A DNA stretch of 64,000 nt. Origin: an uncultured virus (IMG/VR IMGVR_UViG_3300000115_000013). Its lineage: Duplodnaviria > Heunggongvirae > Uroviricota > Caudoviricetes. The DNA is taken from positions 1 to 64,000 of IMG/VR virus record IMGVR_UViG_3300000115_000013. The stretch is one strand, 5' to 3'. Each line of letters starts with the position of its first letter. Positions within the stretch are counted from its first letter, which is position 1. The notes beneath the pieces were generated by a model, which was not told the origin of the DNA, did not search any database, and saw only the letters and a program-made list of their open reading frames with translations. The position numbers and the translations under genes are program-made. This document shows positions 1 through 64,000 of this stretch, one piece after another.

Positions 1-176
1 AATGTCATTCTTTTTTTGATATCAATAGGTGCGCTACACTGACCAGGCTTAGAAACTAGCCTACCAGCACGTTGTCCTACTGTGCATCTGTATTTACGAG
101 TAAGTTGATTACCTTTCCTCGCCCAAACAAGTTGTGCTTCAATCACAGTGTCATTATGTAATTCATTTAAATTCAT
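1..176 (-). CDS. Hypothetical protein, runs off the left edge (MNLNELHNDTVIEAQLVWARKG...)
   Basis: Manual translation; ATG at 176 with TAAATA 5 nt upstream; open to base 1; not in the ORF track. Confidence 0.7.
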   Translation of the reverse strand, partial: MNLNELHNDTVIEAQLVWARKGNQLTRKYRCTVGQRAGRLVSKPGQCSAPIDIKKRMT

Positions 177-201
177 AATACTATTTATGTGGGAAAGATT
201 A

Positions 202-495
202 TTAGGACATTACTAGTACAACTAGTGTACTCAATACACCAGCTACTACGGTTGCCGCCGCAGTAATTATTATTCTGTTTGCCGCCGCATTTGATTTGAT
301 ATTTTCTTCTCGCATTTCAGCAATAGATTGTTTTGTTTCGTCTCTAAATGCATACATGTTTTCAGCCATGGCGTCTAATCGTCGATCAATATTATTAACT
401 TTTTCTTCCAATACCCGATACCTCTCAGCACACAGATCGACATGTGCTTCTAAATTTGTGCGCTCTAAAGCGGTGGTGACTAATCCTATGGACAT
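202..495 (-). CDS. Coiled-coil protein with C-terminal transmembrane helix (possible holin/XhlA-like)
   Basis: Heptad-like middle region and hydrophobic C-terminus IIITAAATVVAGVLSTLVVLVMS. Confidence 0.5.
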   Translation of the reverse strand: MSIGLVTTALERTNLEAHVDLCAERYRVLEEKVNNIDRRLDAMAENMYAFRDETKQSIAEMREENIKSNAAANRIIITAAATVVAGVLSTLVVLVMS

Positions 496-632
496 TGTAT
501 TTTTACTATTTTTCTATTTTTCAACACATTCATATGTGTCATATTAATAATTAATCAAATAGTAGCCTAAGTATGTATTGCCAAGTGTTGCCTAATTTAA
601 TTTACCTACCTATATTTAGTGGTATATTACTA

Positions 633-1037
633 TTATTTAAAGTACAGGTTAACTTTATACTGGTCAGTAGTTTCAAAACATCCAGTATTAATATTTGCTG
701 TTTCTGATAAATTAGATATAATAGCAATACCATCAGAATCATTATATAAATGATGTAATCTATTACCCTTATAACTAAAAACGTCACTATGTTCTATACT
801 AAATTTTATTTTCCATACAGTATGTAGTCCTTTATACTGCTTTCCGAACTGATATTTAACTAGATCTTGTGTAGATTCAACTACAACTATTGGCGATAAT
901 GGCTGACTCCTAATCCCAATTGTCTGTATTAAGGTGTTTAAATTTTGTTGTTGATTATATGCTAAAATATTATTAAACGGTCTAGTAATTCCACTGTTGG
1001 TAATATCAACCAGCGTGTACGCAATAAAGGTATTCAT
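633..1037 (-). CDS. Hypothetical protein
   Basis: 134-aa ORF translationally coupled (TAATG) to the upstream gene. Confidence 0.6.
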   Translation of the reverse strand: MNTFIAYTLVDITNSGITRPFNNILAYNQQQNLNTLIQTIGIRSQPLSPIVVVESTQDLVKYQFGKQYKGLHTVWKIKFSIEHSDVFSYKGNRLHHLYNDSDGIAIISNLSETANINTGCFETTDQYKVNLYFK

Positions 1038-1822
1038 TATTTGGCTATACGTCTACCAAATGCTCTACCAGCAGCAAACCCCCCAGCCGCCACAGCAACA
1101 TTTGCTGCTACACTTTTAAGTGTGTCAACTCCTCTTGCTTTGGGTTCTTCTGCGTTACCTGCACCTTTAATTTCCAAGCCTTGTGTTCTTGACATATCTC
1201 TTATATATGTGTATAGCTCACTACGCAATGCTTTAGATCTAAAAAACTGTAGCATACGAGTAACTACTAAACTTTTTTGCATACCATTTAATCTATCCCA
1301 GTCTTGTGCTAATCTCCTAACACTTCTATAGTTAGAACTTTGTACATCAAGTCCCCGCTCTAGTGCAAGAAAAAATGCTGATGGATTTAACACTGGTCTG
1401 CCAGTCATTATTTGTCTTAAAAATACTTTAATTTTCTGATCAGGCAAACTAATTCTACTATTTTGTATTTTATCTTTATCGCCAGTACCGCTACTATTAT
1501 TTTGTAAACTATTAAGAGCAATATATAGATCAGTACCAGTTTGTCTATATGCAGTAAAATTACCAAACATCATAGTACGTTTAGCATATCCTTGCATAGC
1601 TGGAGCAAAATCATATTCTTTACTTAAAATATAAACAGCAAGCATATTCATAAATGCAAAGTCTGCCATATCTCTAGCATTAGTACCAACTACACTTTGC
1701 TTAGTACGATACATTCTACTTTCATTAAGATCTGATATAAATCCAAATTTAGTTTCTTGATTATTGGACATAGTATGTCCACCTTGAATTTCAGACCATT
1801 GTTTTGCTGTATATTTTTCCAT
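1037..1822 (-). CDS. Hypothetical protein, probably virion-associated
   Basis: Start moved to ATG 1822, which lies 5 nt after a TAAATA late-promoter motif. Confidence 0.6.
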   Translation of the reverse strand: MEKYTAKQWSEIQGGHTMSNNQETKFGFISDLNESRMYRTKQSVVGTNARDMADFAFMNMLAVYILSKEYDFAPAMQGYAKRTMMFGNFTAYRQTGTDLYIALNSLQNNSSGTGDKDKIQNSRISLPDQKIKVFLRQIMTGRPVLNPSAFFLALERGLDVQSSNYRSVRRLAQDWDRLNGMQKSLVVTRMLQFFRSKALRSELYTYIRDMSRTQGLEIKGAGNAEEPKARGVDTLKSVAANVAVAAGGFAAGRAFGRRIAK

Positions 1823-1830
1823 AATAATAT

Positions 1831-2913
1831 TTATCCAACTTGAACTGGTGTCCATCTATCTCTAGGTACTAGCTTAATTTTATCCCTAGTAACTACATAT
1901 CCTTCGCCGCCTGGCTTATTACCAGTCACTGCTTTAACATCAGTGCTAGTAGCATCTAATTGATCAATTATATTATTTTTTGCTGTCTGTATTTGTGCAA
2001 CTAAATCTAATATAATATCAAGTCCTTGACTGTCATTAGACATTAACTTAGTTTGTTGGCCTGGACTTACTTTACTTTGTTTAAGCCAATCAAAAAATCC
2101 ACTACGTATCTGGTCTAGTTTGCCCATCTTAGTCATTTGATTAACATAGGTATAAAGTATTTGATCTTTCCTACTCAATCCTTGTTCTGGTGCTAGCCAA
2201 TTATCAATCTTAGTGCTATTGTTTCGTGTTGTGTTTACAATACTTTCAACTGCACTAGTATCTATAGCAGGAGTTTGGGTAACATATGTTTGTCCTAATA
2301 CTGTTACTAACTCACTATTAAGTTTTTTTGGTGCTTTAATTGGCGTTCCAACCTTGTCACCAAATGCATCATGCCAAGTATGTACTACTACACAAACACT
2401 ACTTTTAGACATTTTTTGTCCCAATGGGCTTTGACTGTCAACAGTATATGTTACATTATTAGGCTTAAATGTTATACTATCTTTATTTTTAACTGCTGGC
2501 TTTCCTGGATGGAACAATAGATCTCCATACACATATCCACGCATATCAGCAGGAGTACTATCTTCCATAATAGCAAAAAGAGAACTCATGCCTGCTGCAA
2601 ATTCTTTACGCCAATCTTCACCTTTTCCAGTATTTAAAATATAATCTGATAAATCTTCTGGTGTGGTACTCATACGCTTACCCCAACCATTTTTGCCTAC
2701 TAATACAAATGTACCATTTGGTTGACGTCCCCAAAATATAGTTGGACTGCCATCCCATTTAATACTAACATCACCAGTATCCTGTCCAAGACGTGTTAGT
2801 AACTGTGCTGCTTTAAATGCACCACTGGATCCTTCAAAAAATACAAGGTCTTCTAAATGATTATACTCTCTACCTTTAGAGGTAGATTCTTTAAGGATTG
2901 ATTGCAGTCTCAT
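1831..2913 (-). CDS. RNA/DNA-ligase-like nucleotidyltransferase-fold protein (DUF6267-like)
   Basis: KWDG (motif I, KxDG), GDLLF (III-like), EGYV (IV), IKLV (V); start set at MRLQSILKE. Confidence 0.55.
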   Translation of the reverse strand: MRLQSILKESTSKGREYNHLEDLVFFEGSSGAFKAAQLLTRLGQDTGDVSIKWDGSPTIFWGRQPNGTFVLVGKNGWGKRMSTTPEDLSDYILNTGKGEDWRKEFAAGMSSLFAIMEDSTPADMRGYVYGDLLFHPGKPAVKNKDSITFKPNNVTYTVDSQSPLGQKMSKSSVCVVVHTWHDAFGDKVGTPIKAPKKLNSELVTVLGQTYVTQTPAIDTSAVESIVNTTRNNSTKIDNWLAPEQGLSRKDQILYTYVNQMTKMGKLDQIRSGFFDWLKQSKVSPGQQTKLMSNDSQGLDIILDLVAQIQTAKNNIIDQLDATSTDVKAVTGNKPGGEGYVVTRDKIKLVPRDRWTPVQVG

Positions 2914-3726
2914 TAGTTTTTTCTTTCCAGTTAGGATCATTTGCTCTAATGTTTGCTAACAGGTNNTGTCCTGCATCGCCTAATNCTGNTACTATAGCTT
3001 CTACNCTNCCCATGTCAACCGTGGTTTTGCNTTTGGACCNAATAATAANTGTGCAATTTTATTAATNTCNCTNGTAATAAATCCNTTNGGATCTTTTTTN
3101 CCGTTTGGTAAACGTTTAAANAANCCAACATAGTTACTCCACAGCATACCTTTTTCTCTAGCAATAATACTCAGCAGCTGATGCTTGTTAGTACCTTTGA
3201 AAGGACTGCCTTTTGGAATATTGTGTGTATGAAATTGTGCCGCATTGGCTGCATTAGGTACAACCATAACATCTGCTTGATATAAGTTACCTTTTACGTT
3301 AAGTCCAACATGAACAATAACACCAGTTTGTACTGTTTGAAATCCAGCTAAATCAAATAATTGTTTTAGCTTTTTTCTAATAACTCCATCAGTTTGGTCT
3401 TCCATCTTAAAGTGCTTTTTAAGATCATTAACATCAACAATTATGTCTATATCACCACTGGTCTCTCCGGGTATAGGAGTTGCGCCACTTCCAATGGGTA
3501 TGCCTGTGCTATTAGTTTTTGCTAGAACGCTGTTAATTATTTTTACCAAACTTGGCATAATTTCATGTGGTACTTCTAGTGAACCAGGTATTGCATTTTT
3601 TTCACTAAGACGTTTAATAGCATGTTTACCACTTTTAGCCAGTAAACTATTTCCATTGATTCTTACTTGGCGCTTGTTACGTATTTTACGTGACTTTTCG
3701 CCAACAATTATATCAGCTACTTTCAT
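2891..3726 (-). CDS. Pol-beta-superfamily nucleotidyltransferase; 3' part poorly sequenced
   Basis: IGSG...SGDIDIIVD motif and QADVM third Asp; many Ns. An alternative frame (DMGSVEAIV...NWKEKTNETAINP*) continues to 2891, implying a sequencing frameshift near 3020. Confidence 0.6.
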
Positions 3727-3962
3727 AATACTTTACCAATACCTCGTTGAAACTTACGTGGGTCTTTTGCTCTAATACTGTTAATTAAACGTTTGTTAAG
3801 GTCGTTAGCTGTTTCTTCGTCGAACGATTCATTTATTAAATCAATAAGATGTATTGCTGTACCAATTACTTGTTGTGCATTACTCTCAACAATTTGCTTC
3901 TTGTCACGCTTGGGTGACATAGAATTAATTTCTTCCAGTAAAGATCTAGTTTTTCTTTTCAT
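3723..3962 (-). CDS. Hypothetical protein
   Basis: 79-aa ORF with TAAATA upstream; overlaps the next gene (ATGA). Confidence 0.6.
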   Translation of the reverse strand: MKRKTRSLLEEINSMSPKRDKKQIVESNAQQVIGTAIHLIDLINESFDEETANDLNKRLINSIRAKDPRKFQRGIGKVL

Positions 3963-4000
3963 TGTAACACTATTTAGTTAAAGTTAAGTTAAATAAGTTT

Positions 4001-4170
4001 AGTTGAGGCATTGGTGATTAGCACTTATGGCAATTGCAGAAACTGGTATTAGAACATAGGATCCGTTAACGATAAGATTAATTCACCAACGCTTAAATTG
4101 GCCTACTACAGGTTAATAGTTCAGGACCACATATATAAAAGATAAGGTACACTGCACCTTTGCTTCAACA
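4001..4170 (+). ncRNA. Candidate structured late non-coding RNA
   Basis: TAAATA at 3990-3995; closing stem 4002-4010/4161-4169; internal helices 4011-4017/4083-4089, 4109-4139 and 4144-4160. Confidence 0.5.
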
Positions 4171-4572
4171 CTAAACTGCGTATTCAAAGTTTTGGCAAGT
4201 ATCACTTTTGCCAATTAACTTTGCACCATTACTAATATGAAAATGTTCCGCCATATCTGTTAATGGGCTTAATGTAACCAATTTTTTTACATGTTTTTCC
4301 TTTACTATACCCAATAAATTATTAACGATGGTTCTACCTGCACCTTTTTTACTACTCCATACGGTATATGCTACTGCAACCGTTCCAGTATCGTCACGAT
4401 ATTCTTCCAACTCTAACTCATTAGTTGGTATGTCCGTACAGTAGCATATACATATTACGGCTGTCAAGTCATCTAATACATATACTTGTTTACCTATGTC
4501 TATTTTATTAATATGAGGTCTTACTGGATCATTGTTAAGTAAATCTAGTTCAGTGTTGCTGATCAATCTCAT
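4171..4572 (-). CDS. Hypothetical protein, GNAT-like
   Basis: AYTVWSSKKGAGRTIV resembles the acetyl-CoA-binding motif A; HFHISNGAK resembles the C-terminal GNAT motif. Confidence 0.45.
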   Translation of the reverse strand: MRLISNTELDLLNNDPVRPHINKIDIGKQVYVLDDLTAVICICYCTDIPTNELELEEYRDDTGTVAVAYTVWSSKKGAGRTIVNNLLGIVKEKHVKKLVTLSPLTDMAEHFHISNGAKLIGKSDTCQNFEYAV

Positions 4573-4573
4573 A

Positions 4574-5968
4574 TTACTCGCTCTTTCTTAATAAACTTTT
4601 AAGTCTGTCAGTTGGATTTATTTGTGGATCAGCTGTCATATTATTTTCTGTTACGCTTTCTCCTGCTTCAATAGTTGATTTTGTTTTTAATTTTTGATAT
4701 ATGCTTGTAGTGTCACTATTTGGATCATCACGTTCACTTTCATCTAAATCCTGTATCCGTAAACTATCAATATTAAACGATAAATCTAGTTTACTACCAA
4801 CTCCACTACTACTACGTGTTTTCATAAATTGTATTTGTACTCTACCACGCTCTCGCATTGGCCTGCTACTAAAGATACCAATTAAGTTATCTGCTGTATT
4901 GATCTTACTAATACCTCCAGCAATATGGCTATGATCAAATTCAATCTCATCAACAGCACCACGGTTTAACTGTGATGCAGTTACAAATAATATGCCCAGC
5001 TCAGTTGCTAAATTGCGCAATTCTTCACTAACAAATTTATCTTTAATAAATTGATCGCTTGGATTAACTTTAACTGTAACTGGCATCATAAGATCCAAAT
5101 AGTCAACCAGTAGTGCATCAACATGCAAGTTGTGTTGTATCTGATATTCTCTCATGTATGCTTTGATGTCGTTAACAGTAGTACCATTCTTCATTTGTAT
5201 TACTTGTAGTTTACCTGCTTTCTTACTGGCCATCTTAACTTGTAACTCAACATCGCTACTATTCTTCATTACGTCTTTGGTGCTCATGCCTGTAAGCATA
5301 GCATCCAATCTCATAGCACACAGTTCTTCACTAAGTTCTAAACTGATGTACACAACGTTTTTACCTTGCAACGCCCAGTTTAGTGCTAAGTTCTGCATAA
5401 ACAAACTCTTACCACTACCACTACCACCTGCAAAGATGTTTAATTCGCCTGGATTAAATCCACCATACAATACTCTATCAAATGTCTCCCAGCCACTACT
5501 ATTCTGTCCTCTGTTGTCTTTGATGCTTTGAATGCGTCCTGCAGGATCATCCCAATAGTTTGTACCAAAGTTCTTAGCAAGTCCAATCTCTGTTGCCGCT
5601 TTGATGATGCCTTCTACTGTACCATACTCTTTGTTCTCTAACATATCAGCACTTTTTAGAATTGCTGCTTCCAACGCTTTGTGTCTACAGAACTGTTCAA
5701 AGTTATCCATAAACCAATTTTTATGTTCTGTGGTTAGTTTGTCTCGCACATCAGATATTTCAACACCAGCTACGCCTTTAACTTGCTCTAGCATGGGAAC
5801 ATCGTTGTATTCATCTGCATGTTTTTGTATAAAATCTACTGTGTCTCTGAATTGTCTGTCAAAGTAACTGCTTTCTAAGATAGCATTACACCGCACAAAC
5901 AGATCCTTGTCAGCCAATAAGAACTCCAAGTATAACTGTTGTAGGTCTGCGCTGTAATCTTCACTCAT
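4574..5968 (-). CDS. 41: DnaB-family replicative helicase (T4 gp41-like)
   Basis: Walker A GGSGSGKS, LLVDYLDLM, TASQLNR, MKTRSS. Confidence 0.93.
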   Translation of the reverse strand: MSEDYSADLQQLYLEFLLADKDLFVRCNAILESSYFDRQFRDTVDFIQKHADEYNDVPMLEQVKGVAGVEISDVRDKLTTEHKNWFMDNFEQFCRHKALEAAILKSADMLENKEYGTVEGIIKAATEIGLAKNFGTNYWDDPAGRIQSIKDNRGQNSSGWETFDRVLYGGFNPGELNIFAGGSGSGKSLFMQNLALNWALQGKNVVYISLELSEELCAMRLDAMLTGMSTKDVMKNSSDVELQVKMASKKAGKLQVIQMKNGTTVNDIKAYMREYQIQHNLHVDALLVDYLDLMMPVTVKVNPSDQFIKDKFVSEELRNLATELGILFVTASQLNRGAVDEIEFDHSHIAGGISKINTADNLIGIFSSRPMRERGRVQIQFMKTRSSSGVGSKLDLSFNIDSLRIQDLDESERDDPNSDTTSIYQKLKTKSTIEAGESVTENNMTADPQINPTDRLKSLLRKSE

Positions 5969-6194
5969 TCATATCTCCTTGCAACTTCTTTGTGATGTAT
6001 TCTTCCCGAGTATAGATCATTCGCCAAGCGGTGCCTTTAATTGGCACTGCGCCATTCATATCCATAGTTATAGCGTATTCGTAGTAAGATGTCAACCAAA
6101 TAAACTTGTCGTTACCATCGCTACGCTTTGGTAACCAAGCAAAATATTTAGTCCAACAACTTTGTAAATCAGTGTACGCACTAACATGTTTCAT
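5961..6194 (-). CDS. Hypothetical protein
   Basis: Fills the primase-helicase gap; second Met (6194) chosen to avoid overlap with the primase. Confidence 0.55.
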   Translation of the reverse strand: MKHVSAYTDLQSCWTKYFAWLPKRSDGNDKFIWLTSYYEYAITMDMNGAVPIKGTAWRMIYTREEYITKKLQGDMNE

Positions 6195-6210
6195 ATCTAA
6201 ATACTCTATA

Positions 6211-7227
6211 CTATTTGCATCTTGACTTTGCCAAGATCTTAATCTTCGTGCTACTTGTCTCGACACTTTCTAATACACTCTTGACTGTGAATAATCTTCC
6301 ATATTTGTTTACTGCATCACATGCATCTTTAACATCTTCCCAGGGAGGAAAACTTACAGCCCAGCCGTGTTTAATTGCTATTTCAATTGTTTCTTTACCA
6401 GCAGCGTCAAAATCTGGCAACAACACAACTTGTTTACCTAATTGATTAATAATAGCGCATTGTGTGTCATTAGGTGTGTTTCCAGCTAGCGCAACTCCGC
6501 CAACTTGAAGTGCATCAAGTTGTCCTTCTGTTACAATAACATATTGATGTTTTTCTTGCTCATCCAAATTATATACAAAATTACTAGGCATTTGGTTATA
6601 GTATTTTGGCATTTTATCTGGTCGATCGTTCCCACACCATCTTGCTGTATATCCTACTATCTTTCCTTTATAATAAAATGGTAAAATTACTCTACTTGCA
6701 AAATGCATATGTGGAGACCAATACCAATGTTCATAATGATCCAAGCCACGTTCTACTAGATAAGTGCATGCTCGGGTTAATTTATCTAACTTATCATCAT
6801 TTAACTCAGCGACATCAACCTCACCAATACGAACCGCATCCATGGGCAAATCTTTTAACTGCCAATCTAGACAAACAACTTTTTCTTTTTGTGTATTTAA
6901 AAATTGTCCAGCTATATCTGATTCTTTTTCCTGTTTAAGTATTTCAAAGTTAACACGCTGAATCTGAGCCATGTCTGTACCAAATGTTTGTAGTAATTCA
7001 GCAAGTTTATCACCAATACGTGACCCAACACTCCAGCCAGTTTTAAAGCCACAGTTAAAACAATTATAGCTAAACTTATCTTCACTGAATATAATACCGC
7101 CACGTTTGCGCTTATCTGGACTATGCCCACGTTTATTACACATGGTACAGTTGCCACTTATCCACCCACTAGGAGTTTGTTTCCAGCCAGACGGTATCTG
7201 TTGCTTTAAAAAAGTTAATACTTCCAT
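6211..7227 (-). CDS. 61: DNA primase (T4 gp61-like)
   Basis: N-terminal zinc finger CxxC...CFNCG; TOPRIM VTEGQLDA and PDFD; KDACD. Confidence 0.9.
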   Translation of the reverse strand: MEVLTFLKQQIPSGWKQTPSGWISGNCTMCNKRGHSPDKRKRGGIIFSEDKFSYNCFNCGFKTGWSVGSRIGDKLAELLQTFGTDMAQIQRVNFEILKQEKESDIAGQFLNTQKEKVVCLDWQLKDLPMDAVRIGEVDVAELNDDKLDKLTRACTYLVERGLDHYEHWYWSPHMHFASRVILPFYYKGKIVGYTARWCGNDRPDKMPKYYNQMPSNFVYNLDEQEKHQYVIVTEGQLDALQVGGVALAGNTPNDTQCAIINQLGKQVVLLPDFDAAGKETIEIAIKHGWAVSFPPWEDVKDACDAVNKYGRLFTVKSVLESVETSSTKIKILAKSRCK

Positions 7228-7233
7228 AGTTGT

Positions 7234-7262
7234 ATTCTAGTTTGAATAAGTTACTTTGTCAA
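7234..7262 (-). promoter_or_regulatory. Sigma70-type promoter of the primase (leaderless)
   Basis: TTGACA-N17-TAGAAT-N6-ATG, embedded in the 3' end of the upstream gene. Confidence 0.7.
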
Positions 7263-8022
7263 CTGTTCCTGTATTATTTTCTGAATCAGGAGTATGAACT
7301 AATCGAACCCATGCATATCTTCCCGTCCATTGAAATAATGTATCCCCAGTAAATGAAGTTAATGTATCATTGATATTTGGAACATCAAGCCAATCCGCTG
7401 GTTGTGGACTTGGAGCTAACGTAGCTTGTACTTTTAGTACGCCAGTATAAGAAGTTGAAGAAACTACCATATTCTGGTTACCAATGGTATTAAAAGATTG
7501 AGTTGTTGAAGCAAGATCACCTCCCCAATACTCATTACCACTAGTAGCAAAAAAAGTATTTTCCACAGTAGTTCTAGCACCAGCCGCTGGATTTAATTTA
7601 CTTTCTAATACATAACCAATTCTGTTATTTTGATCGCTTTGCATACTAAATGTTCTATTTGCACTATCTGTGAATGTTAATACCATATCATATAATGCAG
7701 ACCCAAGTATTGATGTTTCGGCTGCGGTTAATTTTAATAAAGCTCGTCCATCTTCATAAGAAGTAATTTGTAGTGCTTTTGTAAGTACTACGACACGGCT
7801 TGTACGATGAATAATTTTTACATTTAATGTTATATTGTTAACATCAACTGGCTTTCTGTCAGATCCAATTACAAAAAATTCTATATCAGAATCATAACCT
7901 GCGTAAACTATAAAATTTTTATGATTACTAGGTATATTATATGTCGTACCTGTTCTATTAGGGACGAATACTTCGCCTCTTTGATTATATTTGTATGCTG
8001 TTGCTTGATAACTCATTGACAT
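7237..8022 (-). CDS. Putative virion structural protein (BppU-like beta-rich)
   Basis: Thr/Ser/beta-rich sequence; TAAATA and GGAGA upstream. Confidence 0.45.
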   Translation of the reverse strand: MSMSYQATAYKYNQRGEVFVPNRTGTTYNIPSNHKNFIVYAGYDSDIEFFVIGSDRKPVDVNNITLNVKIIHRTSRVVVLTKALQITSYEDGRALLKLTAAETSILGSALYDMVLTFTDSANRTFSMQSDQNNRIGYVLESKLNPAAGARTTVENTFFATSGNEYWGGDLASTTQSFNTIGNQNMVVSSTSYTGVLKVQATLAPSPQPADWLDVPNINDTLTSFTGDTLFQWTGRYAWVRLVHTPDSENNTGTVDKVTYSN

Positions 8023-8054
8023 TCTCCAGTATTATTTATGTGCTAAGTATTAGT

Positions 8055-8435
8055 ATGAGCCAAATACCAATAAAGTATCAACACTTATTAGACGATTTTC
8101 CATTTTTAACACTAGTTAAATATGGTGGAAATGAATATATCGGAATTATTCAAAATATTGACAATAACTTAGCTAGTATGTATGATTATAATAAAATTAA
8201 AACTCTAGAACTTAAACAAAATTTTTTAGATCTAGGAGACGAATGGTGGTGGGGGACAAATAGAATGATCCCCATTAACATTATTTTTAAATCAGCATTT
8301 GAACATTATAGGAGTTCACTAGTTACATTTAGCGGTAAAGATTTTGAAGTTATGCACGGACCAATAATAAGTTTAAGTAACATCATACAAAAACGTATTA
8401 AACGAAGAAATATTCAGCTAGTACGCAAACTCTGA
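8055..8435 (+). CDS. Hypothetical protein
   Basis: Start moved to 8055 (TAAGTA-N5-ATG); divergent from 8022. Confidence 0.65.
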   Translation: MSQIPIKYQHLLDDFPFLTLVKYGGNEYIGIIQNIDNNLASMYDYNKIKTLELKQNFLDLGDEWWWGTNRMIPINIIFKSAFEHYRSSLVTFSGKDFEVMHGPIISLSNIIQKRIKRRNIQLVRKL

Positions 8436-9175
8436 TTCTTTTGAGGATCAACTGTTTTAAGCCGTCTAGCAGTCTGTTTTTCAGCAGCGTGTAGAAGTAA
8501 TCCACGTCTAATACCATCCGATTTATTGGGCATACTACTGTGCAAAACTCGTGGATGCCAGCATACAAAACTTCCTTTAGGTGCAGTATGTTGTTTATAA
8601 TTATCCTGAAAGAATATATCAAAATGTGCATTTTTTACATATAGGTCTTGATAATAATCATAAATGTATTTGTGTGATCCAGGAACATAACCAGTTGCAC
8701 CATTATCCGGTGTGAAATCACATAGCATTACCATAAACTGTAATCCTAATAATCCTTTTGCATATTTAAATTCTTTAAATCTATACGGTGTATCAATGTG
8801 TGGTCTAATAAAGTTCATGCCAGGATGTAACACAATAAAGTCACACATATACCATTCCCAATTATTTTCTCCAAATGCAGCATCTGCACATTTACCTAAC
8901 TCAGGCTTAATAATATTGTCAATAAAATTGTTGCCCTTGGGTTCAGCTGTCCAGAAGTAAGCCCAATCAATTTCGTTATGTGGATTTTTACCTTTTTCAA
9001 TTTGTTCAGAAATCTGATTCCAGCCCCACCACTTTAGATCTTTTGTATGTCCACGCTCAGGTGCAAATGTACTTGCGTATTGATTGAGTTCAGAAATACA
9101 ATCTTTATCAAACACATCTTGATGTACAGTGAACCCCACATCATTGATGTCATCTACAAATCTAGTTTGATTCAT
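8414..9175 (-). CDS. Phytanoyl-CoA dioxygenase (PhyH)-family 2OG-Fe(II) oxygenase
   Basis: PHID (HxD), NGATGYVPGSH, distal His in VLHSSMPN, and RR. Confidence 0.85.
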   Translation of the reverse strand: MNQTRFVDDINDVGFTVHQDVFDKDCISELNQYASTFAPERGHTKDLKWWGWNQISEQIEKGKNPHNEIDWAYFWTAEPKGNNFIDNIIKPELGKCADAAFGENNWEWYMCDFIVLHPGMNFIRPHIDTPYRFKEFKYAKGLLGLQFMVMLCDFTPDNGATGYVPGSHKYIYDYYQDLYVKNAHFDIFFQDNYKQHTAPKGSFVCWHPRVLHSSMPNKSDGIRRGLLLHAAEKQTARRLKTVDPQKNQSLRTS

Positions 9176-9176
9176 A

Positions 9177-9731
9177 TTAATATCCTAACTGTTCGCATAT
9201 AAGATTTATATGCACGATAACTGCCATTGCATAACTTACTGCATGGGCTTTTTTAAAATAATAGTCATTATTTTTTGGCTTTAGCCAAACGTGTTCCATT
9301 ATATACGGCCAAGGCTTGTTTGCCAGGTGTCTTTTCGCTGGTCGTATAATCGCTAGTGCTGCCGCCAATTGTTCTACCGATTGCGGCTTCAATTGTTTTA
9401 AGAGCATATCGTGCCCTGACAGATGAAATACTTTGTCGACGAAGTCCTTGTGCTCCAGTAGTTGCCATACTGTTTCCCTTTCTATTAAATGCGTCAAGTG
9501 GTCATCATCATTGACGTCTTTATATATACTAACATTTAACATATCAAGTTTAAAAAATCCAGCTTCGTCTGCTTTTGTGTGTTCAACAGTACACAAGCCA
9601 GTAAATGGATCTGTTGGAACATTATGAAAGTACACACCTGTATTATGTTTTTTGTTCTTAAGCCTAGCTGGTGTGTTCCTAAGAACATCTAACGCTAACT
9701 GTCTATCTGCAAAATCAATATCAATATCCAT
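9177..9731 (-). CDS. Minimal DNA polymerase III alpha (DnaE, family C)-like protein
   Basis: DIDIDF, HNTGV, FFKLDML, IIRP, YYFKKAHAVSYA in DnaE order within 184 aa. Confidence 0.75.
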   Translation of the reverse strand: MDIDIDFADRQLALDVLRNTPARLKNKKHNTGVYFHNVPTDPFTGLCTVEHTKADEAGFFKLDMLNVSIYKDVNDDDHLTHLIERETVWQLLEHKDFVDKVFHLSGHDMLLKQLKPQSVEQLAAALAIIRPAKRHLANKPWPYIMEHVWLKPKNNDYYFKKAHAVSYAMAVIVHINLICEQLGY

Positions 9732-10444
9732 TAAAATTTAATTCCATCTATCATTTCTTCTACAAAATATGCATCTTTAGGATTCATTGTTCTTTTATTC
9801 CCCCAATAATCTGCATCTATACAATTAGCAATTCTCTCGAAACATTCACTTGGCATATTACCTAGTGCGGTTTGTGCTCGTTGACTACATATTATAATCC
9901 AAGGAGATATTTTTCCACCCTCGATCCAATCTGCAATTAAGTAACCGCTTGCACGTTCCCAAAATTCTTCAAAGTACCCAGTGGCTATAGCATACTCAAC
10001 AAAACGTTCTAATGCACGTTCTACACTTTCACGTTTAACAAAGTCTTTGATAAACATTAAATAAAAACGTTCACTTGCCCAATCACGTAATTTAACTTCT
10101 TTATTTATTAGCCATCTAGTATATGCTTCAATATCAATAACATTACTATTATAGCACCAGTTTCCGTATTTAATAAACGCTGTATAGTATTGGCTATCTA
10201 CAAAAGACTTGTAATCTTTTCCTTTGCTTCCCATACTAATACGATAAAATAAATCAAATGCTGAAAACCCTGCAAGTGTTTCCTTATCGTCTTTTTGTTG
10301 CCAACGCCTCTTTTTCTCACAACTATGAGCTAACATAGTTCCTTCTCTTTTAAAACTTTTATTACAGTATTCGCACTTAAATGCACCAGGAGTATTTTTT
10401 ATAGATCCTGCCAACGCAACTAACTCCTCTGCACTAATATTCAT
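9731..10444 (-). CDS. Hypothetical protein with N-terminal C2HC/C2H2-type zinc finger
   Basis: FKCEYCNKSFKREGTMLAHSC. Confidence 0.65.
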   Translation of the reverse strand: MNISAEELVALAGSIKNTPGAFKCEYCNKSFKREGTMLAHSCEKKRRWQQKDDKETLAGFSAFDLFYRISMGSKGKDYKSFVDSQYYTAFIKYGNWCYNSNVIDIEAYTRWLINKEVKLRDWASERFYLMFIKDFVKRESVERALERFVEYAIATGYFEEFWERASGYLIADWIEGGKISPWIIICSQRAQTALGNMPSECFERIANCIDADYWGNKRTMNPKDAYFVEEMIDGIKF

Positions 10445-10911
10445 TTTTTAAAGATCTCTTTAATTTGTTTTTTGGTTAATCCCAGTTGTTCTGCTATATT
10501 TTTAAAATCAGATATTTCATTTGTGCTCACTAGTAGCTCAAGTTCATCATCGTTATATGTTGGGTATAATTCACTTAACCAATTATATAACTTACCCATT
10601 GACTGTTTCTTTTGTTTTCCAGGAGGTATCCATTTATGGTATTGTGACACCCCAAGACCAACACACTGTAACAACTTAAACTGTAATTCAGGATGATGAC
10701 GTACAATATTATAATGCTTGTTTACTAGTTCATTTACTAATGCAATATAATGAAATTCGATATCTGAATTAGAAGATTGTACTGCACTGGTCCAACGCAT
10801 TAAGACAAATGGACTAATTTTTTTAACTTCTTCTTCAGTAAGACTTTCCCACCAACCTTTAACACGACAATCAATTGCCCGCATCTCTTCTTTGATAGAT
10901 AGTTTACTCAT
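10441..10911 (-). CDS. Putative clamp-loader small subunit (gp62-like)
   Basis: Size, SPFVLMRW...LVNK...HPELQF...YHKWI pattern and replication context. Confidence 0.5.
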   Translation of the reverse strand: MSKLSIKEEMRAIDCRVKGWWESLTEEEVKKISPFVLMRWTSAVQSSNSDIEFHYIALVNELVNKHYNIVRHHPELQFKLLQCVGLGVSQYHKWIPPGKQKKQSMGKLYNWLSELYPTYNDDELELLVSTNEISDFKNIAEQLGLTKKQIKEIFKK

Positions 10912-11072
10912 CCAAACACCGTTATTACAATTACAATAATCACAAACCAGCCAAAAATACCTATACCATTATTTCCTACTAGCCCTCTACTTCTAGCACA
11001 ATCGTAGCAATAGCGATATTTCTTTGGTGTTTTATTACTACAAAAGAATGCATCACATGTCTTTTTTGTCAT
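10908..11072 (-). CDS. 54-aa zinc-ribbon plus transmembrane micro-protein
   Basis: Manual translation MTKKTCDAFFCSNKTPKKYRYCYDCARSRGLVGNNGIGIFGWFVIIVIVITVFG; coupled at both ends (TAATG, ATGA). Confidence 0.7.
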   Translation of the reverse strand: MTKKTCDAFFCSNKTPKKYRYCYDCARSRGLVGNNGIGIFGWFVIIVIVITVFG

Positions 11073-11281
11073 TACCATAATCCAATTGTTTTACTGTTAC
11101 CTACTATTATAAAGCCACATGTAACAATATGCAAGACAATCCAGAACGTTCTAAAAGCAAGTGCTTTTAAAACGTCTGTCTGTGTAATAGGCAAAAACTC
11201 TGGCTTGTCATCATCATTGAGTCCAACAGGCATACCCACAGTTCTCGCCCACAATTTAAGCCATCGCCTTTGTCCACTCAT
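11072..11281 (-). CDS. Small membrane protein
   Basis: Hydrophobic C-terminal segment; in operon. Confidence 0.6.
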   Translation of the reverse strand: MSGQRRWLKLWARTVGMPVGLNDDDKPEFLPITQTDVLKALAFRTFWIVLHIVTCGFIIVGNSKTIGLW

Positions 11282-11283
11282 TT

Positions 11284-11472
11284 TTAGTAAGGCTCGGCGC
11301 GAGCATTAACAGTTGCTTGGATTTCTGCTCGTCTTTCTTTAGCTAATTTTCCCATTTCACTTAGTGCTTTACGAGCACGAGCAGATGATGCCTTAACACC
11401 TTTTACTTCAAAGTTTTCAGATTCTGCTAGATATGTACGAAATGCTTCTTCAATTTTTTCATGATTTGTCAT
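11284..11472 (-). CDS. Histone H1-like Hc1-family small protein
   Basis: KGVKASSARARKALSEMGKLAKERRAEIQ; AGGAG SD. Confidence 0.65.
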   Translation of the reverse strand: MTNHEKIEEAFRTYLAESENFEVKGVKASSARARKALSEMGKLAKERRAEIQATVNARAEPY

Positions 11473-11499
11473 TTTTTTCTCCTTATAACATCATTTGTT

Positions 11500-12003
11500 T
11501 TACCAAAGGTCTTCTGTACTCAGTACATCAGGTACCTTGTTGGTGTCTTTTACAAAGTAGGCACATTGTGGATTGTCGCCTTCTTCAAGTGGAATTGCAA
11601 GGATATGCCCAAACTTTAGTTTGGGGAAATACCACTTGACTTCCTGATACAAGTTAACAATTTCAACTTGATCAAAGCTCGGTAGGAACCCAGTAATTGG
11701 ATTAAAAACAAATGCTTTAAATCCTCTATCATTTAAGCTAGTAACTGGTAATATTTCTGGATCACCTACCATTGGGTCACATACAATTAAACTCCAATCT
11801 AATGGTATTTTAACAGTACGTTGTCCAATCTTTAAAACTGCGGCTGGGCTATTAAAACTTTCTAAGAATACCAATGGCACAAAAATATAATCAGCATTTT
11901 TTGCATCACTATAATCTAATACACAGTAACGTATGTCGTCGATTTCTTCTGGTACGAAATCTAAATCATACATTTGATTTTCCACAGTTAGTATTTTTGT
12001 CAT
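11500..12003 (-). CDS. Hypothetical protein coupled to UvsW
   Basis: 167-aa ORF overlapping the uvsW stop. Confidence 0.65.
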   Translation of the reverse strand: MTKILTVENQMYDLDFVPEEIDDIRYCVLDYSDAKNADYIFVPLVFLESFNSPAAVLKIGQRTVKIPLDWSLIVCDPMVGDPEILPVTSLNDRGFKAFVFNPITGFLPSFDQVEIVNLYQEVKWYFPKLKFGHILAIPLEEGDNPQCAYFVKDTNKVPDVLSTEDLW

Positions 12004-13454
12004 TTATAATTCACCTTTTCTATATGAAAGGGATACTTGGCTTCTCGATAAAATTTCTTTCGCTCAGTCAAATGTCTCTTGCTAAATTTTGCACTACTCG
12101 TTATATCCCAGATTTGAACACTGTCTTTATCTTGTGCTTTTCGAATACCTCTACCGATACTTTGAATTACACGAACAAAAGATTTTCCAGGTTCAAAAAG
12201 GACTAAATTAAAAATCCTAGGGATGTTAATACCAACAGCGGCAACCCCATAGGTTGCAACGATAATTTTACCAGTTGCATCAGCTACTTCATCATATTCG
12301 TCTTTTCTATCCTTACTTTTCATACTACCACTAATAAACACAACATCATCTCCCAGTCGTTCAACTAGTCCTTCACCTGCTTTGATTCTGTCAACTAATA
12401 CAAGTGTATTTCCTGACTCGGACATTGTTTTAATAATACCTGACATATAGTCTAATCGTTCTTTATTAGTAGTTAAGTAAGTAAGCTCACTTTGATAATC
12501 GCCATACGCTACAGTATCCTGAAGTTGTAATACATTAACTTCACATTGTGCTAGCACACCCATGTCTTGTAATTCAGCTGCACTAAGTTTATTTACCACT
12601 TCCCCCAAACTTACCTCTAAGCTCAGTCGTTCAAGTTCTGCTTTGGGTATTGTACCAGTTAACCCCCAACGTATTGGAACATTACTAAATGCACCTGTTA
12701 GTAGTTTTTTAAGTACATCTGCTTTTGCTTGGTGTACTTCGTCTACCATAACACATACTACACCTTCTGCAAATGCATGCAACCCCCAGTCTTGTTCACC
12801 ATCACGGAAACGCTTTTCCATAATGTTTAAACTTTGCCAAGTACAAATGGTATGTGTTTTACCAAACTCTTTACGGTCACCAAAGTACACACCTACATCT
12901 AAACCTAAGTTAATGTAGTCAGCTTCTGTCTGTGTTACTAGATCCTTGTTGGGCACGATAACAATACTGCGTCCGTATGCTTCAATTTTGTAACTCAGAG
13001 CCGCTGTAATTAAGGTCTTGCCTGCACCTGTGGCAATCTCTTGTAAACATTGTGGTGTTTGTAAAAACTGATTAATTATCTCAACCTGATAGTCTCTGAG
13101 TGTAATAGGCTGACCAGCCGCTGGATGTTTATCTGGCCATACTCTATCTGAAAACAATTCTTCTGTTACTAATTCAAAAGACAAATCATGAGCTTCACGT
13201 TCGTCTTGTATTTCAATTTCATAACCCTCATTTTGAATAATTGGCAAACACTTGGGAAGGCAACTAATAAATGTATTTCCTCCCATAGTAAAATACCCAA
13301 CACAACCATCCCAACGTCCTAGTTTGTAAGCAGGAACATGTCTGGCATGTGGCAACATAAATTTAAGTTCTTTTTCTAACTTCTTACGAGTGCTGAGCTC
13401 AAGACCTTCAAACTTACAATTTACTTCGTCTTTGATAATCAGTTTAGTTTTCAT
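12000..13454 (-). CDS. uvsW: UvsW-like SF2 DNA helicase
   Basis: LRDYQ, ATGAGKT, DEVH, GLTGT, QSIGRGIR. Confidence 0.92.
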   Translation of the reverse strand: MKTKLIIKDEVNCKFEGLELSTRKKLEKELKFMLPHARHVPAYKLGRWDGCVGYFTMGGNTFISCLPKCLPIIQNEGYEIEIQDEREAHDLSFELVTEELFSDRVWPDKHPAAGQPITLRDYQVEIINQFLQTPQCLQEIATGAGKTLITAALSYKIEAYGRSIVIVPNKDLVTQTEADYINLGLDVGVYFGDRKEFGKTHTICTWQSLNIMEKRFRDGEQDWGLHAFAEGVVCVMVDEVHQAKADVLKKLLTGAFSNVPIRWGLTGTIPKAELERLSLEVSLGEVVNKLSAAELQDMGVLAQCEVNVLQLQDTVAYGDYQSELTYLTTNKERLDYMSGIIKTMSESGNTLVLVDRIKAGEGLVERLGDDVVFISGSMKSKDRKDEYDEVADATGKIIVATYGVAAVGINIPRIFNLVLFEPGKSFVRVIQSIGRGIRKAQDKDSVQIWDITSSAKFSKRHLTERKKFYREAKYPFHIEKVNYK

Positions 13455-13460
13455 AATATT

Positions 13461-13489
13461 ATTATACGCTTTTTAAATAAATGTGTCAA
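13461..13489 (-). promoter_or_regulatory. Consensus sigma70 promoter of uvsW (leaderless)
   Basis: TTGACA-N17-TATAAT-N6-ATG. Confidence 0.8.
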
Positions 13490-13502
13490 TCGTTAATAAG
13501 AT

Positions 13503-13530
13503 GAGGGGACTAGTAAATACTAGCCCCCTC
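13503..13530 (-). terminator. GC-rich hairpin, likely intrinsic terminator
   Basis: GAGGGGGCTAGT/ACTAGTCCCCTC stem downstream of the ATPase gene. Confidence 0.6.
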
Positions 13531-13533
13531 CTT

Positions 13534-13587
13534 ATACTAATTGACTTGAGTGAGAGTGCAGACAGAGGAGTCCTAGTCAATTAGTAT
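13534..13587 (-). ncRNA. Candidate 3'-UTR-derived hairpin sRNA with anti-SD loop
   Basis: Perfect 13-bp stem; the 28-nt loop contains CUCCUCU and UCUCACUC. Confidence 0.45.
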
Positions 13588-13593
13588 TTTCCG

Positions 13594-14610
13594 TTAACCT
13601 CGCTTCATGCAGGTCATTTCCACATAACGTTTCCACTTTACACCGTTCATCTTCTTGAGATCGGCAATTTTAAGTACCATACGCAAGCTCATCTCACGTA
13701 GCTTAGTACGGTTATCATGTATGTGATTCAACATGTCCTGCTTTTCGTCTTGAGGGAAGTTGTATTCATCTAGCATGCCATCTGAAACAATCTGCTTACA
13801 ACGCAACCACTTTTCGTGCATTGTGTCCAGTGTAAGGTCCAAATAGTGGCAACGTGACATAATAGCATCTAAGTGATCCTTAATCTTACCACGTGTTTTC
13901 TCAAACTTAAGGTTAGTAATAAAGATAATACTTCCTTTAAATTCGAACTTATCTGGAATTCCTTCGTTATGCAGTACACGGCTTTCGCTACGCCAGCTTA
14001 GGAACCGCTTTGGGCTACTGTCTAATGCTGCCTTTAACAAGTTAAGCGAAGTTTCATCATACAGTACACTATCGCAATCATCTAGTACAAGTACACTTCC
14101 TGCATTTGCATATTCAAATAGTAGCTTGTACAAACCAATGGCACTTGCTGCACCTTTTTCCATTCCAAACTTGCGTCCAGTTGATTCTGCACCTCCACTT
14201 AGTTTGTTCATAGTTTCAGCTTCACGCATTACTTTTTCAACACCGTATGATTTGCCTACGCCTGGAGGGCCTGTAACAACCATTCCACGTACTACACCAT
14301 CACATGATGCATAGCTCATATCTTCTAGTACTTGAAAACGCTCACGCAGACGTTCAATTATTTGATCATCTGTTTCAGTTATTTCTGGAACAGTTACTTG
14401 TGGCTCTCCAGTTTCTGACATTAAAGAAAAACAAGTTTTATCTGACACACCAATTCTTACATTACGATCTGGCATATTAATTTGGTCAGTTCCGTCTACT
14501 GTAATATACGCACCGCTTGCACCGTTACGAAAATCTTTTGTTAGATTAAAAACTCGTTCAGTTACTGGTTCGTTACGATATGTTCCGTTATGTACTAACA
14601 CTTGCTGCAT
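13594..14610 (-). CDS. AAA/P-loop ATPase
   Basis: GPPGVGKS, VLVLDDCD, IFITN, SRC Arg finger; start at 14610 after GGAG. Confidence 0.8.
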   Translation of the reverse strand: MQQVLVHNGTYRNEPVTERVFNLTKDFRNGASGAYITVDGTDQINMPDRNVRIGVSDKTCFSLMSETGEPQVTVPEITETDDQIIERLRERFQVLEDMSYASCDGVVRGMVVTGPPGVGKSYGVEKVMREAETMNKLSGGAESTGRKFGMEKGAASAIGLYKLLFEYANAGSVLVLDDCDSVLYDETSLNLLKAALDSSPKRFLSWRSESRVLHNEGIPDKFEFKGSIIFITNLKFEKTRGKIKDHLDAIMSRCHYLDLTLDTMHEKWLRCKQIVSDGMLDEYNFPQDEKQDMLNHIHDNRTKLREMSLRMVLKIADLKKMNGVKWKRYVEMTCMKRG

Positions 14611-14644
14611 GGTTCTCACTCCGTTTTGCATTAACTATATGTAT

Positions 14645-14672
14645 ATAATAGCATCACTGTATTATATGTCAA
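14645..14672 (-). promoter_or_regulatory. Sigma70-type early promoter
   Basis: TTGACA-N16-TATTAT with extended -10 TG. Confidence 0.55.
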
Positions 14673-14687
14673 CTGTTTTTTTGTATT

Positions 14688-15242
14688 TTAATAAAAAACT
14701 GCATTAATTATTGCTCTAAATCCCACCGCTTCATAATTAGGATGCACGGCTTTGTGTGGTATACGAGTATCAAATAATACCATTCTTCCAGGAACATATT
14801 CACTACAGTATTCTATATTTTTTAAATCCTTAGATTTAAAAATAGTTTGACCGTCCCAGTCTGGATCCCATTTTAAATTTGGATAAAACAGCATACTCAT
14901 TGAATTTGGCTCAATATGGTCTACATGATATCGATATAATTCCCTGCCAGTATGTAAGTTTATCCAAGCACGTTGTTGTGTTCTACTATCAAGATGTGAC
15001 CTTATATGTTTCCAGTTAGGATGACGTTCTAATCCAAAGTTATCCCATTTTTCTTTATTCCACTGGACGCCCAATGTACTTGCACTTTTAAAGTCAGTAA
15101 CTTGGCTATCCCAGGATGTGGCAAACCTAAAATCAGATTGGTATATTATATTCATCATTAAGGTTCTATCATTGAAATTGAACAAATCATCAATGACAAT
15201 TATTTTTAAACCATCTCTGGTATTAATAATTTCTTGTTTCAT
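14688..15242 (-). CDS. 2OG-Fe(II) oxygenase
   Basis: YHVD, WDGQT, PGRMVLFD..IPH, R. Confidence 0.85.
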   Translation of the reverse strand: MKQEIINTRDGLKIIVIDDLFNFNDRTLMMNIIYQSDFRFATSWDSQVTDFKSASTLGVQWNKEKWDNFGLERHPNWKHIRSHLDSRTQQRAWINLHTGRELYRYHVDHIEPNSMSMLFYPNLKWDPDWDGQTIFKSKDLKNIEYCSEYVPGRMVLFDTRIPHKAVHPNYEAVGFRAIINAVFY

Positions 15243-15931
15243 TGCTGTATCCTAACATAATTGAATACTGTTTCTTTACAGTCACTAAATTTACTAATAT
15301 CATGTGTTTTAACTTTACCAGTAAGCATAGCATCTTTCCCTTCAATAATACCTGAAATATCAGGCTCTTTATTAAAGAAGAATTTAATAATATTTTTATT
15401 ATTATCAACACAAGTTACCAAGTGTATTGAATACTTACTAATGAATTTAACATCTTTAATATGTACAGCGAGCTTAATACGATCCCCAATAACACCAACG
15501 AATTCACTAGTTTTACGATGTGCATCAAACCATTCATCAAGTGTTTGTCGTTTAGACTGTACTCTAAAACTATTAGGCAAACTTGCTAGTACAGCAACAC
15601 CAAATGCCTCAACAGTTTCATTACTGATGCTTTGTAAAACATTTGTTTCAAAGTCATTAATGCGTCCTGACATTTTCTTGCCAATTAATTCTAATTTAAA
15701 ACTTTCAATAATTTCTTCAACTTGTGTCATTATATCCTGATCAATTTCTGGCATTTCTGCTTCGCCATTGATATAATTCATAATAGTTGTTTTATTATCA
15801 TATATCATAGTAGCATTTTCTTGATCATAATAACCATAACCGCTCTTAACAAAACCTTGTGCTTTGTCAACATAGATGGCTAATTGAAGGATCTGCTGAG
15901 TGTTATATGTTGGTTTTTGTCGCTTTGTCAT
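15239..15931 (-). CDS. Hypothetical protein (possible C-terminal OB-like domain)
   Basis: 230-aa ORF with its own TTGACA-N16-TATTAT promoter (15960-15987). Confidence 0.6.
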   Translation of the reverse strand: MTKRQKPTYNTQQILQLAIYVDKAQGFVKSGYGYYDQENATMIYDNKTTIMNYINGEAEMPEIDQDIMTQVEEIIESFKLELIGKKMSGRINDFETNVLQSISNETVEAFGVAVLASLPNSFRVQSKRQTLDEWFDAHRKTSEFVGVIGDRIKLAVHIKDVKFISKYSIHLVTCVDNNKNIIKFFFNKEPDISGIIEGKDAMLTGKVKTHDISKFSDCKETVFNYVRIQQ

Positions 15932-16100
15932 TTTCTTATCCTTATTTTTTCTTATTTTTATAATAGCACTGGAAATATTAATGTCAATAATATAATAGTG
16001 TATATTACGACTTTTATAGTGCTTGGCTTTTTAAAGCTAGTGGTAAATGTGTGTTGGAGATCACGTTCTGCTTCTCCAACACTTAGGTACTCAGGTTCCA

Positions 16101-16658
16101 TTATGCATATTCATTATAAACATGTTGCCACATTTGACTAATGTTTAAAATTTCACTGTCTACTTTAAGTGCAAAATTTGAAATACGATTAGCAGTCCGG
16201 TCTACTTCACCTTTGTAAAAACAATCTTGCAACATGTTAACTGCATGATTTTTAACTTGGGCATACCTTAAATTTTGAATCTTTGTGGCACGCCATTTAC
16301 TTCCTGCATATTCTCCAGTTTGTGTCCGGAACCGAGGATGCCGACTAATACAAGTATAACCTTCATCTTCTAACAGTTTAGCGTAAATTTCTGCTTGTGC
16401 TTTTGATTCGTCTATACTTACGTCTCCTAGTTCAACGTAGTCTACGTCCCAATCTGTTTGGTTTGTACACATTGCTACACGAAACAAGCTACTACTTGCA
16501 CTACCTTGTGAATTGTCTTTACCTGATAGTGCATCTTTAGCTTTACTATACAAGTTGGTTACATTAACATTTTTACGCCAGTTAACTTGAGAAGTAGTCC
16601 AAATATGGAAAATATTTTCTGCATCGTTTTTAAAAACTGCTAGGGTATACATATTCAT
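16101..16658 (-). CDS. Hypothetical early protein
   Basis: 185-aa ORF with its own promoter and AAGGA SD. Confidence 0.6.
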   Translation of the reverse strand: MNMYTLAVFKNDAENIFHIWTTSQVNWRKNVNVTNLYSKAKDALSGKDNSQGSASSSLFRVAMCTNQTDWDVDYVELGDVSIDESKAQAEIYAKLLEDEGYTCISRHPRFRTQTGEYAGSKWRATKIQNLRYAQVKNHAVNMLQDCFYKGEVDRTANRISNFALKVDSEILNISQMWQHVYNEYA

Positions 16659-16684
16659 TTCCTTTTTGTTTAACTTACGTGCAA

Positions 16685-16712
16685 GTTAACACCGATATAT
16701 CTCGGTGTCAAC
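16685..16712 (-). promoter_or_regulatory. Sigma70 promoter overlapped by a palindrome
   Basis: GTTGACACCGA-GATATA-TCGGTGTTAAC. Confidence 0.6.
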
Positions 16713-16723
16713 CTCTTATTTTA

Positions 16724-17107
16724 TTAGGCGTAATCGTATGCACAATGTGGACTAGTATAACCTCGGCGAGCTTCTTGCTTTGCTTTGAAAGCAAACATCA
16801 CTTTGTAATACCAGTCCTCATTTTTGTTTTTAAGGATTTGTAATGGTGAGCTGTCAAGACCATCTTTTGCTCTCTCAGCTACATACTCTTCAACTGTGAA
16901 GTTTTTAATAAGTTGTGCAAGGAATTTAGCTTTAGTAAATGGCGTTCCTGAATACTTGAAACGTGCAATAAACAAATCAATGCCACGTCCAACATTACTG
17001 GGGTGAACATTTTTACCTGCTTCATAAACTGGACGACCTTCATAATCGCCTGTGTACATTAAGTATCCGCCATGGTAGCTAAAATCTGCTTTATTAAACT
17101 GTGTCAT
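16724..17107 (-). CDS. Hypothetical early protein
   Basis: ATG 17107 after GGAG SD; has its own promoter. Confidence 0.6.
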   Translation of the reverse strand: MTQFNKADFSYHGGYLMYTGDYEGRPVYEAGKNVHPSNVGRGIDLFIARFKYSGTPFTKAKFLAQLIKNFTVEEYVAERAKDGLDSSPLQILKNKNEDWYYKVMFAFKAKQEARRGYTSPHCAYDYA

Positions 17108-17142
17108 ATTCAACTCCGTTTGTTTAACTTATGTATATGTTC

Positions 17143-17167
17143 TAACACCAATACGTCTTGGTGTCAA
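17143..17167 (-). promoter_or_regulatory. Sigma70 promoter overlapped by a palindrome
   Basis: TTGACACCAA-GACGTA-TTGGTGTTA. Confidence 0.6.
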
Positions 17168-17222
17168 CAATAAAAGTGAACTTTTTTAAAAAATAAATAT
17201 AATTAATTAGAAGGAACATCAC

Positions 17223-17732
17223 TTGGCAGATACTCTGTTACTAAATGCAGACGCACAACCGATTTCATATTTTCCAATTAGCGCAATTCAATGGAAAGAA
17301 GCAATTACATACCTTTGGCTTGATAAAGTACATGTACTAGAATGGTATGATGATTGGATGGTAAGATCAGAAAAGTGGGAGACTCGAGTCCCGGCTGTGA
17401 TGATGCTTAAAGAAATGCAGCGACGGCGAGCTCGTCCTAGATTTTCAAAAGCCAACTTATATATTAGAGACACTTACACTTGTCAATATTGTAATACTCC
17501 ATATTCCAAAGCGAATTTAACCTTAGACCATGTTATACCGTTAAGTAAAGGCGGTAACACTTCATGGGAAAATATTGTAGCTGCATGTGGACCATGTAAT
17601 CATAATAAAGGTGACAAGACGCATATGAAACCAATCAAAGTTCCGTATGCGCCTGATTATTACGATCTTGTTAATAAACGTAAACAACTAGATATGAATA
17701 TTCAACATCATAGTTGGAGTTCTTACCTCTAA
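17223..17732 (+). CDS. HNH endonuclease (McrA-like)
   Basis: RDTYTCQYC, TLDHVIPLSKGG, WENIVAACGPCNHNKG; TTG start with AAGGA SD. Confidence 0.9.
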   Translation: MADTLLLNADAQPISYFPISAIQWKEAITYLWLDKVHVLEWYDDWMVRSEKWETRVPAVMMLKEMQRRRARPRFSKANLYIRDTYTCQYCNTPYSKANLTLDHVIPLSKGGNTSWENIVAACGPCNHNKGDKTHMKPIKVPYAPDYYDLVNKRKQLDMNIQHHSWSSYL

Positions 17733-18142
17733 CGTATCCAAGCTATTTTTTCACCAGCGGCTGTTCTGCGTTCTTGTTCAGCAACTGTGCCTGGATATCT
17801 CCACGCCCAGATTGCGACCAGTGCCATAAACCCACCGCTCCATACAACTGCCATAATATTGCCAGTAGTAAACCAAAGAAATGCAAGTGATGATGACATC
17901 ACAATTACCATTGCATATTTTCCCTTGGTTGGAAATACTCTTTTCTCTACCCAATTAGTTAAAAACGGGCCAAAGTATTTGTGATTGTATAACCAATCGT
18001 GCATACGTTTACTAGACTTAGCAAATGCCCAAGCTGCAATAACCAAGAAGATACTAAATGGTATCCCTGGTACTACAACTCCAACGTAGGCCATACCTAG
18101 ACATAAAAAGCCTAGAGCCATGTACAAATATTTTTTAATCAT
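17729..18142 (-). CDS. ybaN: YbaN/DUF454 inner-membrane protein
   Basis: GVVVPGIP...FAKSSKRMHDWL..HKYFGPFL.NW. Confidence 0.8.
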   Translation of the reverse strand: MIKKYLYMALGFLCLGMAYVGVVVPGIPFSIFLVIAAWAFAKSSKRMHDWLYNHKYFGPFLTNWVEKRVFPTKGKYAMVIVMSSSLAFLWFTTGNIMAVVWSGGFMALVAIWAWRYPGTVAEQERRTAAGEKIAWIR

Positions 18143-18383
18143 TTACTTTCCTTATTTGATTGGCATATTCAACTGAATGTTTTCTTACTACTTCATTGGT
18201 TAAAATACCGTTAATATAATTGTTAGCTGCATCCTTTACATAATGAAAACTATTATCAGGATAATGTATAGTTCCAATATATTCATTATTTTCATAACAA
18301 ACTAGCATTAATACTTCATCATCCATTATGCTAATAGATGCAGTTTTATTATTTTCTTTATTTTTAAATTCATTATAAGACAT
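18135..18383 (-). CDS. Hypothetical protein
   Basis: 82-aa ORF in operon. Confidence 0.55.
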   Translation of the reverse strand: MSYNEFKNKENNKTASISIMDDEVLMLVCYENNEYIGTIHYPDNSFHYVKDAANNYINGILTNEVVRKHSVEYANQIRKVND

Positions 18384-18391
18384 CTTAATTC

Positions 18392-18997
18392 CTACGTAAT
18401 AGCATCAGCTAATGCACTTAGTGAGTCAACCACTGATACTTTCTTTGCAATAGAACGATACGTAAATTTATGAAGTTCCTTTTCTGTAGCTTCTCCATAA
18501 CCAGTTCTAACTAAAATTGGTCGAGCTCCTATCTTAACAGCGGCTTTCATGTCAGAAAGTTTATCTCCAACATATAATCCACTTTTAAATTTTATATGTG
18601 GATGTTCTTTTTGGCAACGCTGAAACATGCCTAAATTTGGTTTAGCGTAAATATCGTCTTTTCGACTACTAGTACTATAATATAGTGCATCAATACTACT
18701 GCATCCAGCCTTCCCTAGAAGTTCAAACATATACTCATGAAGTTTATCTACATCAGCTGGAGTAAACAAACCTTTTTCAATACCACCTTGATTAGTAATG
18801 ATTACAATTTTATGTCCTGCATTGCGTAACCTAGCTATTGCTTCTATACTACCAGGTATTGGCTGGAAGTCAGCAGATCTAAATGTGTAAGTTCCTCGGT
18901 CCACATTAATTACACCATCTCTGTCCAGACCAATAACACACTTATCATATAAAGAAATATTGTTACTAACTTGACCTAGTTCTGTAATATTAGCCAT
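18392..18997 (-). CDS. gmhB: D-glycero-D-manno-heptose-1,7-bisphosphate phosphatase (HAD-IIIA)
   Basis: LDRDGVIN, ITNQGG, KPNLGM, VGDKLSD, LVRTGYG. Confidence 0.85.
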   Translation of the reverse strand: MANITELGQVSNNISLYDKCVIGLDRDGVINVDRGTYTFRSADFQPIPGSIEAIARLRNAGHKIVIITNQGGIEKGLFTPADVDKLHEYMFELLGKAGCSSIDALYYSTSSRKDDIYAKPNLGMFQRCQKEHPHIKFKSGLYVGDKLSDMKAAVKIGARPILVRTGYGEATEKELHKFTYRSIAKKVSVVDSLSALADAIT

Positions 18998-19031
18998 CTA
19001 CAATTAATATCTTTTCTTTATTTTAGCTAAA

Positions 19032-19238
19032 TTAGCTAAAATGTACATTTAACATTTCAATACGATCAGTTGCCGCGGCCATTTTATCAAGTTCTTCTTG
19101 AATAGCCTCAACAATATCGCTATGTTCGCCTATGCCTACACTTTGATGCATATACACCATGATGTTGGTTTTTGCACGTTCTAGTTCACCTTCGGCGTGC
19201 ATACGTGCTGCTTTTACTAATTGTGCGCTCATACTCAT
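19032..19238 (-). CDS. Small hypothetical protein of a type common in marine T4-like phages
   Basis: VGIGEHSDIVEAIQEEL motif; GGAGA SD. Confidence 0.65.
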   Translation of the reverse strand: MSMSAQLVKAARMHAEGELERAKTNIMVYMHQSVGIGEHSDIVEAIQEELDKMAAATDRIEMLNVHFS

Positions 19239-19249
19239 TGTTTTCTCCT

Positions 19250-19681
19250 TTACTCGTGTTCGCCGCCTAAACCGCGGCTATTATATGCGCCAAACATATT
19301 TGGTTTACGTTTGGCTGTTTCAAATGTTGCTACTGTAATTGCAATAGCACCTAGTAATAGTGCATGTAACACCATACTAAAAATTCCTGCCCACATACTA
19401 CCTACGATGATAGCAAATACAATACACCACATCCATGCTAATACCTGCATAATCATATGGCGTGTACTAAAATCAGGAATATTGCTTAGTGGATTTTTCT
19501 CATAATCCATTACTACATTCCAACAATTATATACCCATTCTCTCATTGATATTACCTTTCTAAATATTACTTTTGTAGGATAATGAGCATCAACATCATC
19601 TCGATACTCTATTGCATCGTTCACATCATGAAACTCTTGTTCAACCTTACGTTCTTTGAAGTATGCTGTTACTCTATACAT
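19250..19681 (-). CDS. Hypothetical membrane protein (possible internal start at MREWV)
   Basis: Two hydrophobic helices in the C-terminal half. Confidence 0.55.
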   Translation of the reverse strand: MYRVTAYFKERKVEQEFHDVNDAIEYRDDVDAHYPTKVIFRKVISMREWVYNCWNVVMDYEKNPLSNIPDFSTRHMIMQVLAWMWCIVFAIIVGSMWAGIFSMVLHALLLGAIAITVATFETAKRKPNMFGAYNSRGLGGEHE

Positions 19682-19701
19682 TATTTAATCCATTGTTGTT
19701 G

Positions 19702-19777
19702 TGGTGCCGCAACCAAGATTCGAACTCGGGACCTACTGATTACAAATCAGTTGCTCTACCAACTGAGCTATTGCGGC
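19702..19777 (-). tRNA. tRNA-Thr(TGT)
   Basis: Cloverleaf; loop TTTGTAA; GTTCGAA T-loop; encoded CCA. Confidence 0.95.
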
Positions 19778-19778
19778 G

Positions 19779-19853
19779 TTATCGTTTTACTCTGCAATTA
19801 GGACAAAAATCGTTATGACCTAATTCTGTTTTACAATCTGGACAAGTTTTCAT
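19779..19853 (-). CDS. 24-aa zinc-ribbon micro-protein MKTCPDCKTELGHNDFCPNCRVKR
   Basis: Two CxxC motifs; TAAGTA-N5-ATG; fills the gap between two tRNAs. Confidence 0.6.
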   Translation of the reverse strand: MKTCPDCKTELGHNDFCPNCRVKR

Positions 19854-19878
19854 AAAAATACTTATCCGTGGGTTAATT

Positions 19879-19962
19879 TGGTACTCGCACCCGGACTCGA
19901 ACCGGGACGCCTTACGGCCACAGATTTTAAGTCTGTTATGTCTACCATTCCATCATGCGAGC
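19879..19962 (-). tRNA. tRNA-Leu(TAA)
   Basis: Loop CTTAAAA; long variable arm; A73; CCA. Confidence 0.93.
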
Positions 19963-19965
19963 ATC

Positions 19966-20055
19966 TGGCAGTGAGGGTGGGATTCGAACCCACGGAACGC
20001 TTGCACGTTCTCCGGATTAGTAATCCGGCGCTTTCGGCCACTCAGCCACCTCACC
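19966..20055 (-). tRNA. tRNA-Ser(ACT), unusual A34 anticodon
   Basis: Stem CCGGA/TCCGG; loop TTACTAA; long variable arm; G73; CCA. Confidence 0.88.
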
Positions 20056-20059
20056 TTAA

Positions 20060-20245
20060 CACTTGTAGGATTCAGGAAGGTCACTAGGTAATTACTCCTA
20101 TTAATTTCCAACGCCTGTCGAAGCTAGATATGACTATGCATAGATTTTAACTATCTAGTCTTCCGACGATTTTCCTACTGTACAAAGAACGTTGCAGTTT
20201 ACTCTTATCAGTTTATTCCTGCGGTGTTCTCTGCACCATAAACTT
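20060..20245 (-). ncRNA. Candidate structured RNA inside the tRNA cluster
   Basis: Nested helices 20065-20070/20173-20178 and 20117-20130/20152-20167, plus a 5' hairpin. Confidence 0.4.
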
Positions 20246-20319
20246 TGGCAAAGGTGAGGAGAATCGAACTCCTGCTTCTGGTTTTGGAGACCAGCGTGAT
20301 ACCATTTCACCACACCCTT
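20246..20319 (-). tRNA. tRNA-Trp(CCA)
   Basis: Loop CTCCAAA; G73; CCA. Confidence 0.93.
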
Positions 20320-20324
20320 ATAAT

Positions 20325-20401
20325 TGGTACTCCCCACAGGACTCGAACCTGTAACCAAAACGTTATGAGCGTTCTGCTCTAACCAATTGAGCTAGAAGAG
20401 T
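20325..20401 (-). tRNA. tRNA with CAT anticodon (Ile2-lysidine type or elongator Met)
   Basis: Loop CTCATAA; A73; C4-G69; resembles the ileX type; CCA. Confidence 0.88.
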
Positions 20402-20409
20402 ACATATTC

Positions 20410-20486
20410 TGGCGGACCCTAGAGGATTCGAACCTCTGACCTAGTGCTTAGAAGGCACTTGCTCTATCCAGCTGAGCTAAGGGACC
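20410..20486 (-). tRNA. tRNA-Arg(TCT)
   Basis: Loop CTTCTAA; A20; CCA. Confidence 0.93.
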
Positions 20487-21340
20487 TGTTTCATTTTATA
20501 AACATCATATTTACTGTCGTAACTTGTTGCATTAACTATATTAGAAATAAACCCTGTTGTCAAGTCTAAAGTTTCATTTTCTGTTATGGTTTTAAATAAT
20601 TTATCAGCTAGTATAGTATGGTTATCCATTATTAGATGGTTAACCCTGCCGTCAGCTCCACCGCAAATATCCATAAATGCTGTCCAAAGACTTTGTTCAT
20701 CTCTTTTTTCTGATTGCCATTCATTAGCACTAACTGAATTTAAATTTCCAATTGAATTAAAATTATTATTCCATTTAGTTACTTCACTATTTTCATAAAT
20801 TGGGATATTAATTATTTGATACCCCTCATGCTGTTGCATATTAAAATACGCTAATACAGATACTCCGTACAATTCCTCCATTACTGGATCAGCTATATTA
20901 ATAACATATTGCCTAGCTGCTTCTGCTTGATAAAGAGACTTTTGTCTTGTTTCAGGATCATGACGTGCTGTCATTTTTTTAAGATATTCTACGTTTAGTG
21001 TGCTATCTGTTTTGATAAAATTAATAAAGTTACTAAGCTCTGGAGATTTTTGTATAAACCATCTGCGAGCAGGCATTGTATGTCCAATTATAATAACGTC
21101 ATTTTCTTTATCAATATCAGATCTTTCTTGAACATATCTCCATTGAATGTAATCCAATCCTATCCCTGGCATACCGTGATTACAAATTTCAGACAACCCA
21201 AGTTTTTGACATAATAAAGATTGCCAAGTCATTGAAAAGTCTTTTTTAGTTTCTTCTATAAACACCAAGTCATTTACTAACATTCTTTTTTCTAATGGTG
21301 CGTTTGTGAAACTATCACCAAAGATCCATAGTTTACCCAT
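20477..21340 (-). CDS. SGNH/GDSL-like protein (paralogue of 57408-58142)
   Basis: LWIFGDSF, PGIG, RRWFI, DGRVNHL. Confidence 0.55.
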   Translation of the reverse strand: MGKLWIFGDSFTNAPLEKRMLVNDLVFIEETKKDFSMTWQSLLCQKLGLSEICNHGMPGIGLDYIQWRYVQERSDIDKENDVIIIGHTMPARRWFIQKSPELSNFINFIKTDSTLNVEYLKKMTARHDPETRQKSLYQAEAARQYVINIADPVMEELYGVSVLAYFNMQQHEGYQIINIPIYENSEVTKWNNNFNSIGNLNSVSANEWQSEKRDEQSLWTAFMDICGGADGRVNHLIMDNHTILADKLFKTITENETLDLTTGFISNIVNATSYDSKYDVYKMKQVP

Positions 21341-21574
21341 TTAAAATGCCATTTCAATTTGTGTATCAACAGCAACTTCTTCTTCATTTGCAATAATAGC
21401 TGACACAATTTCATCAAATGATTCATAAAACTGTTCATCATCTTTCCAGAAAGAACGACATTCTGCGTATGCATCTGCATCCACGAAGCTCCAATTAATA
21501 GAACCATCTTCATTAAGGTTCTCTTCTTTTTCAATTGCGTCACGGATTTCGATTTCTAACATTGAGTGAATCAT
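21341..21574 (-). CDS. Acidic hypothetical protein
   Basis: 77-aa ORF with AAGGA SD and an upstream TTGACA promoter. Confidence 0.6.
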   Translation of the reverse strand: MIHSMLEIEIRDAIEKEENLNEDGSINWSFVDADAYAECRSFWKDDEQFYESFDEIVSAIIANEEEVAVDTQIEMAF

Positions 21575-21618
21575 TTAGTATTCCTTTGTTTCGCTGTTTC
21601 TATATATCATATATAGCA

Positions 21619-22020
21619 TCAAGAGTTCCTAGTGTCAACACTGTTATTAAAACTTTCTAACATTTTTTCTTGTTCAGCATATGCTTCAATCTCCCAAGGA
21701 CGATCAAAATAAGGAATGTCACTAGGCTCAAACATTGGAAACTCTTTACGTACTGCCTGCTTTACATGTACCATTTCGTGAAAGATAGCAGTAATTAAAT
21801 CTTCGTAGCTAAGTCCTTTGCGAACTCTTAGTTCATATTCTCTATCATCATCACCATCTATTAGATCTGCTTCAGCACTTAATCCAGGTGCAATTTCAAC
21901 ATCAACTGTCAGTTTACGATGCTTGGGAAGTAGATATGATTTAGCAAACCAAAGTGCTTCAGTTACCGCTGCACGTTCTTTTTTAGTTCCGCCAATTACT
22001 GAATAAAGCATATGTACCAT
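21619..22020 (-). CDS. HExxH zinc-metallopeptidase-like protein
   Basis: IFHEMVHVKQ...PWEIEAY. Confidence 0.7.
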   Translation of the reverse strand: MVHMLYSVIGGTKKERAAVTEALWFAKSYLLPKHRKLTVDVEIAPGLSAEADLIDGDDDREYELRVRKGLSYEDLITAIFHEMVHVKQAVRKEFPMFEPSDIPYFDRPWEIEAYAEQEKMLESFNNSVDTRNS

Positions 22021-22075
22021 CTCCGCTATTACTCTTATACCATATAGTAAGACGTATTGGTAGTCAACCTTTTTC

Positions 22076-22498
22076 TTAAAGTTTTTCTATTCTTTTTTCG
22101 TGTCTGCCACCTTCAAATTCTGTAGTGAGAAAGGTGTCAACTATGTTAATAATCCAAGCTGGATCAGTTACTCTAGCACCCAAACATAATACATTTGCAT
22201 TGTTATGCTGTCTTGTAAGCATTGCAGTATGTGTATCTTTACAAAGCCCTGCACGAATCTTTGGATTACGATTAGCTGTCATACTCATACCAATACCTGT
22301 GCCGCACACTAGGATACCAAAGCCTGCGCCGCCATCCGCTACAAGTTCACATACACCTTTAGCAAAGTCTGGGTAGTCACAACTTTCCTCACTATCACAA
22401 CCCCAATCTCGAACATTGTGTCCTTGGTCCATTAACCATTCACTAATTGCTTGTTTTGTTTTGTAACCTCCATGATCACTTGCTATTGTTATAATCAT
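22076..22498 (-). CDS. rpiB: Ribose-5-phosphate isomerase B
   Basis: ASDHGG, DYPDFA, CGTGIGMS, HNNANVLCLGAR, FEGGRH. Confidence 0.95.
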   Translation of the reverse strand: MIITIASDHGGYKTKQAISEWLMDQGHNVRDWGCDSEESCDYPDFAKGVCELVADGGAGFGILVCGTGIGMSMTANRNPKIRAGLCKDTHTAMLTRQHNNANVLCLGARVTDPAWIINIVDTFLTTEFEGGRHEKRIEKL

Positions 22499-22716
22499 TT
22501 TCTCTTTGCTTTCCTCGCTTTGGGTTTGGGTTTAGCCTTAGGCTTTATTTCTTCAACTTTCTTTAAGTTACTATATCGTAACAATGGACCAACAGCCGCT
22601 TCTACTTGGCTATCAGTCCATTTAAATTTTTTCTTTACATCACTATACAACAACTCTTTATCACTATAGATGGAAATCATACTATGAAGTATCTTATCAA
22701 TTTCCATCCAATTCAT
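22495..22716 (-). CDS. Hypothetical protein with Lys-rich tail
   Basis: Coupled by ATGA overlaps on both sides. Confidence 0.55.
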   Translation of the reverse strand: MNWMEIDKILHSMISIYSDKELLYSDVKKKFKWTDSQVEAAVGPLLRYSNLKKVEEIKPKAKPKPKARKAKRK

Positions 22717-23171
22717 AAACTAATATCTTCCAGACCTGCTGCACGTAGTTTTACAATGTTATTAATTTGAAATTGTTTGGCATCAAGTGCTTTAACTAAT
22801 CCCATAAACTTGTTCCTTACTAATGAAAGCTCATTAATAATATGTTGTTGGTCAATTACTTCACTTTCGCCATCAGCAAATTTTTCTGCATCTCTACTTG
22901 AAAGTGCCTTGTTATATCCTTCCAAATATATGCGATAATGCTTATTGCGTATTTTACGCATTTCAATATTCAAATATTCAAGTATAGCTTCTAGTTCCTG
23001 TAACTGATTAAATCGATATTCTACTATACCAGGCATATCTCTACTGTGTCTCTCAACGTTTCCTTTGAGACCACATTCAAGTTTTGCTTCTTGTAATTGT
23101 AGTTCGAAGTAATCAATTGCAGGAATAATGTTAGCTAAGTCTTGGCGTATTTTACCAAACCATGCGCTCAT
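22713..23171 (-). CDS. uvsY: Recombination mediator UvsY-like
   Basis: Helical; C-terminal LDAKQFQINNIVKLRAAG; near uvsX. Confidence 0.75.
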   Translation of the reverse strand: MSAWFGKIRQDLANIIPAIDYFELQLQEAKLECGLKGNVERHSRDMPGIVEYRFNQLQELEAILEYLNIEMRKIRNKHYRIYLEGYNKALSSRDAEKFADGESEVIDQQHIINELSLVRNKFMGLVKALDAKQFQINNIVKLRAAGLEDISL

Positions 23172-23425
23172 TACCAGTCGTCATCCTCATCTTGTTCATA
23201 GTCACCACCAGTGGGCTCACTATAAAAGTTTTCTTTGAGTGATTTATCAAGTGTATTATCATAGCCAAACCATTCATCACCAACTTCACTTAAATCATGT
23301 AAATTTTCATTAATCAGTTCTAAATATTTTTCGCATGCAGAATCTCTATCTTTAGAATTAATGTAAGGCTTTAACGAAATCCAAATATCAATAAACGTAG
23401 ATAGTTCTGTTTCACTCATTTTCAT
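23171..23425 (-). CDS. Acidic hypothetical protein
   Basis: 84-aa ORF between uvsX and uvsY. Confidence 0.6.
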   Translation of the reverse strand: MKMSETELSTFIDIWISLKPYINSKDRDSACEKYLELINENLHDLSEVGDEWFGYDNTLDKSLKENFYSEPTGGDYEQDEDDDW

Positions 23426-24527
23426 ATGATTCGTTGTCCTCTAATACTTGGTCATCAGCTTGGTTATTTAGTTCATCGGCTGCTTTGTCAACAGCGATGT
23501 CATCCCATTCTGTCATAACTAGGTCAAGAGCACCATCTTTATTAGCATTCCAAGGTTTACGAAACATTTTAATTACTTCGCCAGTTACATGACTAGTATA
23601 TTCTAAACTATTGCCACTTTTCTTAAGAACCTCTTTTGCTTCTAAAAACTCAACAAGTCCACTATATGGTGACATTCCTGTCTCATATGGAATCTCCACT
23701 TGTACACTTTCAAAAGGTTTAGCATAACGTGTTTTCATTACTTTACACGCCGCTCTAATACCATGTACCTGTGATGTTTTGTTACCATCTGCATCAGTTT
23801 TTAGTTTAAGTTTACGCATGGCAACTACAATACTACTTGCGTAGATAAAGCCTTGTCCGCCACTAATCTTGTCATCTGGATCAAACATATCTTGTGATGC
23901 ATATGTATGGTTAGTTGCCATTAGTCCTACATTGTATTCTCCCAACATATTGACAGTATTACGAACCAATGACGTTAATGCCTTAGGCTTACGACCCAAG
24001 TCACCTTTCATATCACCTGCTTCAAACTGTTTAACATCAGTTGGCGTCAACATCATACCTAATGAGTCAATTACAAACAATACTTTAGGACGTTCATCCT
24101 TTTCTTTGTCTGCCCATTCTTTTTTGTAGTCTGTCATAAAATCACTCATAACTTTGGCTACATCGTCAATCATTGCTAAGTTAAGTTTTAGCAATTTGTC
24201 TGGACTTGTGTCTACATCCAGTGCATGTAACCAAGTCTCATCTAGTGCGTTTTCAGTATCAATTAGCACAACAAAGATGTTTTGGTCTTGTGCTTGTTTA
24301 ACAATATTACCAGCCGCAATATATGACTTACCTGCGCCACTTTCTCCAGCCAATACTGATACTTTACCTAGTGGAATACCTTTATTAAAGTCTCCACTGA
24401 TTAGTTTGTTTAGTGTATAATTACCTGTTGAAATCCATGTATCTGGATCATTAAACCCAACACTTAGTCCGGGCACCGCTTTGGTAATACTTTTGCGGAA
24501 TTTACTTACGTCAAAAGGTCTTGGCAT
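23412..24527 (-). CDS. uvsX: RecA-like recombinase UvsX
   Basis: WISTG, GESGAGKS, IDTE, VIDSLG, SGG, KTR. Confidence 0.92.
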   Translation of the reverse strand: MPRPFDVSKFRKSITKAVPGLSVGFNDPDTWISTGNYTLNKLISGDFNKGIPLGKVSVLAGESGAGKSYIAAGNIVKQAQDQNIFVVLIDTENALDETWLHALDVDTSPDKLLKLNLAMIDDVAKVMSDFMTDYKKEWADKEKDERPKVLFVIDSLGMMLTPTDVKQFEAGDMKGDLGRKPKALTSLVRNTVNMLGEYNVGLMATNHTYASQDMFDPDDKISGGQGFIYASSIVVAMRKLKLKTDADGNKTSQVHGIRAACKVMKTRYAKPFESVQVEIPYETGMSPYSGLVEFLEAKEVLKKSGNSLEYTSHVTGEVIKMFRKPWNANKDGALDLVMTEWDDIAVDKAADELNNQADDQVLEDNESYENE

Positions 24528-24550
24528 TTATGTCTCCTAATAAGAATAAT

Positions 24551-24575
24551 AGAAGGCAGCATAGTACTGCCTTCT
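24551..24575. terminator. Hairpin/terminator between gp32 and uvsX
   Basis: AGAAGGCAG-N7-CTGCCTTCT. Confidence 0.6.
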
Positions 24576-24592
24576 TTAAGATGTAAGGTTAA

Positions 24593-25645
24593 TTATGATC
24601 CGCGGTTACGGATAGCAGCAAGTATATCTTGTGCTGATGGTTTAGCTTCATCACCACCTGCTATCGCTGGCTCTGCTACTGGAGCAGGCTGCGGTGTTGG
24701 TGCTACTACTTCCTGTTGAACAGGGGGAGCAACTGGTACAGGCGCTGGTTGACCATCAGCAACTGGTGCTGGTGCTACTGGTGCTTGTGGAATGCTTGCC
24801 GCTGGTGCTTTACCAGCTGACGTATTTGGCGCACTATTTGATGTATCGATTTGTACACCACTTGGACGATAAAAATTACCCCAACGCTCTGCATCATATA
24901 ATTGCCCATCTACACTAGCTTCAAACATTTCAGCAATTACTGCTAATTCAGATTCGCTAGGTTGTTTAGGAAGATAGTCATTTAAGTTATACAACCCATG
25001 AGTATCAATTGCTGAACGCTCATTACTGTCTAAACTACGCTCACGGCGTGCCCAACTACTCGTACTATAATCACTATATTGACCTTTAGTAGTTTTAGTA
25101 AGACGGAAGTCAGTACCTTGTTCAATATCTGTTGGAAGTTCAACAAAATCTGTATCCATTAATGCACCTTTGATAATATTAAAGATACTTGGATTAATAA
25201 TAAATCTACGGATTGGATTATCTGGAGATTCCTCTTGTAAGCTATTTTCAGTTACAAAGCCTTGGAATACATATGAACGTTTTTTCCAATACTTACGACC
25301 CATTTCTTCTAAGTTAGGATCTTTAAACCAGGCACGTACTTCAGATAGTACTGGGCAACTGCCCACTGGCCCCCACATTTCATTACATGGAATATTAACA
25401 ATCACTTTACGACTGTCTGGTTGGTTTTTTACACCCGCAAATTCCATGCGGATCATTTGACGCTCTCTCCAAAAATACGGATTTTCCGTATCTCCATCTG
25501 GTAAAAAGCGAATCACGCTAGTTGTATTTTCTGGGATGTTCCAAAATGGGAAGATAGCGTTATCTCCACCAGTTGCTCCGCCTTGGCGTTGATTGCCTTG
25601 CTCAGATGCTTGTAATTTTGCTCGAATTTCTGCTAATGATGCCAT
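24593..25645 (-). CDS. 32: Single-stranded DNA-binding protein (gp32-like)
   Basis: IRFLP, C...CPV, YWKKRSY, GTDFRLTK, YSDYSTSSW; Pro/Ala-rich tail. Confidence 0.88.
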   Translation of the reverse strand: MASLAEIRAKLQASEQGNQRQGGATGGDNAIFPFWNIPENTTSVIRFLPDGDTENPYFWRERQMIRMEFAGVKNQPDSRKVIVNIPCNEMWGPVGSCPVLSEVRAWFKDPNLEEMGRKYWKKRSYVFQGFVTENSLQEESPDNPIRRFIINPSIFNIIKGALMDTDFVELPTDIEQGTDFRLTKTTKGQYSDYSTSSWARRERSLDSNERSAIDTHGLYNLNDYLPKQPSESELAVIAEMFEASVDGQLYDAERWGNFYRPSGVQIDTSNSAPNTSAGKAPAASIPQAPVAPAPVADGQPAPVPVAPPVQQEVVAPTPQPAPVAEPAIAGGDEAKPSAQDILAAIRNRGS

Positions 25646-25759
25646 AGTTTTAATCTCCTATTTGCCTATGTTTGTTTGCCTAAGTATGCCTTTGTGACAA
25701 CAGTGTATATAATAATACATGTTACCACTATATTACGTTTTGTCTAGATTGTCAAGATT

Positions 25760-27112
25760 TTATTTAAATAAATCATCAAACTCATAACTGTCGAGTGTGC
25801 TTTCAAATTGTGCTTCATAATCTACAGTGTTACGTTCACTGCTTTCACTTGTTTTAGCAGAAAGTTTTGGCATCATATTTTTGACTGCCGCAATACCTGC
25901 TGCTATTGTTGATTGATCAGTAACATCAGTTACCATACTACCAAACTGTTCAAGTAATCCTGATAGTTTTTCGTTTTCACAAACTGCTTCTGAAAAGTAT
26001 TTCATTGTCATTGCAAGTTGTGTATTAGCTGACGCAGATGCTGAATGTTCATTAACTAATGGATTTTCTGGATCTGATTTTGGATCAGCACCAGTGAAGT
26101 TAATAGTTTCCATTTCTGCAATTGCTTCTGCTAGTTCTTTAACTGTATTAGACGCTGCAATATTTGCTTCCTTAACGCCATTTATCTCTTTCATAATTGA
26201 ATTAACATATGGTAACGCATCTTCTAAATTTTCGTCAAAATGCCGTACTGTAAATTGGTTGCGTAGTGAAGTCTTATCTCTTTCGTTAATTTTTAACTCT
26301 CTTGATTCGAATGTATCACGCATAGCAGCATATCCTTTACTGCCTTTCATTTTACTAATTGTTTCTCTAACATGTTCTATTCTTGCTGTAACTGCTTCTA
26401 GAATATCGTTTGTCTCTTCATTTACTAATCCATTACGTTGACTATACTTTTTAAACTCTTTTAGTTTACTAAGTTCTTTACACTGTTCAATGATATGTTC
26501 TCCAAGATCGTCATGCATTTGTCCACCTTGTTGTATATGACGCAACATTGCTCGGCCACCTGCTAGATTTTTACTTGGAAATTTATGTCTTTCACCATCT
26601 GCGTTTTCAATATAGATAGCACTAATATTTCTACTTCTGCTACCACGTGTTTCTTCATTGACTGGTTTAGTGTGTTTAATAACCAACTTTGCTGATTCTA
26701 ATTTTTGATAACTACTTTTTGTGCTACCATATGCTGTGCTAATGCCTTCTTGTACATCTTGTTTCATATCTCTCGCCTTTTGTGCTTCAAAATCTTGATC
26801 TTTAGGAGTAATAGCTTTAGAAAAACTCTTTAGTGTATATTCTACTATACTTTTATTGGCTAAATTTTTTAACTGAGCCAATGTATCTTTTAGTTGTTCT
26901 ACACTAGTGGTTTGACTAACACTAACTCTAATTTCTCTATTAGCATTACTAGTTTCAAAATTAACCATTGCTCCCATATCTTTAACATAGAATCTACGAG
27001 CATTATTTGGATCAATAGTATTTTCACCTTCTTCAGTAAATAATTCTATATTATAACCGTTGCCTTTTAAAATTTTAAAAATACCAGTTGTTATTTTGTC
27101 ATCACTAATCAT
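25760..27112 (-). CDS. Hypothetical protein, probably late/virion
   Basis: 450-aa ORF after the terminase with TAAATA and AAGGA upstream. Confidence 0.6.
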   Translation of the reverse strand: MISDDKITTGIFKILKGNGYNIELFTEEGENTIDPNNARRFYVKDMGAMVNFETSNANREIRVSVSQTTSVEQLKDTLAQLKNLANKSIVEYTLKSFSKAITPKDQDFEAQKARDMKQDVQEGISTAYGSTKSSYQKLESAKLVIKHTKPVNEETRGSRSRNISAIYIENADGERHKFPSKNLAGGRAMLRHIQQGGQMHDDLGEHIIEQCKELSKLKEFKKYSQRNGLVNEETNDILEAVTARIEHVRETISKMKGSKGYAAMRDTFESRELKINERDKTSLRNQFTVRHFDENLEDALPYVNSIMKEINGVKEANIAASNTVKELAEAIAEMETINFTGADPKSDPENPLVNEHSASASANTQLAMTMKYFSEAVCENEKLSGLLEQFGSMVTDVTDQSTIAAGIAAVKNMMPKLSAKTSESSERNTVDYEAQFESTLDSYEFDDLFK

Positions 27113-27136
27113 ATCACGTCCTTTGTATTATTTATG

Positions 27137-28684
27137 CTAAAAGATCATAATTGGCATTGGTGCATCAGTTCCTTCTTCATCAAAACTATCTTTAAGCTCT
27201 TCATAAGTTACTTCGTCATACTGTGCAACCTGTTGAGCTATACGGACAACTAGTACACTTGCCATAACTAAATCATCTGTTTCGCTAGATTTAGCAGCAA
27301 AACTTGATCCCCTAGCAATAAACGTTTTAAGCTCTTGTAATAACGCTTCGCTGTTAACCACCATTTTTCCAGTTTCAATCCAGTTCTTTAATCTACTACA
27401 TGCCTCAAGTTTACTTTTATTAGTTGTTGTAAATCCTTTTCTGTGTCCTCTATTACTGCTTTTTGGCTGACTAATTAATGTACCAGGAATGTTTTCTTCA
27501 CCCATTTCCGCTATGACCACAAGGGCAGCTTCACCCAGCGTGTTATTTTCCACACTCCAATATATTTCAGTATCGGTTACTTCTTGTTCTATTTCCTTCA
27601 GTATTTGTCTGAGTATTCTTATCTGTTCCGTGATTGGCGTCTTGTTGTGCATCCATTCAGCTACTTGATTCATTCCTGGTAGTTCAAAAACTTGTATTGC
27701 CGCATTATCACCACCAGTACCTAAACTTGGATCAAGCCCTGCAATATAAGTTTTTCCCTTTTGTAAATTTTTATACCAGCGTACTTGACCTGTACGTTTG
27801 TATACTTCTTTAGACTCTAGTGTTGGCAATATTAGTCCACTAATAAGTGTTTCGTCAGCACTAATAAATTCACATCCGTGTTCTCGTCTAAATCTTTCTT
27901 CACCAATTTTGGCTGCTTCTTCGTCAGCCCAGTCTTGGTCTCTGTCCGGATGTTCTTTCCAATTAACTAGAATATGTTTAAATCCATTAACTCCTACTTT
28001 TGTTTCATTACCATATTGATCAATAGTTTTATTTGCTGCTTTCCAAATTTGAGCAAATTGGTCATTGTCTTGGTTGGGTGTACTTGTGATCATACATTTA
28101 CCACCTGTACTAAGTGTTGGTGATAAACTTGTCCAAAACTCTTTAGCAATGCGTGGAGGTACAAATGCAAACTCGTCTAAGTATACTAACGATAGGGATA
28201 AACCACGTCCAGTATTTTCAGTTGTAGCTTGTGCAATAATACGGCTACCATTATCAAACTCTAAACTTCCTTTGTTATATGCAGTAACACCTGCACGTAT
28301 ATGATTAGGTAATGTTTCATATGCAAATCGTATACGTTGCATAATCTCCTGAGCACCACTGTACTTGTGTGCCGCAATAAGAATAGTTTGATCTGGATTA
28401 AACATTGCATACCATAATAAGTATCCTGCCGCACAAGTTGATTTACCTGTTTGTCTGGGTAACATAGCAATACTATAACGATTTTGATGATATACTTCTA
28501 CTAAACGTTTTTGATAGTCAAACAATGCAAATTTCATACGTCCTTTTGTGGGATGCTGAATATAGCAATGTTCTAACATAAAGTATTCTGGATCAACTGC
28601 ACAACGAGCAAGTTCTTGGAACTGTTCGTTTGTAAATTTTTCCTTTTGATATGGTTTTTTTATTAAATTTGTATCTACTGACAT
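27137..28684 (-). CDS. 17: Terminase large subunit (gp17-like)
   Basis: PRQTGKST, YLDEFAF, ITSTPN, GLDPS, VENN, DDLVMA. Confidence 0.95.
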   Translation of the reverse strand: MSVDTNLIKKPYQKEKFTNEQFQELARCAVDPEYFMLEHCYIQHPTKGRMKFALFDYQKRLVEVYHQNRYSIAMLPRQTGKSTCAAGYLLWYAMFNPDQTILIAAHKYSGAQEIMQRIRFAYETLPNHIRAGVTAYNKGSLEFDNGSRIIAQATTENTGRGLSLSLVYLDEFAFVPPRIAKEFWTSLSPTLSTGGKCMITSTPNQDNDQFAQIWKAANKTIDQYGNETKVGVNGFKHILVNWKEHPDRDQDWADEEAAKIGEERFRREHGCEFISADETLISGLILPTLESKEVYKRTGQVRWYKNLQKGKTYIAGLDPSLGTGGDNAAIQVFELPGMNQVAEWMHNKTPITEQIRILRQILKEIEQEVTDTEIYWSVENNTLGEAALVVIAEMGEENIPGTLISQPKSSNRGHRKGFTTTNKSKLEACSRLKNWIETGKMVVNSEALLQELKTFIARGSSFAAKSSETDDLVMASVLVVRIAQQVAQYDEVTYEELKDSFDEEGTDAPMPIMIF

Positions 28685-28702
28685 ACAACTACTTATGATA
28701 GG

Positions 28703-28734
28703 AAAAAGAGGCTACAATATTATGCAGCCTCTTT
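28703..28734 (-). terminator. Intrinsic terminator
   Basis: AAAGAGGCTGCA-loop-TGTAGCCTCTTTTT. Confidence 0.75.
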
Positions 28735-28747
28735 AATGTAAACCTAC

Positions 28748-29026
28748 TTATAAGATGCCTGATAGCGTCTTAAGAGTATTAATTGATTCGTTTGTTTCTA
28801 ATGATTCTTCTGTATTTCCGCCTAAGTGTGCTACACCGTCATGATGTCCACGTTCCAATGCATCATATAGCTCGTTACATGCTTCTTGGATTTCGGTGAA
28901 GTCTGAGTCACCGCCAATGTCAACTACTGCTTTTGCTAGTAAACCTTCGTTACGAAATACTTTCTGTAATGCATCTACTTTACTCATTGCGCCCATAAAA
29001 GTTCTATCTATTTTTTGTTCTAACAT
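28748..29026 (-). CDS. Hypothetical protein (C-terminal LKTLSGI motif)
   Basis: 92-aa ORF sharing a terminal motif with the upstream gene. Confidence 0.55.
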   Translation of the reverse strand: MLEQKIDRTFMGAMSKVDALQKVFRNEGLLAKAVVDIGGDSDFTEIQEACNELYDALERGHHDGVAHLGGNTEESLETNESINTLKTLSGIL

Positions 29027-29028
29027 TA

Positions 29029-30474
29029 TTAAACTCCTGCTAACTTTCTTAACATATTAATGTCGTCATCCATACGCATTGTATCACGCATTGCATGTGC
29101 AGCATCGTCCGCAGACATTGTTTGTCTATCTTCTTCTTCGTCTCTAATCTGATCAATGTATCGCATTTCTTCCTCTTGTGATAATGGAACATATTGATCA
29201 TTTCTATTATATGCTTCTAGGTTCCATGTTTCACCATCATCGGTTGACCAACGAATCATTAGTTGTTCGTCATCATCGTACATTTCACCCTCAGCTTCTG
29301 TTACTTTGTAGGTTTTACCGTCTACTTTAAACTCATCTTGGTTGGCGTCTTTTGCTTTTTTAAGTTCTAGTGAGAATTTGTTACCCTCTTCAACATCGGC
29401 TTCTTCCATTTGGTCCCAGTCGTAGTCTTCATCTTCAACTTCACCATCACCGTTACAAGTTTCACATGTTTCCATACGACTATCAATCTCACCAATATCT
29501 CTGCTAAAACTTTGTGGTCTGTATGTTTCAACTTCAACCTCGCCATCGCCATCGCAATCCGGACACTTTGTCATTGGGGTAAAATCTTCTTCTACTGCTT
29601 CTTCTACTGCTAAGTGTGCATCGATACCTGCTGTAGATTTTAGTCCCCAATGCTTTGCTGCTTTTTGAGCCGCACCATATGATGATGAAGCATGACATTC
29701 GTGCTTGCCTTTTTTAGCGTGTACACAAATGTATGGACGTTCTTCTGATTCTTTAACGTCTTCATCGTCTACTTCATACTGTGCAAACATTTCTTCTAAA
29801 TCATCCATGTTATGTTTGATCCACTCTTGTTCTTCAGGATGTGCCATAGAAAAAATATGATCAATTGAATCACTTGGCGTAAATCCATGACGTACAGCGT
29901 TTTCAGCATGCTGTCTCATTTCATCAGTCGGCCAATCTGTATTATGAAGGTTTTTAGATTCAGTTGCAACCTCATTACTGCATCCACTGTGACAGTTGCA
30001 GTCTGGGCCGCAATTGCCGCCACATGCACAACTATCATCGCATCCGCATGCATGTGCTTCATCTATTTCAGAGTTTTTTTTAAAGTCGGTATATGCTTCA
30101 GATACACTATCTATTGTATGATCTGGATATATTGTTTCGTCTATAGAAACATGGTCTCCCATTGCACCTAAATAACGTCTTAAACTTGTATCACCAGCAG
30201 TATCATTTGGCTTTACTTCTCTTGCCTTACCATCGTAGCCCATCTCTGCACCACTATTAGCATAGCCTTCACCTTGTCCGCCTGGATCGCTAACAACTTC
30301 TTCAACTTCTGTTGTGCCTTGTAATTTATTTAAAAGTTCTGGAGAAACTAACGCAATCATTGCTTGCATTTGTTCTCTATCACCCATTGGTTGTTCAGAT
30401 ACTTCTGTTGGCTCTATTGCAGGTGTATCATTTTTTTGAATTCCTGCTAATTTGTATAAATCATTTAAATCCAT
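29029..30474 (-). CDS. Acidic modular protein, probable internal head/scaffold protein
   Basis: Glu-rich linkers; Cys-rich metallothionein-like module; paired CxxCxGxG; LxKLAG(I/V) at both ends; start set at MDLND. Confidence 0.6.
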   Translation of the reverse strand: MDLNDLYKLAGIQKNDTPAIEPTEVSEQPMGDREQMQAMIALVSPELLNKLQGTTEVEEVVSDPGGQGEGYANSGAEMGYDGKAREVKPNDTAGDTSLRRYLGAMGDHVSIDETIYPDHTIDSVSEAYTDFKKNSEIDEAHACGCDDSCACGGNCGPDCNCHSGCSNEVATESKNLHNTDWPTDEMRQHAENAVRHGFTPSDSIDHIFSMAHPEEQEWIKHNMDDLEEMFAQYEVDDEDVKESEERPYICVHAKKGKHECHASSSYGAAQKAAKHWGLKSTAGIDAHLAVEEAVEEDFTPMTKCPDCDGDGEVEVETYRPQSFSRDIGEIDSRMETCETCNGDGEVEDEDYDWDQMEEADVEEGNKFSLELKKAKDANQDEFKVDGKTYKVTEAEGEMYDDDEQLMIRWSTDDGETWNLEAYNRNDQYVPLSQEEEMRYIDQIRDEEEDRQTMSADDAAHAMRDTMRMDDDINMLRKLAGV

Positions 30475-30475
30475 G

Positions 30476-30982
30476 TTACACCTTATATTCTTTGTATAGC
30501 TCACTAGATCCTACTGCATCTTTAATCATTTTTTCATTATATGCATCACCATAATGCTCACTATGGTCAACCTTTTCTGAGTCTTTATATTCTGCATCGG
30601 CAAGAACACTTGTTACATCTTCATCTACAGCTTCTTCATCTGTTTCCCAAAGCTCTTGTGATTCATGTTTACTATTGACTATTAATTCGCCTTCTGAAAG
30701 TCCACAACATACTCTAATTTCATCTTTTAGTTGTGCAGTTGTTACTGGCAACTTGGTGGCAATATCAGTGACAAATACTTCTCTAGGACCCAAGTCTGCG
30801 TTAAATCCTCTAGGAGTTTGTTGCATAATTGTTTTCTTAGGAGAGCTCACACTCTCAACATTATATTTTTTCATATGCATTTCTAATTTATCAATTTGTT
30901 CGTTTGACATATCTACAACACTACGTAATCTAAACTCGTATGTTCTTTCATTTTCTGCCAAATAATGTTTTAAACTTTTCAT
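30476..30982 (-). CDS. Hypothetical protein, likely internal virion protein
   Basis: N-terminus MKSLKHYLAE resembles the T4 capsid-targeting sequence; late promoter. Confidence 0.6.
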   Translation of the reverse strand: MKSLKHYLAENERTYEFRLRSVVDMSNEQIDKLEMHMKKYNVESVSSPKKTIMQQTPRGFNADLGPREVFVTDIATKLPVTTAQLKDEIRVCCGLSEGELIVNSKHESQELWETDEEAVDEDVTSVLADAEYKDSEKVDHSEHYGDAYNEKMIKDAVGSSELYKEYKV

Positions 30983-31002
30983 CGCGAATATCCTTGTTAC
31001 TA

Positions 31003-31530
31003 TTATTTATCTTTATTAGACGATTGAGTGCCCATTTTATCAAGTACTGCATTAATTAAACTGTTTCGATCTTCAAATTCTTCAGCTTCTCCTTGCATCA
31101 TACCATCGTCTTTTGCTCCCTTGGTAGCTTGTACCTGTACTGTATGATCCAGTTTAGCTTTTTGTAACTGTAACTGTACCATTTTAAGTTTTTTATCCAT
31201 TTTTGCTGTTTTGGCAGTGATAGCATTTCCCATCATTGTACTTGCCACAGCAAAAATGTTAGCAGCGTGTCTGTCTTCAACATTTTGTCCAAGATCCATT
31301 AAGTCTGCAAATGCATGCATTGCTTTATCAGCGTACTTGTCCATATCAGCATCTAAATTATCTAAATCTCTAACCATTGGTAGTGCTGAATCAATCTTAT
31401 CCGCATTATCTAAAATTGTACTCATTGTACCAATATCAAAGTCTGACTGTGGCAAACTAATCGTCGACTCTTCTTGTTCAATATCGTCTGCACTAGGCAA
31501 ATTAAGTATTTCTTCTATTTTCTTTGTCAT
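31003..31530 (-). CDS. Hypothetical protein, possible terminase small subunit
   Basis: Size, central helical/coiled-coil region and position between gp4 and gp17. Confidence 0.4.
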   Translation of the reverse strand: MTKKIEEILNLPSADDIEQEESTISLPQSDFDIGTMSTILDNADKIDSALPMVRDLDNLDADMDKYADKAMHAFADLMDLGQNVEDRHAANIFAVASTMMGNAITAKTAKMDKKLKMVQLQLQKAKLDHTVQVQATKGAKDDGMMQGEAEEFEDRNSLINAVLDKMGTQSSNKDK

Positions 31531-31785
31531 TTAAAATCCCAACTTAAATATTATTATTAATACAATTACTGTAATTACTTTTACTAGAAACATTTTTCCG
31601 ATACCTTTTCCAGTATCTTTAACTGGGTGTTTCCAAGTTTCCCAACGTCCTAATTTAGCCCATTCTTCTTTAGACGTCCATAATCCACCCACATGTTTAA
31701 GCCACTGTTTAAAGGTTTTATCCTTATGACGTTTTCGTTCATTATACCATTCTTCTAGTATGTCTATAATGTCACCAGGCTTCAA
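31531..31785 (-). CDS. Small membrane-anchored hypothetical protein
   Basis: C-terminal hydrophobic helix. Confidence 0.55.
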   Translation of the reverse strand: MKPGDIIDILEEWYNERKRHKDKTFKQWLKHVGGLWTSKEEWAKLGRWETWKHPVKDTGKGIGKMFLVKVITVIVLIIIFKLGF

Positions 31786-32225
31786 TTTCTCTTTTTAGGG
31801 TTATTGAATAATTCATTTTCAGTTAGTACTCTAAACCCTACTCCTTGACGTTTAGCAAAAGCAGTAGCCGCTTGCCATTTAGCTTCGTTTACTATAGCTG
31901 CAATTTTCTGTGCTTGACTTTTAGCAAATTTCATTGTTTGTCCTGCAGGCTTTATTTCTATAAACTCAGCTCTCTGTTGTTTGTTTTTATCTTCATAAAC
32001 AATGAAAAAATCTGGTACATATGTTGTCGATTTACCAGTTGCTGGATGCCTATATGGTATTCTATGACTTTCACTAGCCCATGCTTTAACATAAGGATGC
32101 CCGTCTAACAATCTCATGAATTTTAATTCCCAACCACTTCTATACCTAGGCGCACCTTTGCCTATGTACTTATTAGGATTCTTTACTTGGTAGTTTCCTT
32201 GTTGAAAATGTGTTTTTCTAGGCAT
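31782..32225 (-). CDS. 4: Head completion nuclease (gp4-like, TnsA-type PD-(D/E)xK)
   Basis: YRSGWE, WASE, YVPDF, EIKP, NEAKW.AA, LTE. Confidence 0.9.
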   Translation of the reverse strand: MPRKTHFQQGNYQVKNPNKYIGKGAPRYRSGWELKFMRLLDGHPYVKAWASESHRIPYRHPATGKSTTYVPDFFIVYEDKNKQQRAEFIEIKPAGQTMKFAKSQAQKIAAIVNEAKWQAATAFAKRQGVGFRVLTENELFNNPKKRN

Positions 32226-32246
32226 TATGTAAGTATTTATTATGTA

Positions 32247-32948
32247 CTAGTTTCTAACTAGGTTTTGTTGATTATGTTTTCTATCCATAAAGACTTTGGC
32301 AGTTTCTACTGCTACGGCTGCATCTCGACAGTAAGCATCAGCACCTATTGCTTTACCGAACTCTTCATTTAAAGGAGCTCCTCCAACTAATACTGTATAG
32401 TTGTCACGTATACCTTTCTCAGTCATTGTATCAATAACAACTTTCATATAAGGCATAGTAGTTGTAAGCAATGCACTCATTCCTAATATGTCTGGCTCAT
32501 GTTCGTCTATTGCATCGAGGTATGCATCAACTGAGTTGTTGATACCTAAGTCAACAACTTCAAAGCCGGCGCCTTCCATCATCATACCTACTAGGTTTTT
32601 ACCAATGTCGTGTATGTCACCTTTGACTGTGCCAATAACCATTTTGCCAACTTGTGGTGCGCCTGTTTCAGCAAGCAACGGTTTAAGTATTGCCATACCA
32701 CCCTTCATTGCGTTTGCTGCTAGTAGCACTTCGGGTACAAACAATATACCATCGCGAAAGTCTACACCTACAATAGTCATACCAGCAACTAACGACTTGG
32801 TTAGTACATCATAAGGTTCCCATCCACGCTGTAATAGAATGTTAGTGCCTTCTTCAACTTCTTCTCTGAGCCCATCGTATAGATCGTCGCCCATTTGAAA
32901 TACAAGTTCTTCGTCGTTTAGTTCTGCTAATACAATATCTTCTTCCAT
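32247..32948 (-). CDS. Stand-alone corrinoid (B12-binding) protein of split methionine synthase type
   Basis: Cap domain (FVPEVLLAA) plus GTVKGDIHDIGKN (DxHxxG), SALLTTT, VGGA. Confidence 0.92.
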   Translation of the reverse strand: MEEDIVLAELNDEELVFQMGDDLYDGLREEVEEGTNILLQRGWEPYDVLTKSLVAGMTIVGVDFRDGILFVPEVLLAANAMKGGMAILKPLLAETGAPQVGKMVIGTVKGDIHDIGKNLVGMMMEGAGFEVVDLGINNSVDAYLDAIDEHEPDILGMSALLTTTMPYMKVVIDTMTEKGIRDNYTVLVGGAPLNEEFGKAIGADAYCRDAAVAVETAKVFMDRKHNQQNLVRN

Positions 32949-32961
32949 TGCATAACTTTCT

Positions 32962-33028
32962 TTACTTTGTTGTGGCTATGAAAACCCCATTCCAATCTTT
33001 TGGAAGGTCCTGTGTTTGTGTTTTTCAT
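32962..33028 (-). pseudogene. Possible C-terminal remnant of a class III adenylate cyclase
   Basis: Orphan frame KTQTQDLPKDWNGVFIATTK* resembles the DW(D/N)GV C-terminus of CHASE2-type cyclases. Confidence 0.4.
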
Positions 33029-33033
33029 GTGGA

Positions 33034-34053
33034 CTAGTGAATGAGCTCATTTATTAATCCTGTAATCGCAGCCTCATGTTGACTGTGTGCAGTATTATGC
33101 ATGCCGTTTATTAAGTCAGCATTACTTTCTAGGCGTGACCAAACATCATTGCGTATCTGCACAGTATTCAACAATGTTAAACGTTTTATTTCAATAAGAA
33201 CCATTACCATGCGTTTCCAAGGATCGACTTCAAGATCATAACTGTGATCGATTACATCATCAAAAACATCAAATCCTTGTTCTCTTATACGCTTAACTAG
33301 TCCTGGGACTGCATACCATACAGGAAGTTGCCGCCAGCAAAATGCTTTATATGATTTTTCAGTTATAAATTGACTGATCCAACTACCAGGATCTATCTCG
33401 TTGCTGCTTTCGACTACCAACTTAACTGGTGCTGTGTAAAACTTTTCATGTTTTAAACGATGCTGTTGTTTATTGTCTACAATAGGATGATCAACCATGA
33501 GAGGCCAAGGATGCGGCTGAATAAGTTGCTTTATGTCTTCTCGAACGTGGTCGTTATTGGTGCCCAAACTGATGATTATTTCGCTAGGATCAAATATACC
33601 AAGTAATCTTTTAGCAAGATGAGCTCGAGATAAACTAGGACGGCGCATTGGACAAACTAATTTGTGTGTCATTGGCATATTTTGCCAATCGACTTGTTGC
33701 AGTTGTAAGTGCTGGTACCAGGCGGGTTGCAGCTTGATAAGCCTATTAGGCAAGCACACAGCAGGATAAGGCAATTGATCAGTATCGACATAACAGGAAT
33801 ATACTGCACCAAAGCGAGTGACACCATGCCCAATTAAGTATTGCCTTAAGTGTTCAACATCGTCTGCGTCATGACCTTCAATATAAGTATCAACTATCCA
33901 GGTAAAGTCTTTTACTTTATCAACTGGGATATTTGCTTTTGCAAGATCATCAAGGACGTATTTTGCTATGACGCCATTACGCAAGTCTTGAGTGGCTATC
34001 CCTTTCCAAATATCATAAAAAACAGTCGTATTGTTGATATAACGTATACGCAT
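33034..34053 (-). CDS. Hypothetical protein, possibly glycosyltransferase-like
   Basis: LVVES...FITEKSYKAF...GFDVFDDVIDHSYD C-terminal motif. Confidence 0.5.
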   Translation of the reverse strand: MRIRYINNTTVFYDIWKGIATQDLRNGVIAKYVLDDLAKANIPVDKVKDFTWIVDTYIEGHDADDVEHLRQYLIGHGVTRFGAVYSCYVDTDQLPYPAVCLPNRLIKLQPAWYQHLQLQQVDWQNMPMTHKLVCPMRRPSLSRAHLAKRLLGIFDPSEIIISLGTNNDHVREDIKQLIQPHPWPLMVDHPIVDNKQQHRLKHEKFYTAPVKLVVESSNEIDPGSWISQFITEKSYKAFCWRQLPVWYAVPGLVKRIREQGFDVFDDVIDHSYDLEVDPWKRMVMVLIEIKRLTLLNTVQIRNDVWSRLESNADLINGMHNTAHSQHEAAITGLINELIH

Positions 34054-34084
34054 TAGACTTGCACATCTTCCATGTTGTATTTAT

Positions 34085-35119
34085 TTACTGTGGTCCAGCT
34101 GCAAATGTTATTGTGCCATTATTTAATTTTTTTGCTGTTTCACTATTATTAGAGTCATTTGGTATAACCATACCTGGGTCAACATTTACTGACATACCAT
34201 CACCAATGGTTGGCATATTAACTGGTTTACCAATATTTGTAATAGTAGGTACTTGTACAAGCCCACTTTGTTGTTCTTGTAGTGATCTAAGAGTATCACC
34301 AACAGTAGTTCCTCCAATTTGTGGAGGTGTATACGATTGTGCTATAGTTGTATCTGATTGAGTTTGTTTATTTGTTCCTGATCTATTACCAATTGTGCTA
34401 GCAGTTGTATTACCAGTTTCTGCTTGTTGTCTTGCTGCCTGTTGAACATTAACACTATTTTCAGGTGCTGAACCTCCTAATGGAGCAAAGTTAACATGCT
34501 CTGGTTGTATTGCTACCTGCCACATCACTGGTTGACTGTCACTATAATCTAATCTATCGTATTGTACATTGTTTATCATACAATTGTACATTGTAGTTGT
34601 TTTTCCACCTTGTGCTGTATCTTTTTGATGCACTCTTATTTCTTCAAACATAAATCTAGTGTCATGCGTAATTGATTCAGCACCAAATGGTTGACCTGCA
34701 CCAGTACTAAATTGTTCTTGTATTATATTATTTCCACTAAAATTCCTAGGGTCAAGCTGATGACCATGAAAATAATGCCCAGCATACGCCATCATTAAAT
34801 GTAAAAATTGATTATCTTTTGTATCATAAAAGGTAATACCAGCTGGTCCTGTTTCTAACCTAGTAGGGACATATCTAGGTCTGTTATATTGATTAAGTCT
34901 CTGAACACTGTAGTCAAAGTCTGGTAGACTTATACCTAACACTCTGTGAAACGTAAAAGACCTACCATAACTATCGTCAATTAATGGGATATTTTCGTTT
35001 AGTATAAACTCTATACTAAAGTTAAACTTCTGCCTTGGATATCTTAAGGTAACAGGATCGTCTGAACCAAAATGATCTGCCGCAGCATTATAAAAGCCAG
35101 TATTAGAAGTTAATCCCAT
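34085..35119 (-). CDS. Tail-tube-like/baseplate-tube initiator protein (gp19/gp54 fold)
   Basis: ISLPDF, ITFYD, NCMINNVQYDRLDYS resemble the adjacent tube protein. Confidence 0.55.
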   Translation of the reverse strand: MGLTSNTGFYNAAADHFGSDDPVTLRYPRQKFNFSIEFILNENIPLIDDSYGRSFTFHRVLGISLPDFDYSVQRLNQYNRPRYVPTRLETGPAGITFYDTKDNQFLHLMMAYAGHYFHGHQLDPRNFSGNNIIQEQFSTGAGQPFGAESITHDTRFMFEEIRVHQKDTAQGGKTTTMYNCMINNVQYDRLDYSDSQPVMWQVAIQPEHVNFAPLGGSAPENSVNVQQAARQQAETGNTTASTIGNRSGTNKQTQSDTTIAQSYTPPQIGGTTVGDTLRSLQEQQSGLVQVPTITNIGKPVNMPTIGDGMSVNVDPGMVIPNDSNNSETAKKLNNGTITFAAGPQ

Positions 35120-35127
35120 ATTCTATA

Positions 35128-35733
35128 TTAACCCTGTGTACCAGCACCTGATGCATTACTTAATGTTTGATCAAGTGTTTCTCCAGTTAATGTTGCATTA
35201 CCTGCTGCATCATAAATTTCTGCATTGTCATAACGAATACTTACTGTTACTTGTACTTGTTCACTACTACCATAAGCCATATCGCCATAATTAATATTTT
35301 GGATATAGCAACCTGCTAATTCAAATTTGTCTAACACTCCTGGTGTTGGGCTTGCACCATCTAATGATTCAAGTATAAATTGGAATTTATAAGCACTGCC
35401 TGAACGACTTGCACTTTGGTTTGCATGATCGACTTGCATATTTAATTGTTTGTTCATTTCTTTAATTACTACACTATCAACATCATCACGGAAGGTTACA
35501 GTAACCATATCCCATGTGTGTTTTCCTGCTGCATAAATTCTACTATTGTAGGATTCAATAATTACATCTTCGTGTGTTAACGAAGGCCTTGTTGCGCTAA
35601 TAACACTACGTGTAGGTGTACTGCTAAAAGCTGCCCCAATAAATGTCGCTCTAAAACGATATTGTAGTTTGGGCATTATTGTTGTGGTGCTGCCTGCGTT
35701 GTCTGGTACACCAAGTGTTGTGATAACTGCCAT
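35128..35733 (-). CDS. 19: Tail tube protein (gp19-like)
   Basis: AGKHTW..VTVTFRDD, GCYI, VTVSIRYD; follows the sheath gene. Confidence 0.85.
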   Translation of the reverse strand: MAVITTLGVPDNAGSTTTIMPKLQYRFRATFIGAAFSSTPTRSVISATRPSLTHEDVIIESYNSRIYAAGKHTWDMVTVTFRDDVDSVVIKEMNKQLNMQVDHANQSASRSGSAYKFQFILESLDGASPTPGVLDKFELAGCYIQNINYGDMAYGSSEQVQVTVSIRYDNAEIYDAAGNATLTGETLDQTLSNASGAGTQG

Positions 35734-35780
35734 CGAATTTCTCCTTTATACCGGCTGTTAGTATTTATTAAAACCTGCTC

Positions 35781-35809
35781 AAAAAAATAGGCCCAATAAA
35801 GGACCTATT
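35781..35809 (-). terminator. Intrinsic terminator after the sheath gene
   Basis: AATAGGTCC-TTTATT-GGGCCTATTTTTTT. Confidence 0.75.
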
Positions 35810-35829
35810 AAGTATTATGTTAATTTTAT

Positions 35830-38322
35830 TTAGTTAGTAGTGGCTAATGTACCAGTATTAACTAATCTAATTGGAATATAGATGAATTCTGCTGCTTTTG
35901 AAGGTTCAATTGCAACATCAACGTAAAATTCATTACGATCAATTCTTGCTGGTGTGTTATTACTTGTATCACAAACAACTGCAAAATCTGTAAGTCCACG
36001 TCTGCTTAAAATGTCTGCGAGGAATCTTTCAAATGCAATCTTTGCTCTTGCTCTTGTTTGTTCATCATTAATCTCAAACAAGAACGGACGTCCTAGTTCA
36101 TCAAATCTGTCACGCAAGTATGCAACTAATCTAGCAACATTAACTCTATCTAATGCACTAGTTCCAGCATGTAAAGTTTTCTGTCCAAATACTATTGTGC
36201 CTTGTCCAGGGAAAGTTGTGATTGGATTTAGCTTTGCTGTATACATTGCATCACGCTGTCCTTGTGTAAGGCTAATTGCTTTAAATTCGCCTTCAGTTGT
36301 CAAGTATCCAACACTAGTAGCATTTTGTACCACACCACGTGTTAGTCCAGCTGGTGCAAACCATTGGAAACTAATATTATCGTTATATGCAAATGTATAT
36401 AATGCCATATGACTTGGTGGTACCATTACTGATGCACCAGTTGATGGCAATGTAGAACTGCCAGATGGGTAATAAACTGCACTATATGTATTATTAGTTA
36501 CCAGACCATCTTCACCGTTTTCTGATGCACTTCCTGTATTATTAGTCCAATTAATAACATCTGTTGGACTCTTACGCATTGGTGAGTCAACAATAATAAA
36601 TGCAGTTTCGCCTCTATCACTATTAAGTGTAACCATTTCATCAACTAGTTCAGGATAGTTAGGTGCTGCAATTAAACTAAATGCATTACTTGGATCTCTA
36701 AGATCTGCACCTGCTGCCACTGCCTGCATTGCAGTTGCAATAACACCACGTTGGGCATATCTACCAAAACGTCCGCTACCATCTGCATGATTGCTTGCAC
36801 CATTTCTCCAAGCAGTTCCATTCCATGCTCGAACTGTGTTTTTACTCTGCCCCATATTAACAGCTACCATTCCATTTGGATACACTGCTGGGTTTGGACC
36901 GCCACTAATAACTGTAGCATTACCGCCATTGGTTGCATCTGCGGATGTGTCTGTAATATCTGCAAACAATACGCCTGTTGTAGTTGTTTGATCTGTATTA
37001 TCATGTGAAATCCATGCACTTCCGTTATAAACTTTGATGTGTGGATAAGCACGTTCGTTAGTTTGGTTTTCTGCTGCTAGTGATGTATCAACCCAAATAT
37101 CATTTAGAGAAGCACCTGTTGGAGCAGTTGAGCTATAAGTTGCCGCTTTTGGTAAAAATTCACCTGCTGTAACCACATACAAGTCTAAACTATTAATTGT
37201 ATTATCAAACCAATATGTACCTGTAGCTAATGTGCCAGTTGGAGTTGCGGCTTGTGCTAATACTGTAGTTGCTGTTAAATCACCAACTGCACCACCTGTT
37301 GTTATTTCTCTAATAACAATAGTAGCTTTAGTATTTGCTTGTTGGTCTAACAAGTATTGACCTACTGTAGCTGTACTTGCGGATAATACAGTTGTACTTG
37401 AACCATCTTGTGCTACAAAATCACCAATGGCTCCTGCACCATCAGCTTGTGTAGTACTAATACCTTGTACTGTAGCTGTTGTAAATGCCGTGCCATTGTG
37501 TGTGCTTAGTGCTAGTGCCAAACCGTTGCCTGGGCGTGTTGTTTTAATCCAAACATCGTTAGCTGCTGGGCTTGAAGGAGCTGTGTAGTGAGGTGCATAT
37601 GATACGCCAATTGCGCCTGTCATGTCTGTATCACTGTCCATTACTTCCCATGCGCCAGCTACACCATAAAAGTATTCAATACTCATTTGACGAGCTACAC
37701 TTGTGCTTGTTTCGTTGTCAACATGAACAACAACTAGGAATGTTCCATCTGTTGCACCGCTTGCGGCTGTAGTTGGTGTATGTACATCACCGTCAACATC
37801 TGATCCATCGTCTACGTTAATTTCAACTGCTGGTATTTTGTTTTCCCATTTGCTAGTTGTGCTGTTCCACTGATGGATACCATACTTACTTGCATCTGTG
37901 TCTAACCAAAGTGTGTTAGCAGTACTATACGCCACCGTTGGTGCAGTTGCACTATTTTCTAATTGTGCAAGATCAATATCTGCTCTTACAACAAATGCTT
38001 GGCTTCCTTGTCCAAGATAACTATATGCAGCTAACAGACCATATTCACTTGTTTCACTTCCTTGTGAAACTGTTGAGCCAACTGTGGTAAATGTTGGGTT
38101 TCCAAAAAATTGTGTTAATTCTCTTTGGCTAGTAACTTTCACTACTTCGCCAGCGGCTGTGGATTTAGTTTTTGCCGCAATATTATCTGCCGATCCGCCG
38201 GTTGGATCTGCTTTGTTTGATCTAGTAGCTAGAACTAATAGTGGTACAGTACCGGATCCTGGTGCACCATATGCACTCTCATCAACTACCGATACTTGTA
38301 CGCCTGGTGACGTTAAGGCCAT
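35830..38322 (-). CDS. 18: Contractile tail sheath protein (gp18-like) with a large central insertion
   Basis: SPGVQVSVVDES, WFAPAGLTRG, FGQKTL, RVNVARL, FEIND, VVCD.SNNTP. Confidence 0.95.
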   Translation of the reverse strand: MALTSPGVQVSVVDESAYGAPGSGTVPLLVLATRSNKADPTGGSADNIAAKTKSTAAGEVVKVTSQRELTQFFGNPTFTTVGSTVSQGSETSEYGLLAAYSYLGQGSQAFVVRADIDLAQLENSATAPTVAYSTANTLWLDTDASKYGIHQWNSTTSKWENKIPAVEINVDDGSDVDGDVHTPTTAASGATDGTFLVVVHVDNETSTSVARQMSIEYFYGVAGAWEVMDSDTDMTGAIGVSYAPHYTAPSSPAANDVWIKTTRPGNGLALALSTHNGTAFTTATVQGISTTQADGAGAIGDFVAQDGSSTTVLSASTATVGQYLLDQQANTKATIVIREITTGGAVGDLTATTVLAQAATPTGTLATGTYWFDNTINSLDLYVVTAGEFLPKAATYSSTAPTGASLNDIWVDTSLAAENQTNERAYPHIKVYNGSAWISHDNTDQTTTTGVLFADITDTSADATNGGNATVISGGPNPAVYPNGMVAVNMGQSKNTVRAWNGTAWRNGASNHADGSGRFGRYAQRGVIATAMQAVAAGADLRDPSNAFSLIAAPNYPELVDEMVTLNSDRGETAFIIVDSPMRKSPTDVINWTNNTGSASENGEDGLVTNNTYSAVYYPSGSSTLPSTGASVMVPPSHMALYTFAYNDNISFQWFAPAGLTRGVVQNATSVGYLTTEGEFKAISLTQGQRDAMYTAKLNPITTFPGQGTIVFGQKTLHAGTSALDRVNVARLVAYLRDRFDELGRPFLFEINDEQTRARAKIAFERFLADILSRRGLTDFAVVCDTSNNTPARIDRNEFYVDVAIEPSKAAEFIYIPIRLVNTGTLATTN

Positions 38323-38409
38323 TTCATTACTCCTCTTTGTTTACATAATGTTATATGTATTTAACAAGATTGCCATTTATCCAGGGGGTTACGGTAGTTA
38401 TCTTAGTAG

Positions 38410-38922
38410 TTAACTAACACTATAAGAATCAATATGTGTCAATAATTGTCGTACATTAAATGCAAGATCATCTAATGTTCCATTATTATCAATAGTATGA
38501 TCTGCCATCCATTGTTGTAAACTCATACTGTTTATACTTTCTGGTGGTAAATGATCACTACGGTCAACCCATATAACTTTATCAAATACGCCTGTATTCT
38601 GCATTGCAAAGAATTCACGTTTGTTACGTAATCCACAATAGATATCATGTTCTTTAAATATTTCTCTTCCTAGAGATGCACCATCTTTTACATTATAGTT
38701 GCATATTGCATTATACCATTCTGCTCTGTGATTATGTCTATCAGCATAGCATTCTTCTTCATTTAAATAGTTATATTTGTTTTTTAAGTCATTATATATG
38801 AATAGTTTACTACAAAACTTACTACTACTTTCAAAAGTATAACCATACCGATCTCTCAGTATTTCACAAACTGTATCTTTGCCATGACGTCCATGGCCTA
38901 TTACAAGTAATTTTAATTTCAT
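38410..38922 (-). CDS. Deoxynucleoside-monophosphate kinase-like P-loop protein
   Basis: IGHGRHGKDT, GLR..RE, IDNNGTLDDL; TTGACA-N17-TATCAT-N5-ATG. Confidence 0.65.
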   Translation of the reverse strand: MKLKLLVIGHGRHGKDTVCEILRDRYGYTFESSSKFCSKLFIYNDLKNKYNYLNEEECYADRHNHRAEWYNAICNYNVKDGASLGREIFKEHDIYCGLRNKREFFAMQNTGVFDKVIWVDRSDHLPPESINSMSLQQWMADHTIDNNGTLDDLAFNVRQLLTHIDSYSVS

Positions 38923-39072
38923 AATTTATGATAACAGATTTATATACAAATGTCAACTAAGATTTTGTTTTGCAATCACAGTGTCCGCATACATCATTTA
39001 CACAATCAGGACAATTTACTTTGTCACAATGACAAGCATGTCCACATTTTGTACAAGTTTTTGTATGCACTG

Positions 39073-39372
39073 TTATTTCCCTTTGGTATTGCTTACGTTT
39101 TTAGCTTTGCCTTTGCGATTCTTATTAGGGTCTTGTCTACGTTTCTTACTAACTGCGGCACCAATTGCTTTTTTGCCGCCTTTGGCTCTTAGACTTGCGG
39201 CTTTACTTTTACTTAAACACTTAGGCTTTGCTTTGCTTTTTGTGTCTCCGCATTTACCTACACGTTCGCCTTTTGTATTGTATGCATCCCAGCCACCGCC
39301 ACCAGCGCCGCCTTTTTTGCCTTTGCCGAACCAAGCACGTAGGTCTTCATTGATGATATCTTTGATAATCAT
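39073..39372 (-). CDS. Small basic hypothetical protein, likely internal virion protein
   Basis: MIIKDIINE N-terminus; Lys/Gly-rich. Confidence 0.65.
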   Translation of the reverse strand: MIIKDIINEDLRAWFGKGKKGGAGGGGWDAYNTKGERVGKCGDTKSKAKPKCLSKSKAASLRAKGGKKAIGAAVSKKRRQDPNKNRKGKAKNVSNTKGK

Positions 39373-39554
39373 TTCTTAGAATTACCCCAGTTTTTAGCAC
39401 CTACTTTACGACACTTAACTAATGCACCTGATGCATATGCACTGGGCCATACTTTATAACGTGATTTTACTTTACGGTAGCAAGCATCTTTTTTACCTGC
39501 TTTTTCATCAAACTGTTCTTCAGTTAATGGTTGAATTACTTCATTAATCTTCAT
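39369..39554 (-). CDS. Small basic hypothetical protein, likely internal virion protein
   Basis: MKINEVIQPLTEE; KDACYRKVKSRYKVWPSAYASGALVKCRK. Confidence 0.65.
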   Translation of the reverse strand: MKINEVIQPLTEEQFDEKAGKKDACYRKVKSRYKVWPSAYASGALVKCRKVGAKNWGNSKK

Positions 39555-39558
39555 AATT

Positions 39559-40296
39559 TTAGCCTATAATAAATCCTAAACCTGCACTGCCTTCAGCATA
39601 GAATTTTAAGTCTTCCTCTAGTTTATCAATGCTTGTAAACGCATCAGTTCTAAGTGCGTCTGCATTCATTGATGTACCTCCCTGTGGTCCAGCTACTGTG
39701 TTAAATTTTCCACGAGCTTCTGCTAACATTAGTTTGGCCTGTGCTAAAGCATATTCCTTAATCCAAGGCGATGCATAACTATCTTGTAATATCTCTTCGT
39801 CGCCACGTTGCTTATATACGTGTAAAAATATTTCATCCGAAGATTTAATTTTACGATGAAGTAGTAATTTTTTATTAACAGTATTCCAAGTAAACATAAT
39901 TTCTTGACCAAACATACGTCCTAATGCTTCTCGGTGTTGCGCTAAAGCATCATATGTTGACATACCGCCTGCTCTGCCACTATTGAGTAAAAAATTATTT
40001 AAGTATGCGCTCTCAAATGGCTCAATACCACCACTGCTAGTTGAACTTGTGCCGGTAGCATATCTGTAAATATCTTTTACCTCAATAATGTCTGATGCTA
40101 AAGTATACTCAGCTACATCTTTAATAACTTGCAGTGGAATAAATGTTTCTTCAATAGCATTTTCACTACGCTGTCTATACTTTTCAAAACTCTTATTCAT
40201 AGCTAAATCGTAGTGTTCAGGATCTAATTCCACATCTACCATTTGCCCACCTAAACGTAGTTCTATCTCTTTAATTAAATCATCTCTATAAGCCAT
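39559..40296 (-). CDS. 13: Neck protein (gp13-like)
   Basis: LRLGG..VDVEL, WIKEYALA.AK.ML..ARGKF..VAGPQGG..MN. Confidence 0.85.
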   Translation of the reverse strand: MAYRDDLIKEIELRLGGQMVDVELDPEHYDLAMNKSFEKYRQRSENAIEETFIPLQVIKDVAEYTLASDIIEVKDIYRYATGTSSTSSGGIEPFESAYLNNFLLNSGRAGGMSTYDALAQHREALGRMFGQEIMFTWNTVNKKLLLHRKIKSSDEIFLHVYKQRGDEEILQDSYASPWIKEYALAQAKLMLAEARGKFNTVAGPQGGTSMNADALRTDAFTSIDKLEEDLKFYAEGSAGLGFIIG

Positions 40297-40306
40297 GTTA
40301 ATATTT

Positions 40307-40332
40307 ATGCGGCGAAGTTATCCTCGCCGCAT
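40307..40332. terminator. GC-rich hairpin abutting the gp13 late promoter
   Basis: ATGCGGCGA-N8-TCGCCGCAT. Confidence 0.6.
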
Positions 40333-40342
40333 TTATATTTTA

Positions 40343-41509
40343 CTACTTAAATGCTTTTAGGATGATTGTGTCTGCATTAAACCTACCATTAAGTTTAGTC
40401 TCAGTAGTTTTTAAATATCCAAACTGTGTTGGTACCTTATGCCGTGTAACTTTTTTCCACTGTGGCATAATTTCACTTGGCTTACGTACTGTGCGTTGTA
40501 CACTTTTCTTTTCATCAAAGAACTGAAGTGTGGTTCCTTTGACTTTAAGTGTACAATTATCATCTGCATAATATACTCCAAGTTTACGGTTTTTTGTATT
40601 AAACACAACAACACATGTTGCATCAATAACATCAGCTGGATTAATACTAGCAATTCCAATTTTAGTATCACTAGGATTAAACTTGAGTTTCTTAACTTGG
40701 TCTGCTGCACTTTTAACCTTTGCTCTACGTGGTGTTTGTGACTGTTTTCTTTCTGCTTTAAAAATTTCAATAGCATCAAACAGTCGTTTATAAAAATCTG
40801 TTAGTTCTTTGATTTCTTTTTTACTGTACGAGCTATATCCTTCTGCAAGCTGTTCTTGCATATCATCACGTTTCTTAGGAGCAGGTAAATTATTTAATTC
40901 CTGCATTTCTTCATGCGCACCTTTAAAGAACTCACTAACAAAACGCAAATGACCTAGATTCATTTCGTGCTTTTTAAAATACAGCAATGGATTTTGCTTA
41001 ATTAATGGATTCTTTTTGCTGTCACGCATCCAATCGTCCAACCAACTGTCCATGTCTTCTAATTTATCGATGGTAGCTTCTTGAAGACGTTCTTGAATAG
41101 TTGGGATATGAATATGTTTCTTAGACGCCTTTGCTGATTTCTTAACTTCCGCAACTAGTTTTCCTTCTTCAACCAATGCATTAATTCGTTTAGGAAGTCC
41201 AGTAATGTAGTCGGGATGCACCACATCTGCAAAATCATTAACAAACAACCAGGCGGCTGTTGACCATCCACTATGCATAGAAGTTTTCCAGTCTGGCAGT
41301 CTATTCACAGCCTGTGCGTCTTCTTTGCTCCAATTTTGACTAATATATGCTTTTACAATTGAACCCCATTCACGGTTTTCAACTTCATTATGTACATAAT
41401 ATTGACATGCATGCCATCCATCATTAACCGGCATGGCATTAATTCCAGTAGTACGGCGTTTAGCTCTTGGAGCTTTCTTTTTAACTTTTATACCAGCTAT
41501 CTTAGCCAT
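40343..41509 (-). CDS. Hypothetical basic protein
   Basis: Start moved to MAKIAG (41509) after GGAGA; TTGACT-N17-TATAAG upstream. Confidence 0.65.
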   Translation of the reverse strand: MAKIAGIKVKKKAPRAKRRTTGINAMPVNDGWHACQYYVHNEVENREWGSIVKAYISQNWSKEDAQAVNRLPDWKTSMHSGWSTAAWLFVNDFADVVHPDYITGLPKRINALVEEGKLVAEVKKSAKASKKHIHIPTIQERLQEATIDKLEDMDSWLDDWMRDSKKNPLIKQNPLLYFKKHEMNLGHLRFVSEFFKGAHEEMQELNNLPAPKKRDDMQEQLAEGYSSYSKKEIKELTDFYKRLFDAIEIFKAERKQSQTPRRAKVKSAADQVKKLKFNPSDTKIGIASINPADVIDATCVVVFNTKNRKLGVYYADDNCTLKVKGTTLQFFDEKKSVQRTVRKPSEIMPQWKKVTRHKVPTQFGYLKTTETKLNGRFNADTIILKAFK

Positions 41510-41608
41510 GTCGTTTCTCCATTTAATTAATTTATACTTACACCTTATAAAGCAAATAATACCAATAGTCAACACTTTTTTCTAACTAATGTTCTGATAA
41601 ATAAGTAC

Positions 41609-42769
41609 ATGCCACGTTTGACCTTATATAAACCAACTAAAACTAACGATTTTTACTTTCAGGATCGATCAATCCGTGAACAGTTTAATATCGGGGGGAC
41701 TGGGGTACATGTACACAAATATCTTGGACCAGCAGCACAACCCAACAAGGACGACCCAAGTCAACCAAATTATATTGGTGGCGGTGAAATTGATCCACTT
41801 AGTGGTGAATATATCAATGTTGAAGGCATAATTAATGAAACAAAAATACAAGATTTATTGTTTATGGAAAACAGAGATCGAAAATATGATCAAGATATTT
41901 TCGATATGCGTGGAGTGTATAATGTTCAAGATAATGATTATGATTTAACACAGTTTGGATTATTTCTCAGTAATGATCAATTATATATGACCTTTCATAT
42001 AAATGATATGGTGGAGATAATGGGTAGGCGTTTGATGCCTGGTGATGTCTTGGAATTACCACATTTACGTGATGACTTACTTCTTAATGCTAGTAAAGCC
42101 GCAGTAAACAAATATTATGTTGTTAACGATGCGAACAGAGGTGCTGAAGGATTTAGTCAAACTTGGTATCCACATATTTGGCGAGTTAAATTAAGTCCAC
42201 TAACAGACAGTCAAGAATACTACGATATACTTGGCGATAGTAGTGATGAAAATAGTCTTAAAAATGATGTTAGTACATATAAAGCAGAATATAATATAAG
42301 TGATGCGATTATTGCAGCCGCTGACGCTGCTGATCCAAATGGTACAAGTATGGTTGACCATTTATTTGGATATGACCATGCTACTAGTGGTGGTATTGTT
42401 AACAAGGACAATAGTTATAACCACGGTGAGACAATTGCAACTGGTGATCAATTTCCAGTAGAACCTAATGAGGGCGATTACTTTATAAGAAACGACTTTG
42501 TTCCTAATAGAATGTTTGTTCGTCGTGGATCAAGATGGCATAGGCTATATGATAATATCACTGAACAAACATGGACAGATAAAACATATAATGCTAGTGA
42601 TTATATTTTTAATGAAAAAAACACTACAGTTGTAGATAACAGAGAAACGCAAGAGCTGCAACCAATTAGTACAGCGATAACTGCACAACCAGATAATCAA
42701 AAAAAAAGTAGTTTCTATATGACTGCTGGATATGTAGCTACTGGCTATGTAACACCTGATGGAGAATAA
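41609..42769 (+). CDS. 14: Neck/head-closure protein (gp14-like) with C-terminal extension
   Basis: IQDLLFMENRDRKY, LTQFGL, PGDVLELPH; TAAATA-N5-ATG. Confidence 0.8.
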   Translation: MPRLTLYKPTKTNDFYFQDRSIREQFNIGGTGVHVHKYLGPAAQPNKDDPSQPNYIGGGEIDPLSGEYINVEGIINETKIQDLLFMENRDRKYDQDIFDMRGVYNVQDNDYDLTQFGLFLSNDQLYMTFHINDMVEIMGRRLMPGDVLELPHLRDDLLLNASKAAVNKYYVVNDANRGAEGFSQTWYPHIWRVKLSPLTDSQEYYDILGDSSDENSLKNDVSTYKAEYNISDAIIAAADAADPNGTSMVDHLFGYDHATSGGIVNKDNSYNHGETIATGDQFPVEPNEGDYFIRNDFVPNRMFVRRGSRWHRLYDNITEQTWTDKTYNASDYIFNEKNTTVVDNRETQELQPISTAITAQPDNQKKSSFYMTAGYVATGYVTPDGE

Positions 42770-42772
42770 AAC

Positions 42773-45700
42773 ATGACTATAACAAAAAGATTAGTAAAAG
42801 GAAGTGAACTATCATATGCAGAAATGGATTCAAATTTTACTGACTTAGATGAAAGAACAGTAGTACTTGAAACTGCAAATAGTACTAGTTCACAAGTAAC
42901 TACTGCTAATATTGGTTCATTACTTAATGTGGATACAACTGGTGTTATTAATGGACAAGTATTGAAATATGATAGTAATGCTAACAAATGGAAACCATCA
43001 TCAGATTTGTCTGGTGGCGGTAGTGGAGGAGGGATTGCACTAACAGACCTGAGCTTAATACAATCTGCAGATAGCGGCTTAGGTTCTGCAACATATAACA
43101 GCGTAACTGGACAATTTACTATTGCAATGCCAGATTTAACACCATATGCTAAAACAATTCAATTATTTACAACTTCAGATGTAGATTCACATTTAAACCA
43201 AAGTAACCCAACTAATGGTTATGTTCTTAGTTGGAATGGTAGTGATTATACGTGGGTAGACAATGGAGTTATTACTGAAACAGATCCAATATTTACCGCA
43301 AGTCCAGCAAGTACTATAACAAATACAAAAATTACCAATTGGGATACATCATATGGGTGGGGAGATCACTCAGTAGAAGGTTATTTAAAGTCAGAAACAG
43401 ATCCAATCTTTACAGCACATGCGGCAAATAACGTAACAAATACAAAAATTACCAATTGGGATACATCATATGGGTGGGGAGATCACTCAGTAGAAGGTTA
43501 TTTAAAGTCAGAAACAGATCCAATATTTACCGCAAGTCCAGCAAGTACTATAACAAATACAAAAATTACCAATTGGGATACATCATATGGGTGGGGTGAT
43601 CATAGCACAGCAGGTTACTTAACAAGTTTTACAGAAACGAATACTAGTTTATCACTTGCTACTAATATACTAAAGTATACAGACGAAGCTGGCGCAGTAA
43701 CAAACATAGATTTAAGTTTATATTTAGACGACACAAATTTAGCAAAATTAACATCTGGTACAATTAATGGAGCTACTGGTATAGCAACATTTCTCAGAGA
43801 TGATGCTTCATCTTTTACAGTTGATTTTAGTCAACTCTTTGACGATACAAACTTATCTAGAATTGACAGCGCAACCTTTGCTAGTGGAACTCTAACACTT
43901 ACTAGAAGTGATACATCAACTGCATCTACTGTCAATTTGGACGGTAGATATCTACAAAACTTAGCCACGCAAACTACTGATAATCTTTCTGAAGGGTCTA
44001 CAAATCTTTATTATACTCAAGCAAGATTCAATTCTGCACTATCTACTAAATCTACAACAGACCTTTCTGAAGGAACCAACTTATACTATACAGACGCTAG
44101 AGTAGATGCAAGGATCACCAATGCTGGGTTGTTTGATGGAGATTATAATTCCCTAACAAACCTACCAACTCTATTTAATGGACAATTTGGTAGTCTTACT
44201 GGTAAACCAACTACAATATCAGGGTATGGAATTACAGATGCATTTGATGGTGACTATACAAATTTAACAAACAAACCAACATTATTTGATGGGCAGTTCA
44301 GTTCTTTAACTAACACGCCAACTACAATAGCAGGTTATGGAATTACTGATGCATTGGCATTAGGTACAACTAGTACAACAGCACTAGCAGGTGATACAGC
44401 ATTATTTGATGGTGACTACACGAACTTAACAAATAAACCTACCATACCTGCTGTGCTTACAGATTTAAGTATTAGTGATGGCACAAATGGTCAAGTATTA
44501 ACAACAGATGGTAGCGGAAACTTTACCTTCCAAGCTATTTCAGCTGGTGGATCTACTACACTTTCTGGACTAACTGATACAACAATTGCAAGCGTACAGC
44601 AATTCCAATCATTACAATGGAGTGGGACAAAATGGGTAAACGCTTATCCTAGTATACAGCATTTATCAGACATTGATAGACTAAACAATCCATCAAACGG
44701 TGATACTCTGGTATGGAATGCACTTAACAATCAATATGAATATTCTCAGGCAGTTGTTTCTGACCAATCACTTGCTACTACAGACGATGTAATATTTAAT
44801 AATATTACAGCAACAAATCTTGTTCAAGCAAATGCATTTGAAGGTAACATATATGACACTAACGGTAATGTTCTACTTGATAATACAAGTGGTGCGGCAA
44901 GTTTCGGTGGTAATATTTCATCAAGTGGTTCATCATCATTCTCAGGTACAGTAGATTTCAATGGTGCTACAATTAACAATTTAAATTTAGCATTAGGAGA
45001 TTTATCAAATGTAGATCCGGTAGCCCCAACAACTGGCCATGTTTTAAAATGGGGTGGCAGCCAATGGGCTCCTGGACTTAGTGGCGATATGCCAACATCG
45101 GGCGGCACGTTTACTGGTGATGTAAATTTTGCTACAGGCAAAATAACAGGCGTTACTGATATTACCACAGGCCCAGCATCTGGAAGTCCTAGCATAAACC
45201 TTGGTGACGGTACTGGCAACTTCGGTAATCCTATTATCAATTTCAACGCCGCAACCGCTGGCGTATCAGGACACATTACACATATCGCAAATGGTGGATT
45301 TGAAATAAAATCTAATAGTGGAGGCGAGTACATACGATTGCAGACATATGACTCTAGTCATTTCACGCCTTTAGAAGTTGTTGGAAATGTCGTTACAATT
45401 AGCCAGGCATATACTCTTCCTTCAAGTGATGGCACAACCGGACAAGTACTACAAACCAATGGCGCAGGTGTTTTAAGTTTTACATCATTAAGCAGTGGAG
45501 GCATACTTAGTTTAGCAGATGACACAACACCACAACTAGGTGGTGCTCTAGATTCTAACTCCCATGATGTAGTGCTTAAAGGTACTGGTCCTTATTATAA
45601 TAATAATATAACCTTTGATGCTAGTCAAGACATACTTCATTTTGAAGATGGTATGACAATAAGAATGGGCACAGGCTCTGGTGCAGCTGACGGTGAAGAT

Positions 45701-48142
45701 TTTTGGATATTCCATAATGGAACTGATAGTTATATTGAACATCGTCCAACGGCTCCTGGAAAACTTATGGTTAATTCAAACCATATGGAATTAAGAGCTT
45801 CTGGCGGATACAAATATATGTCAGGACGAGATTCGACTGGCTCTGGGGTAGACGAAGTTAAATTTTACTTTGGAGCTAATTCTGAAAAGCTCGCTTTATC
45901 TGCAACGGGTATTACAGTATCAGGTAACATAACTACAACAGGATATATTGCTGGACCTGCTACATTGACAATTGATCCAGCTGCGGTGGGCGACGATACT
46001 GGTACAGTTGTAATAGCAGGAGACTTACAAGTTGATGGGACCACAACCACAGTAAACAGCGCCACACTTGACGTTGCAGATATCAATATTACTGTAGCAA
46101 AAGGAGCGGCAAACGCCGCCGCTGCTAATGGTGCAGGCCTTACTGTTGATGGGGCTAGTGCAACATTAACATATGCAAGTTCAGGAGATAATTGGGCGTT
46201 CAACAAACCATTAGACATGGGCGGTAATAATATTACCACAACAGGCCAAATGCTTTATAGTAATGTTTATAGTGCCGAAGTTGACCTGCCAAATGCTAGT
46301 ACATATCATGGAATGTTTGCACATGTTCATGGTACCGGAAAAGGATATTTTGCACATAGTGGTAACTGGATAGCATTACAAAACGAAAATGCATTGGAAG
46401 GAGATGTAGACACACATCTCAACACAACAAGTGCTGGAACTGGACAAGTATTAGGTTGGACTGGCTCAGACTTTAACTGGGTAACGATGAGTAGTGGCTT
46501 AGGTAATATAGTAGAAGATATTAGTCCACAACTTGGCGGACCACTAGATGTAAATGGAAAAGTAATTACTAGTTCTGGTAACGGAAATATTGAAATTAAG
46601 CCTGCTGGAACAGGACGTACTGAATTTGAAAACGAAATACAATTTTTAGGTACTAGCTATACTACTGAATGGTTATCTGTAGGACATTGGAGTTTTAGAG
46701 ATGGAGTACAAGCACGTTTTGGTAATACTGATGATTTAGTAATAAAACATGACGGATCTGATAGTTATATTGACGAGACTGGTACTGGAAATCTTATTAT
46801 TAAATCGTCATTTTTAGATATTAAAGATGCAAGCAATGTGGAATTAATTTCTGCAGATGCATCTGAAGTTAGATTACGCCAAGGCGGTAATATTAAACTC
46901 AAAACAGCTTCCACTGGTGTAGATGTTACAGGTGATGTTTCTCTAACAGGTTCCATTACATCAACTGCCGTAGGCACACCAACTATTACTAGTAGTACTG
47001 ATATTGTTCTAGCGGCCAATAGTGGCAGCGGGATAGTTAATGTTAGTGGAAGTAAAATTACAAACCTAGGAACACCAACATCAACATCAGATGCTGCAAC
47101 CAAAGCATATGTTGATGCAAACGCTGGCGGCGGAGCCGATCTATATGCAGTTGAAACAACAGGTTCAACAAATCCTACAGCATCTGGTACTTTGAGTATT
47201 GCCATTGGTAGTTTAGCAGAAGCATCGGGTCTTAGATCCATTAGTATAGGCAGAGATGCAACAGCTTCGGCAACAAATAGTGTTGCTATTGGAACTGATA
47301 GTGTAGCAGGAATTTTAGGCTCTATTGCTATACAAGGAAATATTAGCGGTAGTGGAACTACGGCTTCGATCTCAATGTTAGGAACAACAACTGCTCAAGG
47401 TGCGGTTCAAATAGGTCAAAATGGTTATGTACAAGGTCAGTATGCTACAGCGGTAGGATATAATGCTGATGTTTATAGCAGTGGTTCAAATGGTACAGCT
47501 TTGGGATATAATGCACAGGTTAATGGTAGTGGTGCAACTGCTTTGACAAATAGCTATGCTACTGGTGCTGATAGTTTTGCGGCGGCGATAGCAAACAACA
47601 GTAATGCTTACGGTTCCATAGGTGCTAATAGTGTTGCCTTAGGATATTTGGCTAATGCTGCAGGAGACTTTTCAGTTGCCATTGGTAAAAATGCCTCTGC
47701 AACTGGTAACGATACAATTGCGTTGGGCGGTGCAACTACTCTAGTAAAAGTTGACGGAACACTTGAGGTTAGTGGATTTAAAGTTTCTGGAGATGTTGAG
47801 GAAAAGTTTACTACACTTACAGGTTCATCATCAGTCGTTACACACGACTGTTCTACAGCCGCTATATTTTATCACACAGGGGCGACAGGAGATTTTACTA
47901 TAAACCTAACAAATATAAATTCTACACAAGAATATGCAAAAGGAATAGCAGTAGTTGTAAGTCAAGGTGCTACAGCATACATGCCAACTGCATTACAAAT
48001 TGGCGGGTCAGTACAGACAATTAATTGGCAAGGTGGAAGTGCACCATCTGGTACAGATTCTGGAATAGATGTTATATCCTTTACAATACTTAATGATGGT
48101 GGAACTTATGTAGTGTTAGGTCAATCAGTAGCATATAGTTAA
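42773..48142 (+). CDS. Long mosaic tail/neck fibre protein with YadA-head-like repeats
   Basis: KGSELSYAEMDSNF N-terminus, repeated GQVL.W.G..W, TDNLSEGS.NLYYT and PQLGG.LD modules, C-terminal SxAIG repeats. Confidence 0.85.
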   Translation: MTITKRLVKGSELSYAEMDSNFTDLDERTVVLETANSTSSQVTTANIGSLLNVDTTGVINGQVLKYDSNANKWKPSSDLSGGGSGGGIALTDLSLIQSADSGLGSATYNSVTGQFTIAMPDLTPYAKTIQLFTTSDVDSHLNQSNPTNGYVLSWNGSDYTWVDNGVITETDPIFTASPASTITNTKITNWDTSYGWGDHSVEGYLKSETDPIFTAHAANNVTNTKITNWDTSYGWGDHSVEGYLKSETDPIFTASPASTITNTKITNWDTSYGWGDHSTAGYLTSFTETNTSLSLATNILKYTDEAGAVTNIDLSLYLDDTNLAKLTSGTINGATGIATFLRDDASSFTVDFSQLFDDTNLSRIDSATFASGTLTLTRSDTSTASTVNLDGRYLQNLATQTTDNLSEGSTNLYYTQARFNSALSTKSTTDLSEGTNLYYTDARVDARITNAGLFDGDYNSLTNLPTLFNGQFGSLTGKPTTISGYGITDAFDGDYTNLTNKPTLFDGQFSSLTNTPTTIAGYGITDALALGTTSTTALAGDTALFDGDYTNLTNKPTIPAVLTDLSISDGTNGQVLTTDGSGNFTFQAISAGGSTTLSGLTDTTIASVQQFQSLQWSGTKWVNAYPSIQHLSDIDRLNNPSNGDTLVWNALNNQYEYSQAVVSDQSLATTDDVIFNNITATNLVQANAFEGNIYDTNGNVLLDNTSGAASFGGNISSSGSSSFSGTVDFNGATINNLNLALGDLSNVDPVAPTTGHVLKWGGSQWAPGLSGDMPTSGGTFTGDVNFATGKITGVTDITTGPASGSPSINLGDGTGNFGNPIINFNAATAGVSGHITHIANGGFEIKSNSGGEYIRLQTYDSSHFTPLEVVGNVVTISQAYTLPSSDGTTGQVLQTNGAGVLSFTSLSSGGILSLADDTTPQLGGALDSNSHDVVLKGTGPYYNNNITFDASQDILHFEDGMTIRMGTGSGAADGEDFWIFHNGTDSYIEHRPTAPGKLMVNSNHMELRASGGYKYMSGRDSTGSGVDEVKFYFGANSEKLALSATGITVSGNITTTGYIAGPATLTIDPAAVGDDTGTVVIAGDLQVDGTTTTVNSATLDVADINITVAKGAANAAAANGAGLTVDGASATLTYASSGDNWAFNKPLDMGGNNITTTGQMLYSNVYSAEVDLPNASTYHGMFAHVHGTGKGYFAHSGNWIALQNENALEGDVDTHLNTTSAGTGQVLGWTGSDFNWVTMSSGLGNIVEDISPQLGGPLDVNGKVITSSGNGNIEIKPAGTGRTEFENEIQFLGTSYTTEWLSVGHWSFRDGVQARFGNTDDLVIKHDGSDSYIDETGTGNLIIKSSFLDIKDASNVELISADASEVRLRQGGNIKLKTASTGVDVTGDVSLTGSITSTAVGTPTITSSTDIVLAANSGSGIVNVSGSKITNLGTPTSTSDAATKAYVDANAGGGADLYAVETTGSTNPTASGTLSIAIGSLAEASGLRSISIGRDATASATNSVAIGTDSVAGILGSIAIQGNISGSGTTASISMLGTTTAQGAVQIGQNGYVQGQYATAVGYNADVYSSGSNGTALGYNAQVNGSGATALTNSYATGADSFAAAIANNSNAYGSIGANSVALGYLANAAGDFSVAIGKNASATGNDTIALGGATTLVKVDGTLEVSGFKVSGDVEEKFTTLTGSSSVVTHDCSTAAIFYHTGATGDFTINLTNINSTQEYAKGIAVVVSQGATAYMPTALQIGGSVQTINWQGGSAPSGTDSGIDVISFTILNDGGTYVVLGQSVAYS
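43277..43627 (+). repeat. Three tandem 117-bp (39-aa) near-identical repeats
   Basis: Units start at 43277, 43394 and 43511 (ETDPIFT...NWDTSYGWGDHS..GYL). Confidence 0.9.
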
Positions 48143-48151
48143 GGAATAAAA

Positions 48152-51100
48152 ATGCCAATTATTAATTTACCAAGTTCAAGTAGTTCAATGTTAAGAGGTA
48201 ACACAGCAGGCGGAGGCGGTGCTTTCGACCCTTTAATTGGTGAACACACTTATACCACACCGGGTCAATATTATTTTACAGTACCTGCTGGTGTCACATC
48301 GCTTAGTGCAGTAGTTGTTGGCGGTGGTGGTTCAGGAGGTAAAGGCACAAATGCCGCAGGCGGCGGTGCGTTAGCATATGTAAATAATAAAACATATACT
48401 CCAGGCACGATTCTTACTATTGTTGTTGGCGCTGGCGGGACAGGACCATCAGGTGCTGGTACAAATAACGAACCTGGAGAAGCTGGCGGAAGCAGTTATG
48501 CGTTAGGTGCCCATGCTGGCGGTGGCGATGGCGGTCAGGCAGGTGGCCCTGCATATGGTATAGATGGACAATTTGGAGGCGGTGGCCTTGGTGGAGTACC
48601 AAGTGGTGTATATACAGTTGGACGTACAGGCGGTCGCGGCGGAGGACATTCAGGTGTAGGCGATAACTCAGGGGGCGGTAGTGCTGCGGGTTATAGTTCA
48701 AACGGTAAAAACGGTGGTAGCGCATCCGGATCTAGTGCCGGGTTAGCAGGAGCTGGCGGCTCTGGTGGTTCTGGTGCTGGTACAAACTCACCCGCAAATG
48801 GTGGGTCCTATGTGATTGGTGGATCGGGCGGCGGCGTTGGTACATACGGTGAAGGTTCAAATGGAGCCGCAGGACAGGCTAGTGCATCAACTCAAGCAGA
48901 TGCACACGGTACTGCAGGATCAGGTGGATCGGGTGTAACTCATGGTGCTGGTACTGGTAGTGCTTACGGGGGTTCTTATACATTAGACGGCGGTGATGGC
49001 GCAGTTCGTATTATATACGGTGCAGGACGAGCGTTTCCTTCAACTAACACAAGTGCTGCTATTTCTGGTAGTAATATTACATTAAACGGTACGCAGATTG
49101 CATCATCAGCAACTGGCGAACATCAATTTCTTAACCCTGGTACATTTAGTTGGTTGTGCCCCACAGGAGTTACCAAAGTTAGCGTAGTTTGTATTGGCGG
49201 TGGCGGAGGCGGCGGTGGCGGTTATGGACCTGGCGGTGGCGGAGGCGGTCTCGCATATAAAAATGATATTCCAGTGACACCAGGTCAAACTTACACAGTT
49301 GTAGTTGGCGATGCAGGTACTGGTGCGTCAGATGATGGTGATGGCAGCCTCTGGACACTGGCACAAGGTAGCGGTGGCGGTGCGTCTTACTTTATGAGTG
49401 CAAACACTGTTCGGGCTACTGGCGGGGCTGGAGCAACAACAACTAGTGCTTCTGGATCTGTTGGTGGCCAGTTTACTAATGGTGATAATGGCGGATCTGG
49501 CGGATTAGCCGCTGTTTCTGGAGCAGGATATCATTGGCCAGGCGGCGGCGCAGGTGGTTATACTGGAAGTGGAGGGAGAACAGGGTCAAGTGGTTCTGCA
49601 TATGCTGGTCATTCAGGAACAGATTATTATGGACATGATGGTGCCGGAGGCGGAGGCGGGGGCGGTGGATACATTGGAAGTCACACTGCTGGTGCTGGAG
49701 GCGGTGGAACTGGAATTTTTGGTCAAGGATCAAACGGAGCTGGTGGAACAAATGGACCAACTGGTGGTGGTGGAGGATCTGGTGGTGGTGCTGGTTCCGC
49801 TGGTGTTGGTAATACTGGTGGTATTGGTGGTAGCCCTGGTGGTGGCGGTGGTTGCGGTTATTACACTGGCGGCGATGGCGCCGCAGGTGCAGTTCGTATT
49901 GTTTGGGGTGGCAGAGCATTTCCTAGTGCAAATGTTGATTTAGCATCGTCAAATTCAAATGTTACCTACGAACCAGCAGCTGGTCCTAATTGGACAACGT
50001 TATCGCAGACTCAACAAGTGGTTGCTGGTTCGCCAAGTTTGAATGCAGCATTTGGACGAAGTCTGGCTTTTTCAGAGGACGGAAATTACCTTCTGGTTGG
50101 TGCATCAGGTGATAGATCAGGCGGAACTTGGACTGGGAGAGTTTGGGCTTATTCAAGGAGTGGAAATACTTGGTCAAACAATCAAAATTTTGTTCCACCT
50201 AATATTACAGCCAATGACAATTTTGGTTGGGCTATTGATATTACAGGAAACTCCACAGCGGTAATAGGGGGTAGATCTGAAACTGTAGGTGGTGTATCAG
50301 ATGCAGGAGCCGCATATATTTACACACGCTCAGGAACTAACTGGTCAAGGGTTGCAGATTTAACTCAAAGTGACCCAACTTTTAACGTACTATATGGTGG
50401 TGGTGTTGGAATCAGTGGACAAACTGCTGTTGTGGCTGCTCAACAGTTTGCTGGCGGCGGTAAAGTTTATATTTGGTACAACACTTCTGGAAATAATTGG
50501 TCACTGCAAACAACTCTAAGCGGTGCCGCAAGTGGGGATAGCTTTGGTAGCCAAGTGGCTATTGACGGTGACACATTGGCTGTTTCTGCCCCTTATGCAG
50601 AGGTTTCTGGTGTATCAAATAGAGGGCTTATATATATTTATACTAGGTCTGGAACTACTTGGTCGCTACAGCAAACTATTAATCACGGTACAATTAATTC
50701 CAGCGCCACCGTCCAAGGCGCTAATGGCTTAGTGCTTAAAAATAATACTTTAATTTTTAGTTCCAACACGTATGTCCCAAGTGGAAGTAGTAATACTAAT
50801 GTTGGTGGTATTTTTGTATACACTCGGTCAGGTACAACCTGGTCACACGAAGCAACAATAACTCCAGATCTAGCTAGTAACGGTTATATAAGTATGTTTG
50901 GTGGTGATGAGAATACAGTTGCAATTGGACATCACGGATACAACAGCAATCAGGGGCGGGCTTGGGTTTATAGTAGATCAGGTACAAGTTGGTCACTTCA
51001 AAAATCGCTTACTGGTAGTGGCACAGCTAGTGGTGATTACTTTGGTTATCCGTCGCATGCTGTTAGTTCCAGTGGTGAGCAAGTTGCGGTTGTGGCAGGT

Positions 51101-51160
51101 TTTGACACTATTAGCGGGCAAGGTTCCGCTGGATCTGTTTTTATATACACAACGAGTTAA
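48152..51160 (+). CDS. Gly-rich domain x2 plus FG-GAP beta-propeller, putative receptor-binding/fibre-tip protein
   Basis: Two (F/W)xxPxGVT...GGDGAVRI domains; repeated FG..VAI.G....VGA...G.AYIY.RSG..W blades. Confidence 0.8.
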   Translation: MPIINLPSSSSSMLRGNTAGGGGAFDPLIGEHTYTTPGQYYFTVPAGVTSLSAVVVGGGGSGGKGTNAAGGGALAYVNNKTYTPGTILTIVVGAGGTGPSGAGTNNEPGEAGGSSYALGAHAGGGDGGQAGGPAYGIDGQFGGGGLGGVPSGVYTVGRTGGRGGGHSGVGDNSGGGSAAGYSSNGKNGGSASGSSAGLAGAGGSGGSGAGTNSPANGGSYVIGGSGGGVGTYGEGSNGAAGQASASTQADAHGTAGSGGSGVTHGAGTGSAYGGSYTLDGGDGAVRIIYGAGRAFPSTNTSAAISGSNITLNGTQIASSATGEHQFLNPGTFSWLCPTGVTKVSVVCIGGGGGGGGGYGPGGGGGGLAYKNDIPVTPGQTYTVVVGDAGTGASDDGDGSLWTLAQGSGGGASYFMSANTVRATGGAGATTTSASGSVGGQFTNGDNGGSGGLAAVSGAGYHWPGGGAGGYTGSGGRTGSSGSAYAGHSGTDYYGHDGAGGGGGGGGYIGSHTAGAGGGGTGIFGQGSNGAGGTNGPTGGGGGSGGGAGSAGVGNTGGIGGSPGGGGGCGYYTGGDGAAGAVRIVWGGRAFPSANVDLASSNSNVTYEPAAGPNWTTLSQTQQVVAGSPSLNAAFGRSLAFSEDGNYLLVGASGDRSGGTWTGRVWAYSRSGNTWSNNQNFVPPNITANDNFGWAIDITGNSTAVIGGRSETVGGVSDAGAAYIYTRSGTNWSRVADLTQSDPTFNVLYGGGVGISGQTAVVAAQQFAGGGKVYIWYNTSGNNWSLQTTLSGAASGDSFGSQVAIDGDTLAVSAPYAEVSGVSNRGLIYIYTRSGTTWSLQQTINHGTINSSATVQGANGLVLKNNTLIFSSNTYVPSGSSNTNVGGIFVYTRSGTTWSHEATITPDLASNGYISMFGGDENTVAIGHHGYNSNQGRAWVYSRSGTSWSLQKSLTGSGTASGDYFGYPSHAVSSSGEQVAVVAGFDTISGQGSAGSVFIYTTS

Positions 51161-51222
51161 AGCAGTGATGATGGTAACATACCAACTAATTAATACAGCT
51201 AAATATAGTTGAAGGATTTCCA

Positions 51223-52623
51223 ATGGCGTATGAAAAATCAAAAATATCAACTGTACCATATTTTTATGATAAACAACTGCGAAGATATATTCAGCAATTT
51301 ATTCGTATATTTGGTGGATTTCAAATAGCAGTACACACTAATAGTGAAGGTAATCTTGTTTATCAAACAGTGCCTGTTAGATACGGTGATGTTAACCGTA
51401 TGGCTGCACATATTGTAAAGGAAAATAGTGAAAACACTATGAATAGTACTCCTTTTATAAGTTGTTATGTTACTGGATTAGAGACTGCACCACAAAGTAG
51501 AACTTATTCTCAATTTGAAGAAACTGTTCCAGTTTATGAAAAAAAATATAATGAAGTTACTGGAAGTTATGAAAATGAAGTAGGAAACGTATATAGTATT
51601 AAAAGACACCAACCAGTTCCTTATACACTTACTATGCAAGTTGATTTATGGACTAGTAATACTGAGCAAAAGCTACAAATATTAGAACAAATACTTGTAT
51701 TATTTAATCCAACACTTAATATACACACGTCTGATAATCCATTAGATTGGAGTAGTTTAAGTTACGTTGAATTAATCAGTAGTACGTGGAGCATGAGAAC
51801 TATACCAAGTGGCATTGATGATATTATTGATATTAGTACACTAACATTTCAACTACCTATTTTAATTAATCCTCCAGCTAAAGTTTTAAAAAATACAGTT
51901 ATACATACCATTATTGATAATATTGAAGATGTTACTAGTAGTGATTTAGATTCTATTAGAGCAGGCGGGAGTTATTCACCATTGTTTACTAGTTATAAAA
52001 TTATAACTCTAGACAATTATAAAATGAAATTTTTAGTTGACAATGCAGGAAATGCCACAGCTCAGTTATTGAACAGAGACACTAGTGCAACAGACAATAA
52101 TGCACAGATATTAAATTGGGTATCAATTTTTAAACCATATGGTGAATTCAGAGATAGTATAAGCCAAATTAGATTAAAACAAACTACTGACCCATCTAAT
52201 ACTGCTGATGATATAATTGGTAATATTGTTGTTAATACTGGAAATTCAAATCTACTTAACATTACATTAGACATCGATACACTACCAGCTAACACACAAG
52301 GTATTGTAGATGCCGTAATTAATCCACAAGCTAACTTTCCTGGTGATGGAACGTTAACCGCCGCAGCTGACAATGATAGATATTTGTTAACATCTGATGT
52401 AGCTGGAGGAAGTGGTTGGGGCGGCATTATAGCAACGAAACATGATATTATACAGTACAATGGAAGTAATTGGAGTGTTGTATTTGATGCTAGTCTAAAT
52501 GGTACAACAGTACAACATATAACAAATACTACAACTGGCGATAAACTTAAATGGAATGGATCAGAATGGGTTAATGCGTTTGAAGGAACATACAATCCTG
52601 GCTTCTGGCGAATATATATGTAA
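51223..52623 (+). CDS. 15: Tail terminator/sheath stabiliser (gp15-like) with C-terminal extension
   Basis: YFYDKQLRRY..QF.R.F, VPVRYG, PVPY, QKLQILEQIL.LFNP. Confidence 0.88.
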   Translation: MAYEKSKISTVPYFYDKQLRRYIQQFIRIFGGFQIAVHTNSEGNLVYQTVPVRYGDVNRMAAHIVKENSENTMNSTPFISCYVTGLETAPQSRTYSQFEETVPVYEKKYNEVTGSYENEVGNVYSIKRHQPVPYTLTMQVDLWTSNTEQKLQILEQILVLFNPTLNIHTSDNPLDWSSLSYVELISSTWSMRTIPSGIDDIIDISTLTFQLPILINPPAKVLKNTVIHTIIDNIEDVTSSDLDSIRAGGSYSPLFTSYKIITLDNYKMKFLVDNAGNATAQLLNRDTSATDNNAQILNWVSIFKPYGEFRDSISQIRLKQTTDPSNTADDIIGNIVVNTGNSNLLNITLDIDTLPANTQGIVDAVINPQANFPGDGTLTAAADNDRYLLTSDVAGGSGWGGIIATKHDIIQYNGSNWSVVFDASLNGTTVQHITNTTTGDKLKWNGSEWVNAFEGTYNPGFWRIYM

Positions 52624-53081
52624 TGATAAGTGCAAGTGGGTGTTGCTTCTTGGCCCTTGATACCGGAAGAATAATGCTACAACAAAGAAGTAAGACTAGC
52701 AGTCATCCGTTAACTTGGAGTTTCTGGGGAGGAAAGTCTGAAAAGAAAGAACGTCCTATTGAAACATTATTAAGGGAATGTAACGAAGAAATGGGAATAC
52801 TTCCTGATATTGAAAAAGTATATCCATTACATACTTTTCTTAGTGATGATAAAAAATTTACATATAATACATTCTGCATTACAGTATTTGAAGAGTTTAT
52901 TCCTGTATGCAATGGTGAAAGTAGTGGGTATGCATGGGTAGGTATACATGCTTGGCCTAAGCCATTACATCGTGGTGCTAGAGCTGTATTAGAACAACCT
53001 GATATGGTTGAGAAAATTACAACAATATATAATCGCCAAAAGGATAAACTAGACTTACCAAATTGGTTAGACAGTTTTTAA
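52623..53081 (+). CDS. NUDIX hydrolase
   Basis: Nudix box GGKSEKKE......RECNEEMG. Confidence 0.85.
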   Translation: MISASGCCFLALDTGRIMLQQRSKTSSHPLTWSFWGGKSEKKERPIETLLRECNEEMGILPDIEKVYPLHTFLSDDKKFTYNTFCITVFEEFIPVCNGESSGYAWVGIHAWPKPLHRGARAVLEQPDMVEKITTIYNRQKDKLDLPNWLDSF

Positions 53082-53749
53082 ACTTCTGGAAATAAACAAT
53101 CTTCAATAAAATGTTTAACGTCAGATGCATCAAGACCAAGTGATTCCATAACTTTAGGCGTATGTGGATTTTGTTTTTGATAATGACAATATCTATTTTG
53201 TCTACGTTTTATTTGATCTGCATCATTTTTAATATTAGTGTATTTAGGTAGATGTGTAAAATACATGTCTAGATTATCTAATGCCATTGTGACAACTTGG
53301 TCCATTTCTTGTATAGTTTTAACATTACTAACTGCTACCATATGTGGTGTAAATATAGCTTCTGCCCAAGGAGGCAGTGCTCTTTCCTTTTTCCATTCTA
53401 AATTTTTAGTAGATTCTGCAAATAAATCTATCATTGGATGTGACATTGGCCAGCTAGGGCTGTAGTCATGAAATGCTCCTGTTACTTTATTTTTACCACA
53501 AATTATATCAAATCCATATATCGGTGCCGTATTATTAAAATTAGGAAAAACACAGATATGAGTCATATACAACCCTTTTGTATCTCTTGCATCTACACTA
53601 TCTATATGAGCTCTTCTAAAATGGTCGCCTTTAAAAACCCTGTTAAGCCAATCAAACTCAGGGTCATCAAATGTTTCCTCACCCAACGTTGCACATTTTT
53701 TTATTATTTGTTGCTCACACTCTATCATTCTATCCCAAATTTCACTCAT
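53078..53749 (-). CDS. pcyX: Ferredoxin-dependent bilin reductase, PcyX-like
   Basis: [48 protein letters not shown]50/H64/D81 triad. Confidence 0.8.
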
Positions 53750-54932
53750 ATATTATACCTTTAAGTTTATCAGCTAAATCATTTATCATTGCATCTGTAT
53801 GAAACGGAGTTGGTGCAAACCGCAATCTTTCTGTGCCCATGTCCACTGTAGGATAATTAATTGCTTGCGCATATATATTATGATTTTCTATTAATTTATC
53901 ACTTATTGACTTGCACTTTATTGGATCATTAATCATAACTGGTACAATGTGTGTGTTATTTTCTAATACCTCGATTCCATTATTATGTAATGCTATTTTT
54001 AATTTTTTAACTATTTCTTGATGTTTGTTTCGTAATTCTATACCGTTTTCGCTACGCAAGTATTTTATGGCTGCTAATGCACCAGCACAGATTACAGGAC
54101 TTATACTAGTGGTGAAAATAAATCCACTTGCTACACTACGTATCGCATCTATAGCAACACCGTCTCCTGCAATATAACCGCCTTGGCAACCAAATGCTTT
54201 TCCTAATGTTCCATTAACAAAATCAACTCTGTCTTGTAGTCCTAGTTTTTCTAGATATCCTGCACCTTGTGCTCCGTATAAACCTACAGCATGCACTTCG
54301 TCAATATATGTTATTGCATTGTATTTGTCTGCTAAATCTAAAATAGCTTCAATTTCACTTACATACCCATCCATACTATACACACTTTCAAATACAATGC
54401 AAGGGGTACCTTTTATTGATTTTAAAATATCCTCTAATTCCTGTATATTATTATGTTGGAAAATATGTTTTGGGGAACCACTATGTCTTATACCAGCTAT
54501 TAAACTAGCGTGATTTTTACTATCACTTATAAACTCAATATTTTCTACAATTTTACTAAGTGCTATTAGGCTCCATTCATTTGCGACATATGCACTAGTA
54601 TACAGTAATGCACTGTTCTTTTTATGTAGACTAGCAATTTCATGTTCAAGTGCAACATGATAATGTGTGGTACCGCTTATATTACGTGTGCCGCCACTTC
54701 CAGCACCTGTTTGACTAAGAGCTGTATGCATCGCATCACTTACTACTTTATGTTGTCCCATACCTAAATAATCATTACTACACCAGTTTACAATATTTTT
54801 AATATTATATGGTCCATACCAAATAGCATTAGGATAATCACCACTTTCTCTTAATATGTCATTAAAAATGCGATAATTTCCAGACTGCTTTAGTTGATCA
54901 ATTTTATTTTGGAAGGTTTTTATGGGTATCAT
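53742..54932 (-). CDS. hemA: 5-aminolevulinate synthase (Shemin/C4 pathway)
   Basis: [38 protein letters not shown] (PLP Lys), [14 protein letters not shown]. Confidence 0.93.
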
Positions 54933-54966
54933 TTAGCACCGTTTCTTTTGTTATATTTAGTTTTAA

Positions 54967-54994
54967 TTGACTTGGCCTGATTTTATGTTATAAT
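54967..54994 (+). promoter_or_regulatory. Sigma70-type promoter of the heptose operon
   Basis: TTGACT-N16-TATAAT with extended TG; AGGAG SD follows. Confidence 0.6.
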
Positions 54995-55014
54995 ATGGTA
55001 AAAGGAGTTCTAAT

Positions 55015-55911
55015 ATGCATATTGTTACAGGTGCCAGTGGATTTATTGGTAGTAATATGGTACAACATTTAAACCGTATGGGACATAATGATATTTTATG
55101 TGTTGATACATTAAACAGTGAAAAAGTAAAAAATCTCCAAGGGCTCCAGTTCATTGATTTTATAAGTCCTAGTGAATTATTAACACAACAATTGGATGAT
55201 TGTACATTGTGGCATTTAGGTGCTAATAGTAAAACTAGCAGTGACGACTGGGAAAGCATTTACAATTCCAATGTGGTATATACTAGAAAGCTATTGAGTA
55301 AATTTAATGATGTAGTTTTTGCTAGTAGTGCTAGTGTGTATGGAGACAATACTGATACTTCAGAGCATCCTAATAATGAATCACCTAAAAATATGTATGC
55401 TGCTACTAAAATGATGTGTGATAATATGATCCGTTCCTCACAAAAAGGAAAGCGTCAGAGTTGGAGATTCTTTAATGTTTATGGTGACAGAGAATCACAT
55501 AAAATTAAAGTTCAACAAGCTAGTCCATACACTAACTTTACACATCAAGCAAAAACTACAGGAGTTATTAAACTATTTACTAATAGTAAAGATGTATTTC
55601 GCGACTTCATCTGTATTGACGATGTAGTGAGTATAATGTATGATGTGCATGAACGCACAGATAATAACTTTATTAGTAATTTAGGAACTGGGAAAGTGTT
55701 TAGTTTTCAGCAATGGGGAGAGTTATTGGCTAATAAGTATAATGCAGAAATAGAATATATCGAAATGCCAGACAGCCTTAAAAATATATATCAAATGTAT
55801 ACATGTAGTGATAATGAAAAACTAGGACATTTGCTAGATTATATTTGGGAGGATTTACGAGTACCATATCAGTTTTTAACACCAGAAGAATATATCGAGG
55901 ATAATTTATGA
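55015..55911 (+). CDS. hldD: ADP-L-glycero-D-manno-heptose 6-epimerase-like SDR
   Basis: IVTGASGFIGSN, HLGA, ASSASVYG, YAATK, RFFNVYG, RDFI. Confidence 0.8.
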   Translation: MHIVTGASGFIGSNMVQHLNRMGHNDILCVDTLNSEKVKNLQGLQFIDFISPSELLTQQLDDCTLWHLGANSKTSSDDWESIYNSNVVYTRKLLSKFNDVVFASSASVYGDNTDTSEHPNNESPKNMYAATKMMCDNMIRSSQKGKRQSWRFFNVYGDRESHKIKVQQASPYTNFTHQAKTTGVIKLFTNSKDVFRDFICIDDVVSIMYDVHERTDNNFISNLGTGKVFSFQQWGELLANKYNAEIEYIEMPDSLKNIYQMYTCSDNEKLGHLLDYIWEDLRVPYQFLTPEEYIEDNL

Positions 55912-57059
55912 AAGTATTAGTGTTTGGCGATGTAATCGTCGACAAATATATCTATGGTACTAGTACAAGAATTAGTCCAGAAGCACCTGTGCCTGTTGTG
56001 ACTTTTCAAGAAGAAAAAGAATCACTAGGCGGTGCAGGACTTGTGTATGAAAACCTAAAAAGTCTAGGCGTAGATGCAACACTACTTCAAACAGAACAGC
56101 CACGTAGTGTTAAGACTAGAATAATATGTGACGGGCATTATATTACACGTATAGATGATGATAAAGATGCAGATTCAAATGCAGTATTAGCAAATGTATT
56201 GCGTAGTGACTTCTCTCAATGGGATTATGTTATACTAAGTGATTACGACAAAGGTGTATTAGACAATGCAAAACAAATTATTGCACATATAAACAGCCAA
56301 GGTCCTAAAGTAATTGTAGATCCAAAACGATATGCACACGACTATGAAGGCGCTTGGTTAGTAAAGCCTAACAACAGCGAATATACTAAGTTTGAATTTG
56401 ACGAATGGCAGGGTAATATTATCACCACAGACGCAGGTCACAGCGTGAGTGCTACAATAGAAAATATCGAATATACTATTCCTGTAGAACAAGTCGAAGT
56501 ATCAGATGTTACTGGCGCTGGAGATTGTTTTCTAGCTGCGTTTGTGTATGCACTTACTAAAGGTTACAGTCATAAAAAATGTTTAGAGATAGCTGTTAGT
56601 GCAAGTACACAAAGTGTTAAGCACACTGGTACATATGTTTTAACTAAACAGGATGTAGAACGTACTAAAGTGTTTACCAATGGTTGCTTTGACATTGTAC
56701 ATCGAGGACATATTGAAATGCTCAAGGCTAGTAAACAATTGGGAGACTGGCTAGTAGTAGGGGTTAATACAGATCAAAGTGTTCGTCGTCTTAAAGGTGA
56801 ATCTAGACCTGTTAATAATGAAAGTGACAGAAAAGTTCTGCTGGAAAGTTTAGACTTTGTTGATGAAGTAATACTGTTTGACGAGGATACGCCACTGGAA
56901 TTAATACAACGTGTACAGCCAGACATAATTACCAAAGGCGGCGACTATACAGTAGACACAGTTGTAGGTAACCAACTTGCAAAAATTGTGATACTACCAA
57001 CTGTGGATGATTATAGCACAACAAATACAATACAAAGGATTAATAATGACACAACTTAA
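55908..57059 (+). CDS. hldE: Bifunctional heptose-7-P kinase/adenylyltransferase
   Basis: RISPEAPVPV, SDYDKG, DVTGAGD; FTNGCFDIVHRGH, KGESRP, KGGDY, STT. Confidence 0.92.
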   Translation: MKVLVFGDVIVDKYIYGTSTRISPEAPVPVVTFQEEKESLGGAGLVYENLKSLGVDATLLQTEQPRSVKTRIICDGHYITRIDDDKDADSNAVLANVLRSDFSQWDYVILSDYDKGVLDNAKQIIAHINSQGPKVIVDPKRYAHDYEGAWLVKPNNSEYTKFEFDEWQGNIITTDAGHSVSATIENIEYTIPVEQVEVSDVTGAGDCFLAAFVYALTKGYSHKKCLEIAVSASTQSVKHTGTYVLTKQDVERTKVFTNGCFDIVHRGHIEMLKASKQLGDWLVVGVNTDQSVRRLKGESRPVNNESDRKVLLESLDFVDEVILFDEDTPLELIQRVQPDIITKGGDYTVDTVVGNQLAKIVILPTVDDYSTTNTIQRINNDTT

Positions 57060-57411
57060 AGGCCAGCAAGATAAAGGATGGGGTCGAGAATTAATTTTTG
57101 CCACTAATGACAAATACTGTGGCAAAATAATGTTCTTTGACAAAAAGGGTGCTAAGTTTAGTATGCATTTTCATAAAGAAAAAGACGAAAGTTGGTATGT
57201 ACTTAATGGTAGTTTTACGCTACATATTATAGATACTGATACTGCTGAAATGGAAACACATGTTTTAACAAAGGGAGAAACATGGCGTAACGAACCACTA
57301 TTACCGCATCAGTTAATTGCAATGCAAGATAATAGTATTATTATTGAAGTTAGTACTCCAGATAGCGTAGAAGACAACTATCGAATTATCAAAGGTGATA
57401 GTCAAACATGA
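57046..57411 (+). CDS. Cupin-fold protein (sugar-isomerase-like)
   Basis: KGWGRE, SMHFHKEKDESWYV, PHQL, IEVST; start at 57046. Confidence 0.8.
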   Translation: MTQLKGQQDKGWGRELIFATNDKYCGKIMFFDKKGAKFSMHFHKEKDESWYVLNGSFTLHIIDTDTAEMETHVLTKGETWRNEPLLPHQLIAMQDNSIIIEVSTPDSVEDNYRIIKGDSQT

Positions 57412-58142
57412 GTAAGCTATGGACGTTTGGGGATAGTTTTGTTTCTCCAGTGAATAGATGTTATGATACAGAGCATTATCCAGAGTGGCATTGGGTTTAT
57501 CAGCTTGGAAAAAAACTTGGGGTGTCAGGATTGTCTGGTGCTGCATTACCAGGGGTAAGTAATGAATGGATTTCACATCAGATAATGCAAAACATTAATA
57601 ATATTAATAAGGATGATTTTATTGTTATTGTTACAACTGGTATGCATAGACGCTGGTTTATTAAAGATAAACCAACGTTATCCAATTTATATATTGTTAA
57701 CTTACATGAACATATGCCGCGAGATTCTTATCGTGCAATTGATCTTTACAAGCAAGAATTTAATGAACAGCATGAGTTTTTAAGTAAAATTTATTACGAA
57801 CAATTTTTAACATGGATACGCTCAGTATTAGAACCTTACCAATATTGTTTAATACCAGGATTTGATGCTACAACATTGCATCATACTTCAAATGACATAC
57901 CATTGGTAAAAGCTGATGAAGGCGAGTTTATTGATGGTTATGATAGAAAATTATTTGCAACATGGGAAGGTTGGGATAGGAGACTAAGTCATTTAAGTGA
58001 ATGCAATCACGATGTATTGTCAGATAAAATTACTAGATTTTTCAATACTAATGAACTAATAGATCTTAGCACTGAATTTAAGAAAAATTTATTTACTTGT
58101 AAGCAAGATTGTTTGGACTACAATTTAGATATCTCAATTTAA
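57408..58142 (+). CDS. SGNH/GDSL-like protein (paralogue of 20477-21340)
   Basis: LWTFGDSF, PGVSN, RRWFI, DRRLSHL. Confidence 0.55.
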   Translation: MSKLWTFGDSFVSPVNRCYDTEHYPEWHWVYQLGKKLGVSGLSGAALPGVSNEWISHQIMQNINNINKDDFIVIVTTGMHRRWFIKDKPTLSNLYIVNLHEHMPRDSYRAIDLYKQEFNEQHEFLSKIYYEQFLTWIRSVLEPYQYCLIPGFDATTLHHTSNDIPLVKADEGEFIDGYDRKLFATWEGWDRRLSHLSECNHDVLSDKITRFFNTNELIDLSTEFKKNLFTCKQDCLDYNLDISI

Positions 58143-59009
58143 TTACACGATAGAATCATAAGGAAACTTTCCTTCATATTTGCTACATCTAGGTTGTGCA
58201 GTACATTCTCTACAATGCGGTAATCTAATGTTTACACCATCTTTTGTAGTGTTGTTTCCGTCATATGCATATCCATTTGCATCCCATTGCATGTTATTTA
58301 CTTTGTGCATATGACCAACAGTCTTTACACTGTCCACAACTTTTTGATCAACTTCAGGATGGCAATTTTTATGCCAGTAACTTATTACACTTGGTATCTT
58401 CTTGCTGTCGTATTTGCCTTCTGGAGTAGTGCCAAAGAAAATAAAATTTTCACATGCACCACCATCTATCCATGCTTTACCATTCTTTTCATTAAAGTGA
58501 ATAGCACTAGCTGGGCAAGCATTTATACAATCATAACAATCTGTACATTTCTTCCACATATTGTATTGAATTTTTTTACCCTTATCAGGTATATTTGTAA
58601 TTTCTGTTTTGAACCCTACCATTGCAAAATGACAATCAAAACCAAATTTGTAACTGTATACTAATGTATTTCTTGCCCTTACTCCAAGTCCGCTTAGTAT
58701 AGCCGCTTCTTTATAGTTTGTATACATTGGGTACCAACTCATAATTTTGCTTTTTTTAATTGTGTTTATAATTTCGTCGTAAAAACTATAGTCCCAACTT
58801 TCTCCAAATTTGCACATAACAATGCCATGTGTAATATCAGGAAAATGAATACCGTTTGTGAAGTCTCTGCCAAATATATGGTACTTGCCTTTTACTGGTG
58901 AACTACTAGCTTGAAACGTATCTTCACGTGAAAGATATGCCATATCCCAAGTATCATCGAATAAACTTTTGAATTCTTCAAAGTCAACTGGCATATTTAG
59001 ATATCTCAA
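58143..59009 (-). CDS. QueG/reductive-dehalogenase-like 4Fe-4S protein
   Basis: KEAAILSGLG..ARNTL...KFG, CTDCYDCINACP, ...C...CREC....C. Confidence 0.65.
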   Translation of the reverse strand: MRYLNMPVDFEEFKSLFDDTWDMAYLSREDTFQASSSPVKGKYHIFGRDFTNGIHFPDITHGIVMCKFGESWDYSFYDEIINTIKKSKIMSWYPMYTNYKEAAILSGLGVRARNTLVYSYKFGFDCHFAMVGFKTEITNIPDKGKKIQYNMWKKCTDCYDCINACPASAIHFNEKNGKAWIDGGACENFIFFGTTPEGKYDSKKIPSVISYWHKNCHPEVDQKVVDSVKTVGHMHKVNNMQWDANGYAYDGNNTTKDGVNIRLPHCRECTAQPRCSKYEGKFPYDSIV

Positions 59010-59688
59010 TATAGTATACAGTATCTTTGTGTTCTATACTGTTACTAAAATTAGTTATATGTAGATTATTATTTGCTAACATATCACTAAATGTGTCTGG
59101 ATTGCTTCCTGTTACATTTTCCATAAGCATTATTTTACCATCATCTGTTAAATAATCATTGACGGTATCAAAAAAGTCTTGATGTATTTTCCAATCTAAA
59201 TCCTGCATTTTTCTCGGTTCATGTTCAGCTACTGTCAAGTCATCTCGCCAGGGTGGCACAGTAAAATTAAAATGAGGAGGATTTGCTATTATAAGATCAA
59301 ACTTTTGCTTAGGTATGCGTTTAAAATTATCAGACAGATAAAATTTGCAAGGTAAGTTATTTTGTTTAATTGTTTTTGTTATTACTTGTTGTGCATCTCT
59401 ACTGATATCACTAAAACTAATGTGTGTTGTTAATCCAGTTTGTAATGCAGCTAATCCAAAGTAGCCTGGTCCACAGCACCATTCTAACGCATTATAAAAT
59501 TGTCGTCCTTGCGAAAAATGATGAAAGCAACTATTTGCATCCTGTACTGTTAAGTATCCATATCCATCAGTATCATCGCTGCTGAATACAGTATAATTCC
59601 CTATATTAACTGAGGTTGTCGAGTTCAAAGTCAAACACAAATACCTTCTTATTTGTAGTGCATGGATACGCACCATGCCAAACATCAC
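58984..59688 (-). CDS. Class I SAM-dependent methyltransferase (HemK/MTS-like); start uncertain
   Basis: LEWCCGPG, SDIS, FDLIIANPPHF. Confidence 0.8.
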   Translation of the reverse strand: MMFGMVRIHALQIRRYLCLTLNSTTSVNIGNYTVFSSDDTDGYGYLTVQDANSCFHHFSQGRQFYNALEWCCGPGYFGLAALQTGLTTHISFSDISRDAQQVITKTIKQNNLPCKFYLSDNFKRIPKQKFDLIIANPPHFNFTVPPWRDDLTVAEHEPRKMQDLDWKIHQDFFDTVNDYLTDDGKIMLMENVTGSNPDTFSDMLANNNLHITNFSNSIEHKDTVYYIEISKYAS

Positions 59689-60145
59689 CGTCTAAGACAA
59701 TTAGTGTTCCAGGCAATTGTTCAATTGTTTTAACATTTATAGATCCGTCTGGTTCTGGCAGTATAAAATAAAATATTCCTGATCCGACTTCGCCCTCTAC
59801 ACACAGAACTACTGACACCGACTTGCCTGCCGGACCATGGTTATGTATTGCTTGCCAACCATTCTCCATATATTCAATATTCCAAGCTCGCAATCTTTCT
59901 CCTAATTTAAATGGAGCACTATGTGTAGATAAATGGGTGTTTACATAATCTCTAATATCATTAGTTAGTTCTATACCTTCATCATCTTCAAAATAGGTTT
60001 GCTGTGCAACATTACTAGCAACTAGGTCCGCTTCAACAGACCTAGTTGCTTGATTCCAATTTTCTAGTGTGGTTTGCCACTGTGGATATGTGGTTTCGAT
60101 TGCCCATTTTGTATTATAAAAGGATGACCAAAAATTATTGCTCAT
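59606..60145 (-). CDS. Putative 2OG-Fe(II) oxygenase
   Basis: W...Y....WQAIHNH, PGTLIVL...VWH..YP. Confidence 0.7.
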   Translation of the reverse strand: MSNNFWSSFYNTKWAIETTYPQWQTTLENWNQATRSVEADLVASNVAQQTYFEDDEGIELTNDIRDYVNTHLSTHSAPFKLGERLRAWNIEYMENGWQAIHNHGPAGKSVSVVLCVEGEVGSGIFYFILPEPDGSINVKTIEQLPGTLIVLDGDVWHGAYPCTTNKKVFVFDFELDNLS

Positions 60146-60244
60146 TTATAACCCCACAGTACTATTCATAAAATTGCCTACTATATCGTGTATAATATTG
60201 TTAGATAATTGTATTATCTTTAGTTGATCTAGTGTTATTGACAT

Positions 60245-62089
60245 TTAGACTGGTGTCCAATTTCCTTTAAAGATTAATTTTCCAAACTCTGGCAAATACA
60301 AGTACTCAACATCACTATTAGATACAGTTTTCAATGCATCTTCTAATGTTTCAACTAATGGTTCTCCACCTAGATTGAAACTAGTGTTAAAGATAATAGG
60401 ACACCCTGTTTTTTCTTTAAACGCNTTAATAATATCATAGTAATGCGGATTTTGATCCCTGTTAACTGTTTGAATACGACAAGTGCCATCTATGTGAATA
60501 ATAGCTGGAATCTTTTCTTCAATACCGGGCTGACAATTTACAGCATACATCATAGTTGGAGAACTTTCCATACCACGCAAATCAAACCATTCATGCACGT
60601 CTTCTTCTAAGATACTACCTGCAAATGGACGGAAATATTCTCTGTGTTTTACACTGTTTACAAAATCTTTTCCATCTGGATCTGTGGGATCATACATTAA
60701 ACTTCTGTTACCTAATGCACGTGGTCCATTTTCACTACGTCCTTGAAACAATGATACAATATTTTTACTAGTTATAAGTTCCACTATGTCATCATGTGTA
60801 GCATCACTAGTTGTACAATCATATTTTTCTGCTAATGTTTCAATATATTGTTGAGTATAATCATATTTTGGTCCCAAATAAATCTCTGGGTTATGTTTCT
60901 CTTCTGATCGAGACATTTCATAATACCCCCAAAGTGCTGCGCCAATCGCAGTACCACCATCATTACTGCATGGCTCTACATATAAATTAATACCTTCTTC
61001 ACTCAATTTATCCAAATAGTGATAATTTGCAACACAGTTTAGTCCATATCCACCACTAAGAACAACGTTCTTTTGTCCAGAAAATTCTACTGCACTTTTA
61101 ATTAAATTTAAAACTTGTTCTTGTGTTTCTGTTTGTATAGCATATGATAAGTCTTTTCGGTTTTGTAGATCTGGATATTTTTCATGTTCCCCTGGGGTAA
61201 ATGCAAGCTCTGAATAAGCTGGATAATTTACATATGCAGCATTAGGATAGGTTGGAATAATTAAATTTCTATTTACAGTTGGAATAGTAGTATCTGTAGA
61301 AAAGATAGAAGGTATATTGTCATTAGGTTTGCCATAGGGAAATAATCCCATAGTCTTACCAGCTTCAATTGCTTGAAATCCATTATAGATAGTAGCTGCT
61401 TCATATGCTTTAACAATGCCAGCATTTGGAGATAATACTGCTATGTGTTTTCCATCTTCACTTATACTATCACTAGGACATTGGTATTCTATCTGATGTG
61501 GCATAGGTTCTCTTGTACCAAAATGTTTATAATAAGTTTTAAATTCTGCTGGATATTTAACACCAATAATACTTTCAACTTCCCAAGCAACAATGGATTC
61601 ATCTGGTTGGAAGGGTAAACTGCACCTTACATTTGCAGCTGATCCTGCACCATCTACAACAACTGCCACAGCTTCGTCAAATCCACTTCTATAAAAAGCA
61701 CAAGCTGCATGAACTTTGTGGTGTTGACTTGCTAAATCAATTACTTGTGGACTTAGAGGTTCTTCTGGGGTTGGTATATGAAAATCAATAAGTCCAAGTT
61801 TACGTGCCATTCCAGAGTAAATATCATCACTCATATACTCAATACACAAGTCTCCGGCGGCACCAAGTGTTGTTGTATGTGATACGAACATATAATCAAT
61901 TTTATCAGTATAATCAAGAACTTTAACCATTCCAGCAAGCGGCGAGCCGTCATATTTTGCTCTGCTAAGACGCTCTTCTTCAACTGAAAATACTACTTCA
62001 CCATCCTTTAGTAGACATACGCCTGCGTTATGACCTCTACTAATACCTAAAATGTACCCAGTATTATTAACTCTATTTAATTTTTTCAT
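60245..62089 (-). CDS. O-carbamoyltransferase (NodU/CmcH/TobZ family)
   Basis: GHNAG, EEERLSRAK, HHKVHA, VVDGAG, GKTMGL, SGGYGLNCVAN, GPRALGNRS, NTSFN. Confidence 0.92.
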   Translation of the reverse strand: MKKLNRVNNTGYILGISRGHNAGVCLLKDGEVVFSVEEERLSRAKYDGSPLAGMVKVLDYTDKIDYMFVSHTTTLGAAGDLCIEYMSDDIYSGMARKLGLIDFHIPTPEEPLSPQVIDLASQHHKVHAACAFYRSGFDEAVAVVVDGAGSAANVRCSLPFQPDESIVAWEVESIIGVKYPAEFKTYYKHFGTREPMPHQIEYQCPSDSISEDGKHIAVLSPNAGIVKAYEAATIYNGFQAIEAGKTMGLFPYGKPNDNIPSIFSTDTTIPTVNRNLIIPTYPNAAYVNYPAYSELAFTPGEHEKYPDLQNRKDLSYAIQTETQEQVLNLIKSAVEFSGQKNVVLSGGYGLNCVANYHYLDKLSEEGINLYVEPCSNDGGTAIGAALWGYYEMSRSEEKHNPEIYLGPKYDYTQQYIETLAEKYDCTTSDATHDDIVELITSKNIVSLFQGRSENGPRALGNRSLMYDPTDPDGKDFVNSVKHREYFRPFAGSILEEDVHEWFDLRGMESSPTMMYAVNCQPGIEEKIPAIIHIDGTCRIQTVNRDQNPHYYDIIXAFKEKTGCPIIFNTSFNLGGEPLVETLEDALKTVSNSDVEYLYLPEFGKLIFKGNWTPV

Positions 62090-62105
62090 ATTTGTGTTAA
62101 CTCCA

Positions 62106-63098
62106 TTATTTTTTCTTAGTCTGTAGCATTAGTGGCAAATTATCTATTTTATTTTTAGATTTAGTTGCATCTTTAGATTTTGGTTTTCCTAGTTTTTCTT
62201 CTATGCTATCAATTATTTGTTTCATAACATTATCATCAAAAATCATAAGATCTTCGCTATCACGTTCTATAGCAAAATCATGCGTTACTCTAAATGGTTG
62301 ATATTCTCTAGTTTCTTTGCCATTATCAATAATTGTAAAATCTTTATTTCCAGGGTATGAAATATTTTCAGGATATGTTGCCCCTATTACTACCGTAGCT
62401 GGTTTTCCTAATGCGTTTGCATAATGTTGTCCCATGCTATCACATCCTAAGAAATAATCACATGCATTAACAATACCCATCCATTGTAACAAATTTGTAT
62501 CATTTGGCATAACAGCACCCATTTGTTTTTCTGTGGGTATTTCTAAATTTGTCATTAATATAACAGCGTAATTTTTTGACAATTCATCAACAATACGTGT
62601 AATATCTCTAACTTCAAAACTACGACCACTACTATCATATAAGAAATTACCATCACGTTTTGCGCCAGATCCTAGTGGTTGGAATACTATAGCTTTTTCT
62701 TTTCCAGTTTGCTGTTTAAGTTGCGCAATCATATTATGCCCATATACTTGATCAGCTTTATTAATTTCTAAGTTAAATGATTTCGATTCAGGAATATCAT
62801 CAAGGTCATTAATAAGTATATCAAATGCTTGAATTAGATTTACTTTTTGAGTAAAATATGCATTCAATCTATAGGGCTCGGGACTGATAAGTTCAGTTTG
62901 TTTTAGTTTATCCCATAATCCTTTGCTATTTGCTGGCCAAATATTATTACGTAATTTTTTGCTACTATAAAATAATTCTTGCCAAGCTTCAGCAACAATT
63001 ACAACATCGTCTGCAACATTATCTTTGTAGTATTCTAAACCAGGAATACTACAAAGAACTCTACCGGCGCCGCCGTTAATAAAAAATGATTTTTTCAT
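62106..63098 (-). CDS. GT-B glycosyltransferase, family 9 (heptosyltransferase-like)
   Basis: GGAGRVLCSIP, FLGCDSMGQHYANALGKP.TVVIG.T. Confidence 0.7.
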   Translation of the reverse strand: MKKSFFINGGAGRVLCSIPGLEYYKDNVADDVVIVAEAWQELFYSSKKLRNNIWPANSKGLWDKLKQTELISPEPYRLNAYFTQKVNLIQAFDILINDLDDIPESKSFNLEINKADQVYGHNMIAQLKQQTGKEKAIVFQPLGSGAKRDGNFLYDSSGRSFEVRDITRIVDELSKNYAVILMTNLEIPTEKQMGAVMPNDTNLLQWMGIVNACDYFLGCDSMGQHYANALGKPATVVIGATYPENISYPGNKDFTIIDNGKETREYQPFRVTHDFAIERDSEDLMIFDDNVMKQIIDSIEEKLGKPKSKDATKSKNKIDNLPLMLQTKKK

Positions 63099-63150
63099 GT
63101 ATTTCTTTCATTATAATGTAAACGGTAGATAGAAAATACCGCATAGTTAC

Positions 63151-63178
63151 ATTATAGCTAATCTAGATTAATTGTCAA
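63151..63178 (-). promoter_or_regulatory. Sigma70-type promoter of the GT9-carbamoyltransferase operon
   Basis: TTGACA-N16-TATAAT. Confidence 0.55.
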
Positions 63179-63194
63179 GATATTTTTATTAAAT

Positions 63195-64000
63195 TTAAGA
63201 GCAAACCCAACTAACACAGATCATACCCATTCGACCACTGTCTCCACCACAAGAATTACAACCGCCACCAACTGTACCAGCGGCTCCGCCTGATCCTGGA
63301 ATTTGTCTATTATTACACCCAGTGAAATTACATCCAAAACAACTTGTACCTTGTTGCCAATAAGTCATAGCGCAACTACAATCTTCATATCCAAATACTG
63401 GTGCTGGGCAGGTATAAGTTTGGGCGTTGGTTAAGTTGTTTTGCGATACTTGCATCATTGGGAACATTGATGGTATACCGTATGCTGTACCATTGTATGT
63501 GGTTAGGACACTAGGAGTATACGCCCATGTTCTCTGACAATCATATAAGAAGTCAATACACATACTATCATTACCACTATCCCAACAAAAATTCCAACCA
63601 CTACAATTTTCAGGACCACACTTATCAGATTGACAACCTGGCATCTGAAAGGTGCTATTAGCTTGGAGATTGTTTACCGCAGCAACACAATTCCATTTGC
63701 AGAAACAACCATTGGTATCACCACTACAGGTAGTAATACAAACGTTAGCATTACCACTACAAATACAAGTACTACCTCCACATCCACCGTGGCTAGTTTG
63801 ATAAGCAAAACAACAATAAGCACACCCGGCACACAAACACCAACAATGTCCTGGAGTCACATCTAATTCTACCACACTATAAGCACCACTAGCACCAAAC
63901 GGTGCTCCTCCACAGCAACAATTACTGCCTGTTCCTGATCCAGGACCCCAACTTTGGAATCTAGCTCTACTTACACCTGGTGGTACACACCAAGTACAGC
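63195..64000 (-). CDS. Cys-rich, Gly-rich-domain fibre-like protein, 5' end beyond the window
   Basis: Frame stays open to 64000 (CTWCVPPGVSRARFQSWGPGSG...); same domain outline as the 48152 protein. Confidence 0.7.
   Translation of the reverse strand, partial: CTWCVPPGVSRARFQSWGPGSGTGSNCCCGGAPFGASGAYSVVELDVTPGHCWCLCAGCAYCCFAYQTSHGGCGGSTCICSGNANVCITTCSGDTNGCFCKWNCVAAVNNLQANSTFQMPGCQSDKCGPENCSGWNFCWDSGNDSMCIDFLYDCQRTWAYTPSVLTTYNGTAYGIPSMFPMMQVSQNNLTNAQTYTCPAPVFGYEDCSCAMTYWQQGTSCFGCNFTGCNNRQIPGSGGAAGTVGGGCNSCGGDSGRMGMICVSWVCS

Follow-up and report, generated by a model that had tools for sequence, protein, structure and literature searches.

Introduction

An RNA that traps RNA polymerase as an open-promoter mimic is 6S RNA, presented in PMC8876501 and PMC3753640 as a regulator by which bacteria control their housekeeping holoenzyme. 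Its members (RF00013; E. coli 6S, B. subtilis 6S-1) share a common size of about 170-230 nt and a central bubble with strands of some 17 and 12-13 nt. Transcription on these RNAs is described as starting at U44 of E. coli 6S and at C40 of B. subtilis 6S-1, the latter with GTP (PMC8876501, PMC3753640), and a purine is described as favoured at position -1 of the template (PMC3753640). On the phage side, the account of the T4 late promoter in PMC7892883 has the late sigma factor gp55 flipping A-12, A-9 and A-8 into pockets.

Structured phage RNAs have been described as well. The ncRNA001 of Pseudomonas phage PA5oct is given as 236 nt long, at 2-5% of phage reads (PMC7318152), and Fremin et al. 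2023 list candidate structured RNAs from IMG/VR intergenic regions, with models of 29-151 nt (PMC10690425). The readable supplementary tables of the latter hold no motif match to the RNA described here, a fragment of which may stand unnamed among those models. No phage-encoded 6S-like RNA was among the matches listed in a full-text search, which covered few subscription papers. Here we describe a late-type non-coding RNA gene of uncultured aquatic jumbo phages, and compare its conserved architecture with that of 6S RNA and of the T4 late promoter.

Results

The RNA gene, its neighbours and its promoter

The window, that is, the whole stretch of 64,000 nucleotides analysed, covers the first 64 kb of a virus record, which is 74 kb long and about 20% complete. 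It encodes a tail sheath, a T4-type terminase, gp32, UvsX/UvsY-like proteins, a primase and a DnaB-like helicase; as judged from the helicase, the nearest cultured relatives are Pseudomonas phage PA5oct and its group, with 49% identity and a shared gene order. The RNA gene occupies a gap of 208 bp, flanked by two minus-strand genes that encode a 79-aa virion protein and a 133-aa protein (Table 1). Just as claimed in the initial annotation, its end falls 1 nt ahead of the stop of the latter gene, which is convergent with it. The 133-aa protein has no match in PHROG or Pfam, and its neighbours in the atlas are viral clusters that carry weak labels of malonyl-CoA decarboxylase or acetyltransferase (15-25% of members). 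Since the RNA is present without this gene in L041 and L063, and the gene without the RNA in L096-L121, the two are not tied to each other.

The start of the RNA had been placed at 4001 by measuring a fixed distance from a TAAATA hexamer at 3990-3995, and both the hexamer and the ruler hold. A purine is found at hexamer+6 in all 14 gene-leading TAAATA sites of the window vs 33 of the 64 others, and by this positional rule TAAATA behaves as a promoter in the window. The predicted +1 of the RNA is likewise a purine in 39/39 representative homologues, and TAAATA lies directly upstream of the RNA in 87 of the 88 distinct homologues. The initial annotation had not listed the late promoter motif of the virion gene (minus strand, 3976-3971), which stands back-to-back with that of the RNA, the two forming a cassette (3971-3995). 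A terminator-like hairpin at 4192-4214 (plus strand) lies inside the convergent gene, 22 nt beyond the closing stem, and from its sequence could end a precursor of the RNA.

Elsewhere in the window, auxiliary genes at 22076-22498, 32247-32948 and 53078-59688 encode a ribose/galactose isomerase, a B12-binding protein, a ferredoxin-dependent bilin reductase, an aminotransferase and a sugar-nucleotide cluster. Six tRNA genes lie at 19702-20486 (minus strand), one of them called as tRNA-Ser with the unusual anticodon ACT. The 18 N bases of the window cluster at 2940-3130, where they disturb the 3' end of a 241-aa ORF.

Table 1. Positions of the RNA gene, its predicted structural parts and its neighbours in the window.
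Feature	Position	Strand	Basis or remark
Flanking virion structural protein, 79 aa, phrog_11854	3723..3962	-	Family match
TAAATA, divergent late-type promoter of the gene for the virion protein	3971..3976	-	Back-to-back layout recurs in homologues
TAAATA hexamer, late-type promoter of the RNA gene (start predicted at 4001)	3990..3995	+	Ruler test; homologues
ncRNA gene	4001..4170	+	Conservation, covariation
Closing arm, 5' strand (4002-4010/4161-4169; 4013-4016/4155-4158)	4002..4016	+	Two-sided changes in 12/16 pairs (A2)
Bubble-adjacent helix, 5' strand (GC, bulged A, CUUAU)	4021..4028	+	Pairs with 4142-4148 (rod) or 4072-4076 (Y)
Central bubble, 5' strand, 15 nt in the window's fold	4029..4043	+	16-17 nt in 37/39 aligned rows
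Far-side helix, 5' strand; partner 4119-4129	4044..4055	+	3/8 counted pairs with two-sided changes
Hairpin 4064-4067/4088-4091	4064..4091	+	3/5 pairs with two-sided changes
Apical hairpin, variable part of the family; interior 21-68 nt	4096..4117	+	0-4 short AGGCU-like repeats
Central bubble, 3' strand, 12 nt, AU-rich	4130..4141	+	12-14 nt in 38/39; late-promoter-like hexamer first
Closing arm, 3' strand	4142..4169	+	Alternative hairpin 4144-4160 possible in Y fold
Flanking convergent gene, 133 aa, weak acetyltransferase-fold lead	4171..4572	-	Atlas lead only
DnaB-like (gp41-type) helicase, locus anchor	4574..5968	-	Family match

Homologues and their distribution

Loci were gathered with the virion protein, the 133-aa protein, four IMG/VR helicase queries, one GTDB helicase query and three DNA patterns. 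By HMM the RNA was found in 342 of the 717 loci, many of which are repeat pulls of identical contigs, and 93 distinct full-length sequences passed the motif filter; L708, the most divergent homologue, fails the filter and is additional. The RNA is 170 nt long in the window and about 190-230 nt in most homologues. All 93 sequences fall in one helicase clade of uncultured aquatic jumbo phages. In a helicase tree of 60 rows (quick search) the RNA is confined to one branch (SH-aLRT 95), made up of 36 carriers and one non-carrier, L430, which has a clean 27-bp gap in its place. In relatives outside this branch the leftward slot is empty or filled by swappable small convergent genes that encode a class 3 lipase, a DUF1353 protein or an unknown protein of 111-114 aa. 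The search of a complete 352-kb relative (G233) with R1, a model of the RNA, gave no match. Confined to one branch, missing from L430 and from relatives outside the branch, the RNA is, as read from these genomes, an accessory gene, and its distribution is consistent with a single gain.

Among metagenome-scan loci 50/76 are true homologues, and the first viral pattern-scan matches were mostly false positives on sorting. The R1 search over 63 loci gave one true match (L486) together with its reverse strand, and a match at L465 was rejected as it lies inside an ORF; over five long contigs only G236, already in the clade, was hit, and over five distant genomes including PA5oct only short hairpin matches were obtained. 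With the element as query, blastn returned only 8 short chance matches in 50,697 phage records. Homologue L486 sits in a gammaproteobacterial MAG, which may reflect misbinning. At L420:3882-4086 the orientation of the RNA is reversed, with an inverted copy of the helicase end at its flank and the promoter absent, and this inversion is probably an assembly artefact.

Strand and conserved fold of the RNA

Two folds of the RNA have to be weighed. In the three-hairpin fold of the initial annotation (Y), an internal segment is the partner of the 5' arm; in the other (rod), that partner is the 3' end, which gives a closing arm, a central bubble, a short helix and a branched tip. The 9-bp closing stem claimed at 4002-4010/4161-4169, with one G-U pair, is present in the sequence. 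Y is indeed the single-sequence MFE of the window's RNA (-39.1 kcal/mol), but it is only modestly below shuffles (z -2.24; 6/200 shuffles as low) and the minus strand folds equally well (z -2.62), so that folding alone neither chooses the strand nor much exceeds chance.

The homologues were therefore compared in alignment A2, which holds 39 representatives of <92% identity aligned by MAFFT and not fitted to a structure, and from which L040 (mis-cut end), L420 (inversion) and L001 (a near-copy of the window) were left out. The named pairs in A2 contain 126 G-U vs 6 A-C cells, by which the RNA is assigned to the plus strand. The strand that had been read from a single G-U pair is thus fixed, by the homologues.

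As a conserved structure the rod is preferred. RNAalifold with 27 homologues picks the rod, in which CUUAU is paired with the distal strand. Pairs found only in the rod have two-sided changes in 11/26, matched by 0/500 shuffles, vs 3/19 for pairs found only in Y, matched by 171/500 shuffles; both folds were counted on one alignment, the rod was named after the sequences had been viewed, and the counts are inflated and not independent, since the rows of A2 are related. The invariant CUUAU helix has no two-sided change, and because its five pairs never vary in A2, covariation cannot directly choose their partner. The energies of rod and Y lie within 2 kcal/mol of each other in 25/39 lineages; the rod is lower in 25/39, with a range of -6.9 to +3.3, and it is always lower in the lineages with a gap of >3.3 kcal/mol (7/39). 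For the window's own RNA, RNAfold favours Y by 2.6 kcal/mol (P rod 0.02), and in L708, where the closing-arm loop is paired, neither named fold dominates (P rod 0.11). The internal segment is complementary to the 5' arm in 86/93 sequences (-6 kcal/mol or better), which argues that most lineages retain Y as a second, nearly equal state. The rod is very probably the working fold, and the Y fold is probably a minor, alternative conformation.

Within hairpin 4064-4091, the loop and 3' strand hold a near-copy of the product RNA predicted from the bubble (AUAAG at 4072-4076), which follows that product from its fourth base onward. UAAGA in this loop is invariant across 17 diverse rows including L708. 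The AGGCU-like apical repeats expand and contract among lineages (L041, L063, L038), with 2 repeats in 24/39, and are a possible protein-binding array; compared with the conserved '-35-like' apical element of proteobacterial 6S, they loosely resemble the AAGCCU block of alignment A3, a likeness that is non-significant in profile comparison. Polymerase binding does not account for the conserved AUAAGA loop and the AGGCU-like repeats, which may leave room for another protein partner.

The central bubble

The bubble has fixed lengths while the apical loop ranges over 21-68 nt, and its conserved bases stand at defined positions. The 5' strand begins R-G-C-A, with G4030-C4031 invariant and A4032 in 38/39; the third unpaired base is C and the next a purine, both in 39/39. 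From its position match to E. coli U44, we infer that C4031 is the predicted template start. In the 3' strand, A is found at position 2 (A4131) in 39/39, and the strand reads N-A-N-N-U-A in 32/39 vs 3 expected from composition. U follows three bases past the invariant A in 35/39 phage RNAs, and likewise in 22/22 gammaproteobacterial 6S bubbles.

Numbered as in T4, the 3' bubble strand carries A-12 in 38/39, A-10 in 39/39, A-8 in 30/39, U-7 in 35/39 and A-6 in 32/39, with A-9, the gp55 pocket adenine, retained in only 10/39. At most two mismatches to ATAAATA are found in 31/39 phage bubbles, vs 4-5 mismatches in bacterial 6S (ACCUG/ACUUG). In L708, found after the 6S idea had been noted, the 3' bubble opens with an exact UAAAUA. 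In these AU-rich RNAs an equally good match to the late box occurs at about 6% of positions, and in E. coli 6S the mutation of A131 or U135 is described as barely altering binding (PMC8876501); the bubble sequence is for these reasons a weak guide to the sigma factor.

Of the two GGCA motifs noted in the initial annotation, both are present in the window and only that of the bubble is kept in homologues (as RGCA). The protein sponge based on them is unsupported, as the sole conserved GGCA sits at the predicted template start.

Late sigma factor and expression

Members of a gp55-like family, phrog_12791, are encoded by PA5oct, by two related IMG/VR genomes and by another contig of the MAG that holds L486. 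The MAG protein (L553:1507-2385) is 292 aa long, with a long insert vs T4 gp55 (185 aa), and has no Pfam sigma domains; inside this bacterial MAG its gene precedes one that resembles gp47/SbcD by eye. A search of 8 RNA-clade fragments, with a completeness of 14-37% each, gave no gp55-like sigma, and a search of four fragments gave no sigma70 region 2.

Four metatranscriptomes with small word shares gave the relatives' virion gene only, and such contigs show presence, not absence. In X1 and X2, apparently one data set, a single contig spans the whole region at flat depth, and in the metatranscriptome contigs the RNA is not enriched over its flanks. X3 holds a 189-nt contig of an L011-type homologue that lies wholly inside the RNA and ends two bases past 4167; this end near the predicted 3' end, from one run at a flank-like depth of 4.5, is a weak hint.

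The view of the RNA as a late and presumably discrete ncRNA without a known family is sustained by conservation, covariation in relatives, strand asymmetry, the promoter motif and Rfam. That it is a real phage ncRNA gene we hold to be almost certain.

Comparison with known RNA families

In Rfam (gathering; E<=10) the RNA has no RF00013 match and nothing relevant otherwise, and this clade-specific RNA is, as judged by these searches, without an Rfam family. The window's own record has no RF00013 match either; RF00013 itself was detected in only 4-5/14 control genomes. The R1 search against 50 bacterial 6S loci gave 0 matches, and profile-profile comparison gave z 0.8 (gamma) and 1.9 (alpha) vs 8.3 for the gamma-alpha positive control. 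By-eye motif likenesses to bacterial 6S (CAACGGCA, CUU..AG) failed this profile test. By these comparisons the RNA is not a demonstrable 6S homologue; it may act like 6S by convergence, or have diverged beyond detection.

Y RNAs (YrlA/YrlB) are marked by a Ro60-binding bulged helix, and in Rfam the RNA has no match to them. Several other identities were tried and rejected. For tRNA or tmRNA, ARAGORN and Rfam find only the six tRNAs (19.7-20.5 kb) and none at the RNA, and a tRNA-like T-loop is contradicted by the GUUC stretch, which is paired with covariation. A small peptide or tmRNA tag has no conserved frame: the 10-codon ORF noticed from 4027 is present in the window and unconserved in homologues (AUG in 81/93, 5-57 codons). 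A CsrB/RsmZ-type sponge does not agree with 1-5 GGA per RNA (2 in 23/39), with the lack of a hairpin array or with the lack of an Rfam match. PA5oct ncRNA001 was rejected as a homologue, since no credible R1 match was obtained there or in the PA5oct genome; the gap between helicase and virion gene is absent from PA5oct, unlike the RNA clade.

Discussion

A model for the function of the RNA

The best reading of these data, to which we give about an even chance, is a late phage ncRNA that acts as a 6S-like open-promoter mimic, possibly of one of the phage's own late promoters, and traps RNA polymerase; among the functions listed in the initial annotation, that of a decoy is the best. Given polymerase binding, the gp55-type holoenzyme would be slightly the more probable target, and the sigma70 holoenzyme would have a chance a little below even. 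In this model the phage late holoenzyme, host core with a gp55-type sigma, would transcribe the RNA from 4001. The rod would then enter the polymerase cleft, with the 3' bubble strand in place of the non-template strand and C4031 as template +1, and the bound polymerase would stay idle until nucleotide levels permit a short product RNA starting pppG-C. As in 6S, this product would open the CUUAU helix and free the polymerase. The internal near-copy could pair with the template strand, giving the bubble-less Y fold as an off state or a folding intermediate; it could displace the product RNA and recycle the RNA, or merely hold the 5' arm during synthesis. The net effect would be a feedback brake or store that couples late transcription to the nucleotide supply of the host.

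The whole of this picture, a phage's own 6S that mimics an open late promoter, traps the gp55-type holoenzyme, is released by its product RNA, resets itself by its built-in copy and, as a nutrient sensor, holds back virion production when its marine hosts starve, is tentative, and we consider it unlikely to be right in every part. If true, a phage 6S would be a new control of host polymerase by an RNA decoy rather than by a protein. If tuned to a gp55-type sigma, it would mean that promoter mimics made of RNA can also serve an alternative sigma that lacks region 4, and it would provide a testable mechanism for the pausing of late development in nutrient-poor hosts.

Alternative explanations

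Another reading, which we consider unlikely at about the level of the full model above, makes the RNA a late RNP scaffold or sponge that offers its AUAAGA loop and AGGCU-like motifs to an RNA-binding protein of phage or host, for example a defence sensor. The bubble would then have nothing to do with polymerase and would serve as a flexible hinge or an AU-rich site for binding. This agrees with the invariance of the UAAGA loop, with the 0-4 apical repeats and with the lack of 6S homology; it does not predict fixed bubble lengths with variable sequence, nor the precise coincidence of conserved bases with the start and -10 sites of 6S, and it meets a repeat array that is nearly lost in the window's RNA and L397-type RNAs, besides the scarcity of GGA. 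A two-state switch or antisense regulator with Y as the working form, triggered by a ligand, a protein or a target RNA, is improbable. It draws on the persistence of the Y-only helices (86-94% paired), on the pairing of the 5' arm with its internal copy, on the near-equal energies in most lineages and on the window's own MFE. Against this reading stand the Y-only covariation, which is no greater than in shuffles, the absence of the outer Y helix from L298, L315 and L345, the advantage of the rod by 3.4-6.9 kcal/mol in L298, L397, L401, L408, L417 and L447, and the lack of a regulated gene downstream on the plus strand.

Very improbable is a minus-strand terminator or attenuator that closes the primase-helicase operon ahead of the late virion operon: both neighbours are on the minus strand, which folds as well as the plus strand, and hairpin 4160-4144 is terminator-like with a U-rich tail, but the G-U count points to the plus strand, two-sided changes are found in 0/5 pairs of this hairpin, which the L041 group lacks, a plus-strand promoter motif with purine start is conserved, and L430 is cleanly without the element. 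Phage T4 has transcription-primed origins, oriF and oriG, with an R-loop primer, and the adjoining helicase gene, the promoter and an AT-rich tract might suggest such an origin here, with the RNA as R-loop primer. We regard this as scarcely probable, since the late-type promoter, the paired RNA ends and the extensive covariation misfit a persistent RNA-DNA hybrid, and in relatives the slot has either no gene or small ones, for example lipase genes. The prohead RNA of phi29 is an essential motor part in phi29-like phages, and a virion or packaging RNA of this kind would suit the similar size, the branched tip and the late-type promoter back-to-back with a virion gene; it is just as remote, as the phage has a T4-type large terminase, no Rfam match was obtained, and an essential motor part is hard to reconcile with an RNA missing from L430 and the complete relative G233. 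A phi29-type prohead RNA as such was rejected on the same terminase, Rfam and L430 evidence.

Comparison with the T4 late promoter and 6S RNA

Measured against the T4 late promoter open complex as given in PMC7892883 and PMC2988020, the 3'-bubble consensus of the phage RNA matches TATAAATA at 6/8 modal positions. The likeness includes the pocket bases A-12 and A-8, correctly spaced from the downstream helix. Unlike the T4 late promoter, the phage element is RNA, and A-9 is found in a minority of rows; the related sigma (gp55-like, phrog_12791) is longer than that of T4, at about 290 aa.

The resemblance to 6S RNA is one of architecture. Both are rods with an internal-loop closing arm, a central bubble and a helical arm beyond, and the bubble of 17 + 12 nt in E. 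coli 6S (taken from its fold, with the sequence from annotation) compares with 16-17 + 12-14 nt in the phage RNAs; in both the third base of the 5' bubble strand is a pyrimidine followed by a purine, and A-N-N-U opens the 3' bubble. Unlike 6S, the RNA is phage-encoded with a T4-type late promoter motif in front, its tip is branched and not linear, and its 3' bubble is AU-rich and late-promoter-like in place of ACCUG. E. coli 6S has a closing arm some 12 nt longer than that of the phage RNAs (predicted template C of the latter at position 30 in 31/39 vs 44), and the release hairpin that gammaproteobacterial 6S has in its 3' bubble is missing from the phage RNA, which, unlike 6S, carries a near-copy of its own predicted product RNA.

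Follow-up and report, generated by a model that had tools for sequence, protein, structure and literature searches.

A 3'UTR hairpin of a phage AAA+ ATPase gene displays a complement of the gene's own Shine-Dalgarno sequence that co-varies with it across the protein family

The ATPase transcription unit and its 3' hairpin

The window, that is, the whole stretch of 64,000 nucleotides analysed here, is part of a 74-kb IMG/VR record from an uncultured marine virus. Given that CheckV puts the completeness of this record at only ~20%, its size points to a giant phage. The genes round the hairpin locus are on the minus strand (Table 1). A promoter and a terminator enclose a monocistronic unit encoding an AAA+ ATPase, with a predicted start site and a predicted 5'UTR of ~28 nt, and the layout of this promoter recurs in relatives. 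In the protein, a beta-rich N-terminal part precedes the AAA+ core. Only generic AAA matches came from Pfam, NCBIfam and PDB profile searches, and the PDB profile search found no solved relative by sequence. The AlphaFold model has a pLDDT of 82.9, and a fold search with Foldseek likewise recovered generic AAA+ folds only (NorQ/CbbQ, RFC; TM about 0.4-0.47). Metatranscriptome contigs from 4 libraries in 4 studies cover the gene, and some include its tail; such contigs are blind to transcript ends, strand and level, and DNA carry-over may contribute to them.

Downstream lies a gene for a UvsW-like SF2 helicase. With the -10 box only 6 nt ahead of its ATG the gene looks leaderless, and this arrangement of promoter and start codon is kept in relatives. 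This is in keeping with an earlier note on this DNA, which had supposed that leaderless phage genes are present. Three genes in the record look leaderless.

Table 1. Features of the ATPase unit and the start of the next gene (positions in the window)
Feature	Position	Strand	Remarks
Early promoter of the ATPase mRNA, sigma-70-type	14645..14672	-	TTGACA-16 nt-TG-TATTAT; 11/12 consensus positions, TG (extended -10); promoter scan
Extended Shine-Dalgarno (SD) block of the ATPase gene, GGAGUGAGA	14614..14622	-	Loop partner is GAGUGAGA (14621-14614)
AAA+ ATPase gene	13594..14610	-	338 aa, PHROG 1250, TAA stop; protein family searches
Hairpin 5' arm, AUACUAAUUGACU (RNA)	13575..13587	-	ATACTAATTGACT, 13587-13575; perfect 13-bp stem with the 3' arm
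CU-rich loop, 28 nt, AGGACUCCUCUGUCUGCACUCUCACUCA	13547..13574	-	Holds CUCCUCUGUCUGC (13570-13558) and the anti-RBS UCUCACUC (13555-13548)
Hairpin 3' arm, AGUCAAUUAGUAU (RNA)	13534..13546	-	AGTCAATTAGTAT, 13546-13534; pairs with the 5' arm
Intrinsic terminator	13493..13530	-	Hairpin (13530-13503) of 12 pairs, 7 G-C, and U-containing tail ATCTTATTAA; ends the ATPase transcript
Promoter of the next gene	13452..13489	-	TTGACA-17-TATAAT, 12/12 consensus; 6 nt from the end of the -10 to the ATG (13454) of the UvsW-like SF2 helicase gene

The stem of the hairpin starts 6 nt past the ATPase stop codon. Folded as a single sequence, the 111-nt tail of the transcript gives the stem-loop and the terminator listed in Table 1, with an MFE of -39.9 kcal/mol compared with -22.5 +/- 2.9 kcal/mol in 200 shuffles (z = -6.0; 0 shuffles as good). 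The anatomy given in the earlier note (a 13-bp stem, a 28-nt loop and a terminator-like hairpin) is thus borne out by both the coordinates and the folding. The second hairpin has the features of a Rho-independent terminator with a tail that is only moderately T-rich, and every relative that was read has a GC-rich hairpin of equivalent structure 3' of the element. The window's record and 5 long related contigs contain one copy of the element each. At gathering thresholds, Rfam 15 recognizes 6 tRNAs in the window and assigns the element to no family; a permissive Rfam scan of 13400-13700 gave two chance-level matches, with 15.6 bits (cutoff 102) and 15.4 bits (cutoff 50). The promoter scan detected no promoter directly before the hairpin on the minus strand, in the stretch from the ATPase stop to the hairpin together with the last 100 nt of the coding sequence.

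The 3' half of the loop, UCUCACUC, is perfectly complementary to GAGUGAGA of the ATPase gene's SD region, as the earlier note had pointed out, and the 3'UTR therefore contains a complement to the SD of its own transcript, the feature that characterizes the icaR type of mRNA discussed below. Within the 64-kb window GAGTGAGA occurs only twice, at the ATPase SD (14614-14621, minus strand) and as the loop complement (13548-13555, plus strand), with 0.86 expected by chance. Complements of at least 8 nt between the RBS (-20 to -1) and the 3' flank were found for 6 of 158 crudely called ORFs, and lie on the SD in the ATPase only. By RNAduplex, 32 of 2992 ATG-centred windows match or beat the translation initiation region (TIR) of the ATPase in pairing with the loop (-19.7 kcal/mol for the ATPase TIR), and in a genome-wide target scan this TIR ranked ~22nd of 49,364 windows, with G-rich coding repeats placed ahead of it by virtue of G·U pairs. 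The 8-nt match within the window alone is unexceptional and only weakly beyond chance. Given that a match of this kind is not rare within this genome, the significance of the loop/RBS complementarity rests on related sequences.

Conservation of the loop, covariation of the stem and co-variation of the anti-SD

A protein-guided scan of IMG/VR recovered 47 loci, of which all but the truncated L045 and L048 have readable downstream sequence. Exact copies of the loop segments CTCCTCTGTCTGC and ACTCTCACTC(A) are present in 28 of these 45 loci and missing from 16; the remaining locus, L021, ends after 30 nt. In all 27 protein-retrieved relatives with both ends readable the segments CUCCUCUGUCUGC and ACUCUCACUC are identical, and GGAGTGAGA is the ATPase SD in all 28 with a readable 5' end (L002-L029), with variable flanking bases. 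The 18 loop-less relatives (L030-L045, L047, L048) have other SDs (AGGAGUU..., GGGGG, AGAGG) and a variable spacer, and GGAGUGAGA is absent from them. The stem arms are wholly different between lineages, yet still complementary.

An exact-pattern scan extended this set to 83 viral contigs with the loop (47 distinct sequences, counting flanks), in which the invariance of the loop is by construction, given that the contigs were retrieved by that pattern. In these contigs GGAGTGAGA/GGAGUGAGA is the ATPase SD, 950-1200 nt upstream of the loop, in 76 of 76 loci representing 45 distinct contexts (those with at least 1150 nt upstream; the other 7 of the 83 are too short). Half-pattern scans for loops with 1-3 substitutions gave at least 104 partial matches, and among the matches listed there was no near-match partner segment, which indicates that there is no fine-scale variation of the loop inside the clade. 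Between loop-carrying lineages the ATPase gene is only 31-64% identical at four-fold degenerate sites, and the 23 invariant loop positions and 9 SD positions must therefore be under strong constraint. Many relatives also have a second hairpin between the stop codon and the element; among 23 distinct long 3'UTRs, 14 have (U)UCUCACU or ACUCACUCA displayed in the loop of this hairpin.

Megablast and blastn searches of 50,697 cultured-phage records with the locus and the element gave no match, and a covariance model of the element found nothing in the 18 loop-less relatives, one T4-like coliphage or the PA5oct locus. Two cultured phages have a homologue of the ATPase: LH01 has no anti-RBS, and PA5oct has an 8-nt match in a terminator arm that we judged to be within chance.

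The stem was evaluated on an alignment of 45 distinct hairpins with the structure named by us. Changes on both sides, i.e., compensatory changes, are seen in 12 of the 13 stem pairs. The covariation score is 0.343, compared with 0.176 +/- 0.015 for shuffled alignments (0/500 as high) and no more than 0.114 with slid partners. On the gene-sense strand, the 39 in-register rows contain 19 G·U and 2 A·C cells over 11 pairs. This set leaves out the window type, the chimera L077, and L067, L084, L085 and L103, in which the register differs; with all rows included the counts are 29 and 18. The excess of G·U points to an RNA of the gene-sense strand. When folded singly, 13 of 14 representatives form a hairpin with a long stem and a large loop. 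The 3' half of the loop is unpaired in every case, and in some cases its 5' half folds into a mini-helix of 4-6 bp that presents CUCCUCU. RNAalifold predicted no consensus pairs for the 45-sequence alignment, and the stem thus rests on the named structure and the single-sequence folds. One contig, found as both L019 and L077, combines arms of two different types that are mismatched and do not fold, as might result from recombination or chimeric assembly across the shared loop.

The most informative comparison comes from homologues outside the loop-carrying clade. From a profile-guided scan of metagenome contigs we took the best 80 of at least 504 homologues and analysed 57 of them, which represent 47 distinct TIRs. 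The other 23 (L359-L366, L368, L375, L382, L398, L404, L405, L409, L412, L414, L415, L417, L418, L424, L429 and L430) were dropped because the match started outside residues 1-4 or the flank was cut. Many of the 57 proteins are 45-51% identical to the ATPase of the window, and their genes have different SDs and a 3' tail complementary to their own SD region. Reading by eye we distinguished ~14 different SD/anti-SD pairs (Table 2), in which the complement is mostly in hairpin loops, often in 2-3 copies.

Table 2. Matched SD and 3'-tail sequences of distant ATPase homologues (RNA)
SD	3'-tail complement	Remarks
AAGAGAGGU	ACCUCUCUU	
GAAGAGAGG	CCUCUCUUC	
GGGGAUGAC(UAA)	(UUA)GUCAUCCCC	
(C)GAGGGCA	UGCCCUC(G)	Up to 3 copies
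GGAGCGAG	CUCGCUCC	2-3 copies
GGAGGAGCAA	UUGCUCCUCC	
AGCUAGGAG	CUCCUAGCU	
GGAGCUAAA	UUUAGCUCC	
AGGAGCUAGA	UCUAGCUCCU	
UGUGGGAGG	CCUCCCACA	
GGAGCCAAC(C)	(G)GUUGGCUCC	In the terminator loop, behind at least 1 small ORF
GGGCUAGUAA	UUACUAGCCC	
UCCACGCAAA	UUUGCGUGGA	
UGGAGUGAGA	UCUCACUCCA	Variant of the window's loop (L357/L358)

Within a 130-nt 3' flank, complements of at least 8 nt occur in 24 of 47 own pairs versus 43 of 1686 cross-lineage pairs (TIRs with no shared 6-mer), and complements of at least 9 nt in 15 of 47 versus 10 of 1686. With a 450-nt flank, the numbers for at least 8 nt are 28 of 47 versus 123 of 1686. Fisher tests of own against cross-lineage pairs gave p = 1e-23 and 7e-19, with related loci treated as independent. 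Orientation controls on the own pairs gave 0/47 for direct, 0/47 for reversed and 5/47 for parallel complement matches. The anti-SD copies are mostly in predicted unpaired loops. In a maximum-likelihood protein tree the carriers are spread across most clades, and close sisters can differ in their matched pair (e.g., L388 compared with L377/L379). About 19 of the 47 distant homologues lack a complement of 8 nt or more in the 450-nt flank; among these, some have matches of only 6-7 nt, in multiple copies, and some are directly followed by the next gene. The earlier note had named co-variation of loop and RBS as a check on its proposals, and across the ATPase family the two do co-vary. Together with the co-conservation in 76/76 loci, this strongly supports one of the two readings it had offered, a long-range switch between the 5' and 3' ends acting on the gene's own RBS.

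Predicted pairing and the alternatives

Folding of full-length mRNAs was done on approximate transcripts with an inferred start site. Pairing between the SD octamer and the loop octamer is predicted at P >= 0.98 for 8 of the 12 representatives (0.82, 0.66, 0.26 and 0.22 in the other four), and the MFE structures stretch this duplex to the start codon. The loop middle is GCGU/UGUCUGC in relatives and CUGCA in the window. In most lineages the start region pairs as AUGC with GCGU, and in the largest lineage as AUGCAGACA with UGUCUGCGU; in the window type, which has lost the GUC linker, UGCAG pairs with CUGCA. Forced folding indicates that keeping the SD unpaired costs 2.3-12.3 kcal/mol. For 30 distinct pairs of a lineage's own TIR and loop, the RNAduplex energy is -25.2 kcal/mol on average and the duplex includes the AUG in 30/30, compared with -6.2 to -14.0 kcal/mol for the TIRs of loop-less relatives with the loop. 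The duplex of the window is weaker than those of its relatives. In the nested folding model the SD pairs with the loop only when the hairpin stem is opened; a loop-to-linear kissing complex in which the stem is kept seems at least as likely.

We consider it likely, at a probability of roughly 65%, that the hairpin acts as an anti-translation-initiation-region element, encoded in cis, by which the mRNA hides its own SD and AUG in the manner of icaR. In this scenario, which we draw from sequence comparison and folding models, the covarying stem would hold the large loop open, the 3' half of the loop, UCUCACUC, would pair with the extended SD GAGUGAGA ~1.05 kb upstream in the same transcript, and the loop middle would pair with the start codon region. 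The resulting duplex would keep the 30S subunit away from both SD and AUG, and it may also be a substrate for RNase III. Initiation would slow or stop once the 3' end has been transcribed, and the ATPase output per transcript would be capped. We infer that the pairing takes place in vivo, that its effect is repressive, and that it acts in cis rather than through a 3' fragment that accumulates.

For the 5' half of the loop, no position in 67 mRNAs is a consistent partner of CUCCUCUGUCUGC, and elsewhere in the window and the 5 long contigs its complement occurs at chance-level or lineage-private sites only. The CUCCUCU half is thus invariant yet without a consistent mRNA partner, and part of the constraint on the loop is unexplained by SD pairing. 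Possible roles of CUCCUCU(GUCUGC) are those of an additional anti-SD of generic type, a component of the mini-helix, or a binding site for a protein.

Among the alternatives, the one that fares best, although we consider it unlikely, is that the hairpin and terminator are released as a stable small RNA derived from the 3'UTR, which would silence in trans a few early mRNAs that share GGAGUGAGA, the parent mRNA included, as the fragment accumulates. The display of the seed in a loop next to a terminator, and the tandem hairpins with the same seed, are typical of sRNA architecture. In addition, 4 of 15 longer related contigs contain 4 extra GGAGTGAGA sites, all at the RBS of another gene, which means that a limited trans regulon is possible. 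Three of these sites are behind a sigma-70-like early promoter; the fourth (L432) comes directly after the preceding ORF, and the sequence read there contains no promoter. Homologous proteins of a 129-aa type, in two genomes, are encoded behind two of the sites. However, the hairpin has no internal promoter before it, GAGTGAGA is found at no other RBS in the window's own 74-kb record, and the element is always linked to the ATPase gene and tracks the private SD flanks of its lineage. A search of the 74-kb record for a homologue of contig G001's second GGAGUGAGA-led gene was negative. Of the suggestion in the earlier note that SD-led early genes are silenced, what stands is that a few early genes in related contigs share the GGAGUGAGA SD; in the 74-kb record there is none besides the ATPase.

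It is improbable that the pairing of the two ends mainly protects or stabilizes the mRNA, or couples its decay to translation, without repressing initiation. The same co-variation of SD and anti-SD would apply in that case, and hbs mRNA offers a precedent in the available portion of PMC7821165. However, the predicted duplex covers both the SD and the AUG in 30/30 distinct pairs and should thus block 30S binding, whereas the hbs pairing is described there as leaving the SD unoccluded.

We give still less credence to an explanation that does not involve pairing between RNA segments, be it a loop that is a protein-binding site or an SD and loop that are DNA inverted repeats bounding a mobile or invertible ATPase cassette. 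The whole loop of 23-26 nt is invariant, which is beyond the need of an 8-nt pairing, and DNA inverted repeats would likewise give reverse-complement matches. However, the G·U/A·C asymmetry and the stem covariation point to a sense-strand RNA, the repeat is always on the SD, mostly in hairpin loops and often in several copies, and there is no transposase or invertase among the 8 neighbouring proteins scanned.

Finally, a generic decoy or sRNA in which the CU-rich loop mimics the 16S 3' tail and globally sequesters SD-led host and early mRNAs, with leaderless phage genes escaping, is hardly credible: CUCCUCU (ACCUCCU in most relatives) does resemble the anti-SD core, is invariant and has no cis partner, and the record does have its three leaderless-looking genes, but the anti-RBS sequences of other lineages are lineage-specific and reach into non-SD bases, and the top partners in the genome-wide duplex scan are mostly G-rich coding repeats, not RBSs. 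Given that the anti-RBS follows lineage-specific bases beyond the SD core (GGAGCUAAA, GGAGCCAACC, GGGGAUGACUAA, GGGCUAGUAA), it is gene-specific rather than generic, and this, with the lack of a promoter of its own, leaves the other reading of the earlier note, a global anti-SD sRNA that silences SD-led early or host mRNAs, unsupported.

Known systems and possible significance

The closest parallel to a cis-acting anti-RBS hairpin is the icaR mRNA of Staphylococcus aureus, in which, according to the available part of PMC3868564, an anti-RBS in the 3'UTR pairs with the mRNA's own SD, blocks initiation and yields a substrate for RNase III. The icaR motif is a short UCCCC(UG) in a 3'UTR of ~390 nt, and the portion of PMC7821165 available describes it as not conserved even in S. 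epidermidis. The phage element resembles icaR in having a 3'UTR anti-RBS complementary to the SD of its own mRNA, a likeness in mechanism class only. Unlike in icaR, the motif is UCUCACUC rather than UCCCC, the organism and gene are different, the anti-RBS is in a hairpin loop beside the terminator with the AUG predicted to be covered as well, and it is maintained by co-variation across a whole protein family.

In B. subtilis, aSD-like octamers placed hundreds of nt downstream of the RBS act by pairing with it, so that initiation is inhibited and decay promoted, as far as described in the available part of a preprint (Gill et al. 2025, PMC12697547). These were synthetic substitutions, and such octamers are reported there to be depleted from natural genes. 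The phage anti-SD, unlike the octamers in that part of the preprint (PMC12697547), is positively conserved and structurally displayed. In the hbs mRNA of Bacillus subtilis, pairing between the 5' and 3' UTRs protects against cleavage by RNase Y, and the SD and AUG are not occluded (PMC7821165, portion available). The phage element shares with hbs a pairing of 5'UTR and 3'UTR inside one mRNA and differs from it in that the duplex is predicted to lie over the SD and AUG.

Type I toxin mRNAs (hok with its fbi/tac elements, and aapA3 of H. pylori) are translationally inert at full length, their 3' end being folded onto the 5' end. These small mRNAs encode toxins, have an antisense RNA as partner and are activated by 3' processing. 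The phage gene falls outside this class, given that it encodes a 338-aa AAA+ ATPase, and no antisense partner was seen. In phage lambda, the 3'-located sib hairpin controls an upstream phage gene via processing by RNase III, without SD pairing. The phage element described here is likewise a 3' hairpin with a proposed control of the upstream gene, and the predicted SD pairing sets it apart from sib.

Judging from these comparisons, the element would be a phage variant, maintained in evolution, of a bacterial mechanism that is known but rare. Only a handful of cases are known in bacteria in which the 5'UTR and 3'UTR of an mRNA pair with each other, of which RNAIII/hld, icaR and hbs are named in the available portion of PMC7821165; the same portion describes the icaR motif and the hbs 3'UTR as not conserved in close relatives. 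Our literature searches turned up no description of 3'UTR anti-RBS elements in phages. The ~14 further lineages in which the SD and its 3' complement have changed together amount to a natural compensatory-mutation experiment. If correct, the proposed cis-acting mechanism is important because control by a 3'UTR anti-RBS would be an evolutionarily stable strategy, and one used by viruses. It would also provide a compact, portable translational brake for synthetic biology, and single out the AAA+ ATPase as a protein that the phage has to keep within a limited dose.

A broader possibility, which we put forward only tentatively and consider doubtful as a whole, is that a whole family of aquatic jumbo and T4-like phages uses such hairpins as a translation timer, with a lingering hairpin-terminator fragment that silences the few early genes with the same private SD. 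The loop that would cover the SD and AUG is transcribed last, and the ATPase mRNA would thus be translatable only during its own transcription. This would amount to a temporal shut-off without any protein, in which the SD and anti-SD are rewritten together each time a lineage changes its RBS.

As for the setting in which such a hairpin might act, CU-rich anti-SD motifs in hairpin loops are also a feature of the alphaproteobacterial sRNAs AbcR and cuckoo/CcsR, which have their own promoters and many targets. The phage element shares the CU-rich anti-SD in a loop and, unlike them, has no promoter of its own. The alphaproteobacterial framing of the earlier note found no support: the element was found, and confirmed with the covariance model, in a single cellular record, a MAG contig that bears the label Gammaproteobacteria and may be phage DNA caught up in the binning.

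Variation of the hairpin and reuse of its probable target

Relatives in the largest lineage (for example L053, L056, L064, L070 and L126) carry an additional covarying hairpin between the ATPase stop codon and the CU-rich element, and the loop of this hairpin often contains UUCUCACUUAC or ACUCACUCA. Where present, these sequences display the anti-RBS core once more. In one 4.3-kb viral contig, present as both L019 and L077, the 5' and 3' arms of the hairpin derive from different lineages and the junction between them falls inside the invariant loop. Either the two lineages have recombined within the loop that they share, or the contig was chimerically assembled.

The ATPase Shine-Dalgarno sequence, GGAGUGAGA, also precedes non-ATPase genes at four places in longer related contigs, namely L432 (in G002), L433/L434 (G001), L440 (G010) and L445 (G011). 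Three of the four have an early-type promoter and a similar 5' UTR upstream. Two encode homologous proteins of about 129 amino acids (MAFINAEDV... and MAYINAKDV...), one encodes a protein of 114 amino acids, and one belongs to the gene immediately upstream of the ATPase.

A candidate pairing in Pseudomonas phage PA5oct

Pseudomonas phage PA5oct (L351) encodes a homologous ATPase. There, the 3' arm of the terminator hairpin, AUGCUACU, is complementary over 8 nt to AGUAGCAU, which lies between the ATPase Shine-Dalgarno sequence and the AUG. At a single locus a match of this length is within chance; the phage is cultured and amenable to testing.

Leaderless-looking genes and a recurrent palindrome

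Three genes in the window look leaderless, because a consensus-like -10 box lies only 5-6 nt before the ATG and there is no Shine-Dalgarno sequence (Table). For the gene encoding a UvsW-like helicase, this arrangement is kept in relatives.

Relatives L005-L018, L030-L034, L433 and L445 share a recurrent palindrome with the pattern GTAAGAC(A/G)TCTTAC, which occupies the early-promoter spacer and also the terminator tip behind the element. It is a possible operator, to which a regulator of the phage would bind. In the window, TAAGACATCTTA occurs once.

Features elsewhere in the record

A k-mer listing of the record returned two sets of long direct repeats, one of them outside the window. In the RNAduplex search for partners of the CU-rich loop, spurious partners were mainly G-rich, GGN-type coding repeats.

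Table. Coordinates of leaderless-looking genes, the palindrome, tRNAs and repeats
Feature	Position	Strand	Remark
Promoter and start of UvsW-like helicase gene, ATG 13454	13452-13489	-	-10 box close to ATG, no SD
Leaderless-looking gene	start 38922	-	-10 box 5-6 nt from ATG, no SD
Leaderless-looking gene	start 7227	-	-10 box 5-6 nt from ATG, no SD
TAAGACATCTTA	18376-18387		single copy in window
Six-gene tRNA cluster	19705-20486	-	
Direct repeat, unit at least 41 nt	43366-43372 and 43483-43489	-	copies 117 nt apart; k-mer listing
Direct repeat, unit at least 43 nt	record 72442 and 73429	-	copies 987 nt apart; outside window; k-mer listing
G-rich GGN-type coding repeats	~48190-50320	+	duplex scan
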